Positions 1 to 64,000 of a stretch of DNA of 64,000 bases are shown in pieces; position 1 is the stretch's first letter; each line of letters begins with the position of its first letter. Origin of the DNA: Schizochytrium sp. TIO01 (taxonomy: Eukaryota > Protista > Bigyra: Labyrinthulomycetes); the NCBI GenBank assembly GCA_004764695.1, contig SMSO01000034.1, forward strand, positions 2,852,001 to 2,916,000. Reading direction: 5' to 3'. A model generated the notes under the pieces. It did not search any database. It saw nothing but the letters and a program-made list of their open reading frames with translations, and had not been told where the DNA came from. A program made the translations under genes and the position numbers.

Positions 1-1628
1 TAAATGGTTTCTTCTTATTATTTCTCTTCTTCTTCTTATTGAAAACGTTTTTTAATATTGAAAACTTATATGTATGTGTATTTATCTGCGAAGTGTGTGT
101 CGCTCCTGAAGATTTTTGTTGTTTTCCCTGGGGTTTTACAAATATTTAGAGAGTTACACCTTCGTTCTCTAAAAACGTTTTCTAAAAATTGAAAATATGG
201 GCTTTCTTCCTATATCATATTTTACAATGCTACTACTTAAAAATTTATCATTTCCTTGCTGATCTTCCTCTTCCTAACCTCGTTCTCCAATTCCATCTTT
301 GTTCTTCTAACAAATGCTCTAACCCACCCAACTCAGCCGACCTCAGAGCGGGTGGCAACGCTGCGAACGGGCACACGAACTAAACAGCCCAAATCTGACT
401 TAGTTTCACGATAATATTCATAGTCTGCAGATGACCTGCGAATGGGACCAGTTGAAACTAGAACCGCTGCTTAGCTTCCCTGGGAGAACCTGCCCGCGAC
501 AATAACTTTTCTAGTCATGCCTTTATTTTAGTTTAAACTTAGGTTGAAAACCCATTCTTCTTTTGCTTGAACGTAAACTGCCAAAACAGAGGGCTTTGAT
601 TGTGTTGTTTCTTTTCTTTGAAACTGGTAGTGCTTCGATGAAAGAGAAATTAAGTATCGAGGCAGAGCTCCCGCTTTTCGCAAGGGGTGTTTATTACTCA
701 GTTCTAAGTATATGTGTCCTCTCTATTACTCGAAACACAAAGAAAATTTATTCATTTTTTTCTTTCAAGTTACTTTATTTTCAACTGAAAAGTCATGTTG
801 ATTATTTCACACTTGAATTAAAAGATATACTTTTAAAATATTTTTTTAAAAAAAACTTTATTTATTTTATAAATTTTAAAACACCAGTAAAATCAATCAG
901 AAGCATTTTATGTAAACCTCCAAACAGAGAAACCAACAAAAACCAAACAAACAACAATCGCATCAGTCGATCGAGGCACGAGCATTTCTACTCCTGCTCG
1001 CAGACCGACGGAAGTCGCGCGAGCAATCTTGAAGCATAACCCGAACTCAGCCAGCCTCCCAGCAGCAGCTGCCATAGCCGCCGCAGGTACTGAGCTACGA
1101 GCCTGCCTATCTTGTTCCTTTCTTTCTTGTCTTCGTCTCGTACGTAGCGGCACTTTCATTTACCTCATCGTCGCGTCCCGCGTCGGGGTTGAGCAGGTCG
1201 GTCCTTATTCAGAAAGTCAAAGAAAGCAACGGGGCTTGCATCACGTCGGCCGGAGCCATTCTAGCGTCACCCAAGGATCTTCATTCGTCGCGGGCATTAG
1301 TCAACAAACTTCGACTCAGGCGACATACATACACTCAAAAGACACCTTAGCAGTGTATTACGATAGTTTCTAATTGGTTTGTAGGTCCAACATCGCAAGC
1401 AGGAACGAAACCAATCAGAAGAAAGGATATCTGCTCACCTGTGGCTGTGTATTCATCCATTCTGCTTTACAAATACACGCCGCAACTCGCTACCCAGAAA
1501 ATTCAACACAGGTGATAGAGCTGGATCATCACTTCGTGCTACTCCTACATTTGGTTTTCCTCACCCAAGAGCACACACGCTAGCTGTATCTATCACAGCT
1601 AGTTCTGCTGTGAGTAAATTAGCCTTAT

Positions 1629-3263
1629 ATGGAGATTATGAAGGCACCGAGCGATCATCAGTATTCCATGCTAAGTTCCGCACAAAAGCCTCATCCAAAG
1701 GCCCCATACGGAAACGCCATGCGCGATCTTCTCAGTGCTGAGGAGGCTGAATATCTCCACAACAATCGGGATGCAATGGCTTCTGCAGCTAAGTTCCACC
1801 CAGATGCTAGCCTAGAGGCTCTTCATCAGGCCATTTACAAATCCCAGCGCGATCGCGCATCTCCAGCAATTTTCGACGATCGTCGCGCATTCCCAAACCA
1901 TCCAGGAACCAACAAGCATTATTCTCAGGAACCAACCCGTATGGAAAATGGCACCGACGTCACATCTGATATGGTACAGAGCTTGCTCTCGCAGCTTCCG
2001 TCCGAAACTTTCCAGTCAGGAGTAGGTATTCCCGATGGTTTTGACACTCACCCAGATGGTCTTCTCCCTGGAGGCAGCCATGGAAATTCTCGCCGCCTCT
2101 CTACGCATGCTGAAGCTAGCTTCGACGGCAAGTGGCATCCTCAATCTATGATGAATATGTCTTCACCCCCAAGGCCTGAAAGTCTCTCTGGTGGCTTTTC
2201 CCACGGGTCGAACCAAACTATGTCTGCCTTAGGTCCTTTCCGTGGCAACCCGTATGAGAACCCTGGCATGGACCAGCACGGTATGAGTGGCAATGGCCTT
2301 GTTTCATTTGATTCCACAAACCACCAGCAACAACAGCAGGGTCTCTCTAGCAAGCACATCGATCTCGATGCACCTCTCGGAAACTATGGTATGGACATGT
2401 CTTCCCGGAAACGCCCTCGCAGCCACATGGAGCGCCGGTTCTCATTACTTCCTATTGACCCCTTGGGTGGACCTGGCCAGTCTATGATCAGCGATAGCAT
2501 CCACCCATACAACAGCGAGGTCAGCTCTACCGCTACGGCCAAGACCACGATACCCGGTAGCGCGCAACACGCTGAAATGGCCTCGATGGAACATGGCAAA
2601 GCATCTTCTTCGTCAACTACCGGCGAAGACTCTGATGCCACAGCCAAGGCCTCAATCCCACCTAATCTCTCGGTATTTCAACCCTCTTCGCGACCCTCCT
2701 TGGTGCGCCAGGAAAAGAAGAGGAGGGCAATTCCCGTTGGTGCTGGAGCAAAGGCCATTAAACTCCCGGCTGATGCAGAGTTCCCTATCGGTTTGCCGAA
2801 GTCCCTGATTTCTTCTTTGAACGATGGCGGCGAACCCCTCAACCCGTTGGAGTACCAGAAATTGTTGGATTCCACAACTCTCTTGCAGTCTATGGGTGTC
2901 CATGTTTTGGAACCCTTGACATTGTACACAAAACGTGAGCTTTTCGAGGTCATGGGCTCCATTGCTGAGGTCTGGAAGAACTCTGGCAAGGCAGCTATGA
3001 AGAAGAAGATCAACAAAATCCGCTCCAATGCCCGCAAGCGCAAGGCTCCTCGCAACGTCCTCGACGATGCTGAGATTAGCCAGATCCGTGCTCTTGAAAA
3101 GAAGATCAAGGAGCGTGAACACTGGGAGTCCGAGCAGCGCAAGCTTCTCCAATCTCAACGCGACAATGGAAAGGATAACCTCGAGACCTCTTCGCCCTCA
3201 CCATCATATTCCTCCACTAGCTCTTCTCATTATGGCAACAGCATGCACTCCCACATGCCTTGA
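1629..3263 (+). CDS. Hypothetical 544-aa protein: low-complexity S/G/M/Q/H-rich N-terminus, C-terminal basic helix plus coiled coil (possible nuclear regulator)
   Basis: Long ATG-initiated ORF with coding-like composition. NLS-like SRKRPR and KKRR, then basic segment KKKINKIRSNARKRK followed by a charged heptad region. No family recognised. Confidence 0.75.
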   Translation: MEIMKAPSDHQYSMLSSAQKPHPKAPYGNAMRDLLSAEEAEYLHNNRDAMASAAKFHPDASLEALHQAIYKSQRDRASPAIFDDRRAFPNHPGTNKHYSQEPTRMENGTDVTSDMVQSLLSQLPSETFQSGVGIPDGFDTHPDGLLPGGSHGNSRRLSTHAEASFDGKWHPQSMMNMSSPPRPESLSGGFSHGSNQTMSALGPFRGNPYENPGMDQHGMSGNGLVSFDSTNHQQQQQGLSSKHIDLDAPLGNYGMDMSSRKRPRSHMERRFSLLPIDPLGGPGQSMISDSIHPYNSEVSSTATAKTTIPGSAQHAEMASMEHGKASSSSTTGEDSDATAKASIPPNLSVFQPSSRPSLVRQEKKRRAIPVGAGAKAIKLPADAEFPIGLPKSLISSLNDGGEPLNPLEYQKLLDSTTLLQSMGVHVLEPLTLYTKRELFEVMGSIAEVWKNSGKAAMKKKINKIRSNARKRKAPRNVLDDAEISQIRALEKKIKEREHWESEQRKLLQSQRDNGKDNLETSSPSPSYSSTSSSHYGNSMHSHMP

Positions 3264-4017
3264 GTTTACTCGCACCTATTTCCAAAACCACAAATCTCTT
3301 GGGTCTTCAATCTGCTAGGTTTCTGTACGCGCCAAGCACTACGGAGATATACATACCTGTATATATATCTGCCCGCTTCACCTCGTACTTGCCTGTCAAA
3401 TATTGTCTTGCTCGAAAGTCACATAAACTAAGAGCAGGAGCCTGATGTTAACTCTTATAGTCCTGCAGATTGTTGTTCTCATTGAGCATATTTCACTACT
3501 GCAGTGCATTCGACAACAAGTCTCCGTGCAAAAGATGATTTGAATATTATATAAGAGGATACAATCCTTTTTGCTGGTGATCTGTTATTGCTGTTGCTGC
3601 TGTGCGCATATTATTTTTGTCACCCTTATAATTCCCAAAAACTGATGTTGTTCTCCGTGTTTATTGATCTCCTTCGCTCCCTTGAATCAGAAGTTCTGCA
3701 GTACTACATTTCTCGATGCATTATCTTGCTCTTGCCCCAACTCATGCTCGCTTGTTATGATAATGAAGAATTAGTGGTAGTGGTACTTCCCTTTAGCTAG
3801 TTTTCTTTCATGCAAAGACCGCCTCCGCTTCAGCTTATCTCAGTTACCACAAGCTCCGACTGCAAGTCCAACTCCAACTCCAAGTCCAACTCCAGCTCCG
3901 CCAACTCTCCCTTCGTGACGCAAGCAGAGACCACCCGGCCCTCGTCCTGTTCTGGGTTTGCTTGTTCTTGTTGTACCTCTTGGTTTCTCACATCGCCGAA
4001 CTATTGGCTCTTTGTAG

Positions 4018-4069
4018 TGCGCAAAGTCCTCGCGCAAAGCGCTTTTCACTGCGCAAAGTCCTCGCGCAA
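4018..4069. repeat. 20-bp direct repeat TGCGCAAAGTCCTCGCGCAA x2 (period 32)
   Basis: Exact copies at 4018-4037 and 4050-4069. Confidence 0.85.
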
Positions 4070-5552
4070 TCCACACCTTCTTTTGCGCGTTGACTCAGCG
4101 CCGGTCCGGTGTACTTTTCAACTTTCACAGGTACTTACCCACCTCCCCCCAACATTCCGCCCCTCTGCTCGCTGCGGACGTTTGGGCTCACGATTCTCTT
4201 GAGGCTTCTCCTTCGAAATTGCTACCTCGAGCCTGAAGAACTGGATTCGCTGAGATGTTTGATCTTGAATTCGAAGCTTCATGAAAGACCTTCCTACTCT
4301 GAACGACCAAGAGTCGCCACTGACTATACCTTATTTAATGATGTGGACCGAAGCTTTTATAGGGGTAGGTATGTATTTACAACCTTGGCATCACCTGATA
4401 CTGCAAACCAGCCTGATCAAGACCACAGCATTGCCCCCCCCCCCCACTCTACCAAAGATGCATAAGGTACCGTCAAAGCCGCCATCGTCCTAAGTCATCT
4501 CCTGTAGTGGCTTCTTCTCCATTGGGAAAATTCGGCACAAGGTCTAAGACCGACTACTACACATGAGCAATACTACTGTACCGATGAAAGCATTAGAACT
4601 TATATAACCTCAAAATGGCAGAGTCTATTCCATATAAATGATGTATTGTAAGTATCTAGGTTGGTTAAGAAGTGAGGTAAGAAAATGGCATGGCCAAGGA
4701 ACCACCAATCTCCATACTCTGCAAGTGAAGCAAACCCAGACGCCTCAGCCGTCTACGAAGACATCGGTAACGGGGTCAACTTCAATAGATCGGGCTTGCT
4801 GGACTACCGAGATTCACCGCAAGCTTGCAATTTGGCTCGGTGAAAGCTACGGTATTATCCATTTGCCTAAACTTCACACCTCACCAAGTTAACACGACGA
4901 ATCTGAATCAAGACAGCTCGAATGATTTGTCTTTGGCTTTTGGCAAGCACTCATTCACAAAATCGAGCTTTTCCTTTGGTGTAAACTGGTTACTTGCCGA
5001 GAGGGTTATACTTCCACAGCATGCAATGAATGTGGCAGAAGCTCGGGACATCCAAGGTTCTCAAATTCCCAAATGCAAATACGAAATCGATCGCGATATC
5101 CACGCCACCAGAGGCATCATTTTGCACTATCTGTCCAATAACAACATGAATTAGAAATTGTCCTTGAGTCGCGGGACAGTTTTCATAGCCTGCGATCGGG
5201 TCTGAGCCCACTTGGTTACCATAGGGAATGAAGGTTTTGCAAACCTTAAAGATGATTATAAGTGATGATGCCTAATTCAAGAAGAGAAATTGGGCATAGT
5301 GAACTAAAGAAAGTACTCAAAAAGAAAGTTGTAAAGGAGATAATAAGATATGGATTTGCAAATAGGACTCAGAAAACAATTTGGTACTACCTAGCATCTA
5401 TTATCATTAATTACTAGAAGGTAGCAAGGCCTATCATAGGAATTTGATCCCTCGTCATAATGTGTCTGCTTTTGCTTCGGGTGGTGGCCGCAGAGCAGAC
5501 CTCTTGGAGCATCTCTTGGAGCATTCTTTGCATCTGAAGAGCGCTGAGAAGG

Positions 5553-6638
5553 ATGGGAAAGCGTAGTCGTGACAGAGTAAAGCGCACGCTGGCCGCTGCT
5601 CGCGCAGCCAAGCGAGGTGAGGGCAAGGATGCGTCAGAAGGACGCGATGAGGAGGTCCAGAATGAGGTTGAAGAGGACACTGAGACGTCCAAAACTACGA
5701 CTCAAAGCAAATCCACAAAAACCAAAGCCGAGACAAAATCAAATGCAGATTCAGAGCTGAGCGCCGAGGAGGACAATGGACGTGAAGAAGAGCAAGAAAT
5801 AGAAGGCAGCAGTTCTGCTGGAGAGGAAGAGGAGGAGGAGGAGGAGGAGGAGCGTCCCAGGAAAATGCCTCGCGTGAATGACGCGAAGAGCAAGGCTAGT
5901 GCGAAGAATGACCCTGAAGATGTGATTGCCAAGGGTATGGCATGGCTACGCGACGAGGAAGCTGTGAAGAAACATATTGAGGGTTTTGATCTCATCGAGA
6001 TCCTGAATTCTTCAGGAGGGCTTTCACGAATTGAGAACTTCTTGCCACCCGAAGCGGCCGAAGCTGCTCTACATATTTTGCAAAGCCTCCCAGAATCACG
6101 CTGGAGCATTCGAAGGGATGACAATGATGCCAAGCGCAACGCCACCGCCCATAGGTTCTACGTGGCTGGTGTGAAAAACAAGGATGACCCACTCTTTTTT
6201 CTGCATCGCGCTGTGCAAGGTCTGCTCCCTGAAAAGAAAATCACGCTCTCCGCTGGCAGATACAGTGATGGAGATCACATTGCCCCCCACGATGACCTTG
6301 GCTACCATCACGAAGACGGTAAAAAGTGGTCTCGTGATGTCGCTGTCATTCTGTACCTCACCAAAGACTGGCAAAAAAGAGATGGTGGTATTCTCCTAGA
6401 CATGGAGCAGAACTCAAAGCAATATGTGCCAAAATTCAACTCGCTTATCTCATTTGCTGTACCACGAAAACACGCTGTTACCGCTGTGAAGCCCCGCAAA
6501 GACCGACTTCCTCGGTACAGCCTCTTCGGCTGGTTTCTTGTTGAAGGAGACCTGTACAAGTTTAAACCGGAGCCTCTTGTTGAGGTACGCAAGCCCAAAA
6601 GACAGAAGATCCAACGCAAGAGGAAAGAAAGGCGTTAA
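5553..6638 (+). CDS. 2OG-Fe(II) oxygenase, prolyl-hydroxylase type (OGFOD1/Tpa1/EGLN-like catalytic domain), with charged N- and C-terminal tails
   Basis: Y-x-x-G-D-H-I-A-P-H-D-D (HxD), VILYLTKDW..DGG, P-K-F-N-S-L-I-S-F, distal H in KHAVTAV, 2OG-binding R in RYSLFGWF. Poly-E tract and basic termini. Confidence 0.85.
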   Translation: MGKRSRDRVKRTLAAARAAKRGEGKDASEGRDEEVQNEVEEDTETSKTTTQSKSTKTKAETKSNADSELSAEEDNGREEEQEIEGSSSAGEEEEEEEEEERPRKMPRVNDAKSKASAKNDPEDVIAKGMAWLRDEEAVKKHIEGFDLIEILNSSGGLSRIENFLPPEAAEAALHILQSLPESRWSIRRDDNDAKRNATAHRFYVAGVKNKDDPLFFLHRAVQGLLPEKKITLSAGRYSDGDHIAPHDDLGYHHEDGKKWSRDVAVILYLTKDWQKRDGGILLDMEQNSKQYVPKFNSLISFAVPRKHAVTAVKPRKDRLPRYSLFGWFLVEGDLYKFKPEPLVEVRKPKRQKIQRKRKERR

Positions 6639-9600
6639 AAAAGGGATGCAATAGCCATCTTTTCCTCTTGATGATTTCCTTGAAGTGTAGCAATAACAAA
6701 AAGATTAGCTCAAGCGTTTAGTTCGATTGTCTTACCTCTTGCGACAGAGACGAGCTAATATCCGTCTTTAAGATGCTCTACAGTACTCAAACGCGACGCG
6801 TGGCCACTTTTCCCAGTTTAAACTGCCTCTATACTAATTGATCTTGGAGTGGCCTACTTTTAAATAATGACTTCGAGCTACTTGAAAGTAAAGTTTGATC
6901 CTGCAGATTCTTTTGCCTGGAGATTCTGCTGAGAGGATTTGATTGTCATTTCGCTCATTGACCTCTCCCACGCTTTATGTGCCCCTTCGCGTATATATGT
7001 ACATGTGCCTTGGAATGGCACATTGACTGTGACAAATTCAGAAGCCGAGCGCTCTTGTACCCGTGATATTTCTGTTCCAACCCATGACTGGCAAATACCA
7101 CTACCCAGCCTGGTTAATATGCAGACTTTAAAAGCAGGGTACATTGATTTGTTCCATGGATGAGCAGCCATTTCTCCGAATCTTCGACCGAATTGGTCTG
7201 ACTCCCTACAAATGTGATTACGTTCTGGACTATGCCGTACTCAAGTGTTTCTAAAGATCCATTCTCTGCGGCGTGTTACCTTCTTTTACTATCATGCGAG
7301 AATATAGACTTTCAACGAAAGTTCATCTTTGCAAGCCAACCATAGCTCAGTATGCTATCAAAATTCATGCAATACCTGACAAAGTCGACAAAGAACTAAA
7401 GTGCCGTACTTCACTCCTGCATTTTTTACTATAGCAAGCTTATTATTCATGCAAATTTTGTCTTTTATTTTTTTCATCGTCGTATTGGTTAGAAATGAAG
7501 TACTGAATACAAGCTTATCCAAAGCAGGATTCTTAGACGTCTTGTACATTTTAGAGAGAGTAACAGCGGTTAACTACCAGGGACAGTAAAAGGATGAATG
7601 TACAAAAGTGAACATTCTCAACCGCTGAGCTTAGCCTGATGTTTTCCTGCAGCACGTAGTGAACACATCGATTCTTCCAACATGCAAAATATTCAACATG
7701 CGTTCATTCACTCACTTGTCTCAATGTTTTCATCACTGTTTTCCAGTGATGTTTACATCATAAGATTCGATTTTCCCGTACCCTGCTCGATTTGTTGTCG
7801 CGTGGCAACTTCTGGCCAACTCGTTCTAAACTAAGGGACCTAAATATAATCTGCAGACAAGCGCGAGGCCAAAAGAAGCAGTTTCCATTCTGAAGGGAGT
7901 CGTCATCTACTATAATTGGTATGCGAAACTTAGAGGCATTCAAGTTTAGAAGACTAAGACTGAAGATCGCACTCGCGCGTTTCATTTATGAGCAGTCCTC
8001 ACAGTTTACAGGAAGGGGATTGCTCCCGACAATCCCGGAAGTATGTTTTGGCTCAATCGTATGCATGTTCATTGCATCTCGGGACTATTTCCAGGATCGT
8101 CACCACTCAACCGCACTTGGATCAGCCAGTCCCCTTTTCCATTGGATCCTCCTACCCTAGTTTGCAGCTTCGCAGAAGCCTTCGATCTGAACTAACTTCC
8201 TAGGCAGCTTTACTGAGTCAAACCTTTGTCAGCCACGCATGTCTCTTCCTGTGGTGAAATCATAGCGGTAGGTGCTGCTTAGGTACCAGTGAAATAGAGC
8301 TTTTTCTTACCTTTTCTGCATGTGCTGTTGTGCCAGCTCGTGAAATTCTGCTCTGAATCCTTTCACTACAGGGTCTTTCTCACTTTGCATCTTCTTACTT
8401 AAAGTATAAAACAAGGCATCAGCTCGTCAAGCAAGTACAGAACAGCGCTTCTATCGGAACGTGCTTTTTCATGCAGTAAGTAAAGAATGGTTGACTCGCT
8501 TTTAGCTGAAGCCCCCCACCAATCTGCTTACCGAGCGACATCTACATCTGTCAAGACCTTGCAAGTTGTTCGAAGAAGGGGACCAGAGAACGTGCAGTGC
8601 TTTCTATTCTCCACAAAGCTCGGGTTGCTCCTTGCGTCTAGTGTGTTCCTCTCATGACAGCCCTGCACAAGAATCGGGTCATCACTCATCTCTAAAAATA
8701 TTTGTACTACTTTGTTAGGTATTACGGAACACTTATGAAAGAGGATTCACTTACGAGACACAGAGTCACACGTGCAGTGATGGAATCTCGAAGAAGATGC
8801 GAAGTGGGACATCTCTCTCCATCTCTCTCCTTCTTGCTCGTTCTCAGTGTGTGTGTGAGTGAGTGAGTCGAAAGAAAAATTAGAGCTACCTGCTTACGCC
8901 TCCTATCATAACCAAGGAAGGAAGCTGCAATGAGCCCGGCGAAATCGCAGAACCAACCATCCTGTTATGCACGTGTGTAATGGATGCATGCCATGGGAAT
9001 AGTCCCTTTGTTTCATTTTGTGTTTAATGAAAAGTTGCAAGACAGGCTGCACCAAAAACAGCGTACACTCTATCGCTCGAAGAAGACTAACCAGAAGAAT
9101 ACAATGGTTGGTATAAAGGCACAAGGGACTTCTGAGCCTTTTTGCCTTCTGCTACATGCAAGGGGAGCGCTCAGACCTTTGTGAGGGCGCACGTGAATTA
9201 GCTGCACGTGCGAAAAGAAAATGAAGCTTCAAATATTTCACCATCAGAATACTATTTCAGTGAGGAGGAAGGAGAAAACGCGCAGGAGTGTGAACACCTT
9301 AGCATGATATGCCTAGTTTGAATCTGTATTAAAGCTTTGGCAGTGTATATCTTCATAAGAGTTCAAACTGATTCTTTTGATGCACTTTGATTTTTAAAAA
9401 GCAAAGGCTGAGACACGGTGGCTGGCAAACAATCTGAAAGTATGCGATGCAACCGAATATAGGGGGATTGTGAACACATGACCAAGGGCATTTCAACGAT
9501 GGTGATTAGGATTTCTCTTACTATTAGATCTGTAGCTAAAGCAAGACAAGTGATTGAGCTAACTGACGTCTAGAATGTATGGAATCTTTTCGTGGCTGAT

Positions 9601-10271
9601 CAGGTGATACTTCCGAACTTTTCTTGCAATTCACGACTAGCTTGGAAGGTGCCTCGCTAAGGTCTGTTTACAAACATAACTCCATCAAATAAGGGCACAG
9701 AGTATTCTCAGTACCAAAGAAATGATTTGCTGAGTCGTTCTCAAGAACCAAGGAAAAGTGAAAGGTAAAGAAAATCAGAAAAGAATTGTTTGCAGGCATA
9801 TTTTGATATTTTAAAATGTTAAGCATAATTGGTAATGCTCATCAAGAGTTACCCCTGTGAAGTAAGTTGAATCTCGGTTTCTAAATAGGAAAACCAGCCT
9901 ATGAAATGAGCCTTCACATTCCTTTCTATTTCAGATCATTTTTGAGCACTTCTTTCCCCCAGAGTTCAATAACGCTCCACACGATGTAATATGTGATGTT
10001 CTTCAGAATGATGCAATATTTCTTACTACCGACCAAATATAAATGCAATTGGAGTTGCTTGCAGATTCAAATAGGAAGTTTTGTAAGAGGAACCAAAAGA
10101 GGTATAACAAGTCGCAATTTGCCTGGGTAACCAATCGCAAGGCTAGCAAATCTCAAATTGCCTGCCTTTCTGACATTCATAGTTGAGCAGTATCAATTGA
10201 AATACAAAACTCTACTGCTCTTGATATCAAGACTTCTCTTGTCGACTAAGCTTGCAGCAGCAGAACGCGGC

Positions 10272-11918
10272 ATGGGGTGCGCTAGCTCAAATGAGGCGGC
10301 TGTGGTCTCAGCCGCCTCCTCTGCTGGCGTAAATCCAGCTTCGTCACGATCGGGAAGCTCAACCTCGAAGAATAGGCGTGCGTCTAGTGTTGATGCAGCG
10401 GATGACTTGCAGAGTTTTACGGGGAGGCGTCAGCGAGCTCAGAGCCCAGAAGCAAACGCACTAGTAAGCTCGAATCTGATTGATTTCCTTGCAGATCAAA
10501 TGGGTGAAGCAGACCCAAAAGAATCTCTGGCAGAAAAGTTTCGCGAGCTCTACTCAGCCATCTTTGCAACAGAGTGGGATGCAGCTCGTCTCTCCGACAG
10601 TAAAATTGCACACCTTGACCAGATGGTGCTTGAAAAGCTCCAGACATTGTTTAAGCAAGGTCCAAAGCTGAGCAAAGACATGGTTCGCTGGAAGTATAAC
10701 TTCAAAATGGATCAACCTGTCCCTTCTCGATCAATTGATTTGAAGGGTCGCGTTGGTGTGAACTTTCCGCATTGTACTCTGGTTCATGCTTTTTGTGCGC
10801 TTGGATTTGTTCAATCTCTTGACTTTATTCTTCTCGCTTCATCACTTATCGCAAGTCCGGAGCGCACGCTTAAAGTCGCCATGCATACGCCTCTGGAAAC
10901 TGCCGCGCGCTTTGGACGTTTACGCGTGGTAAAACTTCTTGTCGAAAAGTACAATGTGGATGCTCTTGAAGTGTTCGATGCGAATAATTCTGGAGCTGGC
11001 ACGTCAAGTCAAGTTTCATCTCCTCTCATTCGTGCTGTGGCCGAAGGTCAAGCAAATGTTGTCGAGTACCTTTTACACCGTGGTGCCGACCCGAAACAGT
11101 GGATGGACGTGCAAGGAAGCGGCGGTCAGAAGCATATGTCTATGATTCGTCTTGCTCTTGGACGTGCTCTCAACGACTACGAAAGAGTTGTTGAACTTCT
11201 TTTAAAAGCAGATGCCGAGCAAAATATGGGGGTCTTTACTGTACGAAAAGGGGAAGTTGAAAAAATCCTTGAGACACCGCTAATGACTGCAGCTATGCTT
11301 CGCAATACAGACATCATGAAGACATTGATTCGTCTTGGCGCAGACCCGCATATTGCCAATGAACAGAATAAGGCCACGCTACTCCACGTGGCGGCTGCTG
11401 TCCCAGACAATGGCCGGGTATTACGCTTCATAATCGAAAATATCGAATGTGACCCACTTCAGCTGGACTCTAAGGGAGCTACTCCTTGGCTAGTTGCCAA
11501 GGATGTGAGCGAGGATGATGGTGGCGCTAACGCTCGTGTTCTCGGTTCTCTTGTTTGCAGCTCTTATCGGAATGCATGTGACAAGTCCACTGAGTGCAAA
11601 TATATCGAAGATCTTAGTGCTCTTGTTGATGCACCTCGTCTTCCGAATGGCGACATCACAATCGGCGATTTTGTAAGACTCGATGTTTCATATCGTTTCA
11701 ATCGTATTGCCAAAGCTGGCCTTAGAACCAAAGAGCCCTTTTTTGCTTGTGTGGAGGCAGCCCGTGATGGGACACTTGATGTCAGAATTGATGACGTTCT
11801 TACCCTTGGATCAGATGCCCTGAGTGGAGCTAACTTTGGGGATATTTTGCAAAGCGTTTCTCTTGTCAAAGTTCAACAGGTTATTCCAGCAGCCCAAGGT
11901 CACCCCTATGAACATTAA
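10272..11918 (+). CDS. Ankyrin-repeat protein with N-terminal MGC dual-acylation motif
   Basis: Ankyrin consensus repeats (TPLETAARFG, SPLIRAVAEG..VVEYLLHRGAD, TPLMTAA..LIRLGADP, TLLHVAA). The first in-frame ATG is at 10272 (MGCASS); the ORF track begins at an upstream TTG. Confidence 0.85.
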   Translation: MGCASSNEAAVVSAASSAGVNPASSRSGSSTSKNRRASSVDAADDLQSFTGRRQRAQSPEANALVSSNLIDFLADQMGEADPKESLAEKFRELYSAIFATEWDAARLSDSKIAHLDQMVLEKLQTLFKQGPKLSKDMVRWKYNFKMDQPVPSRSIDLKGRVGVNFPHCTLVHAFCALGFVQSLDFILLASSLIASPERTLKVAMHTPLETAARFGRLRVVKLLVEKYNVDALEVFDANNSGAGTSSQVSSPLIRAVAEGQANVVEYLLHRGADPKQWMDVQGSGGQKHMSMIRLALGRALNDYERVVELLLKADAEQNMGVFTVRKGEVEKILETPLMTAAMLRNTDIMKTLIRLGADPHIANEQNKATLLHVAAAVPDNGRVLRFIIENIECDPLQLDSKGATPWLVAKDVSEDDGGANARVLGSLVCSSYRNACDKSTECKYIEDLSALVDAPRLPNGDITIGDFVRLDVSYRFNRIAKAGLRTKEPFFACVEAARDGTLDVRIDDVLTLGSDALSGANFGDILQSVSLVKVQQVIPAAQGHPYEH

Positions 11919-12129
11919 TAATCGCGAGTGAACGTAGAATTACGCGGCCTTCCTATTCTTTCGCATCTACACTTCACTTCATTTCACTTTCTCAATTCTT
12001 TTTTTAAATCTTAAAATGTTATCTAGTTTTCTATTTCGGTCATGTGTTTCAATCACTGGAACTAACAATCTGTTGAAGACAAAATTTCGAACTTACAGAC
12101 CAGACTTTGAGCAAGACCTAGAATATATC

Positions 12130-13799
12130 TTAAGAGCTTGAAGAAACACGAGAAACGAAAGTCAGAAACTCCGGTTCCAAGGAATCTGTGCACTCGTTGT
12201 CAATTTTTGACCCCCTTGAAGGTAGCTCATACAACCCAGCCTTGTGAGCCATATCACGGACACTTTTGGTATACTGAGCCTTCTTTGGTCTTTCGAGCAT
12301 TGCCATATTTCGGACGCCTTCGACCAGAATATTTGAACAAGCTTTAGTACGTAGCATACTGTGCACACCTGTATCTGCAACAAGATGTGCCGCAGAATTG
12401 GAAAGCCAAAGACCATCAAAGTGATCTTTATACCGTGAGCGGGATGTTAATGCTGTTTGTACACTATCTCCAGTCAAGAGAATAATGGAGACACGGTCTT
12501 TGAGCTGCATAATACCTTCAGTACATTCACTCGCAAACTTCTTAAGATCAGCAGGTCGCTCAACTCCACTGTACAAATCCCCTGCTCTGCGCATGCTGTA
12601 TGACTTACCACACTCTAGAGTATAGAGCATGGACAAAACATTAAAGACCGCGACATGGACAGCAGTATACCGATGTTGCTCAGTGGCTGTTCCCTTGTTG
12701 ACAATCTTAAAAAGATCATTAGCATGCTGGTTTGTTCGATCACAGTCTGTTCCCCATGCAAAGTATGGACTGACTTGTACATCTGTCCAAAAACCTCGAC
12801 GAAGCTTACTCATCCCACGTTCTCGACCCAAGGCAAACGAAGCAAGACTGCGATTAGGCATAGTATATGTTTCATCCCCGAATTCAAAAGCAATGCCTGT
12901 TTCTCGCCATTGACGGTATTGCTTGTAATGGATAATACTTGCTTGGGGTTTTACATGATTTTGATAGTCTCCATCAATAAGACCCGGTCGGTGATCATAT
13001 CTTTGTCCATAAAACTGTCGCAATCGGCCGTCGCGAAGACTGTCAACATCAAAGGGAGTATTCTCACTCCATGATTTCAGAATCTGCTCTAGGGCATCTG
13101 TTTCACGAAACTATTTCATGTAATACTTGCGTTAGTTCTTTGCTCATGTAATGCGAGGCAATCCCCACAGTGCTACATCTAGTGATCAAACTTACTTTGA
13201 GGTACGAAAGGTCCACTAATCGGCGTAGAGGGCCTTCATCATTGCATACAAACCGCACAAGGTTTGTTGCAACCTTAGCAATGTATTTACTCGTTCGCTC
13301 CTGCACCTTTGCATTGCCGAGAACTTCAAGGAAAATATTGACTCGCTTTTGAAGAGGCAACTCCCAATCTGTAGCAATCGCCAGCAGTAGCAAATGGCGT
13401 GCCAGGCTTTCAATCGGCGTGTCGAATAGATAAAGCTGTCTAGCAAGAAATACATCTTATGTCTCAGGGTTAGTCTGAGATCTGGGTCCTTCCCCCAAGG
13501 CTTAATCTGATAGGTGGTGAACTTACCCTAACCTTTTTCTCGCTGTTCTTTTGAGCTTGATCGCGACGAAGGTTCGCAATTGTACGCAGGACATGACGCA
13601 CGTCTCCAGCACCAATGCACAAAAAGCGCAACTCTTCGTCGTCACCATCCTCTAGCTGGATTTCGCTCCTCAGCTGTTCATTCCCAGTAGAGTTTTCCTT
13701 TGCTCGTGTTTCCCCACCACCAGTTGCATCGTAATATGTTTTGACCAAGTCCACGGCGGGAGACAAGCCCCAAAACTTGTGTACGCCCAAACCCTCCAT
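12130..13799 (-). CDS. DNAAF3: Dynein axonemal assembly factor 3 (PF22); 3 exons: 13799-13527, 13435-13196, 13110-12130
   Basis: FWGLSPAVDL, GAGDVRHVLRT, E.LARHLLLL, RLRQFYGQRYD, YRQWRETGIAFE, PNRSLAS, RGFWTDV..SPY motifs. Two phase-0 GTAAGT...CTAAC...AG introns (13526-13436, 91 nt; 13195-13111, 85 nt) join the three ORF pieces in frame. Confidence 0.92.
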
Positions 13800-14482
13800 A
13801 TCTGTTATTCAAGCGAGTTCTCCTGCTCTTTTCCTTCAGTATTTGTCTATTCTCTAATGGCTCGTGTTTCCACTAAACGCGAGCTCTCCTGCTAGACCAA
13901 CTCAGGTTCAATCTCACAGACGGCCAACTCGAACTGCAAGTCGTCAAGAGGATCAATTAAATGAGGACATCCCCGTTTGCCAATGCTTCACATAATCCTT
14001 GTCCCAAACATAGCGAACAACACACACATTACTGTGAACGCAGTCCCATCATATTCCACATAAGGATCATCCAAATATGTTGCCAATATCAACGGTCGAA
14101 CGGCAAGTAGGACCAAACTTGGTACCGGTACCAAAGAAGAAACACCTTCTCTACAGACCACCTTAAATTAAACCCCTTCATAAACAGATAGATCACTGCT
14201 GATTGGCGACTCCGCGCATAGCAAACTATTGCATGATGCACCTTAATAACCTCACCCGTGGTTCTTGCAATGTAGTTTTTTCCAGCCGTGAATGAGCGGT
14301 ACACACCCCGTTCGCACGAAACGGTCTCCTGGATTTGCAGTTCCGGTCATCGACGTCGATAACAACTGTTCTCGAGCCTTTTGAAAGGTTGAAGCAACTT
14401 CTGGAGGGGCTCGAGGCACTAGGATGCTCGGCGGGGACCAAACAGATACGCAGAACCGTCGGGGCAAAGAGGTGACACTGCG

Positions 14483-17074
14483 ATGCGGCGCAAGAGCCGC
14501 GGCGATCGCGAGGGGTTGCGCAGACTGCTCGTGCTCGGTGGCGAAGATGGTCGCGTAGAACAAGAGACGAAGTTCGAGCCAAGGAGGATGGAGTCGCCCA
14601 AAGCAATGTTTAGGCCTGTGAGGCCGCACTCAGCGTTGCTACAGCCTAGACAGCAGCAATCGCAACAGCAACAGCATGATAAAGCTAACAATGCTCGTGA
14701 CACGCATACTGTCATGAGGCCACGCCCACAGACAATGCCTTCTCAGACTATGCAGGGCACTCAAGTTCATAAGCTTCAGCGTGAGCATGGCCAGATGAGA
14801 CGTTCAACGTCGGTAACACCGACCTATATTGCCTCCTTAAGTGACGATGATGAAACCGAAGGCGATGATGATGAGGAGGAGGAGCGCGACGAAGGCGAAG
14901 GCGACAGCGTTGACACAGCTTCTTGGGGTCGCGCCCCGACAAATCGACAAAGGCCATCATCACTTCCGTCTAGGGCTGGGAAAAATGGAGTTCCTTCGTC
15001 ATCTTCTTCAAGATCAACGGCATCTGCATCTTCGTCACAGCAGCGACATCGCTCCCTCAAACGGGTCCGCGTTGCCATTCGCTGCCGGCCTGTCTTCCCA
15101 AGGCTTGATTTCCCAGAGCATAATAATGAAAGCGATATGCAACCAGCTGTGGAGACTCGTGCGAGTAGCCCTTCAAAATCTGGATATGGCCAGGTTCATG
15201 TCTATACATCTCAGCATAGTCGCGTTTCGAAAAATTTCTCCTTCGACCACGTGTTTGGTCCTGAATCAAGCCAAAGCAAAGTCTACGAAGTGCTAGCACA
15301 ACCCATTGTGAGCGACGTTCTCCATGGTATGAACGGGGCAATTATTGCGTATGGGCAGACAGGTACAGGGAAAACCTACACTATGGGCATCCTTGATCGC
15401 GTTTCAATGCAAGAATCTAATGGCATTATTCCCAGTGCTCTACAGCAAATATTTGACGAATTAACCCAGGAGTTTGGCAAGCAACAACATTCATGTGAAA
15501 AAGGTCGCCAATGTGGTTGTGGCTGGACTGTGGAACTCTCATTTTTGCAAATTTACCTTGAAACTCTACAGGACCTTTTTGCGCCATACTTTGGAAATAA
15601 TGTGCAGGAGCCACTTTCAATGCGGCAAGATCCTAAAGAGGGTTTCTTTGTACAAGGTTTACAAAGCGTCCCGGTCACCTCCTTCTTTGAGGCCCTTACA
15701 TTGATCAACCTAGGTCTTGAAAGTAGACAAATGGCAAGCACTGGAATGAATGCAGCTTCATCTCGAAGTCACACAGTGCTGACCGCTGAAATCACCGTGC
15801 ATCGCTGTCAAAAAAGGGTGTCATCAGACTCAGGTGTGACGACAACAGTTTCTCGTCTTCGCTTGGTAGACCTTGCAGGGTCTGAACGTGTTCGCACTTC
15901 TTCTAGAGCTAACACTCAGGTTAAAGAAGCGCAGTCAATCAACAAATCTCTTTCAGCACTTGGCAACGTTGTTGCAGCACTTGCGCAACGAGACCAACAA
16001 GGCATGGCATTGAGTACGAGTCGACCAAGCACTTCAACAACAGTATCTTCGAGTTCGTTTGGAACAAATCCGGCATCACGGTCTCAAGCGTCGGTTCACA
16101 TCCCTTTCCGTGGCTCGCAATTGACGAAGATTCTTCAGGACACACTTGGCGGGGGCGCCGGTGGGTCCAATACAGTGCTCGTCGCTACAGTAAGTCCGAG
16201 TCCAGAGAGTTGCCGTGAGACCTTGTCCACCCTCAAATTTGCCTCGCGATGTATGCGTGTTCGCTCGTCAGCACAAATAAGACGTCACGAAAGTGGAAGC
16301 GTTGATTATGCTCGTCTTTGCGCAGATCTTCAGCAACGTCTGGACCTCGCACAGACAGAGTTTGCTCGGCGAGAGGCAATGCTAAGAAAGTCTTACGAGT
16401 CAAGAATTGCAGAGCTAGCACGCGGTGAGGGTTCAATTGGGAACCATGCCTTATTCTTTGATATGTACCGAACGGTAATGGAGCTCGAGACAGGCTTTCG
16501 CAAAAGACTGGATGAACAGCGAGGTTCCCTCGGCAACTTTGTCGCTGAACAGGTTCCGGAAGGTCGTCAGGCAAAGTTGCTGAGTGTGATAAATAATAAT
16601 ACACAGCCTCGACGCGATGAACAGTTAGCAATCAGGGTTGCAGACTCCCTAGGAATGGATCGTTCTGAGGTCACCAAGTCGCATTTAACAAGTGAGCCTT
16701 TACCACCTGGAACTAGCGCTGAAGAGCTTGCAATCCACGCTCGAATTGCATCTGAGGCACTTCGCATTGAAGCTGACGATGCAAACACGCTGCTCCATTT
16801 TGTTATGGACGAACTCCTTGCTCAGTATGCTCAAGGCGCAAAGCAAGAGGAAGACCTCGCAAATTGCTCGACAATTTTGGAGTTCTTACTCAAAACAAAC
16901 GCAGACCTGCGAGCAGAGATTTGCGCCGTAGGTCCAGCGGATACATGGCCCCAGCAATTCTGCCAGGTCCCTCCATCGCAACACGTGCCGCACGGAAACC
17001 GTGATCAGCTCCAGCATAATCGGGTACGCCAGCCGCTTCGCACATCTCAACTTGACCAATATCTTGGCCAGTAG
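14483..17074 (+). CDS. Kinesin motor protein (internal motor domain, ARK-like neck, coiled-coil tail)
   Basis: RVRVAIRCRP, FSFDHVF, AYGQTGTGKTYT (P-loop), SSRSH (switch I), LVDLAGSER (switch II), HIPFR.S.LT.ILQD.LGG, ETLSTLKFA. The true start could be 14483 or 14588. Confidence 0.95.
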   Translation: MRRKSRGDREGLRRLLVLGGEDGRVEQETKFEPRRMESPKAMFRPVRPHSALLQPRQQQSQQQQHDKANNARDTHTVMRPRPQTMPSQTMQGTQVHKLQREHGQMRRSTSVTPTYIASLSDDDETEGDDDEEEERDEGEGDSVDTASWGRAPTNRQRPSSLPSRAGKNGVPSSSSSRSTASASSSQQRHRSLKRVRVAIRCRPVFPRLDFPEHNNESDMQPAVETRASSPSKSGYGQVHVYTSQHSRVSKNFSFDHVFGPESSQSKVYEVLAQPIVSDVLHGMNGAIIAYGQTGTGKTYTMGILDRVSMQESNGIIPSALQQIFDELTQEFGKQQHSCEKGRQCGCGWTVELSFLQIYLETLQDLFAPYFGNNVQEPLSMRQDPKEGFFVQGLQSVPVTSFFEALTLINLGLESRQMASTGMNAASSRSHTVLTAEITVHRCQKRVSSDSGVTTTVSRLRLVDLAGSERVRTSSRANTQVKEAQSINKSLSALGNVVAALAQRDQQGMALSTSRPSTSTTVSSSSFGTNPASRSQASVHIPFRGSQLTKILQDTLGGGAGGSNTVLVATVSPSPESCRETLSTLKFASRCMRVRSSAQIRRHESGSVDYARLCADLQQRLDLAQTEFARREAMLRKSYESRIAELARGEGSIGNHALFFDMYRTVMELETGFRKRLDEQRGSLGNFVAEQVPEGRQAKLLSVINNNTQPRRDEQLAIRVADSLGMDRSEVTKSHLTSEPLPPGTSAEELAIHARIASEALRIEADDANTLLHFVMDELLAQYAQGAKQEEDLANCSTILEFLLKTNADLRAEICAVGPADTWPQQFCQVPPSQHVPHGNRDQLQHNRVRQPLRTSQLDQYLGQ

Positions 17075-17375
17075 ATCCAGTAGATACACTTCCTTCTTTC
17101 AGGACAGATAATGTTTACTCTTAACCATCCAATTTCACTTCAACGTTTTCCTTCACTTTTGAAAATAATTGCAAATGAATAATCGCAAATTAATGAGCGC
17201 CATTCGGTAGGAATATAACAACTTAAAAAAGCAAAGAAATCCCAGGATGTCTAATTTTGATACTTGCAAAATGTTATGATACTGTACAACCATAACTCGA
17301 TTGTAATACGAAGACTGAGAAAATCAGAAATAAAGACTGACTAGAATTATGCTGTTGCTCAATAATAATAAAAAT

Positions 17376-19184
17376 TTAACTAGGATCTGTCGGGTTTCGC
17401 TTCGTGCGAAGTCGAGCTTCAAGGGAGGAGTTGGCATTGAAATCAGATTTAATGAGAGTCGCAGTTCTCGAAGAGTCAAGTTTCTGAATGGGTTTCTGCT
17501 CTTCTGCTGCCTCAGCTTCTCTAGTTTTGCGAAAGGCTTCTAGCTCCTGTTTTCGCAGCTCTTCGTTCTTTTGACCTGCACGTTGCATTGCTTCGAGGCG
17601 AGCAAGACGGTCGTCGTTGCTGCTCGACGAAACAGGAGATTTTGCATGCACTGAGGCTTCCGCTAAGTCGAAACGTTTACCTTCACGCTTTTCCTTCATC
17701 CTTTGCAGGTATTCAGCACGACTAGCGATCATTTCTGCACTGGGACCAAGCGAGTCGTCATCGTTTGAGGGGGGGCGCGCTGGGCCGTGAGCGCGAGGAC
17801 CTGTGAGCTGCAGGCCGTAGCCCGGTAGCTTGGGCGGTCCATTCTGCGACTGGCTTTGTCCGGACTTCTCTTCATCATGACGGGTTGTGAGATGTTCCTG
17901 GCTCCTTCCACCCAGTGATTGCCCACGGTCTTGGTGCTGTTCTTCTCTTTTTTTCTCCAAATCATTGTCTTGATCTTTTCGAATGTCCCGTCTGCCATCA
18001 TCACCACTTTCATCACTATAATAGCGGCTGCGGCTTCGTGAGCTCTTTTTATGGTGGTGGTGACGACTAGACGACGAGTAGGAGGACTTGTGGCGATGTT
18101 TTCTATCACGTGATTCTCTACGGCTCCCACCTTCGTCGCTCGAGCGAGAGGTGTCCCCGTCACCTCTATCTTCACCTTCACCACGGTCGCGATGTCTGCT
18201 GCTGCTTGTCCTTGAACTTTTATGCTTGCGGTGTTTGTGCTTCCTATCTTTATCTCTGCGGCCCTCTTCCTTGCCACTCTCATCTTCCGATGATCTAGAT
18301 CTCTTCTTCTTATTCTTGCTGCTCTTGCTCTTTTTTGATTTCCTCCTGCTGCTGCTGCTGTGTCGTTTCCTTCGTTTCCTGCTTTCCTCCTGGTCTAGTT
18401 CCGAGCCCCTACGACTGCCACTTGATCTTCCACTGATGCTGGACCCTGACTCTGAGTCGCTGTCACTGTCACTGTCGCTGTCACTTTCGCTGTCATCATG
18501 TCTGCGTCTGTGACTGCTGCTCTTGCGTCGCTTACGACGCGAGCCTTCGTCTTCTCTGCGATAATCTTTGCGATGGTCGCTGCGTCGTCTTCGCTTTTCG
18601 TCTCTGTGTCTATCTTTTGAATCACGTTTCTCGCCTACACTTTCCCCTCCCTTCCTTCGACCCCTTTCGACCTCCCTTGCAGAGGTACATGAGCTGGTTT
18701 TAGAGGCATTCCGGTAGTCCTCAGTGCGCTCCTGTTGCATCATTGCAAACATGGGGTCTTCGTGGCGCAGGTGGAAGTCCTCATTCTGCTCCGAGGCTTG
18801 TGCCTGCATCCATAGGGATCCGACAACATTTTTGGCATTGGCTTTGGCTTCCTGGTCCTCCGCATCTGCTTTGAGCTGAGCCTGTTTCTCGCCAAGTAGC
18901 ACAGCTTCTGCCTCTTGAGCACGTTCCTCAGCAGTCTGCTGCGGGCCACGATACATCCAGGAGAGTTTCTGCCGCGCGGTGGCCTCGCGTGTCTTAAGGC
19001 CTGAGCGCTCCTGGAGCTCCTCAAAGCGCTCCTGCTCGCGCTCCTCGGCCATCTGCTTCTGCAGCTCCAGCACCTTCTTGCGCTCGGCCGCATCCTCCTG
19101 CTCGCGCTGCCGCACCTTGTCTACATTGGCCTTGTTGCTCGTGTGCCAGCTCTTCTTCGACAGGTACGACCTGCTCGTCTTCAT
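17376..19184 (-). CDS. CWC25: Pre-mRNA splicing factor CWC25 homolog with long RS/SD/HK-rich region
   Basis: N-terminal L.KKSWH...N..KV...EQ....ERKK..ELQ.....ER, KL.WMY.GP and EDPM motifs typical of CWC25. First ATG at 19184. Confidence 0.85.
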   Translation of the reverse strand: MKTSRSYLSKKSWHTSNKANVDKVRQREQEDAAERKKVLELQKQMAEEREQERFEELQERSGLKTREATARQKLSWMYRGPQQTAEERAQEAEAVLLGEKQAQLKADAEDQEAKANAKNVVGSLWMQAQASEQNEDFHLRHEDPMFAMMQQERTEDYRNASKTSSCTSAREVERGRRKGGESVGEKRDSKDRHRDEKRRRRSDHRKDYRREDEGSRRKRRKSSSHRRRHDDSESDSDSDSDSDSESGSSISGRSSGSRRGSELDQEESRKRRKRHSSSSRRKSKKSKSSKNKKKRSRSSEDESGKEEGRRDKDRKHKHRKHKSSRTSSSRHRDRGEGEDRGDGDTSRSSDEGGSRRESRDRKHRHKSSYSSSSRHHHHKKSSRSRSRYYSDESGDDGRRDIRKDQDNDLEKKREEQHQDRGQSLGGRSQEHLTTRHDEEKSGQSQSQNGPPKLPGYGLQLTGPRAHGPARPPSNDDDSLGPSAEMIASRAEYLQRMKEKREGKRFDLAEASVHAKSPVSSSSNDDRLARLEAMQRAGQKNEELRKQELEAFRKTREAEAAEEQKPIQKLDSSRTATLIKSDFNANSSLEARLRTKRNPTDPS

Positions 19185-20552
19185 CTTTGCCGTGTGAAAG
19201 GGCTCAAGCCCAGACTCCAAATCTCACAGCAATCCAGGCCGGCCGATCCACCCGCGCACGGGCTCGACCTGCAGAGCAGCAGACGCCCTCGCAGTCAGAC
19301 GCCCTCGCAGGGCTCGCGTGCCGAGGCTGCGCGTTGTGGGTCTGAGCGGTCCACGGCTGCAGAGCTTAGTTCTTTGGATGCTCCAAATTCAGAGAGAGAG
19401 AGAACGATTTTCAGTGCCTTTGCAAAGTCAAACAACTCTCAACAACAACAACAATGAACAACACAGATCCAAACCCAAATTCTCTCAATTAAATCCAAAT
19501 GCAAATTCTGAGATCGCCTCGACACTCATTTTCATCCGGTCGACCACAGGCACTGCGAGGATGGAAGCACCGGGCACGAAAGGCATCGCGACCTCCCGAA
19601 TTGCTTGGCGTCCAAGGTCGTGCGTGGTAAAGAGGACTCGAAGGTTTGGTATTGATTTCTGTAAACTTGGACTTGGGCAATAAGGATTCATTTTGTCCAG
19701 GAGCAGCCAGCTAGGAAACCAACTCGAAGCCACTCGAGTTCAATTCCGATTCAAGCTCGAGTGCGACGCGGCGTTCACTTCTGCAGCGGTTGGCACGCTG
19801 AGAAGCACTGCCGTCTTTTCGTGAGCAAACGTCTGGAGAGCTAATTAGCTTAGGCAGTGTCAGCGAGAGGCATACTTCGGAAGCGCTCACCTGCCATGAT
19901 GGAGGTCTTCGCGCAGCTCGTGAACGGAGCGCAGGATCCGCTGCGGATGTACAGGGACATGCAGCAGCAACTGAGAGTAAGTCAGTGGGAGTAAGAGATG
20001 AGATGAAGCACGGAAATGATGGCGATGAACTTGGAGATGAGGGCAAAGCGAGGTCTTCGTTGCCCAAAGCAGGGAACTAATAAGGCTTTTCTGATCCTGA
20101 TGCTGCTTAACAGGAATTTGTAAATGAGGGATTTATGAATGCGCCCCACTTGAAATGGTATGGTATGGAGGGTAATATTCTCCTCTTTGGGCTTCTTCTG
20201 TTGCTTCTATGCTTGAATGTGTGCGCATGGAGGTTCAATGAGCGCCACCTCGCCCGTTGGCACCGACTGAAGCTTGAGTAGTAGTTGCAAAGCGCTTTGC
20301 AAACAGAGCACCACCTTGATCTAACTAGATAAGAATGCCAGATTCCATGCATGCTTTAGGTATGCAGTGCCTTAATGTATTTATGATGATGAACAACTGC
20401 TTTCTGAAAAGAAAAACCGAAGCAGGAAACCCAGAACGAACAAGCGTTTAAGAGATTAAATAAACATAAACAAACAATTTAGTAGCTGAACTGATAGAGC
20501 ACTCTCTTCGAAACGAGTAAATAACATTGTCAAAATGCTTATATTGATTTCC

Positions 20553-22397
20553 TTAATCCTGAATATAGTCACAATACTGTTGGCGCAAACCACCAGAAAC
20601 CAGCCCGCCTGCTGCATCGACCGCGCAAACACACATATCTTGGCCAACACAATTCGTGAAGTGATCTCCGCCAGAAATAATATAAGCCACACCAACATTC
20701 CCAAACCAAACTGCTGCAAAGAGCATCACGGAAAATAGACGGTGTCGGCGATCAAACACCCAACCGAGATCAAAGCCGCGTTGCTTTTCAATGCTAATGC
20801 ACAATGAGTCAACCAAAATCTCTGCTGCAACCTGCTTCGCTGCACTAGATAAAGCATCATTGACTATCGTAGCATGGTCTACATGAAATGGGTCCTTTAA
20901 TCCCACATAATACTCGATTGGAAAGCGAAGAACCTCATTCTCAAAAAGAATAATAACGATGGACGCTGTAAATATTGCAGTGTACTCAGTCAGCATCTCG
21001 CCGACCAGTGGAATAGCATACCAGCGCTGTGATTCGCTGAGTGCCACTGACTTCTTTGATGCACCAACGCGTGGACTATTTTGCTTCTGTCCAGGTCCCA
21101 CGAAACGATCAAGGCTGTTCTGATAGTTATCATTTGTCCGAACCCATGCTAGGTTTATTCGAGGACTTTTGGGCTCAACATTTGATTCACGGGTCGACGA
21201 ATTCTCGTGTACAACCCGTGAGGAAAAGCGCTTCCAGCGTCGAAATCGGGTCATTACCCCAGATGTTATTCTTTGGAGCCAAAGTTCCCGATAAGGTTGT
21301 GATAATCGAAGTGCGACCTCTTGAATACTTTGATAAATAAGAACTCCAGTTAAGGTACTGTTTGATTGAAGACGAAAGAACTTCAGGCGTACATATATTG
21401 ATGCCAAGTACTGAAACCACAACACAAAAAGCCATGTCACGCGTCGATCGACACCTCCTGCAACAGGGCTTAATGCCATATGCCTCGCACTGGACTTTAC
21501 AAAGGCATATGCAAGCTCGCGAAAAACAGGTAAAATTATGATGAGCTGAAGGACGTTTGCCATCTCCTGAGATTCCCATTCCGAGGTGAGCGCATTTGTC
21601 TGGGTTACACCCAGGCCTATTGCAAACGCAGAAACTTGTTGTAGTATTAACATCAAAATGTGTCTTCGATTTTCTGTGGTTGTGACACTCAACACTACTC
21701 CGGGCCAAGAAATTATTGGGACAATCTTTGAGAGAATTGTGAGATGATAGACCCTGTGCATGCACATACAACTAACCATAACTGTGAGAGATAGAAATAT
21801 GACTATGAAACTTCGTTTCAGTGACAACCTTAAATAAATGAGTGTGCTCACAGGGAGATAAAGCGGCCAAATTATATCCCAATGAGGACGGAATGATCGT
21901 ATAAACGCATTCTCTCTATTATCAGGAATATAAATATGTTCTTTTGCAGTGTAGTTTACATACATAAAATCTAGAAAGGTATCTGACCTCGCCGGAACCC
22001 AAAAGATGGCAATTGTGCTGACACCAATAAGTGAATAACAGATGAGCCGTAGTGTAAGCATCACCGCATCCAAAAATATGACAATACTCTTCGCTGCTGA
22101 GCTCTCAAATACCATTCCATCTATTGAACTATCCTGGCGTGCATTTCCAAGCATGATCCATTCCAATGCTCTACGTTCTGGTGTCTTTGGGACAAGTGGT
22201 TCATCTTGCTCTGCGCTGTGCGAAGACATTGGTTCCTCCGATACTCTGGACTCTGCTGTCTTGGGACTGGATTGTTCTTCTTGCTCCACATTCTGTGGAT
22301 ACATCAGCGACTTTGTTGTATTTGGTTCATGAGTATTTGTTACATCTATGGAGGGATCTAGATTTCGTAGCTCTGCAACAAGGTCCTTCGAATCCAT
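20553..22397 (-). CDS. Multi-pass membrane protein of unknown function (about 10 hydrophobic segments)
   Basis: 614-aa intact ORF with many TM-length hydrophobic stretches, a basic cytosolic-type loop and a Cys-rich C-tail (C.GQDMCVC...C). Confidence 0.8.
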   Translation of the reverse strand: MDSKDLVAELRNLDPSIDVTNTHEPNTTKSLMYPQNVEQEEQSSPKTAESRVSEEPMSSHSAEQDEPLVPKTPERRALEWIMLGNARQDSSIDGMVFESSAAKSIVIFLDAVMLTLRLICYSLIGVSTIAIFWVPARSDTFLDFMYVNYTAKEHIYIPDNRENAFIRSFRPHWDIIWPLYLPVSTLIYLRLSLKRSFIVIFLSLTVMVSCMCMHRVYHLTILSKIVPIISWPGVVLSVTTTENRRHILMLILQQVSAFAIGLGVTQTNALTSEWESQEMANVLQLIIILPVFRELAYAFVKSSARHMALSPVAGGVDRRVTWLFVLWFQYLASIYVRLKFFRLQSNSTLTGVLIYQSIQEVALRLSQPYRELWLQRITSGVMTRFRRWKRFSSRVVHENSSTRESNVEPKSPRINLAWVRTNDNYQNSLDRFVGPGQKQNSPRVGASKKSVALSESQRWYAIPLVGEMLTEYTAIFTASIVIILFENEVLRFPIEYYVGLKDPFHVDHATIVNDALSSAAKQVAAEILVDSLCISIEKQRGFDLGWVFDRRHRLFSVMLFAAVWFGNVGVAYIISGGDHFTNCVGQDMCVCAVDAAGGLVSGGLRQQYCDYIQD

Positions 22398-24313
22398 ATT
22401 GCTTCACCAAGACAGCATTTCAAGACCTTTTGATATGCGCCATGCGCTAAAAGGAAGTATCCTTTAATGCTCAAAGGTCAGTGCCGAATCAGTAGCATGG
22501 GTTCACCTGGAACATCAACGAACTATTTTAGGTTTGCATCACCTTAAGCAACATGAATGTACTTTAAGAAGAACTTTTGCAATCATAGTGCCTGGTCTGC
22601 GCCCCTTCATCCCCTGGCTTTTTTTTGGCTTCTTGTTATCGTCCTCCTTATCATAAAATTGATGATGTCGTTGAAACCCCCTTACAGCAGTAACTCGACA
22701 CTCAACGAGTTTTTCAAGATTAGCGTCACACTAGCTTCTATGGTTTAGGACACCTGAGACTCAGGGCACATAGCGGTAACGAACTAATTTTTGTAGTAGT
22801 GCAGTCCTACAAGAACCGAGTAAAAGGCCCACTGACTCCCCTGGTCCAAACTCTAAGAATAAAAGTACAATCACTTTATTGTCTGTACCTTCAAGGCTTT
22901 TTTTTCTTGCGTTAGGCTTAATTTAGAATTTAAATTAACGATCTTCGTGGGGCGGGATGCAAGAATCAAGAAGACTACTCTTATTTGTGGCAGGCTTAAC
23001 TGCGTTTTCTCTTTCATTTCGTGCGGGTAAGACTGAGAAAAGACTGTGAGATTCTTTGCGCTCTTAGTACCACGAAGGGAAGGACTTCCAATATTTTTAT
23101 GAAGCTATCTGGTTGATGTTCAAGACTGACTACAGTACCTTGTATCCCTGACAATTGCTTCTCCATTGGTCCAGCGATTGCTCGACTTAACTTGCCAATT
23201 CTCTCTTGCAAAATTTTGTTCTTCTTACCTTTAAGTCGTCTTGTTATCCTCAGTTTATATGAGGTGGGTATAATTCGGTACAGTAGCTCGCAGTCTTGTC
23301 TCTCTTTGCTCAATATCACTGATTTGTATATATTGAAAGTACAACACTTTCTCGGGAAGTAAATTTCACCCCCGTTTCTTTACAAATATTGTTGTGACCC
23401 TTCATTTTACCTGTAACGCTGCAGCATTGGCTCGCTTTATCAGGTTGACATTTTAAAAGCAAATGACATCTTCAACTTCGAAACTTTTTTGGTGCCAGCT
23501 ACTCATAGCTTGACTACACACAGATCTAACTAGGTCCCGGCGTGCAGGCTCGCGGTATAAAAACCCATTTTACTTGTATAAAGACCCTCCCCTTTACAAC
23601 AAGTCTACCCAAAAAATTCTCGCCACGCCACTGGTAACGCATCACGATCCGTTACGGGCGGAGTTGAGCAGCGCTTCCGAATCCGGCGGCTGTGTAACTT
23701 CGGGGTCCCGTAACTTTAAGACCCCTCAGCAACGATTTATTTTCGTCTGAAAAAATCAATGATATTTCTGCCCAAATCATCTCTTGCGGAGACCACGCAA
23801 GCTGCCTAAAGAAGCAAGCCTCTTCAAAAGCGCAAGCGCAGCACCACGCGCGAATCGCCACCGCAGCGTCGATATAGCCGCGGCGGCTGGTCTCAGCTAC
23901 TCTAAGGAGAGCTATTTAGAAGCTAGAGCCTGGTTCTGGAACGGAGCTCGGATAACCTGCTGGCTTGCGAGCTTCCCAGATTTCGTGCAAGCCCGAATCT
24001 GTCGCGGTTGCTATTGCTGCTGCCGTTGTTGAGAGCCCTCAATTTCCTTCTTCTCCTCCCTTCGTTTCTTTCCATCAGTTCTTGGGGTCTCTTGGCTTGG
24101 CGGACTCTGAAAAGTTAGCTGCAAGCAGATAGGCCTTTCTTTCGTTTCTCCAGTGCTCTAACTATCTTATCTCCCTGATATCTTTGGTGTCTCAAAGTTC
24201 TTCAATCCTTGAGATCAAATCGATTTTTTGTACAAGTTGAAGACTCTGAATATATATACTTCGGGATATCTTCGTACTGTTGTTTTTAGAGCGAATACGA
24301 AGCAGAAGCCAAA

Positions 24314-27300
24314 ATGATGGACTCTCCGGGCTCCGTGGGTGGGCCACCGAGTCCTGGCGGCGCTAGTCTTGGCGAGAACGAGTTTGACTTGAGGAGCGAA
24401 GTTATTGAGGCTTTGGATAGTGCAAAGACCGCAACGAAACCTGCAGATAAGCTGCAATTTCTCACAGAAGCTCGCGAAATTGTACTTCATCGTGATGATT
24501 CCATGGGTCTCCTGCGGTCCTTCGCGAGCACATTTGCTGAATTTCATTTGGAGAAAAAGGCTCAAGTGCGTCTATTTGTGATTAAGTTCATTGAGGATGC
24601 GTGTAAGGTTTGCGAGGATGTAATCCCGACTTTCATTAACACGCTGACATACCTTGTGCACGACAAGAACAGCAAGAACCAAATTAAGATCTGGGTCACT
24701 GTTATGAATGTCTTCCGTCCTGCGCTCGGACTTCTGTGTAAGGAATCCTTCTACTCCAACGATGCAAATATTCCAACCGCCAAAAGGCTTGCTGAAGACT
24801 TGCTTACGCTCAAAGACTCTGCTGTGAAAGTTTTTCAGGATCCAAAGACAAATGTTTTGCCCATTATTGATACTGTGAAGACAATTGCACTTTCATTTCT
24901 TTTGGCTGATTCTACAACCACTTTGATTCTTAGTCAAGAACGCCACCGTGGACCAAAAGAAGCACGTGCAGATACTGGTCCCGATGCATTCTCTCTAGGG
25001 GATGTTCCACGTGATCACCCGGTGCTGTCGGTGGTGGAGCTCGAGCGCATAGGCACAGAACTTGTTGATGAGATCTGTAAGTCACTGAGGGGCATTGGTG
25101 AAAAGGGTAACGACCTGGGTCCAGATGACGCACGTCGCTGTGTACCACTCATTAATGCTGTCCAGATTCTTGTGCTTCATCGCGCGTCCGTACGGGAGCG
25201 GACCATAGAAGAGCTGCTGAATGGAGCCGACCTTATGCGAATGGATGAAGGCACAGATGATAGTGTATCACCTCACAAACTCCGTTATGTGCAAAACTTG
25301 CGCACGATTTTACTGGAGTTTCTTAAAGATCGTTGGCGTGACCTCCTTAAGGAATGGCGTCAACGTGTTCACGAAGCCTTGTGTTTGATTGGTGCTAAAG
25401 CCCAAGCTGATCAGGCTCTCGCATTGCTTGACTCGCGCGATGCCCGAATCAAAAAGCGTTTACAACGTGAGGCTGAAATCGAGGCTCGAAAACGTCAGAA
25501 ACGTGAAGACGAGGAGGAGCGTGAACGTCGTCGCACGCAGGAAATGGTCGAGGCTCTTGATACGCAAGAGTTGCGACAGCTTGGTTACCCCCCACAGCGA
25601 AACACTTTGTCATGGGACTATATTTCATCATTACATAACTTGGATGCAAAGGATGCAGCTGCGCTTGTTGTGATGAACATGGATCATTTGCCTGGTCCGC
25701 CCCCTAAGTCAAGCGTAAGGAAGTCTGAATCTGATGCTATTCGTACGTTTGCTAAATTTGAGTCATACATTGATCGGGCTGTAGCTGCTTCAGAAGATGG
25801 ACGCCACGGGCATGGGGGTGTAACCCACCTTAAGGGCGAAAAAACTGCGGCAGCAGTTGCTAGCATGATTACTCCTGTGCAGACTCTTGAGCCGCGGCGT
25901 TTGGCATTTCAACGTATGCTAGCACAACACAAGCAACATGTACCGGTTTCCTCTCTTGCCTTGTTTTCAGCTGATCAAGGCCCTAGCTTTCCGTCTTATG
26001 GTGATGTCCTGATTGCACGTGTTGCGTGCAATTTTGTAAAGCGAAACGAATCTGAGGCCAAAATGGACTTGCGCCCAGACCTCGTTTCATTCATTGCTGA
26101 AGATTTACCAACTCGATTTGGACTTGCACTCACTACTCTGGTGCATTGTTACACGTATGATAAGTCATCTCGTTTGGGTAAAAGTGCTGCCACTGGAGCT
26201 GTAGGAGCTATTTCAGCTACTGGGGAAAAACCCGTGACTGCATTCCTTGAGTATGATGACATTTTTTACTTGATGCTCGAGGCTATTGTGAAAGAAGGTC
26301 TTCTCCCATCACAACAAAACACCGCGCGAGACAAAAGTCTGACCAAACTCTTTATCAACGCTCCACGGCTCCCCGCGGGAGTTTTGGCACTTCTCTCTCA
26401 GTTTTGTGAATCTGACAAGCACGGTCTTGGTTTGCATGCATTGCGTCGTTTGGCCTTAAGTCGGTACGCCGTGCAAAAAGAGTGCCTTCGTCTTCTTGTT
26501 TACTATGCAGTGTGTTCTTCAACAGATCGCGTGAGCAAGCGCTCGATTCGAATTATTGCTAAAGATTATGCTCGTTTTAACGAGGCAGCACATCATTTGA
26601 TTGATGAATTTGCCTTAGGTATGCTGCGCAGTGTACTTTCTGAAGACGCTGCACCGGATAAAGAGGTCGCAGCAAAAATTGATCTGCTCAAAAAGGATCT
26701 CTTGGAGGCCCGGCCTGAGGGTTCTTTGTGTCACAATCTTTTGAGTGGAAAAACCGGTCTTGGTGAAGAGGATGAATCTGCTAAGCCTTCTGCTATTGTC
26801 AATGAAGGCATGGATGTGGATGAGATCGCTCGGACGTCTTTTCGCAATGCAGATGAAGATGTCGGCTTTGATGATGAGCGTGAAGATCAGGATGCCGCAG
26901 AAGCTGAGGCTGCAGAGCTGGAAGAGCAGGAAACAAATCTCGAATTCGAGAAGGAAAAAGGAATAACGTCAGGCTTAAGTCAGGAACAAGTTTCCGACAA
27001 GGATCAGGAGCGTGACATTTTACGACGAATCTCACTTTTAGTGGCTCTGTCACGACGAAAGACATCTCTTTTGCGCGAATACGCCAAAACTTATGCATTG
27101 TTGGAGGAAGAAAGCCTGAGCCGCACCGTGCTAGATAATGCTGTAGTTGAGCTAATGCCGACATTGGCTCGCGAGATTGGCCCCGCACAAACGTTCGCGC
27201 TTTTGCAAGACTATCCATCTGGTGCAAGTTCTTTCATGGTTCATGTGCTTCGGCTCTTGGCGCAGGAGTCGGTCTCTGATTCTCGCGAGAAGCGTATGGA

Positions 27301-28186
27301 GCTTGTAGCTCAGGCAAAAGCAACTACGGATGAGGCCGGTGCGGCACTCTTTGACCAGGACGACACTTATGTCATTCCCGTACTTGGCTCGTTGCCACGT
27401 TCGGAGATGCGAAGATACCTCCAGGGTATTTTGCAGCTCGATGACAATGCGGCCTTGGAAGCTGCAATTGATAGTATCATTGCTGGTGCACGTTTTGCTA
27501 CAGATCAAGTTGGCCAAGATGGTGATGTAGATCATCATGTGGATGAAGATGACAAGGAGCACCAGCCCCTGTTACCTGACGAGCTTCTAGTGGAGTTTGT
27601 TAACACTCCAGTTTCAGAAGATATATCCATGCAGACTCTGAAGAACGCGACAGAAATGTGTTTCGCACGAAAAGAGTTCTTCACTCGCGACGTATTGGAG
27701 ACGGTCATTCGCGAGTTGCTCTTGCAGAGCGAGGATAACAAACTGCCGTTGCTATTTATGCGTATTATGATTCGCAGCATTGAGGAGCAGCCGACGATTA
27801 AACAGTTCATTGCTGAAGTTCTATCAGAGTTGGTTGAGCAAGAGCTGTGGGCATGGAATGATAATGCCTCTTGGCAGGGTTTTGTACTCTGTGCAGTCAA
27901 ACTTGCTACTCTGGCGTATCCCATTTTGTTTCGTTTGCCGACTGAGCAGCTTGAAGACGTGATCAAGATCACCAGGAAACGTGATCCCAAGGATAAACTT
28001 GTGGCTCGTCTTGTTTACTATGCGCGTCGTAACCAACAAACCTTATCATTATCCCCGGGAACGACAGAAATGTTGGAGAAATACACATCGGGTGGCACAT
28101 CTTCAGGTTCTTCTTCAACCCCGCAGCTTCAAAGGTCAGGATCAGGAGCGTCTATGGCCTCTAACAACAGAGGTTCCCAGCAATGA
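24314..28186 (+). CDS. SYMPK: Symplekin (Pta1), scaffold of the cleavage/polyadenylation complex
   Basis: N-terminal HEAT-like region (VRLFVIKFIEDACK; FSL.DVP.DHPVL), central LV..NMDHLP, and C-terminal Symplekin_C-like LPLLFMR..I.......IKQFI..VL..LV....W......WQGF..C...LP.EQL. Confidence 0.88.
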   Translation: MMDSPGSVGGPPSPGGASLGENEFDLRSEVIEALDSAKTATKPADKLQFLTEAREIVLHRDDSMGLLRSFASTFAEFHLEKKAQVRLFVIKFIEDACKVCEDVIPTFINTLTYLVHDKNSKNQIKIWVTVMNVFRPALGLLCKESFYSNDANIPTAKRLAEDLLTLKDSAVKVFQDPKTNVLPIIDTVKTIALSFLLADSTTTLILSQERHRGPKEARADTGPDAFSLGDVPRDHPVLSVVELERIGTELVDEICKSLRGIGEKGNDLGPDDARRCVPLINAVQILVLHRASVRERTIEELLNGADLMRMDEGTDDSVSPHKLRYVQNLRTILLEFLKDRWRDLLKEWRQRVHEALCLIGAKAQADQALALLDSRDARIKKRLQREAEIEARKRQKREDEEERERRRTQEMVEALDTQELRQLGYPPQRNTLSWDYISSLHNLDAKDAAALVVMNMDHLPGPPPKSSVRKSESDAIRTFAKFESYIDRAVAASEDGRHGHGGVTHLKGEKTAAAVASMITPVQTLEPRRLAFQRMLAQHKQHVPVSSLALFSADQGPSFPSYGDVLIARVACNFVKRNESEAKMDLRPDLVSFIAEDLPTRFGLALTTLVHCYTYDKSSRLGKSAATGAVGAISATGEKPVTAFLEYDDIFYLMLEAIVKEGLLPSQQNTARDKSLTKLFINAPRLPAGVLALLSQFCESDKHGLGLHALRRLALSRYAVQKECLRLLVYYAVCSSTDRVSKRSIRIIAKDYARFNEAAHHLIDEFALGMLRSVLSEDAAPDKEVAAKIDLLKKDLLEARPEGSLCHNLLSGKTGLGEEDESAKPSAIVNEGMDVDEIARTSFRNADEDVGFDDEREDQDAAEAEAAELEEQETNLEFEKEKGITSGLSQEQVSDKDQERDILRRISLLVALSRRKTSLLREYAKTYALLEEESLSRTVLDNAVVELMPTLAREIGPAQTFALLQDYPSGASSFMVHVLRLLAQESVSDSREKRMELVAQAKATTDEAGAALFDQDDTYVIPVLGSLPRSEMRRYLQGILQLDDNAALEAAIDSIIAGARFATDQVGQDGDVDHHVDEDDKEHQPLLPDELLVEFVNTPVSEDISMQTLKNATEMCFARKEFFTRDVLETVIRELLLQSEDNKLPLLFMRIMIRSIEEQPTIKQFIAEVLSELVEQELWAWNDNASWQGFVLCAVKLATLAYPILFRLPTEQLEDVIKITRKRDPKDKLVARLVYYARRNQQTLSLSPGTTEMLEKYTSGGTSSGSSSTPQLQRSGSGASMASNNRGSQQ

Positions 28187-28839
28187 GAAAGGAATGACGA
28201 GATCCGTACTCCAAGAGCTGCGATTGCATTGCATTGAGTGGTAAGCTCTTATACGTAAAATTCTAATATTATAGAGAACTAAATATAAAGAAATAATCAG
28301 CATTTGGGATTATACGAAACCCCTATCTGTTGTTTTGTTAGTCTAAACACCATCGATTTTGTCACGATGTATACATCTTGGCAATTTAAATAGAGCCTAT
28401 GTTGGCGGGTTGATTCATCGACGTGAGAAACAATGATCCCAAAAAGTTTGTGAATGCTTTAATGAATGAAAAGTTCAGTATAATCGTATAAATGAACTAG
28501 AAGCTACGAGTAGCAAAAAGAATAGAGTACACCAGCGAACAGTAGTCGAATGGAGGTTGGCTTTCACCAAAGCTTAGCTTCCTCAAAAGATCTCTTACAC
28601 GATAGTAGAGATGATTCTAACTTGGCAGCTTCGATCACTATGTGATGGGAGATTTTTCTAAAAGCAAAAGAGAAGAACAAAGTAGGGTGGCATTTCAACT
28701 CTAGAACAGAGCTTAAGCAAAACCTAGCGAAAACAAAAGATTGAGCCCAGGAAACAAATCATGTGAGGTTATATGCAGCAAAATCTTATGGTCATCTTTT
28801 GGTAGGTTAGTGTAGCGATTCTAAGTTTGGATTGCTAAT

Positions 28840-29343
28840 TTAGGAGTCGCCAAACCATTCAAGACAAGTGATTGATGCTTTAAAATCCCCGGTGGATGCC
28901 ATACGCTCACACAAATAGCCTTCGTCGCCAGGAAACTCTCTGTAACAATAGTTTGGTTCATACAGGCCATAGTTGATGCCTGCTTCGATAAGTTGAAAGG
29001 TTCCCACCTTACAGTTATCCATAGAACGGCACGAGTAGTGGTCCTCGTTCATGCGCTTCATTCTTCTACGAATCCACATCATCGTTTTGGTACGTGCCTT
29101 TTCTTTCCTTGCCAGAGACATAGTGCTTGAAAGCTTCGTGGCAAGATTGTCGAGTTTGGATGTAAATTTCTTTTTGTTCCGAACACAGATTAATTCGTCG
29201 ATGTTGCTGCATCCATCAACCACGTACTGCGACAGAGTTTTTGGTATACATTCGTAAACCTTATCGTCGGTGGCAGTGCCAGATGTGATGATCGCTGCCA
29301 AGCATACCAACAAGATCGTTAGATGTGCCAGCTTGAATGCCAT
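28840..29343 (-). CDS. Small secreted Cys-containing protein, unknown function
   Basis: Signal-peptide-like MAFKLAHLTILLVCLAAIITSGTA and 8 Cys in the mature part. TATA-like motif upstream (CCTATATA on the plus strand near 29532). Confidence 0.7.
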   Translation of the reverse strand: MAFKLAHLTILLVCLAAIITSGTATDDKVYECIPKTLSQYVVDGCSNIDELICVRNKKKFTSKLDNLATKLSSTMSLARKEKARTKTMMWIRRRMKRMNEDHYSCRSMDNCKVGTFQLIEAGINYGLYEPNYCYREFPGDEGYLCERMASTGDFKASITCLEWFGDS

Positions 29344-32300
29344 CCTCCTTTATGATGGTCTTCGCGCGGCAACTGATCAACAACAAAACCCGCTGCAGGA
29401 ACTGCTTCTTTTACCAGCAACAACAATCAACCTCTGGAACGTATCTCGAATTGGGCGCCCACGAGTGAGCAAATCTTTTGCCAGCTTACTTCAAAGTTAG
29501 GCAACAACAACCCTGCGCTGTTGTTGGTGCACCTATATAGGAAGGGGCTACTCAAGGGTTCTGGTGATATGGTTTTGCTGGTGACATAACAGGCAGTACA
29601 TTTTTTAATTTCTAATTTTATTCACTTAAAATTTAATACTAGTATTTCCTCCAACCTTAAAGAAGAAAAAAAGAAAAGAAAAAACGTCTTACTACTTATA
29701 TGGCTAGTAGTACCTACCTACTTGTTTCTTCATTTCTCTCGCCTGAAGAAAGAAAGGGAAATTTAAATTAAAAAAAAGTGCGAAGCGCAGTGGATACTGG
29801 AAAAGAAAACTGGAGAATTAATTGTCTGATGAAAGCACTCTGTTTATTCGTCCATTGCACACTCTGCCACTTCTGCGACTGTGCAACGCCGTGGCAGTGC
29901 GTGCGAACACCAAAGGACCTCAGACTTTCAGAGCCAAAACAGGCCCTGAGGCCGTCCTTGTCTAGATCACGATGATGACATGTGTCGATACCATGCAAGT
30001 CCATGCAGCGTCCGAATTACAGAACTGTGTTTTCATGATCTTTCTCAAACAGATCAGACAACAAAAACCGCGACGGGTAAAAGGGTGGCATAACTCAGAC
30101 CAAAGACGAACTGCACCTCAGCTAATTAACAGCCCCAGAAAGGCTCTCGCCTATGGTTAGTAAAGGGAGAAGGACCTGGAGTCTCTGCGCAAACAAAGCA
30201 AAATGCGCAGAACAGTAGGCACGGGAAGCAGTAGGTGCACGTGAAGGAGGGCGCTAGTTCCCCGACGTCTGCTGTGCTTGGCCTTCTTTTTTTTGGCCCT
30301 CTTTCTTTTGTTTCTCTCCGCAAAATGGGAAAATGCTCATTGAATTAGGCACAGTTCATAGTTCTCTTCTCAAGTTTTCCCTTTTTGCCAAAATTTAAAG
30401 AAAGAGAGAAAAAAGAAAAGAAAAGAAAGTGCGGAAATGTGCGAAGCAAGAAGTAATGGAGTACCTGCGAGAATGGATATTCAACAATAAAACTTCGTGG
30501 GTCCTAAGACATTCTGCACGCAGAGGCGTTTGCTTTCGACTGGTAGGACCAGCTCGATTAGCGAGTGCCCAGGAAAGAAATACACTTCAACTGAGACGCG
30601 TGCGTCTAAAAAGGGCAAAATATAGAAAGGAGAAAGGACTCCACGTTGGGCTCAACACATTCGATTAAAATATTTCCTATTTTTGCGAAATAGGAAATAA
30701 AAGTTTAAAAGTGCCACACACGTAAAACGAAAATAAATGGCGTGCGCGAGACCCTCGCGGTATAGGAAAGAGGTCCTGAGGGAGAAAGCCTGAGATTATC
30801 GTCGCGCGCGAGAGCTTACGTACATGTAGATAGAATATACTGGTTGTAGAGAACATATGGGGCCCTCATGCTTGAAGCAATTCCTTTGTTGGATCTGAGC
30901 GAGGATGTGTTCGGCCCAAGCTGATGCACATGTACCATTGGAACAGTCTTTTAGGGCCCTCTTTCATTTACTCCTTTCTTCCTCTTTCTTCTAAAAAAAT
31001 ACTTTTAAAAGTTTGATGCTCTGGTTTGATTTTATTTGATTTTTCGGGGACTTGACCGTCTTGTGCAGCGGCGCGTGGATGCACGGACAGCGCCTCTCGG
31101 GACCTCATGTCCATCCCAATCGTTTGCTGTCTACTACGATTGCTGGAGATTCTGTGTCGCAATTACCTTACTTTTCTTCAATATGTTAGGTATGGCCAGA
31201 AGTATAGACAGGCACAGGAAGTACAACTTGAAGCCAAATCAGCTTGCTTTCTGTTCCTTGCTTCCCTAATTCGCGCGGAATGTGCTCTCCTGCAATTGTT
31301 TATTTGAGCATAGTGACAAAGAAATAACACCATGGCATTTACATCTCATTTCCATATGATTAAACACCCAGAAGTTCCCAAGCAGATAATATGGATAATC
31401 TCGCAAGTTGGACTCATTACTAAAAGAAACTGCGTACAATATGTCAGTTATCCCAGAACACCCAGAACACAGTGCTACATAGATGAATGGATACATGAAA
31501 TCCTTAGGAAGCGCAGCACATTCGTTCTATCATGTATGACATTGTTGTTCTAAATGCAACGCACTCTTGAAGTTGACTATCCGCGACTATTAGCTCCCAA
31601 AGAAACAATCCAGGACAAGGTAAATACAGATCTTGGTTTAGATTTTGCCGGGCAATCAAGCTATTCCTAACCCATGCATTTGTACACATGTTGGCTTTCG
31701 CTTAATCTGGAGCTGTGCAATTGCTCATCGATTTTTTTTTTTTTTCTGATGCAGCAATTAGTACATGACTTAGAAAACACAGATACTAGATGAAGATGTA
31801 AAGATCATGTATTTGGAAGCCAACGAAGAAATTGGATAACAAGTATCAATATCGTTACCAGCTGCATATGAATATATATAGCTTTCCGACTATAAATATT
31901 GCTAAGCCTGTAACGATCCCATAATTCGATATAGGCTAGGCACAAAATGTCTTCCCGTATTCCCCCCCATTCTTTCTGAAGTTATGGGGGCAGAAATAAA
32001 CCATTCATGGTTTTCTCGAGTTCAACCTGTGATGATTTCTGCCGACTAGAAACGAGCTCTTCTTTCAAAGCCTAGTGTTCCCGATCTTTTACTCAAGCCG
32101 CACCATATGAAAACATTTACCACGCTTGGGTAGCCTTTTGAAAAAAATTATCTGCGCTGACAATTCGCCAAAAAGCTGGAAAGCCGTTGGGAGGTTGGAA
32201 GGGAAATGGAGGGAAAATAAAACTCATTGACAGAATGATTTCCTCCTCCTTAAAATGAAACAAAGGAAAGAAAGAGTGTGAAGGGATATTCACTATTATA

Positions 32301-33933
32301 CCACGCCATTCGGGAAGGGCATTCTGCGTTCCCACTAGTACATTCTTTGAGAACTGCGAATGCCTATATTTTTCTGATGCCGAGATAGATTGCCTTGCAC
32401 TCATGTGGTGTGCTTACTAAGCTCTTTAGTTGTTCTCGCACCATCTACCGCAGAAACGGAAAGAAAATACTGAACCTGTGCATGCACAAAATAGCATGAG
32501 ATCAACTCAGCGAGGCATGAAGAAGTGGACTGTAGAGAGATATAATGACGACAACAAAGAAGAAAGGCATTAGCTTCCTTTAGAATTTTATTTTAAAAAA
32601 TCAAAGTAATAAAAAGAAAAAGAAAAAAACAGAGATAAGACAAATATTGTACAGAAAGTTGCTACACCACCAAGAAAAAGAGCAACGAAAGTTTATTTGG
32701 TTGCTTAGAGTCCGTTATTGAATGGGAATATTCTTGATATAAAGTATTACTTGATCTATGTTTTTAATTATAGGATACTGAGAATGATGTGCAATAGAGA
32801 TACTGGTTTCCACAACAGGGTTTCAATAAGTTTGATATAATTATCAATTGAAACCGACACCATCACATTCATGGCGATTTGAATAGAGTGAACTAAAGGG
32901 CCAGCGATACTTTGTTAGTTCTCACGCATGGGACTATATAGTGCAACTGTTTTAATGAAAATGAACTTCCTTAAACTAGAAAAGTCTCCCCTAATTGCGT
33001 TCTGTACCTTCGTGATCGTTTGAGAACAGGACCTTATATCTAGATCAGTAAAACTAAGTGTCCCTAAATTCATGGCTAGATGCTCTAGATTTACATTTCA
33101 CTCCCACGGTGTGTTTGACTTGAAGAATTCATAAACTTGTCACCGAAAACCATGACATGAAATTCTGTTCAGATGCATAACGAGAAATACAAGTCAAGCC
33201 TTGCTAGACACAGACACACGCATGCTCGCTGAACTGATCTCTCAAGTGCTTGGCTCCTTCTATGCTTGATTTCTGTACCATCTGTGTTCATATTTATCTG
33301 CTTGACTATCTCTGTAGCACTTGCTTGTCAACCCGATCATTAAAAAGAATGCATTTTCAGTGCAATCGTGTAGACGAATTACAGTCCATAGAGTTCTAAC
33401 ACCTCTTTAAATTCACAACATGATCAGATCCATCACAATACGCACCTCTCTTCGTGGGATTTGTTCAAGAACCGTCCAGGGTTTGAAAGTCAGGACCTGG
33501 TAGCCCGCAGCCTCTTACCGTATATATATACGTAGAATATTAGTAGATACTATATACTTACTATTAGTAGGTAGGGTGCTGTTCTAGTTCTTCAAGTTTT
33601 TAATCTTCTCTCCTCTCAATCGATACAACAAACCCCTTCATTCGATCCTTGGGACTTGCCTGGGAATCCCAAAGAAGGAGAAGCCCTGGACGCTGTGCGC
33701 AAGCTGTACGGGACATCCGCGTCGAGGACACGTGCGCGCCACGTGAATTCAGTAGCGTACCCGCACCGTACACGCCACTTTCCCGCACGCTGGGAAGAAA
33801 TCATCACGTACATTAGATACTGCTTGGGATATTTGTATTTCGGGCCGTCGTCACGTTTGTGGCCTACTCTTTCAACCTAGACATCGTTGATAACGACAAC
33901 TAGAAGCGAAGACCTCCCATCCTCTGAACAACA

Positions 33934-35721
33934 ATGCATGGTCTTTGGGCACTCGCGGTTACGGCTGCGCTTTTGTTCACCGCACCTACAACTGTCGTTG
34001 CAGCGGGCACTGCTTCGACTACCTCAGAGGTGCCGAGCCGCTTTGCGGTTGTACGCAAGACATCCAAAGCATCTAGAGGCGTCCTGAATGGCGAAGCTTT
34101 CAGTGTAGACCTTGATGTAGCAAGCGTAGATGGCGTCGCATGGGGAAGTTTTGACGATGGTCTCAACATGACCGGTTGGGGTGTGCTCAAGATCCACACG
34201 AACTCTTCGTTCTCTGATGAAGAGCAAGCATACGCTGCTGGTGTCTTGGAAGGTTATCTGACTGCTGAGCACATTTACACCACCTCGCGTGATGTTGTGC
34301 AGGCGATCTTTAATGCCGATCAAATGCCCGAAAAGGTTAGTGAGTTTATGAAGAAACAGGAGTCATGGACTCGGGACTCCATCAAGAAGAACAAGGCACA
34401 TGACTCCCTTTGGCGTCATGTAGGCTTTGTCATGGCTCAATACGATGGCCTTCAAGCTGGATACGCAAAACGTGCTTCAAAGGATGTACCTAAGCTCGAG
34501 AGTTGGAACTTTGCAATGCTCAATGGTGTAGGCGACCTGATTGATCTTAAGCAAGCTTTGAACTCCACTAAGCGCCATGGAACTGACTTCCACAAGATGA
34601 AGCGTCGTGATGCCGAGCTGTTGCATGCGCGGTCCACTCACTGCTCAGCTCTGGTCAAGGTCACAGCCGACTTTAGTGATATCCTCATGGGTCACAGCTC
34701 TTGGTATGTGTTCGCCAACACAAACAGAATTTTCAAGCATTATTACTTTGACTTTAATGACGAGTCGACATCAGCCAAGGGTATCTCCTTCTCCTCGTAC
34801 CCTGGCTTTCTAGAGTCATTAGATGACTTTTACATGCTCTCTAATGGTATTGCATGGACGCAAACTACCAACGGCATCCTAAACTTTGATGTATACGACC
34901 TTCTGCGGCCGGACACCCTTTTGGCTTGGCAGCGTGTTCGTGCTGCTAGTGCCATTGCATCCTCAGGTCCCGAGTGGTTCAAGGCTTTCCGTCAGCATGC
35001 GAGTGGCACCTACGCTAACCAATACATGATTGTTGACTTCAACAAGTTTGAGCCCCTTCAGCCGCTCAAAAACGACACCCTTTGGGTCATTGAAGAAATG
35101 CCTGGAGTTGTGATTGGCCGTGACCAGACAGAGGTCTTGCGCCGGGGATACTGGCCTAGCTACAACGTTCCGTTCTACCCTGAAATCTACGCCAAGAGTG
35201 GCTATGCTTCTGTTGCGGCTAAGCAAGGGCCTTATTTTACCTATGAGCTTGCTCCCCGCGCAAAGATCTTCCGTCGTGATCACAACAATGTGCACGATCT
35301 CGCATCCTTGAAGGAGATTCTCCGAAGCAACGACTACCTCCACGACCCATTCTCCCTTGATGCAGGCAAGCCAAACCCCATGTACACAATTTGCAGTCGC
35401 GGCGATCTCATGTCTGACAAGCCTATTCCTGATGGATGCTACGACACCAAGGTCACCAGCTACAAGAGTGGCGTCATGGACCGTAAGGCACACATTATCA
35501 ACGGAATGACACGCGGTAAGAATGGCAACTCTCTGCCTGCTTTTGAATGGTCTCAGTTTCCTGAGCTTCGCCACGAGGGTCTGCCAGCTCGGTATGACTT
35601 CGAGTTCATGGAGACCAGCCCAGAATTAAAGATGCCCAAGAAGAACGAAGTTACGGAGCAGATCTCGACTACTTCGCTCTTACGTCAGCAAGAGCCTCAG
35701 CAAGCCATGAAGCTGCGTTAG
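33934..35721 (+). CDS. Phospholipase B-like (PLBD family, Ntn-hydrolase), secreted/lysosomal
   Basis: Signal peptide; TGWGVLKI, AYAAG.LEGYLT, nucleophile HCSALVKV, FSSYPGFLESLDDFY, SGTYANQYM, YWPSYNVPFY, PRAKIFRRD, RGDL, DTKVT. Confidence 0.95.
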   Translation: MHGLWALAVTAALLFTAPTTVVAAGTASTTSEVPSRFAVVRKTSKASRGVLNGEAFSVDLDVASVDGVAWGSFDDGLNMTGWGVLKIHTNSSFSDEEQAYAAGVLEGYLTAEHIYTTSRDVVQAIFNADQMPEKVSEFMKKQESWTRDSIKKNKAHDSLWRHVGFVMAQYDGLQAGYAKRASKDVPKLESWNFAMLNGVGDLIDLKQALNSTKRHGTDFHKMKRRDAELLHARSTHCSALVKVTADFSDILMGHSSWYVFANTNRIFKHYYFDFNDESTSAKGISFSSYPGFLESLDDFYMLSNGIAWTQTTNGILNFDVYDLLRPDTLLAWQRVRAASAIASSGPEWFKAFRQHASGTYANQYMIVDFNKFEPLQPLKNDTLWVIEEMPGVVIGRDQTEVLRRGYWPSYNVPFYPEIYAKSGYASVAAKQGPYFTYELAPRAKIFRRDHNNVHDLASLKEILRSNDYLHDPFSLDAGKPNPMYTICSRGDLMSDKPIPDGCYDTKVTSYKSGVMDRKAHIINGMTRGKNGNSLPAFEWSQFPELRHEGLPARYDFEFMETSPELKMPKKNEVTEQISTTSLLRQQEPQQAMKLR

Positions 35722-36566
35722 TATTTTCAATCTTTTTATCTTTTGTAAATTGCAAAAAGATCTATTTTTGATTTTGTGCATTATTTGGCCTATGAGTCAG
35801 TCGATGAAAGTATTCTGAATCCAGATGTGTCTTCAGAGCATCTGGTCCACATATTTTCTTGGTTTTTTATGCATCAAAGCGGCATGTCATAGGAATTGTG
35901 AACTTGCAAGAACCCAAGGAGAGAATACCAAGAGGAAAATATAATTAAAAGACAGATGTGAAAAATCATTTTGTTAATTTCGCGGGTTGTTACGAGTTAA
36001 AAGCCGCCCTGATCGATTCTTTTTATAAGGATATTATTCTGATTTGGAATGACACAATAAACTTGAAGTTGTATGAACGCCAATAACCGATCAATGGTCT
36101 GTCAATTCGGTCCTGAATAAACTTCAAATTGTAGGTGACATCTTCTTCACGGAAATAACTTTAGCTGCATGTGTGAACACAGAGCCTTGGATTGATGAGA
36201 CAATGCATTCCTTCTTCTTGTGAATTAAAATAGAATGTATCGCTGCATCGAAAATAAAAATGATGAATCGCGGGTTGTTTCTTTTAAGGCTCGCCGCCCA
36301 GACCGATCTCTCACACAAGTGCGGGGATTGCTACCTCGACACGTTGTATTGCACATCGTATTGTCACGAATGAATTCTGTTTGCCCTGTCTAGGGTTCCA
36401 AGACGAGGACTAAATTCAAGGAAAGTGGGGAAACACTAATTGATCTTCTCATTCAACAGAAAATACTGCGACTCCCAAGCGCCAGGTGTCAGTCGCAATT
36501 GAGGTACTCTGCTGAAGAAACGATAGACCTGTATGTGATGGTATGTATATTTCACATACAGCTTGT

Positions 36567-37481
36567 TTACATCTTACCCTTGGAGGGTTGACCGTAACGA
36601 GCCTGGGTGCGGAAGAGCAGACGCGGGTGGTTGCCATAACCTCCCATGGAGCGGTGGCAAACCTGTAGGTTGTCCCACATAAGGATATCTCCTTGCTCCC
36701 ACTGGTGCTCATAAGTGTATCCATTCTCACACATGTCAGCCCAGAGGTCCTCGTTGGGCTTCCAGTGCTCCTTGCGCTTCTGATCAAACAAGCCCTTGGG
36801 AGTGAATGGGCAGTACAGAGTCTCCTGGCCAGTAATAGGGTGAGGGTACACGCAGGGGAGTGTCACATCCGGAAGAAGCTCTTCTGGCTTTGCGTTCTTG
36901 AAGTCTGAGATCCATTTGCACGAGACAAGGCATGTGGAGTCGCGGAGACGCTGCTTCTCTTCGGCAGAGAACATGTCCGAGTGAAGTGCCATGGTTGTGT
37001 CCATGAATCCGGTGTTGCCACCGACAGGTGGAATGACCTTTGCGTGGAGCAAGTTCACAAGGCGATATCCAGGCATGCCCCAAAAGTTGCCATCGTGATG
37101 CCAGTACTCAGCAGCAGTGACGCGAGGAACAACACTGCCATCAACCTTGATGTTTCCAACACGAACAACCTCAGGGTGGCCAGGGTCGCGGTTATCAAAT
37201 GCAAAGCATGAAGGGAGAAGCGTGGGTTCTCCGAGACGAGCTGTGAGCTCCTTGAGTTCCGAAGGAGTGAGGTCTTGGCCCTTGACGCAGACAATACCGT
37301 GTTTCCAGAGTTTGTCTGCGACCTCTTTTTTGAAGCTGGCATCATCAAGCTCTAGAACGCTGCGTCCGTCAAGGTCAATCGCTGTGTATCTGTTCTTCAA
37401 GACGCCGTCCTTGGGTGTTGGGAACCTCATGGCCGGAGTCGGCATGTCATCTGCCTTGCTAGTCGCTGCGCTTGCAGACAT
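36567..37481 (-). CDS. TauD/TfdA-family 2OG-Fe(II) dioxygenase
   Basis: L..HGIV.V.GQDLT, WHHDG (HxD), PPVGGNTGF.D, HP.TG...LY, YEHQWEQGDILMWDN..V.HR, R.LFRT. Single exon. Confidence 0.93.
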   Translation of the reverse strand: MSASAATSKADDMPTPAMRFPTPKDGVLKNRYTAIDLDGRSVLELDDASFKKEVADKLWKHGIVCVKGQDLTPSELKELTARLGEPTLLPSCFAFDNRDPGHPEVVRVGNIKVDGSVVPRVTAAEYWHHDGNFWGMPGYRLVNLLHAKVIPPVGGNTGFMDTTMALHSDMFSAEEKQRLRDSTCLVSCKWISDFKNAKPEELLPDVTLPCVYPHPITGQETLYCPFTPKGLFDQKRKEHWKPNEDLWADMCENGYTYEHQWEQGDILMWDNLQVCHRSMGGYGNHPRLLFRTQARYGQPSKGKM

Positions 37482-38706
37482 TTTTGCAACTTTCCCCTGT
37501 GAATCTGCTATTGAGCTCTGCTACTGTTGTTGTTGTTGTTGCTGCAACTGCTGCTTCTGTTGCTTCTTGTCGAATCGACGACTTCGATTCTCGGAATTTG
37601 GGTTTGCCTTCCTTGACCTACTAGCGAAAGCAAAAGAGAAATAAAGAAACAGAGGAAGAATCTCCTCTCACTTTTCTTTTCAAAGAGAGAATGTAATGAC
37701 TTGGAGTGCCGCACTGTTACTGTTTCTCTTTAACTAAAACATTACCACAACACAACCTCGAAGTTGATATGTCCTCTCTCTTCTCCATCCTCATCGTTTT
37801 CTCGCTCTGCTGAAGCGCATTTCTTGCTAGTGTAAAGAGTAGCTAATTTACTAAGTCAATACTCTGTTGAGAACAATTCTCGCGAACAGAGCGAATGTTC
37901 CACCCTATTCCTCAATAACTCGTCTTTTATACTTATCGCTCCACGGGCTCTGAGGTTGAAGATAGAGGCGGTGCGGGCGGGACGGCTGCTGCTCTTGCCG
38001 CATCCAAGCGCCCGTCAGCAGGGGCAAGCAGGCCAAGCAAGCCACACCAAGGTTGACTCGGACTGCTCGGAGACGCATAAACTAAACTATCCCATAGTAC
38101 TCACTCCTCTCTTTCCTATACTCCACTTGCACCCGTATTCTCTACTTGCGCATACCGGTTTAACCCACTTACGCTCGCCCAAGCGAACAGGAGCCTCCCT
38201 TCGCTGTACGCTTTCCCACCGGACACCGCGTCATTAACAAACCCAATTCGAAATTGAATTACCTTTGTCTTGTAGAAAGCCACCGAAGGGGTGAAGGAGT
38301 TCGGCGCATGTCAGGGCGGAACACGCGTCAGGGGAGCCAATCGCGGCCTGTGGAGACACACCCCAAGTGTACCATTTCCCTGCGTTACCCTGTTGTGCAT
38401 CTCCGTATACAGTGAAGTAAAGTTGTATAGGTGGTTTACAGCTGCCGTATACTGCACTTGCAGGGCAGTGCAAGTGGAGAATCGAGGAAATGTCCTCCGC
38501 TGAGCTGCCCACTTCGCTATGTTTCATGATGAAGATTACCAATTTGGTAAACTTGCAGTGGAAGGAAGCATTTGTGAAGGATTGAAGTCTCGTGATGAAT
38601 AGCGCGAGCGTGACTATAAATATAAGTATGATTGCAGTGTCTGTGCTGAGTAGTGGTCACTTTCGAGGAGGAGGAGTGTCATACGCAGAGGGCCATGTGA
38701 ATAATG

Positions 38707-38750
38707 AGAAGAAGAAGAAGAAGAAGAAGAAGATGATGATGATGATGATG
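38707..38750. repeat. Compound (GAA)n(GAT)n microsatellite
   Basis: Seen directly in the sequence. Confidence 0.9.
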
Positions 38751-39275
38751 ACGTGTGATTCTCTTTCTGGTTCTGGACAAGGGCGACCTGGATGGGAAGG
38801 GGGGAACAAGGCTTAGCGAAACTGCCTTCTACACTGCAATGCACCCGTATCCTCCGCCGCACGTTGCCGCCGTATCCGCAAGAATCCTCCTCGAGGTAGG
38901 GTGCACGCAGCAGCCATACCTACTCGCGACGAGGCAGTAGGTGTTGCGGCACTGCGTCACCACGAGCGCCTTGGCGGCACAGCACAAAGGCCCCTGACCC
39001 TGTCTACGGAACCCGTTGCTGCTGTGCTGTACCTCTCTCGGGCGACCACCGAGAACGAACGATGGGGGTTGGCTGATTGATCGATTGATGGTACCCATGC
39101 GAGGCTGCATCGACGTGAGGCCTCTGCTGCCGCACTTCAGGGTTGGAGGATCGATCGCTCGCACGCGGGGCTTTGGCTCTCTCTGCTGCAGTCAGTGCCT
39201 GAGCATCTGGTGGGCTCTTGGACTCCAAAGATCGCGGTTCCTGCCGCGTCCTCTTCCTCGAGATTCCTACCGGAA

Positions 39276-41500
39276 ATGAAACGTCTCCGGCGCCTGCTCG
39301 GAGACAATGGCCCTGCCGCAGCGGCGACGACGGCGGAGGCGAGGCGCCTGCCTTCCCAGCCAGAGTCCGGCTCTCCGCAGCAGGCAGACGCTGCTGTAAG
39401 GAGGCTTCTTGTCGAGGTGGCCAATGCGCAGAGATCGCAAGAACGGGCATATTTCAAAAACATGCTGCTCGTTGAGCTAGCTCGTTGAGCTCGTTGAGCT
39501 CGTTGAACTCGCTGAAGTCCTCGAGGATGCCGAGGCACAGCAGGCCGCGAGCGAGGGTCAATACGAGGCCGGGCGAGGGCTGAAGTGGTCCTTGGCACGC
39601 CGCTGTCGCGCCGCCGTGAGTCTCTGGAGCGTCTCTCTTCTTGGCTTCTTGTTATGTTATCTTTCTGCCAAGTGAGAGGGAGAGAGAGCGCCCAGTCAGT
39701 CCTGCACTTTGCATGTTCCTTTCGTGAAGCAAGCAAGCAAGCTCTTTCCGATGGCTCCGTGACCAAACTCTGCGCTGGCCGACTCCAGGAGAGAGACGCC
39801 GCCTCCGCGGGCCCAGCTTCTCGCGAGCTGCTCTGGCGTCGCGAGCGCGTCGTGGTCTTCTGCAAAGATCATCCGCCCTCTCCGGTTTTGAATCTCTGGA
39901 GATAGATATTTCGGCAGCACATTCTTTCTGCCTATCATGGGTCACCATAAGGCCTGATTATGGAAAACTGTAGGAGCGAGCTTTTGAATTTCTTTTTATT
40001 TTTAAAATCTTTCTTCTTTCTTTCTTCGAAATTAAATAATAATAATAATAATAAAAATCATGTTTTGTTTTGTTTTGTTTTGAATTATTTTGAATTGGTT
40101 TTATGATTAAAAACTTAAGTAAAAAAATGAATTTGAACTCTCAAGTTAAGTTGTGTGAGTTTGTTTCTTTCCAATGGAAAGAAAGGACAGTTCAACAGCT
40201 TGGAGCTCTCGGCTGTGCACATGCACTACAACAGCTCGAAAGTTTGCCAAGTCTGTCGAGCGAAGTAAAACGGGCATGGTTCCCGACGAAGTTCCCTGGC
40301 ATCAAGTAGACCCGCTGCTCAGTCGCGTCGCAACATCTTCCGCCCATGCCCATCAAGCAGACTGTCGAGACGAAGGTGCAAAGGAGACCTCTCTGTGCAC
40401 CTCTAGAGAGAACCTAGCAAATCTGGCTTGACATGAACCTGAGACTCGGATCGAAGATCGTAAAAGCGGAAGGGAGCTTCTACTCCCTCGAGGCATGGAT
40501 GCAACACGCCCCGACTTCAGGTTTTAGAGGCAGCCAGTCAGATCTCTGGAGTTTAGAATGCTGGACATCCATTGATATCGTCGGGTTAGACGGCAAAAGC
40601 GCTTGCGGTTATGAATGCCAATGCACGGCCGAATCAGTAACGCACAAGTGAAAGAAACACAGGGGATCAATGTCGAAGAACGTGCATGGCTCGCTTTAGC
40701 ATGTGCAGGCGAAAGGGTGCCTAGGCAGGTGCTTACGGAGACCATGATGGTGTCGAAAGGCACCTTCAAGTTTGCGAGAGGGACCTGCGGCAATCGATCG
40801 AGGTAACGTTTTTGTAAGCATGTGGGACCGTTCCCGTGGAAGCTATGGGCGGAACATCGGCCTCGCCTGGGCGTGTGTGCAGTCTGCGGCATACTGCGAG
40901 GCAGGTTGCTGTGCAGAAATCCCGATGCATGTAATGTACACTGCGGATGAATGAGTAAGTTGCGATGCCTGAGGTCGAACCAAGATCGAACCAAAAGAAC
41001 ATGACATACTCATGAGCGGGCCCTCGAGCCTTGTGCAGACGGACCTGCATGGCATGGGTGGATGCTCTCCAATCTCGCCCCAGCCTGCAATGTCTTGGAA
41101 TTCACCATGCGGGTGATCTTCTTCGCGATTCCAGCTTTACCGAAGAGCGCATGGATGAGCTTGGCGCCATGCAAACTGTCGATAGTCCAAACCCAGCACC
41201 TCTCGAGCAGCTTGGTGGCGACCGGCTTCGATAATCACCACCAGCTTTTCCACTGGAACGAGCTCCAGAGCGCCAAATGCCAATACGGGTGAGGCTTTCC
41301 GGCATACGTGCAGCCGCTGTCGCCCCGGGGTCTCGACGGCATTCTCTACTCCGCGCTCTGTCAGGTGGCTGCCCAAGTGTAGATCCCGCCCACGAAGACG
41401 AGGTAAGTCAGCCCAAGCCAAGCCAAAGATAGAGCACCTCGAGAAGAACCTCGTGCGTGACTGCCATGAGCCTCTCGCCGCCGGAGAGACACTTTTCACG
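39276..41500 (+). pseudogene. Probable decayed gene(s): GC-rich coding-like fragments interrupted by stops and frameshifts
   Basis: Short plus-strand ORFs with protein-like text (MKRLRRLLGD...; ...PSPVLNLWR; ...LQSRPSLQCLGI...) broken by stops and by a 9-bp tandem repeat. Family not identified. Confidence 0.3.
39467..39515. repeat. 9-bp tandem repeat GCTCGTTGA (4 exact copies plus 1 degenerate)
   Basis: Seen directly; supplies the TGA ending the 39276 ORF. Confidence 0.85.
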
Positions 41501-41873
41501 AGCGGAGCAGAGCCAAGGCCAGCCCCGCCTTGGCCGGGCCGAGGCGGCTTCGCGGACCCGCCCGCGACGCCATCCAGGCCGGCAACGAAGAGCCTGGCGC
41601 CGAGGGCTCGAAGAAGGGCTCTTCGCCAACAGAGTTCTGCGTGGAATTCGTCCCATCCATCGCGGCTCAAATGTGATAATCTCTCTCTCTCTCTCTCTCC
41701 GAATCAAAGAAAATTCAAATTAGCCATGAAAAGAGAAACATGTTTTCCTTTTCAAATTTTCAAATTTTCAAAATTTACAACTCGAACAATAAGAACTTGA
41801 AAATCGAGTGAAAAACGATTTTTATTGATTTTTTAATTTTTGTTTTTTTAAATAAATTAAAAAGTAATACCTC

Positions 41874-41911
41874 TTGTTGTTGTTGTTGTTGTTGTTGCTG
41901 TTGTTGTTGTT
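41874..41911. repeat. (TTG)n microsatellite
   Basis: Seen directly in the sequence. Confidence 0.9.
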
Positions 41912-42696
41912 GAATTTAGCCTGAAAGCTTTGCCGGAACTGGAGAAGCGCAGACAAAGCTAATGCAATCGTGGATCCATATCGAAGAGGCAGCTTGGCCG
42001 TTTCAAAACCTCGTTACCAGAGGCGGCTTTGGGGCACTGCTGTCTTTATTCGCACACACACATCAAGGCGCCCGGGCGTGCATGCCGCGAGTTTTAGTCC
42101 CCTCTCACGAACACTGTTCCTTCCTACGTCGCGCAATAGAGAACCGGCGGCAGTGAGGCTGTGAGGGCGCTTCTCAAGACCGCGGGAATTGAAGAGAAAC
42201 CCCAGCAAAACCCACACAAATGCACCCCAGTGGGTTCAAGAGGGTTGAAGGGTTGATGCTCTCCTCGGCGCTCCACTATAAATCTTGTCCTCGGTACGCC
42301 CAAAGGGTGTCCGTCTAAGCAGGTGCCACGGGGTCGGTTTTCCTCCCGCAGCCTGCCTGCTGTGCGTCACTGCTCCTTTTCAGAGAGAACGACGGTACAG
42401 CGATGTATGTATAGAGACAGAGAGGGATGACGCAAGCGTAGGACGCAGCTAGCGCTGCAGTAGGAGTGTTCCCTGGAGTGCGGGAGGCGCTCTGGTCACG
42501 CACAATGGTCTGCTGCCGTTTTGCGATAGCGATATATGTATATATAGAGAGAGAGCAACTGAAGGACTTAATGAAAGCTCGAAGTGAGGGGGAGAACTCG
42601 AGAGAAGGCTCCTCTGAGAAAGCCTAAAATTGGTCGCCTGTGGGTTAAAAGCGCCGGTTTGGCGAAATGCAGTCGAAGCTTCGAAGGGCTTAAGTT

Positions 42697-42727
42697 CTTT
42701 TCCTTTCTTTCCTTTCTTTCTTTCTTT

Positions 42728-42775
<48 letters not shown>
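42697..42775. repeat. (CTTT)n microsatellite
   Basis: Seen directly in the sequence. Confidence 0.9.
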
Positions 42776-42920
42776 GGGTGCTTGGAAAAATGACTGAGAA
42801 GCTGAAAGCGCCGTCGTTTTCTAAGAAACTGGAGGCACAGAAGGCGAGAAGGAGAGAAGAGCAAGTGAAAGAGACCTGTGACCACGAACTATTATGAGGC
42901 GCGCGATGCAGCGCTGTGAG

Positions 42921-43043
42921 GTAGCGAGTTACCACTTTGCACTCTCTACGTCGTGCTTTGTGTTTTTAATTTGTTTTATCTTGGTTCTTCTTGTCTGTGT
43001 TTCTTTCTTTCTTTCTTTCTTTCTTACTTTTTTTTTTTTTCAG
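42921..43043 (+). other. Probable 5'-UTR intron of the guanine deaminase transcript
   Basis: GAG|GTAGCG donor, long pyrimidine/poly-T tract ending TTTTCAG| at 43043. Confidence 0.5.
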
Positions 43044-43175
43044 GAGTAGGCGGTAGGACTTTGAATAATTTTCAAGTTCTTCTTCTCTTTGAAGTTCTTT
43101 CTCCTTCCTGTGACCAATTTGATTAGTCCTCAGTATGCTACTGATAGATAGACAGATAGCTAGATAGAAAGATAA

Positions 43176-43183
<8 letters not shown>

Positions 43184-43219
<36 letters not shown>
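43184..43219. repeat. (AG)n microsatellite
   Basis: Seen directly in the sequence. Confidence 0.9.
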
Positions 43220-43221
<2 letters not shown>

Positions 43222-43389
43222 CTGTGGGGTCGATGAGGCGTAGTTGGAGATCAGTAGGAATGACTATTGATTTTGAAAGAAACTGAGCACAGCAGAGATT
43301 GGTCGAAAGCCTCAGCAGCAGAAACCAATCGCTGCTGAGCCCGTGTTTGGAAGCGCGAAAGCGTAGTTTTGGAGAATCCACGAGCCAAG

Positions 43390-44595
43390 ATGACCACGGA
43401 AGAGTTTGACGGCGAGGCGCTCGCGAGAGACTCCTTCATGCAGGCTGCGGCAGCTTCTGCGATGGCCGGCGTGGCGCTTAAGCAAGGCGGTCCCTTCGGT
43501 GCCTGCGTTGTGCGCAATGGCATCATCATCTCGTGTGCGCACAACACCGTGCTCAGTGACCGCGACCCGACTTGCCACGCCGAGATGAATGCAATTCGCG
43601 ACGCCTGCAGAGCACTTGACACGCACGACCTCAGTGACTGCGAACTCTTTACCACCTGTGAGCCGTGCCCTCAGTGCCTTGGCGCCATCCAGTGGAGCCG
43701 TCTCAAGAAGACCTACACCGGCGTCGACCGCTTCACCGCCGCCGAATTTGGCTTCGATGACAAGGTATTCTACGATGAAATTAGCGCACAATCAGGACAC
43801 TGGGCAGTCAAGCTTGGCCAGACCATGCCCAACGTGCAGCCCTCCATGCTCAATGTCTACTTTGGCGTCGAGATGGAGCGTGTCGGCAAGCTCCTCGTTG
43901 ACCTTGATCTCAACAAGACCTACCGCCGCCGTGTCGGACACAAGGAACTTGGCTTCCACGACTCTGGTGAGCGATTTGGCAAGGATGTCATTGGTATCAT
44001 GGCACGCGAGTCCGAATCCAATTCTAACTCTGGTGCAGAGCAGTCTGATGACGAATCATCCACAGATCTCTCAGCTGAGGAGAACCGCGCTCACGAGGGC
44101 CCCAATAAAGATGTCAGCAAGTATTTTGATGTCCTTGAGGAGGCCCTTCGCGAAGCAGTGCGCAACGGTAAGAACAAGGAACGTGAGGTTTTCGCCTCGT
44201 GCATTGTCAAGGACGATCAGATTATCTCAGTCGCTGTTAATGAGGTCTTAAGACGCCGGGACTGCACAGCTACCAGTGAGGTTCTGGCAATTCGCAAGGC
44301 TACTCGAAAGCTCAAGACACATGATCTTCACGGATGCCAAATGTATTCTACTATGGAGCCCTGCCTTATGTCGCTTGGCGCAGTACTCTGGAGTCGTATC
44401 GACAGCCTCTACTACGGCCTGAGCCAGCACGCCGCCGCACGCCATGGCTTTGAGGAGGGCCTCCTTCACTACCGTGAAGTTTTCACCCACCCTGACACCA
44501 TGAGGGAGGTTATCAACATGGAGACAGGTGTGGCCTCTGAGGCATGCAGCAACGTCTTCAAACGCTGGCAAAAGATCAATGGCATCATCTACTGA
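43390..44595 (+). CDS. Guanine deaminase of the cytidine-deaminase fold (GuaD type), with two tandem deaminase domains
   Basis: Domain 1: GGPFGA, HN.V....DPTCHAE, CEPCPQCLGAIQW, GFDD. Domain 2: F.SCIVK, N.VL...D.TATSE, EPCLMSLGAVLW, GFEE. C-terminal Tyr. First ATG at 43390. Confidence 0.88.
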   Translation: MTTEEFDGEALARDSFMQAAAASAMAGVALKQGGPFGACVVRNGIIISCAHNTVLSDRDPTCHAEMNAIRDACRALDTHDLSDCELFTTCEPCPQCLGAIQWSRLKKTYTGVDRFTAAEFGFDDKVFYDEISAQSGHWAVKLGQTMPNVQPSMLNVYFGVEMERVGKLLVDLDLNKTYRRRVGHKELGFHDSGERFGKDVIGIMARESESNSNSGAEQSDDESSTDLSAEENRAHEGPNKDVSKYFDVLEEALREAVRNGKNKEREVFASCIVKDDQIISVAVNEVLRRRDCTATSEVLAIRKATRKLKTHDLHGCQMYSTMEPCLMSLGAVLWSRIDSLYYGLSQHAAARHGFEEGLLHYREVFTHPDTMREVINMETGVASEACSNVFKRWQKINGIIY

Positions 44596-45796
44596 TGGGA
44601 AAAGAAGATGACTTATTGCCAGCAAGAAGATACCAACTTTTTTGGCCTTTAAGAAAAAGAGGTAGTGTAGGGCCTTCCTTTTAAGTTTTGTGTCTTTTCT
44701 GCAGATTGCTTGCGCAGTGTGTTCTCGCGCAACCATTTCTTTACATCCACTTCCTCTTTCAACATTTACTCACTTGTTACATATTAGTATAGTACAAACC
44801 ACCCCTTTATTGCAGAAGCTTCAGCCAACCGACTTTGTTTGGCTTAGTATTCCATTATAAGAGGGGTTATCCTTTGTCGTACAAGACATCGGGCAAGGGC
44901 GGCACAAGCCATGGAAACAACCCGCGGTTTTCGAATGAACCGAGTCCAAGATTCGCTCAACAGGTGGACACTTTTGACATTTACTTTCTCCCCAAATGAT
45001 ATATCCTTTCCAAAAGAACAAGAAAGCACACAAAAACAGACGTAGAGGTGCGTCATTAAAATCATTAGAAGAGGGAGAAGCAAATATCAATTATGTCACC
45101 CCTGTAGCGTGACTACACTTGGGCTTACAATGCCACACGATTTTTGATGTTGAATCCACGCTTACAACGGTAAGCAGGGCTTTCTTTAATTGAAAGACAT
45201 GTCAACAGTCGTAGCTATATATTGTAGTGTTAGGCTGCATCTTTAACCAAATTTACCACCGATCAGGGCGGCCATGTCAGCTTGTGTAACAACCCGCGAT
45301 GAATAACATTGAATATCCATCTTATCTTAACCCTTTTACTTTTTCTTCTCAGTTCTGTCTCGCATTCTGAAATATCTTTTATTGTAAACAAGACAGTAAT
45401 GATGACTTGTTTCACTAGGGTCAGTAGGCTGGTTTTCTCACTGTATCTAGCTTGTCTCACCTGGATATCAACCTTCTTTGAAAACGAAAAATTATACTGA
45501 GTAGATCTTGCTCTTTTGCATGTATACAGATAGGCCTATATATATATATTTACTTTATTTTTTATGAATCAAAATCAATCTATAGAGAAAATTGCAACTG
45601 CTGCTGGAGAACATGTGCTTTACTTGCTATGATGGACCTCTTCTGAAATCTTCCGCCCTTGCTATTTGCCATATCCCCTAAGACTTCAAGCTTACTGCAG
45701 CAACCTAAATCTTGTGAATAATATCACTCAGCTCACGTGCTGCTGATTAGCTAAGTCAACTTTTATGCAATGTCAAGTCTCAAATCGCACAGAGTT

Positions 45797-46168
45797 CTAT
45801 GATCCACGGTAAGTCATCTGGCCGTACGGGCTAATAAGAAGCGGAACGTGATAGTGTGCTGAGGGGTCTTCAATCTCAAAAACAATTTTGACATAAGGGT
45901 AAAAGCATTTGCGCCCTTGAGCTTTGAAGTATGCCGCTGTATCGAAGTGAATCTCGTATACGTGGCCTGCTTCAAGGGCAGAATCCTTGAGCAGCGGTGA
46001 GTTCAAGCGTCCATCGGAGTTGGTCACCTGGGTCGCTACCAGATCCCACTCAAAGCTCCCATCCTCTTTTTCCCCAATCTTTCGAGACAGCTTCAAACTC
46101 AGGCCAGAGGCAGGTTGTCCAGTCGAGGTGTCCAATATGTGAGTCGTGATAGGGTTCGGGTCCGCCAT
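45797..46168 (-). CDS. uraH: 5-hydroxyisourate hydrolase (transthyretin-like protein)
   Basis: ITTHILDTSTGQPA, TNSDGR, F.T..YF, FYPYV.I.F, HYHVPLLISPYG and the diagnostic C-terminal YRGS. ATG at 46168. Confidence 0.95.
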   Translation of the reverse strand: MADPNPITTHILDTSTGQPASGLSLKLSRKIGEKEDGSFEWDLVATQVTNSDGRLNSPLLKDSALEAGHVYEIHFDTAAYFKAQGRKCFYPYVKIVFEIEDPSAHYHVPLLISPYGQMTYRGS

Positions 46169-46541
46169 GGTCTGCTCGATGATCACCTATCAAAGTATCC
46201 CTTGGTCTCACAGAATTCACGCTTAAGTTAAGATTCTGCCAGGGGGCTTCATTTCCTTTTCCTTCGTTGAATCCTTCTTTCAGTTCTCTCCCAATTCTAA
46301 TTCCACCCTCTGTTCCGTGAGTGCCAGATGTTCCACAAGTTCAAATTGTACCGGTGATTAAAATTAAAACACGCTAGGTATTACCAGACATCAAGAATCA
46401 TGCAGCACTCATTGTTCTATACCGAACAGGCCTCAGCTTAGAAGGCCATGCAAGAACCTACCGTGTGTAAGAACTGGGCTTTGTAAGGTCACGGACAAGG
46501 GAGTTTGGGAAAGCTCTCAGGTTATTTGATAGAGAAGAAAA

Positions 46542-47150
46542 ATGAGATGGCGTTCTCATCAGGAACAACCAACAACACTTCTAAGCGCTCTGGTTGCTGT
46601 ATTGTATGGGCTTGCGATGACTCTAGCTCATGGTATCTCAACGAACCAGACCAGGACGAATACTGTAATCCCATGGAGCTTGTATACAGTCCCATCTTGT
46701 GCTGTTGCCAGTACTTTTAGCATTGACAATTCTTTCTGTACTGAGTACATGCCTCAGAATATTGTGGTCAATGGAACGTCAGTCGAAGAACAACTTGCAG
46801 CACTTCAAATCTTAGACAACCATGCAAAAAGCATCTATGAAAAGTTTGATGCAATTTTATCTACGTACGATTGCCGACTAGACTACGGTGCTGGTTCCTG
46901 CACAGCGTGTCAAGAAGCGTATCAAGCTTGGCTCTGCGCTGCATATTTCGTTGGTTGCTCTGCAGAGTTAGTGAATACCGCTTGTGATGATTCTGGCTGC
47001 GACCTCTTACAATCTGCAAAGCTGTGCCCATCTTTGTGCCAAAAGGTCATCAAGGCATGTCCGTATGTGATCGGTTTCTCTTGCCCTTCTGGAGACGAGG
47101 ACGATGCATTTTTCTCTACAGGATCATATTCTACTGGTACTTGCGAGTAG
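46542..47150 (+). CDS. Secreted/extracellular Cys-rich protein of the Mid1 / NALF (FAM155) frizzled-like CRD type
   Basis: Signal-like hydrophobic N-terminus and 14 Cys. Pattern F...L..YDC...Y....C..C..AY..WLC...F..C...C..LC..V...CP...GF.CP matches the Mid1/FAM155 cysteine-rich core as I recall it. Confidence 0.7.
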   Translation: MRWRSHQEQPTTLLSALVAVLYGLAMTLAHGISTNQTRTNTVIPWSLYTVPSCAVASTFSIDNSFCTEYMPQNIVVNGTSVEEQLAALQILDNHAKSIYEKFDAILSTYDCRLDYGAGSCTACQEAYQAWLCAAYFVGCSAELVNTACDDSGCDLLQSAKLCPSLCQKVIKACPYVIGFSCPSGDEDDAFFSTGSYSTGTCE

Positions 47151-47433
47151 GCGCATCTCTATTCTATCAAGGCATCAGGTTCATACAAAGCACTCGATAA
47201 AACAAGAATATGAATAAGGCCCGTTCATCTTTTGCTCCTCCTCATACAACCTTGCATTACATGTAAATTATTTGAATCTTAGAATAGGATACAGTGATCT
47301 CAGTAAGAGATTGTAAAAGGCATGTTTGATGTTTCGTAATGTAAGTGATTTGCACTCTTTCTTATGGTAAAGGATATGAAGGAAGGTCTAGGGAAAGTTT
47401 CTATGCTTTGCGCTGCCTACTTTTGTACTGCCC

Positions 47434-48873
47434 CTATTTAACTCGCCTGGGAAGAATTTTACGCTGACTTTGCTCAATACGTGCAATTTCGGCATGCATA
47501 TCAAGCATAGAGATAGACGCTTGAAGCAATTGATAGATGCGGTGGTGGCCTTGAAGCTCACATGCAAAATGTAAAGGCGTTTGAGCATTGCAGTTTTCTA
47601 ACTCTGGATCGGCCCCTTGTCGTAGCAACCACTCGACAAGCTCCTGTTGCTCAGTTCGAATGGCAAGATGCAAAGCCGTATTACCTTCGTTATCCCGCGC
47701 ATTGACATCAAGTGACTGATAGCTTTCGTCCGCTGCAATCTTCAAAAGTTTGGCCTTTCTTAACTGAAGATCGGCAGCTTCAAACTCCGTCGCAGCTAAG
47801 GCCTGAAGGATCGTTCGGCCAAGATGGTCGCGCTCACTCAAGTCAAGTTGGCACAATATGTCAAGTAAGGTAGAGTCTGACTTTTTCACGCCATCAAGAT
47901 CTAACAAGGTGTACTGCCCAACTGGCAGATGATCTGCGTCTGGAGTGAACCGTGGACCTAACCGTTCCCAAGCTGCTCGATCAGAGCATTGGCCTCTCTT
48001 GCACTGCCCAAACTGAACATGCTCTTTTTCATGACAAGCATGGCCATACCCAAATGAATTTAGGGGCACACGCAACTGAAACCTGCGTCCACTATTCTCC
48101 AATTCTTGCTCAATTTTCATTTTGCTTGATGTGTAATTAGGCGGACCAACGATTGCAGCCTGGCTGTTTCGCTCGATATTACTTGTGTAAGCCCCAGGAC
48201 CGGGGAAATCTGCCAAGTCTTTAGTAGCTGGGTCCTGAAAGATTCGAGCACTATTTGAACGTAGAAAAGGTGTCAAGCCCTGCCTACGTGTAATAAGATC
48301 CTCCTGCCCAGATCCATATGCGCCAACAAGTGTATTCGGTATTACTACCGGGGGGTAACGCTTAGCAGTGGCAAATGGTCCACCTCGGATTTCTCTCAAT
48401 GAGTTTTCTGCTGTTGAAGCTCGATATTCGCCTGGCCCAGGTGTGTCATCAAGAGTTGTTTTGTCAACTGTGTGCCGGGTTGACTGGCCAATAGCACCTC
48501 CTGGTACCTTCAGAAGAACCTTTCTCGTTTGAGTCATGTTTGGAGCCTCAGCACTCGCACTAGCGACATTAGATTGGAAGCGAGATGCTTTACCAAATTG
48601 ATATCCTTTCCGTGATTTAGAGTGTAGATTTTGTTTTCGCAAACTCCCATAATGCCTAGGATTCTTTGATCTGTGCGAGTCCTCCAAGCGAGTTACATTT
48701 GATCCACTTGGCCTTTGAGACGCTTTATTGAATGATTGGTCAAGGCCTTTTACAGTTCTTTGACTACATTCTGAGGCATGAGTGGACTTTGGCGGTGCTC
48801 GCACTGAAGCTTGCCAGCGTTTCCAGTAGTCTACATCATACCGGGACATTTGGGGCTTTTGCTCAACTCTCAT
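47434..48873 (-). CDS. SHIPPO-1/PGP-repeat (ODF3/STPG-like) protein with C-terminal ankyrin repeats
   Basis: TPGPGEY and FPGPGAY repeats with FG...RF/RY motifs; ankyrin repeats DVNARDNEGNTALHLA...LVEWLLRQGADP...QTPLHFAC. Confidence 0.78.
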   Translation of the reverse strand: MRVEQKPQMSRYDVDYWKRWQASVRAPPKSTHASECSQRTVKGLDQSFNKASQRPSGSNVTRLEDSHRSKNPRHYGSLRKQNLHSKSRKGYQFGKASRFQSNVASASAEAPNMTQTRKVLLKVPGGAIGQSTRHTVDKTTLDDTPGPGEYRASTAENSLREIRGGPFATAKRYPPVVIPNTLVGAYGSGQEDLITRRQGLTPFLRSNSARIFQDPATKDLADFPGPGAYTSNIERNSQAAIVGPPNYTSSKMKIEQELENSGRRFQLRVPLNSFGYGHACHEKEHVQFGQCKRGQCSDRAAWERLGPRFTPDADHLPVGQYTLLDLDGVKKSDSTLLDILCQLDLSERDHLGRTILQALAATEFEAADLQLRKAKLLKIAADESYQSLDVNARDNEGNTALHLAIRTEQQELVEWLLRQGADPELENCNAQTPLHFACELQGHHRIYQLLQASISMLDMHAEIARIEQSQRKILPRRVK

Positions 48874-50238
48874 TCACAAGATCATCAAACCTTCGTGCAA
48901 GCCGATCCGGACAACCCTGCTAACATGCAGAACCTCATGATGGCGATACATCGTACATAATTCTAACCTTTTGATTAGTTTATTCTGTTCTCATTCTAAC
49001 CTTTGCACACCCTTCTAGACGGAAAGATAATTACTTGAGACGAGGTCTCTTAACACTTACGACACCGTAAGCTCAATCAAGTAGAAAAGAGCTGCCAGTA
49101 TAGTTGACCAATGACTAATAGTGGGGAATCGCATCTGTTCACTTGAGTTTTGGCGCAAGCGAAAGGTTTATTCGGGGATATTGCTTACTAGAGAGACTTG
49201 GGAAATTAGATTGGTTTAGTTTAGGAGTTTCATTCAGGTCTGATATATCCGTTTTTCCGAGAAAAAGCGGTATCACTATATTTTTGTTAGCCAAGCATGC
49301 TCCTTTGTAGGGAATTATTAGCTCACAGATTGTTTCCGTGTCTGATATAACTTGTGGACTAGAAGAGTAATATAAATATACATATGTATATACGAAGAAT
49401 CAGTTCGGAGAGGCTTTTGAAAATGCTTCTTCATGTTTCTTTCTGATTTCTGTTTCTACTCCATATACTACCCACGCAAAAGGTGTCTTGTGAAAAGTTT
49501 TTTTTTAATTCATCCTCTTCAAAAAAACCAAAAAAAAAGTCTCTAAAGGACAGAAACATACTATACCATTAGGTACTATGATGCCCATTTTGTTTTGTAC
49601 ATATGGTGATAGGGCAATGTGTTTACAACAAGGCTGCATCGAGACGCGAAGCTGTGACGATCAATCACTTGCCCTCTCTACCTGCTACTTGTTTAGATTT
49701 AGACCTCTGCGTTTTGCCTTAGGACAATTTTAACGTTAAAAGAAAGTCGGGGGACAGCTGACGCCTGTACTCTATTGAACGGACAAAAAAGTTGTACAGC
49801 AGTTATGCTCGACGAAAACCTTTTGATTCTGATGACTTTCTCTTTTCTTGTCGGGAAAGAGGCGGGGGGATACAAGACGCAAACCACAAAATAAAGTAGA
49901 ACTTTATATTCTAGGGTTACTAGCTTTGAAGGACACGTTTCTTTTTCTACCAACGCTCTCTTTTTTCCTTTTTTTTGCATGCCAACCTACAATAGTAACA
50001 AGTTGAGTCGATTTTTTTTTTAAGAAAGCGCATTCACTATTAGAGTAGAAGCAGTGCTCCTTATCTATGTAAACGAGAGAAGGCATTGAACAAACACATA
50101 GAAGCTGCGTCGAAGTTGCGCTGGAGCGCGCTGCGAGGGAGGCAGGCGTGGCCTGCGCCAAGCTCGACTTGGCGAGGCCCATAAGCTCAGGTGTATGACT
50201 TCGACTTATATAATATCACCAAAAGCATAGTGCCGACA

Positions 50239-53200
50239 ATGGCATCCAAAAAGAAGGTCGAAGATGTTAAATTATTCCAAACTGATGATGAAGATTATGG
50301 TGCCTCGGGCTTTGGTGCTACGCGCTTTGGCCGGCGAATTAAAAGAGTTCTCCGCTTTGTCCAGCAAGGTGTTTTTGGCTTGTTGTATCTTATCGCAAAG
50401 GATCAATATAGTAGCAACAGTGTTGTTCTGAGCACCACCATCATCAACACATTACAGCTACTTTACATGTCTTTGTCTGAGAGAGCTCGCTTTCCCTGGT
50501 TTTGGTGGATGACAAAGTATATGGAACCTGTATTGAAGGTGTTTTCACTTGCATTTGTGGAGGACTTAAGTAGTACTGTGCAAATTGCAGCATTCTTTAT
50601 TTTTTTTATGCTTCTCTCCTTTACCAGCGCAATGGCTGTACTAGTGCAGTCAGAATTCGCCTCTGGTGGGGTTAAAAATTTATGGGCTTTGCCCGTCCTA
50701 CGTTTCTTTCTTAGATTGATGACGACAGTATTTTACGTTCCTGTCATTAGCGTGCTATTGCAATCTTTAGATTGTGGTAATCCATTCTCTGATTACCTCG
50801 GGTGTTCATCAACTGCGCACTATTTATTTGCAGCAGTTATTTTGGTTCTCTTGCTGTGGTTTATTACCTTTTCTGGTTTGCTCGTACTGGTATTTGGTCA
50901 GCAGGATCCTACAACAGGAGATGCCGAAGCAGGTCCACACAAACGTCTTGAGTTCTTGAATTCATTAATTAGAGCGTGTTTAGAATTTGCTTTTCAAGCT
51001 CTCAGTGCTCAGCAAGGTGAGCTGACTAATCCAAACATCCCGATTCTAATCGTCATCGTGAACGTAACTGGCTTTTGGCTTACCATATCCTACGTGTACT
51101 TTCTACCGTATTACTCAGAATTCACAAATAAGGTGATGGCAAGCTCGTACTCTCTATTTTGGTGGAGTGGTATTTGTCTTGTTGTTGCATATACAGTGAA
51201 TGATACGAGTGATTTCTCTTCCATTCTTCTCTTTTTCTTTGGTGGTCCATTCTTCATGTATTCTTGGATCCTTGCCGTGGACCTTCGAATCGATTGGTAT
51301 ATTCGTACACAAGATCGGCCACGAGATTCTCCTTATAATGAGGAGGTCAGACTTCGCCTCAAGTATCCACTTCTTAGTAGACCACTTTCCAATATAGAAG
51401 GTGATGTTCTACCATCCGAAACCCAGGCACTCCTAAAGAGTGAAAGGGATGTGGCACTACTTGATTACTTAGCCGCAGCTGAGCGTTTCCAGCGCGATGG
51501 CTTTTTTTGTTTGCACACTTCTTTACTTATGGAGCGAATCTGGCAGCATGAGGTTCGTGCCCGCAAGTTCTTGAAGCTGGCTGAAGGCTTGCCTCTAGCT
51601 TTCGATCACCTTTTCATCGTTTATCAGAAAACGCTCCAAAACAAAGAAAGGGAGACAGGAGCACGTGGTGCAATTTCGTATCTAGCATTTGATCATCATG
51701 TCAAACAAGCTAAGCAAGCCATGTCCGAGAGCGTAGATCTCATCGTTGACTTTTGGACAACCCTTATGGACGGCGACTACACCGTCAAAGACTTGCATTC
51801 ACTAAGTGTTCATATTCATAGAACTCTATCTCGTTGTCGCTTGCATATGCGCAGTTTGCTCTCTTTAAATCCAAATTCACCAACGGCACTTACCCTTTAT
51901 GCAATCTATCATGAGTATGTCTTGAACGACACATCCATGACTCGTAATATTTTGGGTACAGATGACACTGTGTCTGGGAAAGCACTTATTAATAGAATAT
52001 TACAGACACAAGACACTAAAGAATCCGAATTTGTTATAGCTGCTGAAGGCCAACGATTCGGTTGTATTGTGTGGGCATCCTTTGGCTTAGTAACTCAAGT
52101 CGGAAGAACACAAAACGAGATTCAAAACAAGCCAATTAATTGTTTGTTTGTTAGTTCACTGCAAGATATAATCACAGAATATCTCAGGGAAATGGTGGAG
52201 TCTATCTCCACATTCCAACCTATAAAGCTTCAAATTTTTATTCTGAACAAGCTTGCCATATGCAACCTAGTTGAGTGGACACTAACTCCAAATATCAATG
52301 ACTCTGGCAGTCTCGAATTTGTATGCCGATTTGAAACTGTAGCAAACGAAGATCTTCTTCTGAGTGAAGAACTCGAATCAGGGTACTTGTTAATAAACAA
52401 CCGTGGAGTCATTGTGACAGGTTGTGAAAATGTGTGGAAAATCGTTAAACTCTCAGCTGAGACTGTACAAACCTCTGAAACCCATATTTCCGAGCTAGTT
52501 CCTTGGATTCACAACGAAATGAGTATTCGCGCCGCAGAAGCACACAAGAAAAGTACAAATACAGTGGAGCTTGATGGAGCTACATATCTAGTTGATGTAC
52601 AACTCTATCTCCTAGAGTCATCCAGTGATCCACCTCGGTTTCCAGCTGTAGAACTTCACCAAGTAAAATTTACACAGATCAAGAGCCTCAGTGGTATCGA
52701 GAAATTACGAAGAATGCCAAGTGGTCGTCCTGATAGCTTTGCATCATACTTTTCGGACATCCAAAGGTCATCCGAACTTTTTGATATGGAGGATTCAGAT
52801 AACGAAAGTGGCTTAGATACTGATGAGGACAGCATCGATGTAAATGAGGAAGATCTCATGCGGCACATTAGAAAGGCGATCGAGCACAGGATAAACACAA
52901 CAAGTCCTATGGTTCATCGATTCACTCGGCAAAGTCGTTGGCTTACTCTTTTCATGATCATTTTTGCCTGTTTAAACGCGTTTCTTTTCTCTGTTCACTT
53001 GGACGAATATCGTGATGCAGTCTCATATACAGAAACTATCTTGGAAAGAAACTATCATATTACTTCAGTAGCTACGTATGTGCAAGACCAAATTGCAGCT
53101 TCGCAGGGATTTCTTAATGGGGCGGGACTTCAACTGTATACAGATGAGCAAATTGCAGATGTTCTCGTGAGTAACCTTATCGGGGTCAATGCGTCTGCGG

Positions 53201-54777
53201 ACTCGTTAGCAACAGATCATCGATTGCTGATGAGTGTTGCACAATCCGGAGGGGCATATCAAAGCACCAATCTCGCATTTGGCACCAATTCTTCTCTAGA
53301 ACCAGCAATTGTGTTACTACTATCAGATGCGCCATCTCGTAAATCGAATTTGTGGGCTGCGGTGCTTGAACTATCCAATCATATATACGCATTTTCGCAA
53401 TTCGAATCTCCGTTTTGTGGATCTTCATGCAACTTTACTTTAACCAACGCAATGCAGACTATTCTACCTCGTGCGCTGGAAGAAGCAAGTGAACTTTTTA
53501 ATGAGCAAACTTTGCGTGTTAATGAAATTTCTCAATACAATTTGCACTGTTTGGTCATTTTCAGCATCTCAACGTTGCTAATGCTCATTCAGATTTACTT
53601 TCCAGTCTTGCTCGAGACCATCCGAGGCAGGAAATGCACTGTTCATGCCTTTGCAAGCATCCCTGCACTTTTAGTCTTTGAAATGTCAGAGATGTATGCC
53701 AGTAGGGCAGTAGATCTGGTCAAACTTACAGAAAACAATGGCGAGGTCGAAGAGAAAGAACAACGTCAAGTTATTAGGCAAACTCAGATCCAGCCTGTTG
53801 CTAATCTAGCATCAATGGGAGTTGGAAACTTACGAAAAGTTTTACAGTCTATGGGCTCTAGCCTTTTATCAATTGATCAAGTTGCAAATGATAGCATACT
53901 GATTCGGGTCCTAACATCAGTTTCTCTTATTGCCCAAATTGGTTATCCAGCATTCTTAATGCTAGGGTTGTCTATAAGCTTCGTATTGTTTCCTGAAGAA
54001 ATAGATCTTTTCCCTGTCCAAAGAACTGCTCACATGGTAGGCCTGCAATGGATGACAAGCTCCGAAATCTCATTTTGGCTCAAGGAGGATTCTCGAGATG
54101 GACTGGCAGCCACTATCAAAAGTCTTTATGACCAAGACTCAGAACTTACATATTCACTCAACACTGCTAACTCGACATCTGATTATGTCTCTTTGCAAGA
54201 TATGCAATCTGAGCTTTGGAGTCTACTATTTGAGGACACATGTGCATCACGAATTGCTGACGATTTACCCTGCAATACAACAACAGAAATATACCAGCAA
54301 CTTGCAAACTTGACAAACGGTACATATGTAACGGACTTTGGGCTCAGCAACGGGCTTCATTTTATGCACGAAAATTTTCTTGAATACACTCGCAAAATGA
54401 TTGATCTAGAAGCAAAGCTCGAGAATAGGAGTGCTAGTCTGGCAGAAATTGAAGATATACTGGCCCAAAAAGCTATCATGGCCCGCCCTTCAACTTTGTT
54501 TACTTCTCTGCTTTCGTTACAAAAGCTATCCTCAACCTTGGCATATGAATACGTTGTAAGCATAGCCGATGCCATTCAAAGTCACCGGGTTGCAAGTCTA
54601 ATGGTTGCTTGCTTTTTCTTATTGCTGTCTCATTTTGGGGTTTGCAGGACTGTCAATGCTGTAGATTCCGATACGCAAAAGAACCTCATCCTCCTGATGA
54701 TGGTGCCAGAAAAAGTATTCAAACAAAGACCTCAGATCCTTGACTTATTGCAGGTAGAACAGATGGAATATAGCTGA
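50239..54777 (+). CDS. Large multi-pass membrane protein with PAS-like region (TmcB/TmcC 'tiny macrocysts'-like)
   Basis: N-terminal block of about 8 TMs, helical region (DFW..L...L..LNPNSP..L.LYA.Y...VLND), PAS-like G.IV.AS......G....EI..KPIN.L, acidic linker and C-terminal TMs ending LLMMVP. Single exon; ATG at 50239. Confidence 0.75.
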   Translation: MASKKKVEDVKLFQTDDEDYGASGFGATRFGRRIKRVLRFVQQGVFGLLYLIAKDQYSSNSVVLSTTIINTLQLLYMSLSERARFPWFWWMTKYMEPVLKVFSLAFVEDLSSTVQIAAFFIFFMLLSFTSAMAVLVQSEFASGGVKNLWALPVLRFFLRLMTTVFYVPVISVLLQSLDCGNPFSDYLGCSSTAHYLFAAVILVLLLWFITFSGLLVLVFGQQDPTTGDAEAGPHKRLEFLNSLIRACLEFAFQALSAQQGELTNPNIPILIVIVNVTGFWLTISYVYFLPYYSEFTNKVMASSYSLFWWSGICLVVAYTVNDTSDFSSILLFFFGGPFFMYSWILAVDLRIDWYIRTQDRPRDSPYNEEVRLRLKYPLLSRPLSNIEGDVLPSETQALLKSERDVALLDYLAAAERFQRDGFFCLHTSLLMERIWQHEVRARKFLKLAEGLPLAFDHLFIVYQKTLQNKERETGARGAISYLAFDHHVKQAKQAMSESVDLIVDFWTTLMDGDYTVKDLHSLSVHIHRTLSRCRLHMRSLLSLNPNSPTALTLYAIYHEYVLNDTSMTRNILGTDDTVSGKALINRILQTQDTKESEFVIAAEGQRFGCIVWASFGLVTQVGRTQNEIQNKPINCLFVSSLQDIITEYLREMVESISTFQPIKLQIFILNKLAICNLVEWTLTPNINDSGSLEFVCRFETVANEDLLLSEELESGYLLINNRGVIVTGCENVWKIVKLSAETVQTSETHISELVPWIHNEMSIRAAEAHKKSTNTVELDGATYLVDVQLYLLESSSDPPRFPAVELHQVKFTQIKSLSGIEKLRRMPSGRPDSFASYFSDIQRSSELFDMEDSDNESGLDTDEDSIDVNEEDLMRHIRKAIEHRINTTSPMVHRFTRQSRWLTLFMIIFACLNAFLFSVHLDEYRDAVSYTETILERNYHITSVATYVQDQIAASQGFLNGAGLQLYTDEQIADVLVSNLIGVNASADSLATDHRLLMSVAQSGGAYQSTNLAFGTNSSLEPAIVLLLSDAPSRKSNLWAAVLELSNHIYAFSQFESPFCGSSCNFTLTNAMQTILPRALEEASELFNEQTLRVNEISQYNLHCLVIFSISTLLMLIQIYFPVLLETIRGRKCTVHAFASIPALLVFEMSEMYASRAVDLVKLTENNGEVEEKEQRQVIRQTQIQPVANLASMGVGNLRKVLQSMGSSLLSIDQVANDSILIRVLTSVSLIAQIGYPAFLMLGLSISFVLFPEEIDLFPVQRTAHMVGLQWMTSSEISFWLKEDSRDGLAATIKSLYDQDSELTYSLNTANSTSDYVSLQDMQSELWSLLFEDTCASRIADDLPCNTTTEIYQQLANLTNGTYVTDFGLSNGLHFMHENFLEYTRKMIDLEAKLENRSASLAEIEDILAQKAIMARPSTLFTSLLSLQKLSSTLAYEYVVSIADAIQSHRVASLMVACFFLLLSHFGVCRTVNAVDSDTQKNLILLMMVPEKVFKQRPQILDLLQVEQMEYS

Positions 54778-55852
54778 ACAGAGGACATAGATTAGTTGAA
54801 TTATATCGATAAATAAAATGTTGTTCGTATGTTCAGAGTCTTGTGCCTATCAATCAATTAATCGATCATTTCCTATGCATGTATTCATATGATACGAGTC
54901 CCAAAGATGAAAATCAGAGCATAAATCTACACTGGAGGCAATGATGCACTATGGAAGCCCTGTCATTATATTTTAAGAATGTCTGAGAGAGACACAGTGG
55001 GTTCGATGCTGCCAATGTTGTAGCAATTCTTTTCTGCACCCATTGCCGCTGAACAGTAGCACTGGCTTGTCCAAATCCTCACAGATACTTTTTTTTAAAA
55101 CGTCATCAAGATGTTGAAGATGATTGCGTTGCTTCCGATATATTTCCCAAAAATAAGGTCTGCCCTTAACTAAGATTTGCCAGCTTATACTCCTGTGTGG
55201 CTTCGTATTTGAAAGCAACAAGTTAGATTTATCAGATTCATTTCATTAAAAGTTTTCAAAACTCATCTTCCCTCGCATCTTCAGCCAACGCAATGACGCC
55301 CCCAATCATTTGAACTTTGATTGTGCAACGGGAAGAAGCTTGAGCCTCTACATCGTTGTGAGATTCTGGTCCTTTATCATCTTTATTTCTCACCTTGCTA
55401 GCCATTTGAGTTCATTATCATTGTGCCTTTATTCTAATTTTTTTTAAGTCTTTGATTCTCTTTGATTGATCTTTCGGGCTCTTTTCAATGCCTAGCCAAA
55501 TTAGTCTGAAAGAAGTATTGGAGATTTTAACTCTTCTTCGACGCGTTTAAGGCAAATGTAGACCAGAGCCAATTCGTATAACCAGATAATTAATTAACTA
55601 TTCAGAATGAAACACGACCAACATTTGCTCACTACAAATCAAACTGTGTGATACAGAATTGAAGAAGGTTGAAAATTTGGCAAAAGGTCCATTTGCGAAA
55701 ATTTGGACACAATGAACAAACGCACTTGTTTGTAGAGCAGCTAATTTTGTTTTTAAATTCAGCCAGATTTGAAAGGGGGTAGACCCGTTATTATAGGGCC
55801 TACTTGAAATCAGAAAATGAATGGGAAATGATTATAATTGCATGTTGTGTTG

Positions 55853-57708
55853 TTACAAAAGCTCGCGAGCTGCATCGCTAGGCGATATTCGTTGCACTGG
55901 GTCGTAAATGAGACAATCATTTACGACTTTAATGAGTCGTAGATCGGATACCGAACCTGCAGCAAGAGATTGGTCAAGTGAGATTGAACCAGGTAATGGG
56001 GGGTATCCTCTTTACTGCTTTTAGAGTTCCCATCTTTCATATTCAACCAGCGCGGCGACCCGGACTTTGATGAAAAGAAGTTATTCCACCGCTTTGCGTT
56101 TTTGTATACTGATACTCGTTCAGGCAACCCTTTACTAGCAACGATAAGTGCTATTTGTTGGGTTTCAGTCTGGCCCGGAAAGAGTGGCACGCCCAGCATA
56201 AGCTCAGCGATGACGCAACCACAGCTCCACATATCCGCTTCCAAGCCTGTGCTTGCGCCAAGAATTACCTCTGGAGCTCGATAAAACCGTGACTGAATAT
56301 ATGTGTGAACTTGCTCGCCTTCAAAGCAAGCAGAACCTAGATCAGCAAGTCTGATCTTGGCAGAGGAAAGCACAGAGCCATTTGCAAGAATATTTAGGGA
56401 AGGTGCTGCTTTTCGTTTATCAACAATTCTATGCGGCTCTACCTCAAGAAGTATATTTTCAGGTTTGATATCACAATGCATAATTCCAGCCGATTTAAGA
56501 AAATGCATTGCAGAGAGTAATTGCTTGGAAAAAGCAAACACAAGAGGCTCTGGCAGTCCCTTTAAAGAGTTTGCTCTCAAGACCTCGTATAAATTCCAAG
56601 AATATAGGGGGAACACTAAGCACAGGTGGTTTCGGAAAGTGAAAGCATCAAGAAAACCAATCACCCGAGACTGGTTTCGAGGATCCCGCTTTCGTACTGC
56701 TTGCAAAATGCGTAGCTCAACATGTGCCTGCTTTTGAAAACGAGGTGCACTACGTATCATTTTGATAGCTACCCGAGTACCTTGACCAGTTCGATGGTCC
56801 CGGCAGCGAAACACCTGTCCAAAGCTTCCCCTCCCCAGGCTTTTTTCAACTTCAAAGCGATAGTTGAGATGCTCCCCAGTGAAGGCGATGTACTCTCCAT
56901 CTTTGGTATCGAATTTCCCCTGGGACATACGAGCAATCTTGGAAGTCTGTGTACCAATAAAGTACAATGCCTCGTACTGCTTGACTTCGTTTTGTTCATA
57001 GTCCGCAAATAGTTCGCTGCAAGTTGCAAGTGCCTCTTGGCCAGAAAGAATTCGCCTGCCGCCGTGCTGTGCAGCACTCGATTCAGTATTTTTAATCCTT
57101 GCTTGCCTCTCAGGCGTGACAATAGCAGACTCTTCAGATGATAGCGCTGAGTGTATGATTTGCCTACCGTAACTTTTGTTCTGGTGTTGTGTTGTCATTT
57201 TCTGCGGACGATGTGGCTGCAATCTTGTTTGTCTTGTCTCACCCTTCAGTTCTGTCTCTTCTTGATGCGTAATTTGCAAGTGTCTTTGTGGTAAATGTTG
57301 CTTTAAGTGTGATAGCTGCTGTGTCTGTCGCCTACCTTCTTTATGTGCAACTCGAGCACTTTGGGTGCTTAAATGCTCAGGCTCCCCCCTTGGCGATCTC
57401 GAATTCACCGCGGGTTCTCTAGCCGAGGAAAAGCTTTCTTGAGAAGAAAACCTCAAAGCCGGCATTTGATCAAACTTCTCTGCATGAAGGCTGGCACGGT
57501 CGAACCTTGACACATTCACCTTGTGTTGGTGTTGCAAGTGTACTTGGCGAAGAACCCGTTCCTGAGGAGTTTGCATCTCGTTCTCAAGATGCCAGGTCTG
57601 GTCTTGGCGCAACTTAGAGTCAGCATCTCTCCTGAGGTTTTCGTGGCGGGAACCGTCGCTGCCACGACGCAAAGCGAGCCTTGGCACGCGGAAATAAGTC
57701 TCGCTCAT
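55853..57708 (-). CDS. Class II DYRK dual-specificity kinase; frame shifts at the G6 run 55998-56003, C-terminus continues to TAA at 55853
   Basis: NAPA-like YE..E...Y..LYFIG, DH-box FD.KDGEY, GRGSFGQV, VAIKMIR, HCDIKPENILL, TYIQSRFYRAPEV, DMWS.GC. Subdomain XI (CLIYDPVQRISPSDA) lies in another frame downstream of the homopolymer. Confidence 0.88.
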
Positions 57709-59792
57709 GCCAATTGAGCCTCGATTTGGGTCTGCGGCTGCGATCGGTCTTCGCCGATCATGTGGAGTCAGTGTAAAGGGACTATCCGTTCACGCACTGT
57801 TAACACTAAGAGTTATTTTTAGAAAGCACAAAGTACTCTTTTTTAAGTTGCCCGTGGTACTTGACACGACATTACTATGTCTTGCAGCACGGGAGAACCA
57901 TAAGCGAGTAGAGAATGGTCTAAACCCTCGTGGACTCGAAGTCGAGAAAGAAACAATTCTCCGTAGCACAGAGCAGCTTTGGTTTCGAATCGACGACTCC
58001 GGTTTTACAAATGTTTCTCTTTTCTTGTTTTTTATTGTAGAGGTGCGTTCGAGGCGATGCTCGGAAGGTCGAATGAAACCGAAGTAACTTGTACTGTGCA
58101 GATAGAGAAAGCTAAGCGAATTGATTCGATCCAGCGCAGATAGTGAGCGTACTACGAGATCAATGTGCTCCTCAATGTGCTCTCACTAACATTTTGCTGC
58201 TGCTTTGAGCTGTCGTCAAAGCAACAAAACGACAAGTGTATGCACGAATCAACATTTTTTTTGTTGTTGGTGAAAGTTTGGTATGAGCATCGCAGTGGCA
58301 GGGTGAACGAAGGTTGGTGCAACACATAGATTGTACATTACTGTCAAGAATTCTGCGAGTTCTTTCATTTTTGTGTGACGATCGTTGGAATGTATATAGT
58401 ACCTAATAACGCACGTTCGCTCTTTCTTTCTTCTCATTCTTCGTTTTCATAAGAGTGGGAGAAATCAATTCTGTACAGTGGCGACATGGAGGGGTTCTAT
58501 GCCCGTGTAAGGTTCAAGGCAATATGCAGGCTTCGTATGGCCAATTTTTCGAGCATGGCTTTGGGAACGAGAAAGCCAACAGGTCCGATTTTGGGAACAG
58601 AGATAAAGTTGCTGTCTTTGTTCTTCTGTTTGAATCGGTTCGATTGTTGAGCTTGGGGAAGAGAAAATAGACTTTGCGCTAACACTTTAGTATCACTTTT
58701 TTCTTATTCTTTGTTCCTTATTCAACAATGAATATGTCCCCAAGTTCGTCAGCCTTTCAGGAACGACGAATGCTCAGAGACATGACAGAGGGTATGATCG
58801 CTGTATTCCTTGCACTATCTAGCTATAAAGCCCATATAAATAAGATTACGTGAACCCTAAGTAAAATAGAGACAGACTGACTTCTAAAAAAGTATGATAG
58901 ATTCGTTACGGCCATTTCTCATGTAATTGAAAATTAGTCTAACATTACAAGCAGGACAAGTGAAATTGAGGATTGCCATAGTTATAGGTAGTAAGTATCT
59001 CATGATGAGACCAGTATTACAAATATTGCTGCTGGTTCTTAAAGGGAAAGAGAAAAGTAAAACAAGAAAGAAAGATTAGATATTGCGGATGACATAACAC
59101 ATTGTTTTGGTTAACTTTGAAAACCCAATGCTGGTCTAGGGAGTTGACATTTGGTCCGTATTTATTATGAAATGGGGGGGGGAGAGGGGGCAACAATACA
59201 CGAAGCGATATTCGGATGAATTAGAAACACTGGACCAATGCGAATTTGTATTATTCTTGGTTACCCATCAAACCTTTGTCCATGAAATATTTAGTATTTT
59301 GCTTTGCTTTATATATCCTGTATAGCCAAGTGCCCCAAGCTTCGTTCCCAGTCCACAAAGCACAGACTAGCTGTTAACTGTTAAGATCTAAGTGATTCCA
59401 TACTCCGTCCGACAAGTGGTACCAAAGATTGGAATACAGAGACTTGATATGTATGTGTGTTCATAATTTATGGTTTGGATTTAGATACCTTTCTATTTTC
59501 AAGAACTCCATCTTGCGTCAAATACGTTTTCCGTCACTCATTGGAGTTGGGTTTCCTTATACCTGTAGTATAAAAAGTCTTCAGTTTCCATTGAAAAAAA
59601 AAAGGATTTCGAAATATAGTCAAATTAATAAGGGCCTTCGACGAACCTGTACTTATCAGGAAAGCAGCGATAATTCTGCAGAGACAACTTGAAAAAAAAA
59701 GGAATATCACAAGAACAAAAATAAAAAACAAAAAGTCGTCGACGCAATGTATGAACATCTTGTTGAAAAAAAGAAAAAAACTAAGGAATAAA

Positions 59793-60950
59793 TCACTGCT
59801 TGGTGACACCGAAGACGCGCTCGCGCTCCTCCTTGGTCTGGAAGCGACCGTGGCCGATCTTGGAGGAGGTATCGATGAAGCTGAGGTTGATCTCCTCCTT
59901 GGCAGCGCGGGAAGTGCGCTCGTGGAGAGACTTACGCATGGTGACGAGGGCCTTCTTGGGGCCGGGGGCACCACCCTTGATCATAACCCAGTCCTGAGTG
60001 ACAACACCGTAGCGAACGAAGCCGCCGAGGGGGTTGATGTCCTTGACGGTAAGATCAGTCTCGGTGGAGCAGTCCTTCTCGCCAGACTTACCGAAGCGGT
60101 AGATCTTCTTGTTGGTCTCCACGCGGTGGTGAACACCGTGCTGACCAGCGCGGGGCACAGTGACCTTGACGCGGGCAGGGTGCCAGGCACCAATACAGGC
60201 GACCTTGCGGAGACCCTTGTGGGTCTTGCGGGGAAGACGGGAGACACCGAAACGGGAGATGACACCCTCGAAACCGTGACCCTTGGTGATACCGATGAGG
60301 TCGCACATCTCGTCCTTGGCGAAGATGTCAGAGATGGGGATCTCCTTCTCGAAGAGCTCACGGCCGAAGTTGACCTTCTCCTCAACGGAGCCACCGTTGA
60401 TCTGGATCTCGGCAATGTGGGCCTTCTTCTGGCGGAGGTTGAGCTTCTTGATCTGGGTGTGGCAGATGAGACGGACGGTGGAGCAGTACTTCTTGATGCG
60501 CTCGATCTCGGCCTCAATGTCAGTGGAGTTACCCTCAGTGTACTTCTTGGCGTAGCGGGTGAAGGCCTTCTTCTTGGAGTGGTACCAGTTCTTGTAGAAG
60601 CGACGCTTGGCCTCCTCGGACAAGTGCTCAGCCCAGACGGTGGTGAGGGAGCGGAGTCCGCGGGGGGTCTGGATGTAGCCAACAAGACCGACGGCAACCA
60701 TGGGGGGGGCCTCGAGGATGGTGACAGCCTCGAGAACCTCCTTCTTGTGGACGTTGGAGCCGGGCTTGTCGACAGTGCGGGTGACGTGGGTCATACCAGC
60801 CTTGTAGGCCATGAAGGCGGTGAGGTGGGTGGCCTTGGAGGCGTCATCCTTGGGGAAAGCCCGGATCTTACCGCGGTGGTGCTTCGAGCGCTTGCGAGGG
60901 AGAAATCCCAAGCTGCCGTGGCGCGGGGCCTCAAACTTGCGGTGCGACAT
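59793..60950 (-). CDS. RPL3: 60S ribosomal protein L3 (uL3)
   Basis: [62 protein letters not shown]; strong codon bias. Confidence 0.99.
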
Positions 60951-60971
60951 CTTGTATTAGTGTCCACAGAC

Positions 60972-61253
60972 CTGTACTGCGAGCGAAGCAGGCAAGACCA
61001 ATTTAGAGTTTGATCCAATGTCCACAATTTGTATAGCCATGTTTCATAAGGAGCGATAAGGAGGAGCACCAAAACCAGTCAAGACACAAGCCAGCCAGAA
61101 CCCATCAAGCAGCCCGCAATCAGCAGCAAACAAATCAAACAACGTCAACAAACTCATCGTCAGTCACCAAAGAACCTCCACGACATATCACGCCACGCTT
61201 CGGGCGCCACCACGCCGCTTGCATAGCGCGCAGCAGCATCGCTGGCCACCTAC
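60972..61253 (-). other. Probable 5'-UTR intron of RPL3
   Basis: On the minus strand: CAG|GTAGGT donor at 61253 and TACAG| acceptor at 60972, 21 nt before the ATG. Confidence 0.55.
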
Positions 61254-61720
61254 CTGTCTCCAATGGGTCTGCCGCTTCTTTCACACGCGCTCTTCTCCTT
61301 TGCCCACTTCGCAGCCAGTCCTCAATAGGCCCTTTTTAAATCCTATATTGGACACATGAAATGAACACTTTAGACCATTTTTAATCCTCATCGCCAGCCA
61401 CTCCTTCGAGCCCCAAACCCGGGTTTTCAAACATCGGCGCAAATGGGCGCCTAATACCGTCAAAGCTCGCTCGCGCGCTACAGAGCGTTATGTGTTGTTG
61501 CAGAGTGATTGGTACACACCGTCTGGCCACGAGGCCGAATCGGGTTTGCAGATGTGCTGTTGGCTGAGGCCTCCGCGTTCAACCTCGTCCCGTTTAATCT
61601 ACAAGAGGTGGCATTCGACGACCCAGCATATTAATTATGCAGATGTCCTAAATGCGTCAAGTTGACTTCAACGCGGGGAACTGTCGAGCCAAGTCATGAG
61701 CAGCGACTTGAGCCCAAGCC

Positions 61721-61753
61721 ACTGACTGACTGACCGACTGACTGACTGACTGA
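61721..61753. repeat. (ACTG)n microsatellite
   Basis: Seen directly in the sequence. Confidence 0.85.
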
Positions 61754-62300
61754 CGATACCCATTTCGCGAAGAGTGGATCAGATGCAAATGGCAAATGGG
61801 CACCGCAACTTCTGTGGTCTACTGCAATCCTCATCGATGCGGTGTCTGTCGCTTCAGCAGAATGAACGAGTGCCTTCAAGTTTGGACAAGTTTGGATGTA
61901 CGTGCGAGATGATGATGGCTTATGCCTGCCTACCACCTACCTACCGCCTACTAGCCAGTCGCAGTCGAGATTGCTGTGCTTTCGTATGGGCGTAATATAA
62001 TGGATGAGAGACGAGGAGAGTAAAGGTCGGCGCCGATTGAGTCTTTCCGGAATTCCGAAAGCGAGGCTCTCGGAGCGGAGGGTTCCTGAAGTGGAGATCG
62101 TAGCTGATGAAGGACTTCTCGCTCGAAGCGGGCTCTTTTGGCCTCCTCGGATCTCGTTTGCGACCTTGAAGAACGTCGAAGAAGGAGAATTTGTCCACGG
62201 GTTCTCTGCCCTTCTTTGATGATGATGATGTAGTGCACTGCGTTTACATGGGCGAATGAATGAAGAAATGTGCTATAGGATGAATATGTGGAATGTAATA

Positions 62301-62393
62301 TACATACATGCATACATACATACATACATACATACATACATACATACATACATACATACATACATACATACATACATACATACATACATACAT
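62301..62393. repeat. (TACA)n microsatellite, about 23 units
   Basis: Seen directly in the sequence. Confidence 0.95.
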
Positions 62394-62540
62394 CCAAAGT
62401 CCAGAACAGCGGCCAACTTCGACGAGCAAATCCGAAACTGGTCTGTGCGTGCGCGAGGAGAACTTTCCTTTCCAATAAGTTCCACGAAGCTAGGCATAGA
62501 AAGCGGAGTCTAGTTTGAAGTCTCTTATTGTTCAGACAGC

Positions 62541-63110
62541 ATGTTGGCAGCAGCTCGGCGATTGGCAACACAAGGCCGCATGGGTGGCGCCATCTTGGCA
62601 GTGTCTGGCCTCGGTCTCGCAACTGTCGCAGTCTCTGGACCCAACACCGCAAGCAGTGCAGCTGCCCCTGGCCCGGACTGCGCAGAGCCCGTGTGCGACG
62701 ATAAGAAGGACATGTTCAACGCCATGATGGGCGGCAAGAACCAGAACGCGCACAAGAACCGTGAGTGCCCCTTGACGCGGAGTCAACTTGGACGCTCTAC
62801 ATGGGAATTCTTGCATACAACTGCCGCCTACTATCCTGAAAAGCCTACTGAGGAGCAGCAGAAGGCAGCTCGTGACCTGGTAGACTCTATGAGTGTGTTG
62901 TATGCTTGCTCGCACTGTCGTGAGCACTTTCGCAACCATGTGGAGGAGCACCCCGTGGATGTCTCCAGCCGGAAAGCATTTGCCACATGGCTCTGTGAGA
63001 CACACAATGTCGTCAATGAGGTCCTTGGCAAACCGCAATTTGATTGTGCTAAGCTTGAAGAGAGATGGCGCACTGGATGTCGCGAGACTGCAAAGGCCAA
63101 GGCCAAGTGA
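62541..63110 (+). CDS. ERV1: Erv1/ALR FAD-dependent sulfhydryl oxidase
   Basis: CP.....LGRSTW.FLHT.AAYYP..PT, active-site YACSHC, WLC..HN.VN..LGKP.FDC....ERW..GC. Confidence 0.93.
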   Translation: MLAAARRLATQGRMGGAILAVSGLGLATVAVSGPNTASSAAAPGPDCAEPVCDDKKDMFNAMMGGKNQNAHKNRECPLTRSQLGRSTWEFLHTTAAYYPEKPTEEQQKAARDLVDSMSVLYACSHCREHFRNHVEEHPVDVSSRKAFATWLCETHNVVNEVLGKPQFDCAKLEERWRTGCRETAKAKAK

Positions 63111-63480
63111 AAACCTTGAGTCCGAATGAGGGAGCGCAAACATATTGATTTGACATTACGGGGAAAAGAAAATAGCATTATTATGGTGTCACTACCGAGG
63201 CTTTTTCTTTCATGTGTGCGAGAGCATCGCCTCTGTGGCTTGGAACTTGTCACCGATCGTGAGCCAATCTCATTTTGTGGGCATTGTCTGCCAGGTCGTG
63301 GATCATATTATGAATTATGAAATTTCCTGCTGCAATATAACTCAGATCTCAGTCGAATGATGAGAACCAAAGATAAGTCCTCACCTAATAGTCTCGTCAA
63401 TTTAAAACGCTGCTCTCCCGATAGCAAACAAACTATATCTAGTCTCAGTTAGCCGCCAACAATCTTCACGGTTCTCTAAA

Positions 63481-63716
63481 TGAATTTTGAAGATTAATCA
63501 CCTTGCTTCTGGTGAGCCCTTCATTTTCGAACAATGAATTAATTAACTTTATGTAACCATCAGTTTAGTCACTTTAGTTTGGCAATCCTTGTTTTGTTGT
63601 AGTGAATTTAGAAGATCGATCACCTTCCTTTCGGTGAGCTCTTCTTTTTTAAACAATGAATTGATTAACTTTATGTAACCATCAGTTTTGTCACTTTAGC
63701 TTGGCAATCCTTGTTT
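63481..63716. repeat. Imperfect tandem duplication, 2 units with a period of about 122 bp
   Basis: Units start TGAATTT.GAAGAT..ATCACC at 63481 and 63603 and share TTAACTTTATGTAACCATCAGTTT.GTCACTTTAG.TTGGCAATCCTTGTTT. Confidence 0.9.
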
Positions 63717-64000
63717 CGATTCTTGAAGTGGGCCAAACTCCACGATAGAGCTTGCAAAGTTTTATAACTTCCATTCTCTAAATCATGCTACAACTAATTA
63801 ACGTAAGAGAATAGTAAATGAAATCATACTTACATTGCTATTATTTAAAGGAGTTCGTATTCCACGCGAACATCCAATAAAGCCGAAGCCGCAACAATGT
63901 GAACTTCCCCACCACACAATAATTCTCTTGCAAAACTCGTTTTCTATGCCCAATATCGGCCCGGGTCCAGACGGTCCGCAAAGCTTTCACTTTCCATCCA

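What the first reader, a model, noticed from the sequence alone, without database searches (positions are those of the whole stretch)
36567..46168. Candidate purine-catabolism gene cluster in a protist: TauD/XanA-like dioxygenase + guanine deaminase + HIU hydrolase
Seen: three consecutive intact genes are a TauD-family 2OG-Fe(II) dioxygenase (-), a GuaD-type guanine deaminase (+) and a YRGS-type HIU hydrolase (-). Known: guanine deaminase makes xanthine; fungal XanA is a TauD-family enzyme converting xanthine to urate without Moco; HIU hydrolase acts right after urate oxidation. Inference: these could be steps 1, 2 and 4 of guanine-to-allantoin catabolism, clustered in a stramenopile-like genome for purine nitrogen scavenging. 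I do not know of such a cluster in this lineage. The deaminase-HIUase pairing (1.2 kb apart) is the solid part; the dioxygenase's role is a guess from context.
Basis: partly seen in the sequence, partly recalled or inferred. Interest (0 to 1): 0.82.

Follow-up and report, generated by a model that had tools for sequence, protein, structure and literature searches.

The report
Conserved purine-breakdown gene cluster in thraustochytrids
Three neighbouring genes in a marine protist belong to a gene cluster for breaking down purines that is conserved across related species, and its unassigned dioxygenase is the only candidate for the xanthine-to-urate step in a genome where the usual enzyme was not found.

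Summary
The window holds three intact, intronless, transcribed genes. They are a TauD-family Fe(II)/2-oxoglutarate dioxygenase, a tandem GuaD/GSDA-type deaminase with one live and one dead zinc site, and an HIU hydrolase.

- **Linkage:** the same three genes are consecutive gene models in Hondaea fermentalgiana. In a more distant relative, on a metagenome contig, they sit in a tight five-gene cluster. The two extra genes are an HpxO-type FAD urate hydroxylase and a 1434-aa fusion of malate synthase, OHCU decarboxylase, a beta-lactamase-like domain and allantoicase. Flanking genes are not shared.
- **Own genome:** those two extra genes lie together on another contig. No match was found for xanthine dehydrogenase (two domain families) or uricase.
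- **Pathway gap:** xanthine to urate has no other candidate enzyme (allantoinase is a second gap), and the dioxygenase is the only cluster gene without a step.
- **Targeting:** the protist dioxygenases and HpxO carry peroxisome-targeting-like tails.

Caveats:
- The dioxygenase belongs to a bacterial-type subfamily and is probably not fungal XanA kin.
- Its bacterial relatives sit in NRPS-like/P450 contexts, not purine ones.
- No activity has been tested.
- A direct comparison with XanA was not possible.

The parts
36567..37481 (-). TauD-family Fe(II)/2-oxoglutarate dioxygenase, 304 aa. It is the candidate Moco-independent xanthine hydroxylase. It ends in GKM, a peroxisomal targeting signal (PTS1)-like tail.
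   Evidence: PF02668, E 1.4e-33. Mapping onto E. coli TauD shows the Fe ligands H128/D130/H276, the 2OG binders T157/R287, and R291 are all conserved. It is 86% identical to Hondaea GBG25255.1. Orthologues are 58-69% identical and end in SKL, GKL or SRL.
37482..43389 (.). 5.9-kb spacer between the divergently oriented dioxygenase and deaminase genes. It is single-copy and no gene was detected in it.
   Evidence: The only full-length match in the genome is to itself. The spacer ORFs have no Pfam match above cut-off and there are no Rfam matches. The equivalent spacer in the relative's contig L014 is 386 bp.
43390..44595 (+). Tandem GuaD/GSDA-type guanine (or guanosine) deaminase, 401 aa. The N-terminal domain is catalytically intact. 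The C-terminal domain has lost its zinc ligands but supplies the chain-terminal Tyr.
   Evidence: Matches 1wkq at 1.2e-34 and 7dbf at 1.3e-30. HAE, PCxxC and GFDD are invariant in the N-terminal domain. In the C-terminal domain HAE has become T-S/A/G-E and the second Cys has become Ser, across 13 protist orthologues. The terminal Tyr is nearly invariant. The catalytic role of the C-terminal Tyr in AtGSDA is described in PMC9739398.
45797..46168 (-). 5-hydroxyisourate hydrolase, 123 aa, single-copy in the genome.
   Evidence: TIGR02962, 128.5 bits against a cut-off of 87.45. PF00576, E 1.2e-36. C-terminal YRGS. It is the only Transthyretin-family hit in the genome. It is 75% identical to Hondaea GBG25257.1.

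Best explanation
The three genes are one half of a purine-catabolism gene cluster conserved in labyrinthulomycetes.

Proposed pathway, step by step:
1. The tandem deaminase converts guanine (or guanosine) to xanthine (or xanthosine), probably in the cytosol.
2. The TauD-family enzyme most likely uses Fe(II), 2-oxoglutarate and O2 to hydroxylate xanthine at C8. This gives urate, succinate and CO2, and replaces the xanthine dehydrogenase that was not found.
3. An HpxO-type FAD monooxygenase, on contig C36 of this genome, converts urate to 5-hydroxyisourate. It replaces the uricase that was not found.
4. The HIU hydrolase makes OHCU.
5. A four-domain fusion protein on C36 decarboxylates OHCU to allantoin, cleaves allantoate with its allantoicase domain, and condenses the resulting glyoxylate into malate.

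The PTS1-like tails on the dioxygenase and HpxO suggest that the oxidative steps take place in the peroxisome.

Shown: the gene identities, the conserved linkage, the failure to find XDH or uricase, and the presence of the downstream enzymes.
Inferred: the dioxygenase's substrate, the localisation, and co-regulation.
For: Gene identities.

Conserved linkage:
- Hondaea GBG25255/56/57 are consecutive gene models on one contig.
- Metagenome contig L014 carries fusion(-), HpxO(+), HIUase(-), TauD(-), deaminase(+) with 23-386-bp spacers.
- Only these five genes are shared with the window and the C36 locus. The flanking genes differ.
- TauD P0002 and deaminase P0057 both list a longest contig of 170,950 bp.

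Pathway gap:
- No PF02738 or PF01315, the xanthine dehydrogenase domains.
- No PF01014, uricase.
- An HpxO orthologue is present at C36, 2e-85 to 3rp6, with the R204/Y216 equivalents kept.
- OHCU decarboxylase and allantoicase are present in the fusion protein.
- The other four TauD paralogues look like carnitine-pathway hydroxylases, an At3g21360-like protein, and an actinobacterial-type protein.
- The only Rieske ring-hydroxylating oxygenase is GbcA/CntA-like.

The dioxygenase itself:
- Its cofactor residues are intact.
- The thraustochytrid clade sits on a long stem branch, which is compatible with a change of function.
- Only the protist proteins have C-termini GKM, SKL, GKL or SRL, and HpxO ends in PRL.

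Precedent: fungal XanA is a TauD-family xanthine hydroxylase (PMC5611559).
Against: - No biochemical or expression-response data exist.
- The dioxygenase is 32-46% identical to bacterial proteins. Nine of 25 such loci place it next to an NRPS-like A-T-TE protein, and seven of those also carry a P450. None places it beside HIUase, HpxO or allantoicase genes.
- Only 2 of the 25 bacterial genomes have an HIUase at all. Homology therefore gives no support for a purine substrate.
- It keeps the Arg (R291) that binds the anionic group of the substrate in TauD.
- The G000 and Hondaea tail GKM is not a canonical PTS1.
- No shared upstream motif was found.
- In this genome the cluster is split across two contigs, and the dioxygenase lies 5.9 kb from the deaminase.
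Confidence: 0.6

Rival explanations
1. The dioxygenase belongs to the purine cluster but acts at a different point. It might oxidise hypoxanthine, hydroxylate guanine, xanthosine or another purine or ureide, or serve as a back-up urate oxidase.
For: The linkage evidence is the same as for the main explanation. Hypoxanthine oxidation is also left without an enzyme, since no XDH was found.
Against: HpxO, with its urate-contact residues conserved, already covers urate to HIU. Xanthine to urate is the one step between the clustered enzymes that lacks an enzyme. The only known purine-directed TauD-family enzyme, XanA, acts on xanthine.
Confidence: 0.15
2. The dioxygenase has nothing to do with purines. 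It could be a sulfonate or other small-molecule hydroxylase, as its public annotation says, and stays next to the deaminase only through inherited gene order.
For: Hondaea annotates it as a sulfonate dioxygenase. The bacterial homologues are in secondary-metabolite-like contexts and are not linked to purine genes. R291 matches the sulfonate-binding Arg of TauD.
Against: It scores 57.5 bits against a cut-off of 313 for the taurine dioxygenase equivalog. Seven taurine-contact positions other than the conserved Arg all differ. Between G000 and L014 the flanking genes have all changed and the HIUase has moved to the other side, yet the dioxygenase stays beside the deaminase and inside the purine cluster. 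Proteins in these two genomes are only 47-66% identical. The pathway would otherwise have no enzyme for xanthine oxidation.
Confidence: 0.2
3. The adjacency of the three genes is a coincidence in one genome.
For: The genes have different orientations, there is a 5.9-kb spacer, and the neighbours are unrelated housekeeping genes.
Against: The same neighbours recur in Hondaea and in L014, while the flanks differ. The chance expectation is below 1e-3 per pair in a 64-Mb genome.
Confidence: 0.02

Closest known systems
Fungal XanA (Aspergillus nidulans xanthine/alpha-ketoglutarate dioxygenase)
   Same: It is a TauD-family Fe(II)/2OG enzyme that makes urate from xanthine without Moco. It occurs as an alternative to XDH, and in Phytophthora it reached stramenopiles by gene transfer from fungi (PMC5611559).
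   Different: XanA is reported to have no bacterial homologues. The window protein has many bacterial homologues at 32-46% identity, and none of the named proteins among the 54 hits is fungal or called XanA. From memory, the spacing between Fe ligands also differs: about 191 residues in XanA against 148 here. No direct alignment was possible. If the function is the same, the origin is probably independent.
Klebsiella hpx purine-utilisation genes (HpxO urate hydroxylase, HpxDE Rieske hypoxanthine/xanthine oxygenase)
   Same: Both use an FAD-dependent HpxO in place of uricase, use a non-Moco oxygenase for xanthine oxidation, and cluster these genes with deaminase and ureide genes (PMC4562309 and PMC7373994).
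   Different: The cluster here is eukaryotic, with PTS1-like tails. The xanthine step would be carried out by a TauD-type enzyme rather than a Rieske enzyme. HpxO had been reported only in a limited number of bacteria.
Saccharomyces DAL cluster
   Same: It is a eukaryotic gene cluster for purine-derived nitrogen catabolism (the allantoin pathway), assembled by rearrangement (PMC5611559).
   Different: It covers only the steps from allantoin downwards. It arose together with the loss of xanA, uricase and related genes. The labyrinthulomycete cluster spans guanine through to glyoxylate and malate.
B. subtilis GuaD and Arabidopsis GSDA
   Same: They share the CDA fold, the HAE/PCxxC zinc site, the GFDD Asp, and a chain-terminal Tyr that closes the active site.
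   Different: Those enzymes are homodimers. Here two domains are fused into one chain, and the second domain is catalytically dead but keeps the terminal Tyr.
Allantoin synthase (HIUase-OHCU decarboxylase fusion of plants and diatoms)
   Same: It fuses consecutive uricolytic steps into one polypeptide (PMC13751858).
   Different: Here the HIUase is a separate gene. OHCU decarboxylase is instead fused to malate synthase, a beta-lactamase-like domain and allantoicase.

Membership tests
TauD/TfdA Fe(II)/2-oxoglutarate dioxygenases (PF02668) | Pfam match above the gathering score | tested here: met
   117.4 bits against a cut-off of 27, covering profile positions 9-266 of 267.
TauD/TfdA Fe(II)/2-oxoglutarate dioxygenases (PF02668) | HxD...H facial triad plus the Thr and Arg that bind 2OG | tested here: met
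   H128, D130, H276, T157 and R287 align with E. coli TauD H99, D101, H255, T126 and R266. All are invariant in the 14 aligned sequences.
Taurine dioxygenase proper (NF007104 equivalog) | Score above the curated cut-off, and conserved taurine-contact residues | tested here: not met
   57.5 bits against a cut-off of 313. TauD residues H70, Y73, N95, V102, S158, F159 and F206 align with P, F, A, G, I, a gap and T. Only R270 is kept.
Fungal XanA xanthine dioxygenase | Orthology to A. nidulans XanA with its substrate-binding residues | not testable with these tools
   No tool returned a XanA sequence, and the two enzymology papers are not held. The indirect evidence is negative. XanA is said to lack bacterial homologues, whereas this protein has many. 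No named hit is a XanA.
Fungal XanA xanthine dioxygenase | Xanthine to urate activity dependent on Fe(II) and 2OG | not testable with these tools
   This needs an enzyme assay.
GuaD/GSDA-type CDA-fold guanine or guanosine deaminase | HAE and PCxxC zinc site, the Asp of GFDD, and a chain-terminal Tyr | tested here: met
   The N-terminal domain has H70-A-E72, C100, C103 and D130/D131, all invariant. Y408 is the last residue of the chain. The best PDB hits are 1wkq and 7dbf. Whether the substrate is guanine or guanosine cannot be decided from sequence.
5-hydroxyisourate hydrolase (TIGR02962) | Score above the cut-off and a C-terminal YRGS | tested here: met
   128.5 bits against a cut-off of 87.45. 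The protein ends ...MTYRGS.
HpxO FAD-dependent urate hydroxylase (NF033623), the cluster partner outside the window | Score above the cut-off | tested here: inconclusive
   The L014 protein scores 468 bits against a cut-off of 500, over the full length of the model. The next family scores 205 bits.
HpxO FAD-dependent urate hydroxylase (NF033623), the cluster partner outside the window | Equivalents of the urate-site residues Arg204 and Tyr216 | tested here: met
   The G000 protein matches 3rp6 at 2e-85, and the GEGKR and GRFYFF motifs align. The roles of these residues are recalled from Hicks et al. 2013.
Eukaryotic metabolic gene cluster | Three or more non-homologous genes of one pathway lying adjacent | tested here: met
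   Three genes lie in 9.6 kb here. Five genes lie in 8.6 kb in L014.
Eukaryotic metabolic gene cluster | Linkage conserved across species beyond general synteny | tested here: met
   The linkage holds in G000, Hondaea and the L014 organism. Flanking genes are not shared between G000 and L014.
Eukaryotic metabolic gene cluster | Co-regulation | not testable with these tools
   Only the presence of the proteins in transcriptome sets is known. No shared upstream motif was found.

The most novel reading that the evidence does not exclude
Labyrinthulomycetes may run a complete purine-degradation route that uses neither Moco nor uricase, is partly peroxisomal, and is encoded as a eukaryotic gene cluster. 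It would be built from unusual parts:
- a second, independently evolved TauD-type xanthine hydroxylase that is not XanA;
- a bacterial-type HpxO urate hydroxylase;
- a single-chain pseudo-dimeric guanine deaminase;
- a four-domain fusion enzyme whose beta-lactamase-like domain is a new kind of allantoinase.
Probability: 0.4. Interest if true: 0.85.

Novelty: new variant of a known kind. Interest (0 to 1): 0.74.

Why it matters
Conserved catabolic gene clusters are well documented in fungi and plants, and I found no report of one in protists. In the papers I could search I found no report of a purine cluster in labyrinthulomycetes.

If the dioxygenase hydroxylates xanthine, Moco-independent xanthine oxidation arose at least twice within the TauD family. 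HpxO-type urate hydroxylases would also no longer be confined to bacteria.

Public annotation hides the pathway. In Hondaea the genes are labelled sulfonate dioxygenase and tRNA adenosine deaminase.

Thraustochytrids are industrial DHA producers and marine decomposers, so their use of purine nitrogen has practical and ecological interest. Because the cluster points to one specific gene, the hypothesis can be tested directly.

Tried and rejected
- The 170,950-bp JGI contig that probably holds both TauD P0002 and deaminase P0057 could not be read. The only evidence for it is the matching contig length.
- **XanA comparison:** no tool returned a XanA sequence, and PMC2258140 and PMC2525507 are not held. 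No direct alignment was made.
- **ESM Atlas:** neighbours of the dioxygenase and of paralogue L007 were generic TauD clusters. None was named as a xanthine enzyme.
- **Bacterial context:** I expected purine genes next to the bacterial homologues and found an NRPS-like A-T-TE protein and a P450 instead. The CDA deaminase next to four of these loci is ambiguous between GuaD and TadA.
- **Phylogenetic profile:** only 2 of 25 bacterial genomes carrying a homologue have an HIUase.
- **Spacer as mobile element or hidden gene:** rejected.
- **Shared upstream k-mers:** among the five genes in G000 and L014, only low-complexity 7-mers were shared.
- **HpxDE-type Rieske oxygenase as the missing xanthine oxidase:** the genome's one ring-hydroxylating alpha subunit is GbcA/CntA-like. 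This makes it unlikely but does not exclude it.
- **Not run:** the large representative-protein search and structure prediction. Neither would reveal the substrate.
Full report
**What is in the window**

ORF listing and family scans confirm three intact, intronless genes.
- 36567-37481(-) encodes a 304-aa TauD-family dioxygenase (PF02668, E 1.4e-33).
- 43369-44595(+) encodes two CDA-fold deaminase domains in tandem (PF00383, E 1.2e-40). The probable ATG is at 43390, giving 401 aa, the length of the database entry P0055.
- 45797-46168(-) encodes a 123-aa 5-hydroxyisourate hydrolase. It scores 128.5 bits on TIGR02962 against a cut-off of 87.45 and ends YRGS.

The rest of the window carries unrelated housekeeping genes. 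These include a phospholipase B, a Mid1-like protein, ankyrin proteins, a kinesin, symplekin and a kinase.

The 5.9-kb spacer between the dioxygenase and the deaminase is single-copy and has no Pfam match above cut-off and no Rfam match. Spacers of this length also occur at the C36 locus of this genome.

The organism is a thraustochytrid close to Hondaea fermentalgiana. Protein identities to Hondaea are 86%, 87% and 75% for the three genes. The exact proteins are recorded in MMETSP/EukProt transcriptome sets, so the genes are expressed.

**The deaminase**

The N-terminal domain matches B. subtilis guanine deaminase (1wkq, 1.2e-34) and Arabidopsis guanosine deaminase (7dbf, 1.3e-30) almost equally well.

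I aligned 13 orthologues from labyrinthulomycetes, dinoflagellates and a chromerid.
- In the N-terminal domain HAE, PCxxC and GFDD are invariant.
- In the C-terminal domain HAE has become T-S/A/G-E and the second zinc Cys has become Ser.
- The last residue of the chain is a nearly invariant Tyr.

In AtGSDA the chain-terminal Tyr185 closes the active site by contacting N7 of the purine (PMC9739398). The protein therefore reads as a single-chain pseudo-dimer with one live site.

Sequence cannot decide between guanine and guanosine as substrate. Either way the product leads to xanthine.

**The dioxygenase**

Mapping onto E. coli TauD (sequence fetched, alignment A3) gave the following.
- Conserved: the Fe ligands (H128, D130, H276), the 2OG binders (T157, R287), and the Arg equivalent to TauD R270 (R291).
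- Not conserved: seven taurine-contact positions.

The taurine dioxygenase equivalog scores only 57.5 bits against a cut-off of 313.

Its closest relatives fall into two groups.
- Four thraustochytrid-type proteins at 58-69% identity.
- A large bacterial group and one Tetrahymena protein at about 40-45% identity.

In a maximum-likelihood tree the thraustochytrid proteins form a fully supported clade on a long stem of 1.16 substitutions per site. They sit next to a bacterial clade.

Only the protist proteins carry a short C-terminal extension. It ends GKM in G000 and Hondaea, SKL in P0002, GKL in Thraustochytrium sp. LLF1b, and SRL in L014. These resemble PTS1 signals, and two are canonical.

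**Linkage in relatives**

- **Metagenome contig L014.** A scan with the deaminase alignment recovered the 15.9-kb contig Ga0105053_10006604. Its deaminase is 66% identical to the window's. The contig holds five adjacent genes:
  - a 1434-aa fusion of malate synthase, OHCU decarboxylase, a beta-lactamase-like domain and allantoicase (-);
  - an HpxO-like FAD monooxygenase (+), scoring 468 bits on NF033623 over the full model, with the next family at 205 bits;
  - an HIUase (-);
  - the TauD orthologue (-);
  - the tandem deaminase (+).
- **Hondaea fermentalgiana.** Cluster look-ups showed that the three genes are GBG25255.1, GBG25256.1 and GBG25257.1. These are consecutive gene models on one 1.1-Mb contig. 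They are annotated as sulfonate dioxygenase, tRNA-specific adenosine deaminase and HIU hydrolase.
- **JGI contig.** TauD P0002 and deaminase P0057 both report a longest contig of 170,950 bp.

A tblastn of all eight L014 ORFs found only the five purine genes in the window and the C36 locus. The L014 flanking genes, an ion channel and two unknown ORFs, have no counterpart there.

Gene order has been rearranged. The HIUase lies on the other side of the deaminase, and the cluster is split across two contigs in G000. Even so, the dioxygenase stays beside the deaminase.

**Pathway inventory in the window's own genome (64 Mb, 37 contigs)**

| Component | Result |
|---|---|
| Uricase domain (PF01014) | no match |
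| Xanthine dehydrogenase domains (PF02738, PF01315) | no match |
| Moco synthesis and sulfite-oxidase-type Moco enzymes | present |
| OHCU decarboxylase | present only inside a 1584-aa fusion ORF on contig C36, same four-domain order as in L014 |
| HpxO orthologue | present 4.7 kb from that fusion ORF |
| DAL1-type and PuuE-type allantoinase | no convincing match |

Because Moco synthesis is present, the missing XDH is not part of a general loss of Moco.

The HpxO orthologue is 64-66% identical to the L014 protein. It matches K. pneumoniae HpxO at 2e-85, keeps the Arg204 and Tyr216 equivalents, and ends in PRL.

Between the deaminase and the HIUase, every step except xanthine to urate has an enzyme. 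The dioxygenase is the only cluster member without a step.

Other candidates for the missing step look unlikely.
- Two of the four other TauD paralogues carry gamma-butyrobetaine-hydroxylase-type N-terminal domains.
- One is an At3g21360-like protein fused to an aldo-keto reductase.
- One resembles actinobacterial enzymes.
- The only Rieske ring-hydroxylating oxygenase is closest to the glycine-betaine and carnitine monooxygenases.

**Evidence against a purine role**

Homology gives no support.
- Of 25 bacterial loci encoding relatives, nine place the gene directly after an NRPS-like A-T-TE protein. Seven of these also have a P450.
- None of the 25 has HIUase, HpxO or allantoicase nearby.
- Only 2 of the 25 genomes have an HIUase anywhere.
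- A CDA-fold deaminase next to four of these loci is ambiguous between GuaD and TadA.

A purine function would therefore be an innovation of the protist clade. The long stem branch fits this but does not prove it. No shared upstream motif was found among the cluster genes.

**Relation to known systems**

- **XanA.** Fungal XanA is the precedent for a TauD-family xanthine hydroxylase. Scazzocchio (PMC5611559) describes it as fungal-specific and without bacterial homologues. Phytophthora acquired it from fungi at about 70% identity. The window protein has abundant bacterial homologues and no fungal or XanA-named hit, so it is probably not XanA kin. I could not obtain a XanA sequence to test this directly.
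- **HpxO.** HpxO was reported only from a limited number of bacteria, with eukaryotes using Uox (PMC4562309).
- **Bacterial non-Moco xanthine oxidation.** This is known from the Rieske-type HpxDE system (PMC7373994).
- **Prior reports.** I found no paper describing purine catabolism genes in thraustochytrids.

**Verdict**

- A conserved purine-catabolism cluster is well supported, at about 0.9.
- Assigning the dioxygenase to xanthine hydroxylation is the best available explanation, at about 0.6 for a purine-pathway role centred on xanthine. It rests on context alone.
- The finding is a new variant of known kinds: a eukaryotic metabolic gene cluster and Moco-independent xanthine oxidation. It has direct experimental tests.

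The scan had two first-reader notes on the same window, s1-843738 and s1-843755, covering the deaminase and the dioxygenase separately. Neither had been followed up.

Noticed in passing
G000:C36:3688082-3692836(-) = L002:4083-8837(-); orthologue at L014:2589-6893(-): A single 1584-aa ORF fuses malate synthase, OHCU decarboxylase, a beta-lactamase/transpeptidase-like domain and allantoicase. The beta-lactamase-like domain keeps its SxxK motif (FEIASLSKT) in both orthologues. No convincing DAL1-type or PuuE-type allantoinase match was found in the genome. The beta-lactamase-like domain sits exactly where an allantoinase would act, so it is a candidate third type of allantoinase.
   Followed up: partly
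G000:C36:3697578-3698792(+) = L124:5079-6296; orthologue at L014:6954-8150(+): An HpxO-type FAD urate hydroxylase in a eukaryote. It matches K. pneumoniae HpxO at 2e-85, keeps the Arg204 and Tyr216 equivalents, and ends in PRL, a PTS1-like tail. No uricase match was found in this genome. A 2015 survey reported HpxO only in some bacteria.
   Followed up: partly
L099-L104, L106, L108, L119 (bacterial MAG loci), e.g. L102:1668-7155: A conserved cassette of unknown product in Verrucomicrobiota, Gemmatimonadota and Pseudomonadota MAGs. It consists of a cytochrome P450, an NRPS-like A-T-TE protein of about 950 aa and a TauD-family dioxygenase. In four loci a CDA-fold deaminase lies on the opposite strand.
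   Followed up: partly
G000:C6:1016239-1018362(-) = L004:427-2550(-): One 707-aa ORF joins an At3g21360-type TauD-family domain (1y0z, 1.3e-87) to a xylose/aldose-reductase-type aldo-keto reductase (5zci, 8e-84). I did not check whether this is a true fusion.
   Followed up: no
Hondaea fermentalgiana GBG25255.1 and GBG25256.1 (P0297, P0056): The public annotations look misleading. The dioxygenase gene model carries a 106-aa N-terminal extension that is absent from the window protein and from the other thraustochytrid orthologues, which are 270-305 aa long, and it is named sulfonate dioxygenase. The tandem guanine-type deaminase is named tRNA-specific adenosine deaminase.
   Followed up: partly
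L014:8174-8653(-): The HIUase ORF in the metagenome relative has an N-terminal extension containing RLSKLSCQM, which is close to a PTS2 consensus. The window HIUase has no such extension.
   Followed up: no
window:5553-6638(+): A 361-aa protein with a 2OG-Fe(II) oxygenase domain of the prolyl-hydroxylase type (PF13640). It is not a TauD-family protein and shows no apparent link to the cluster.
   Followed up: no
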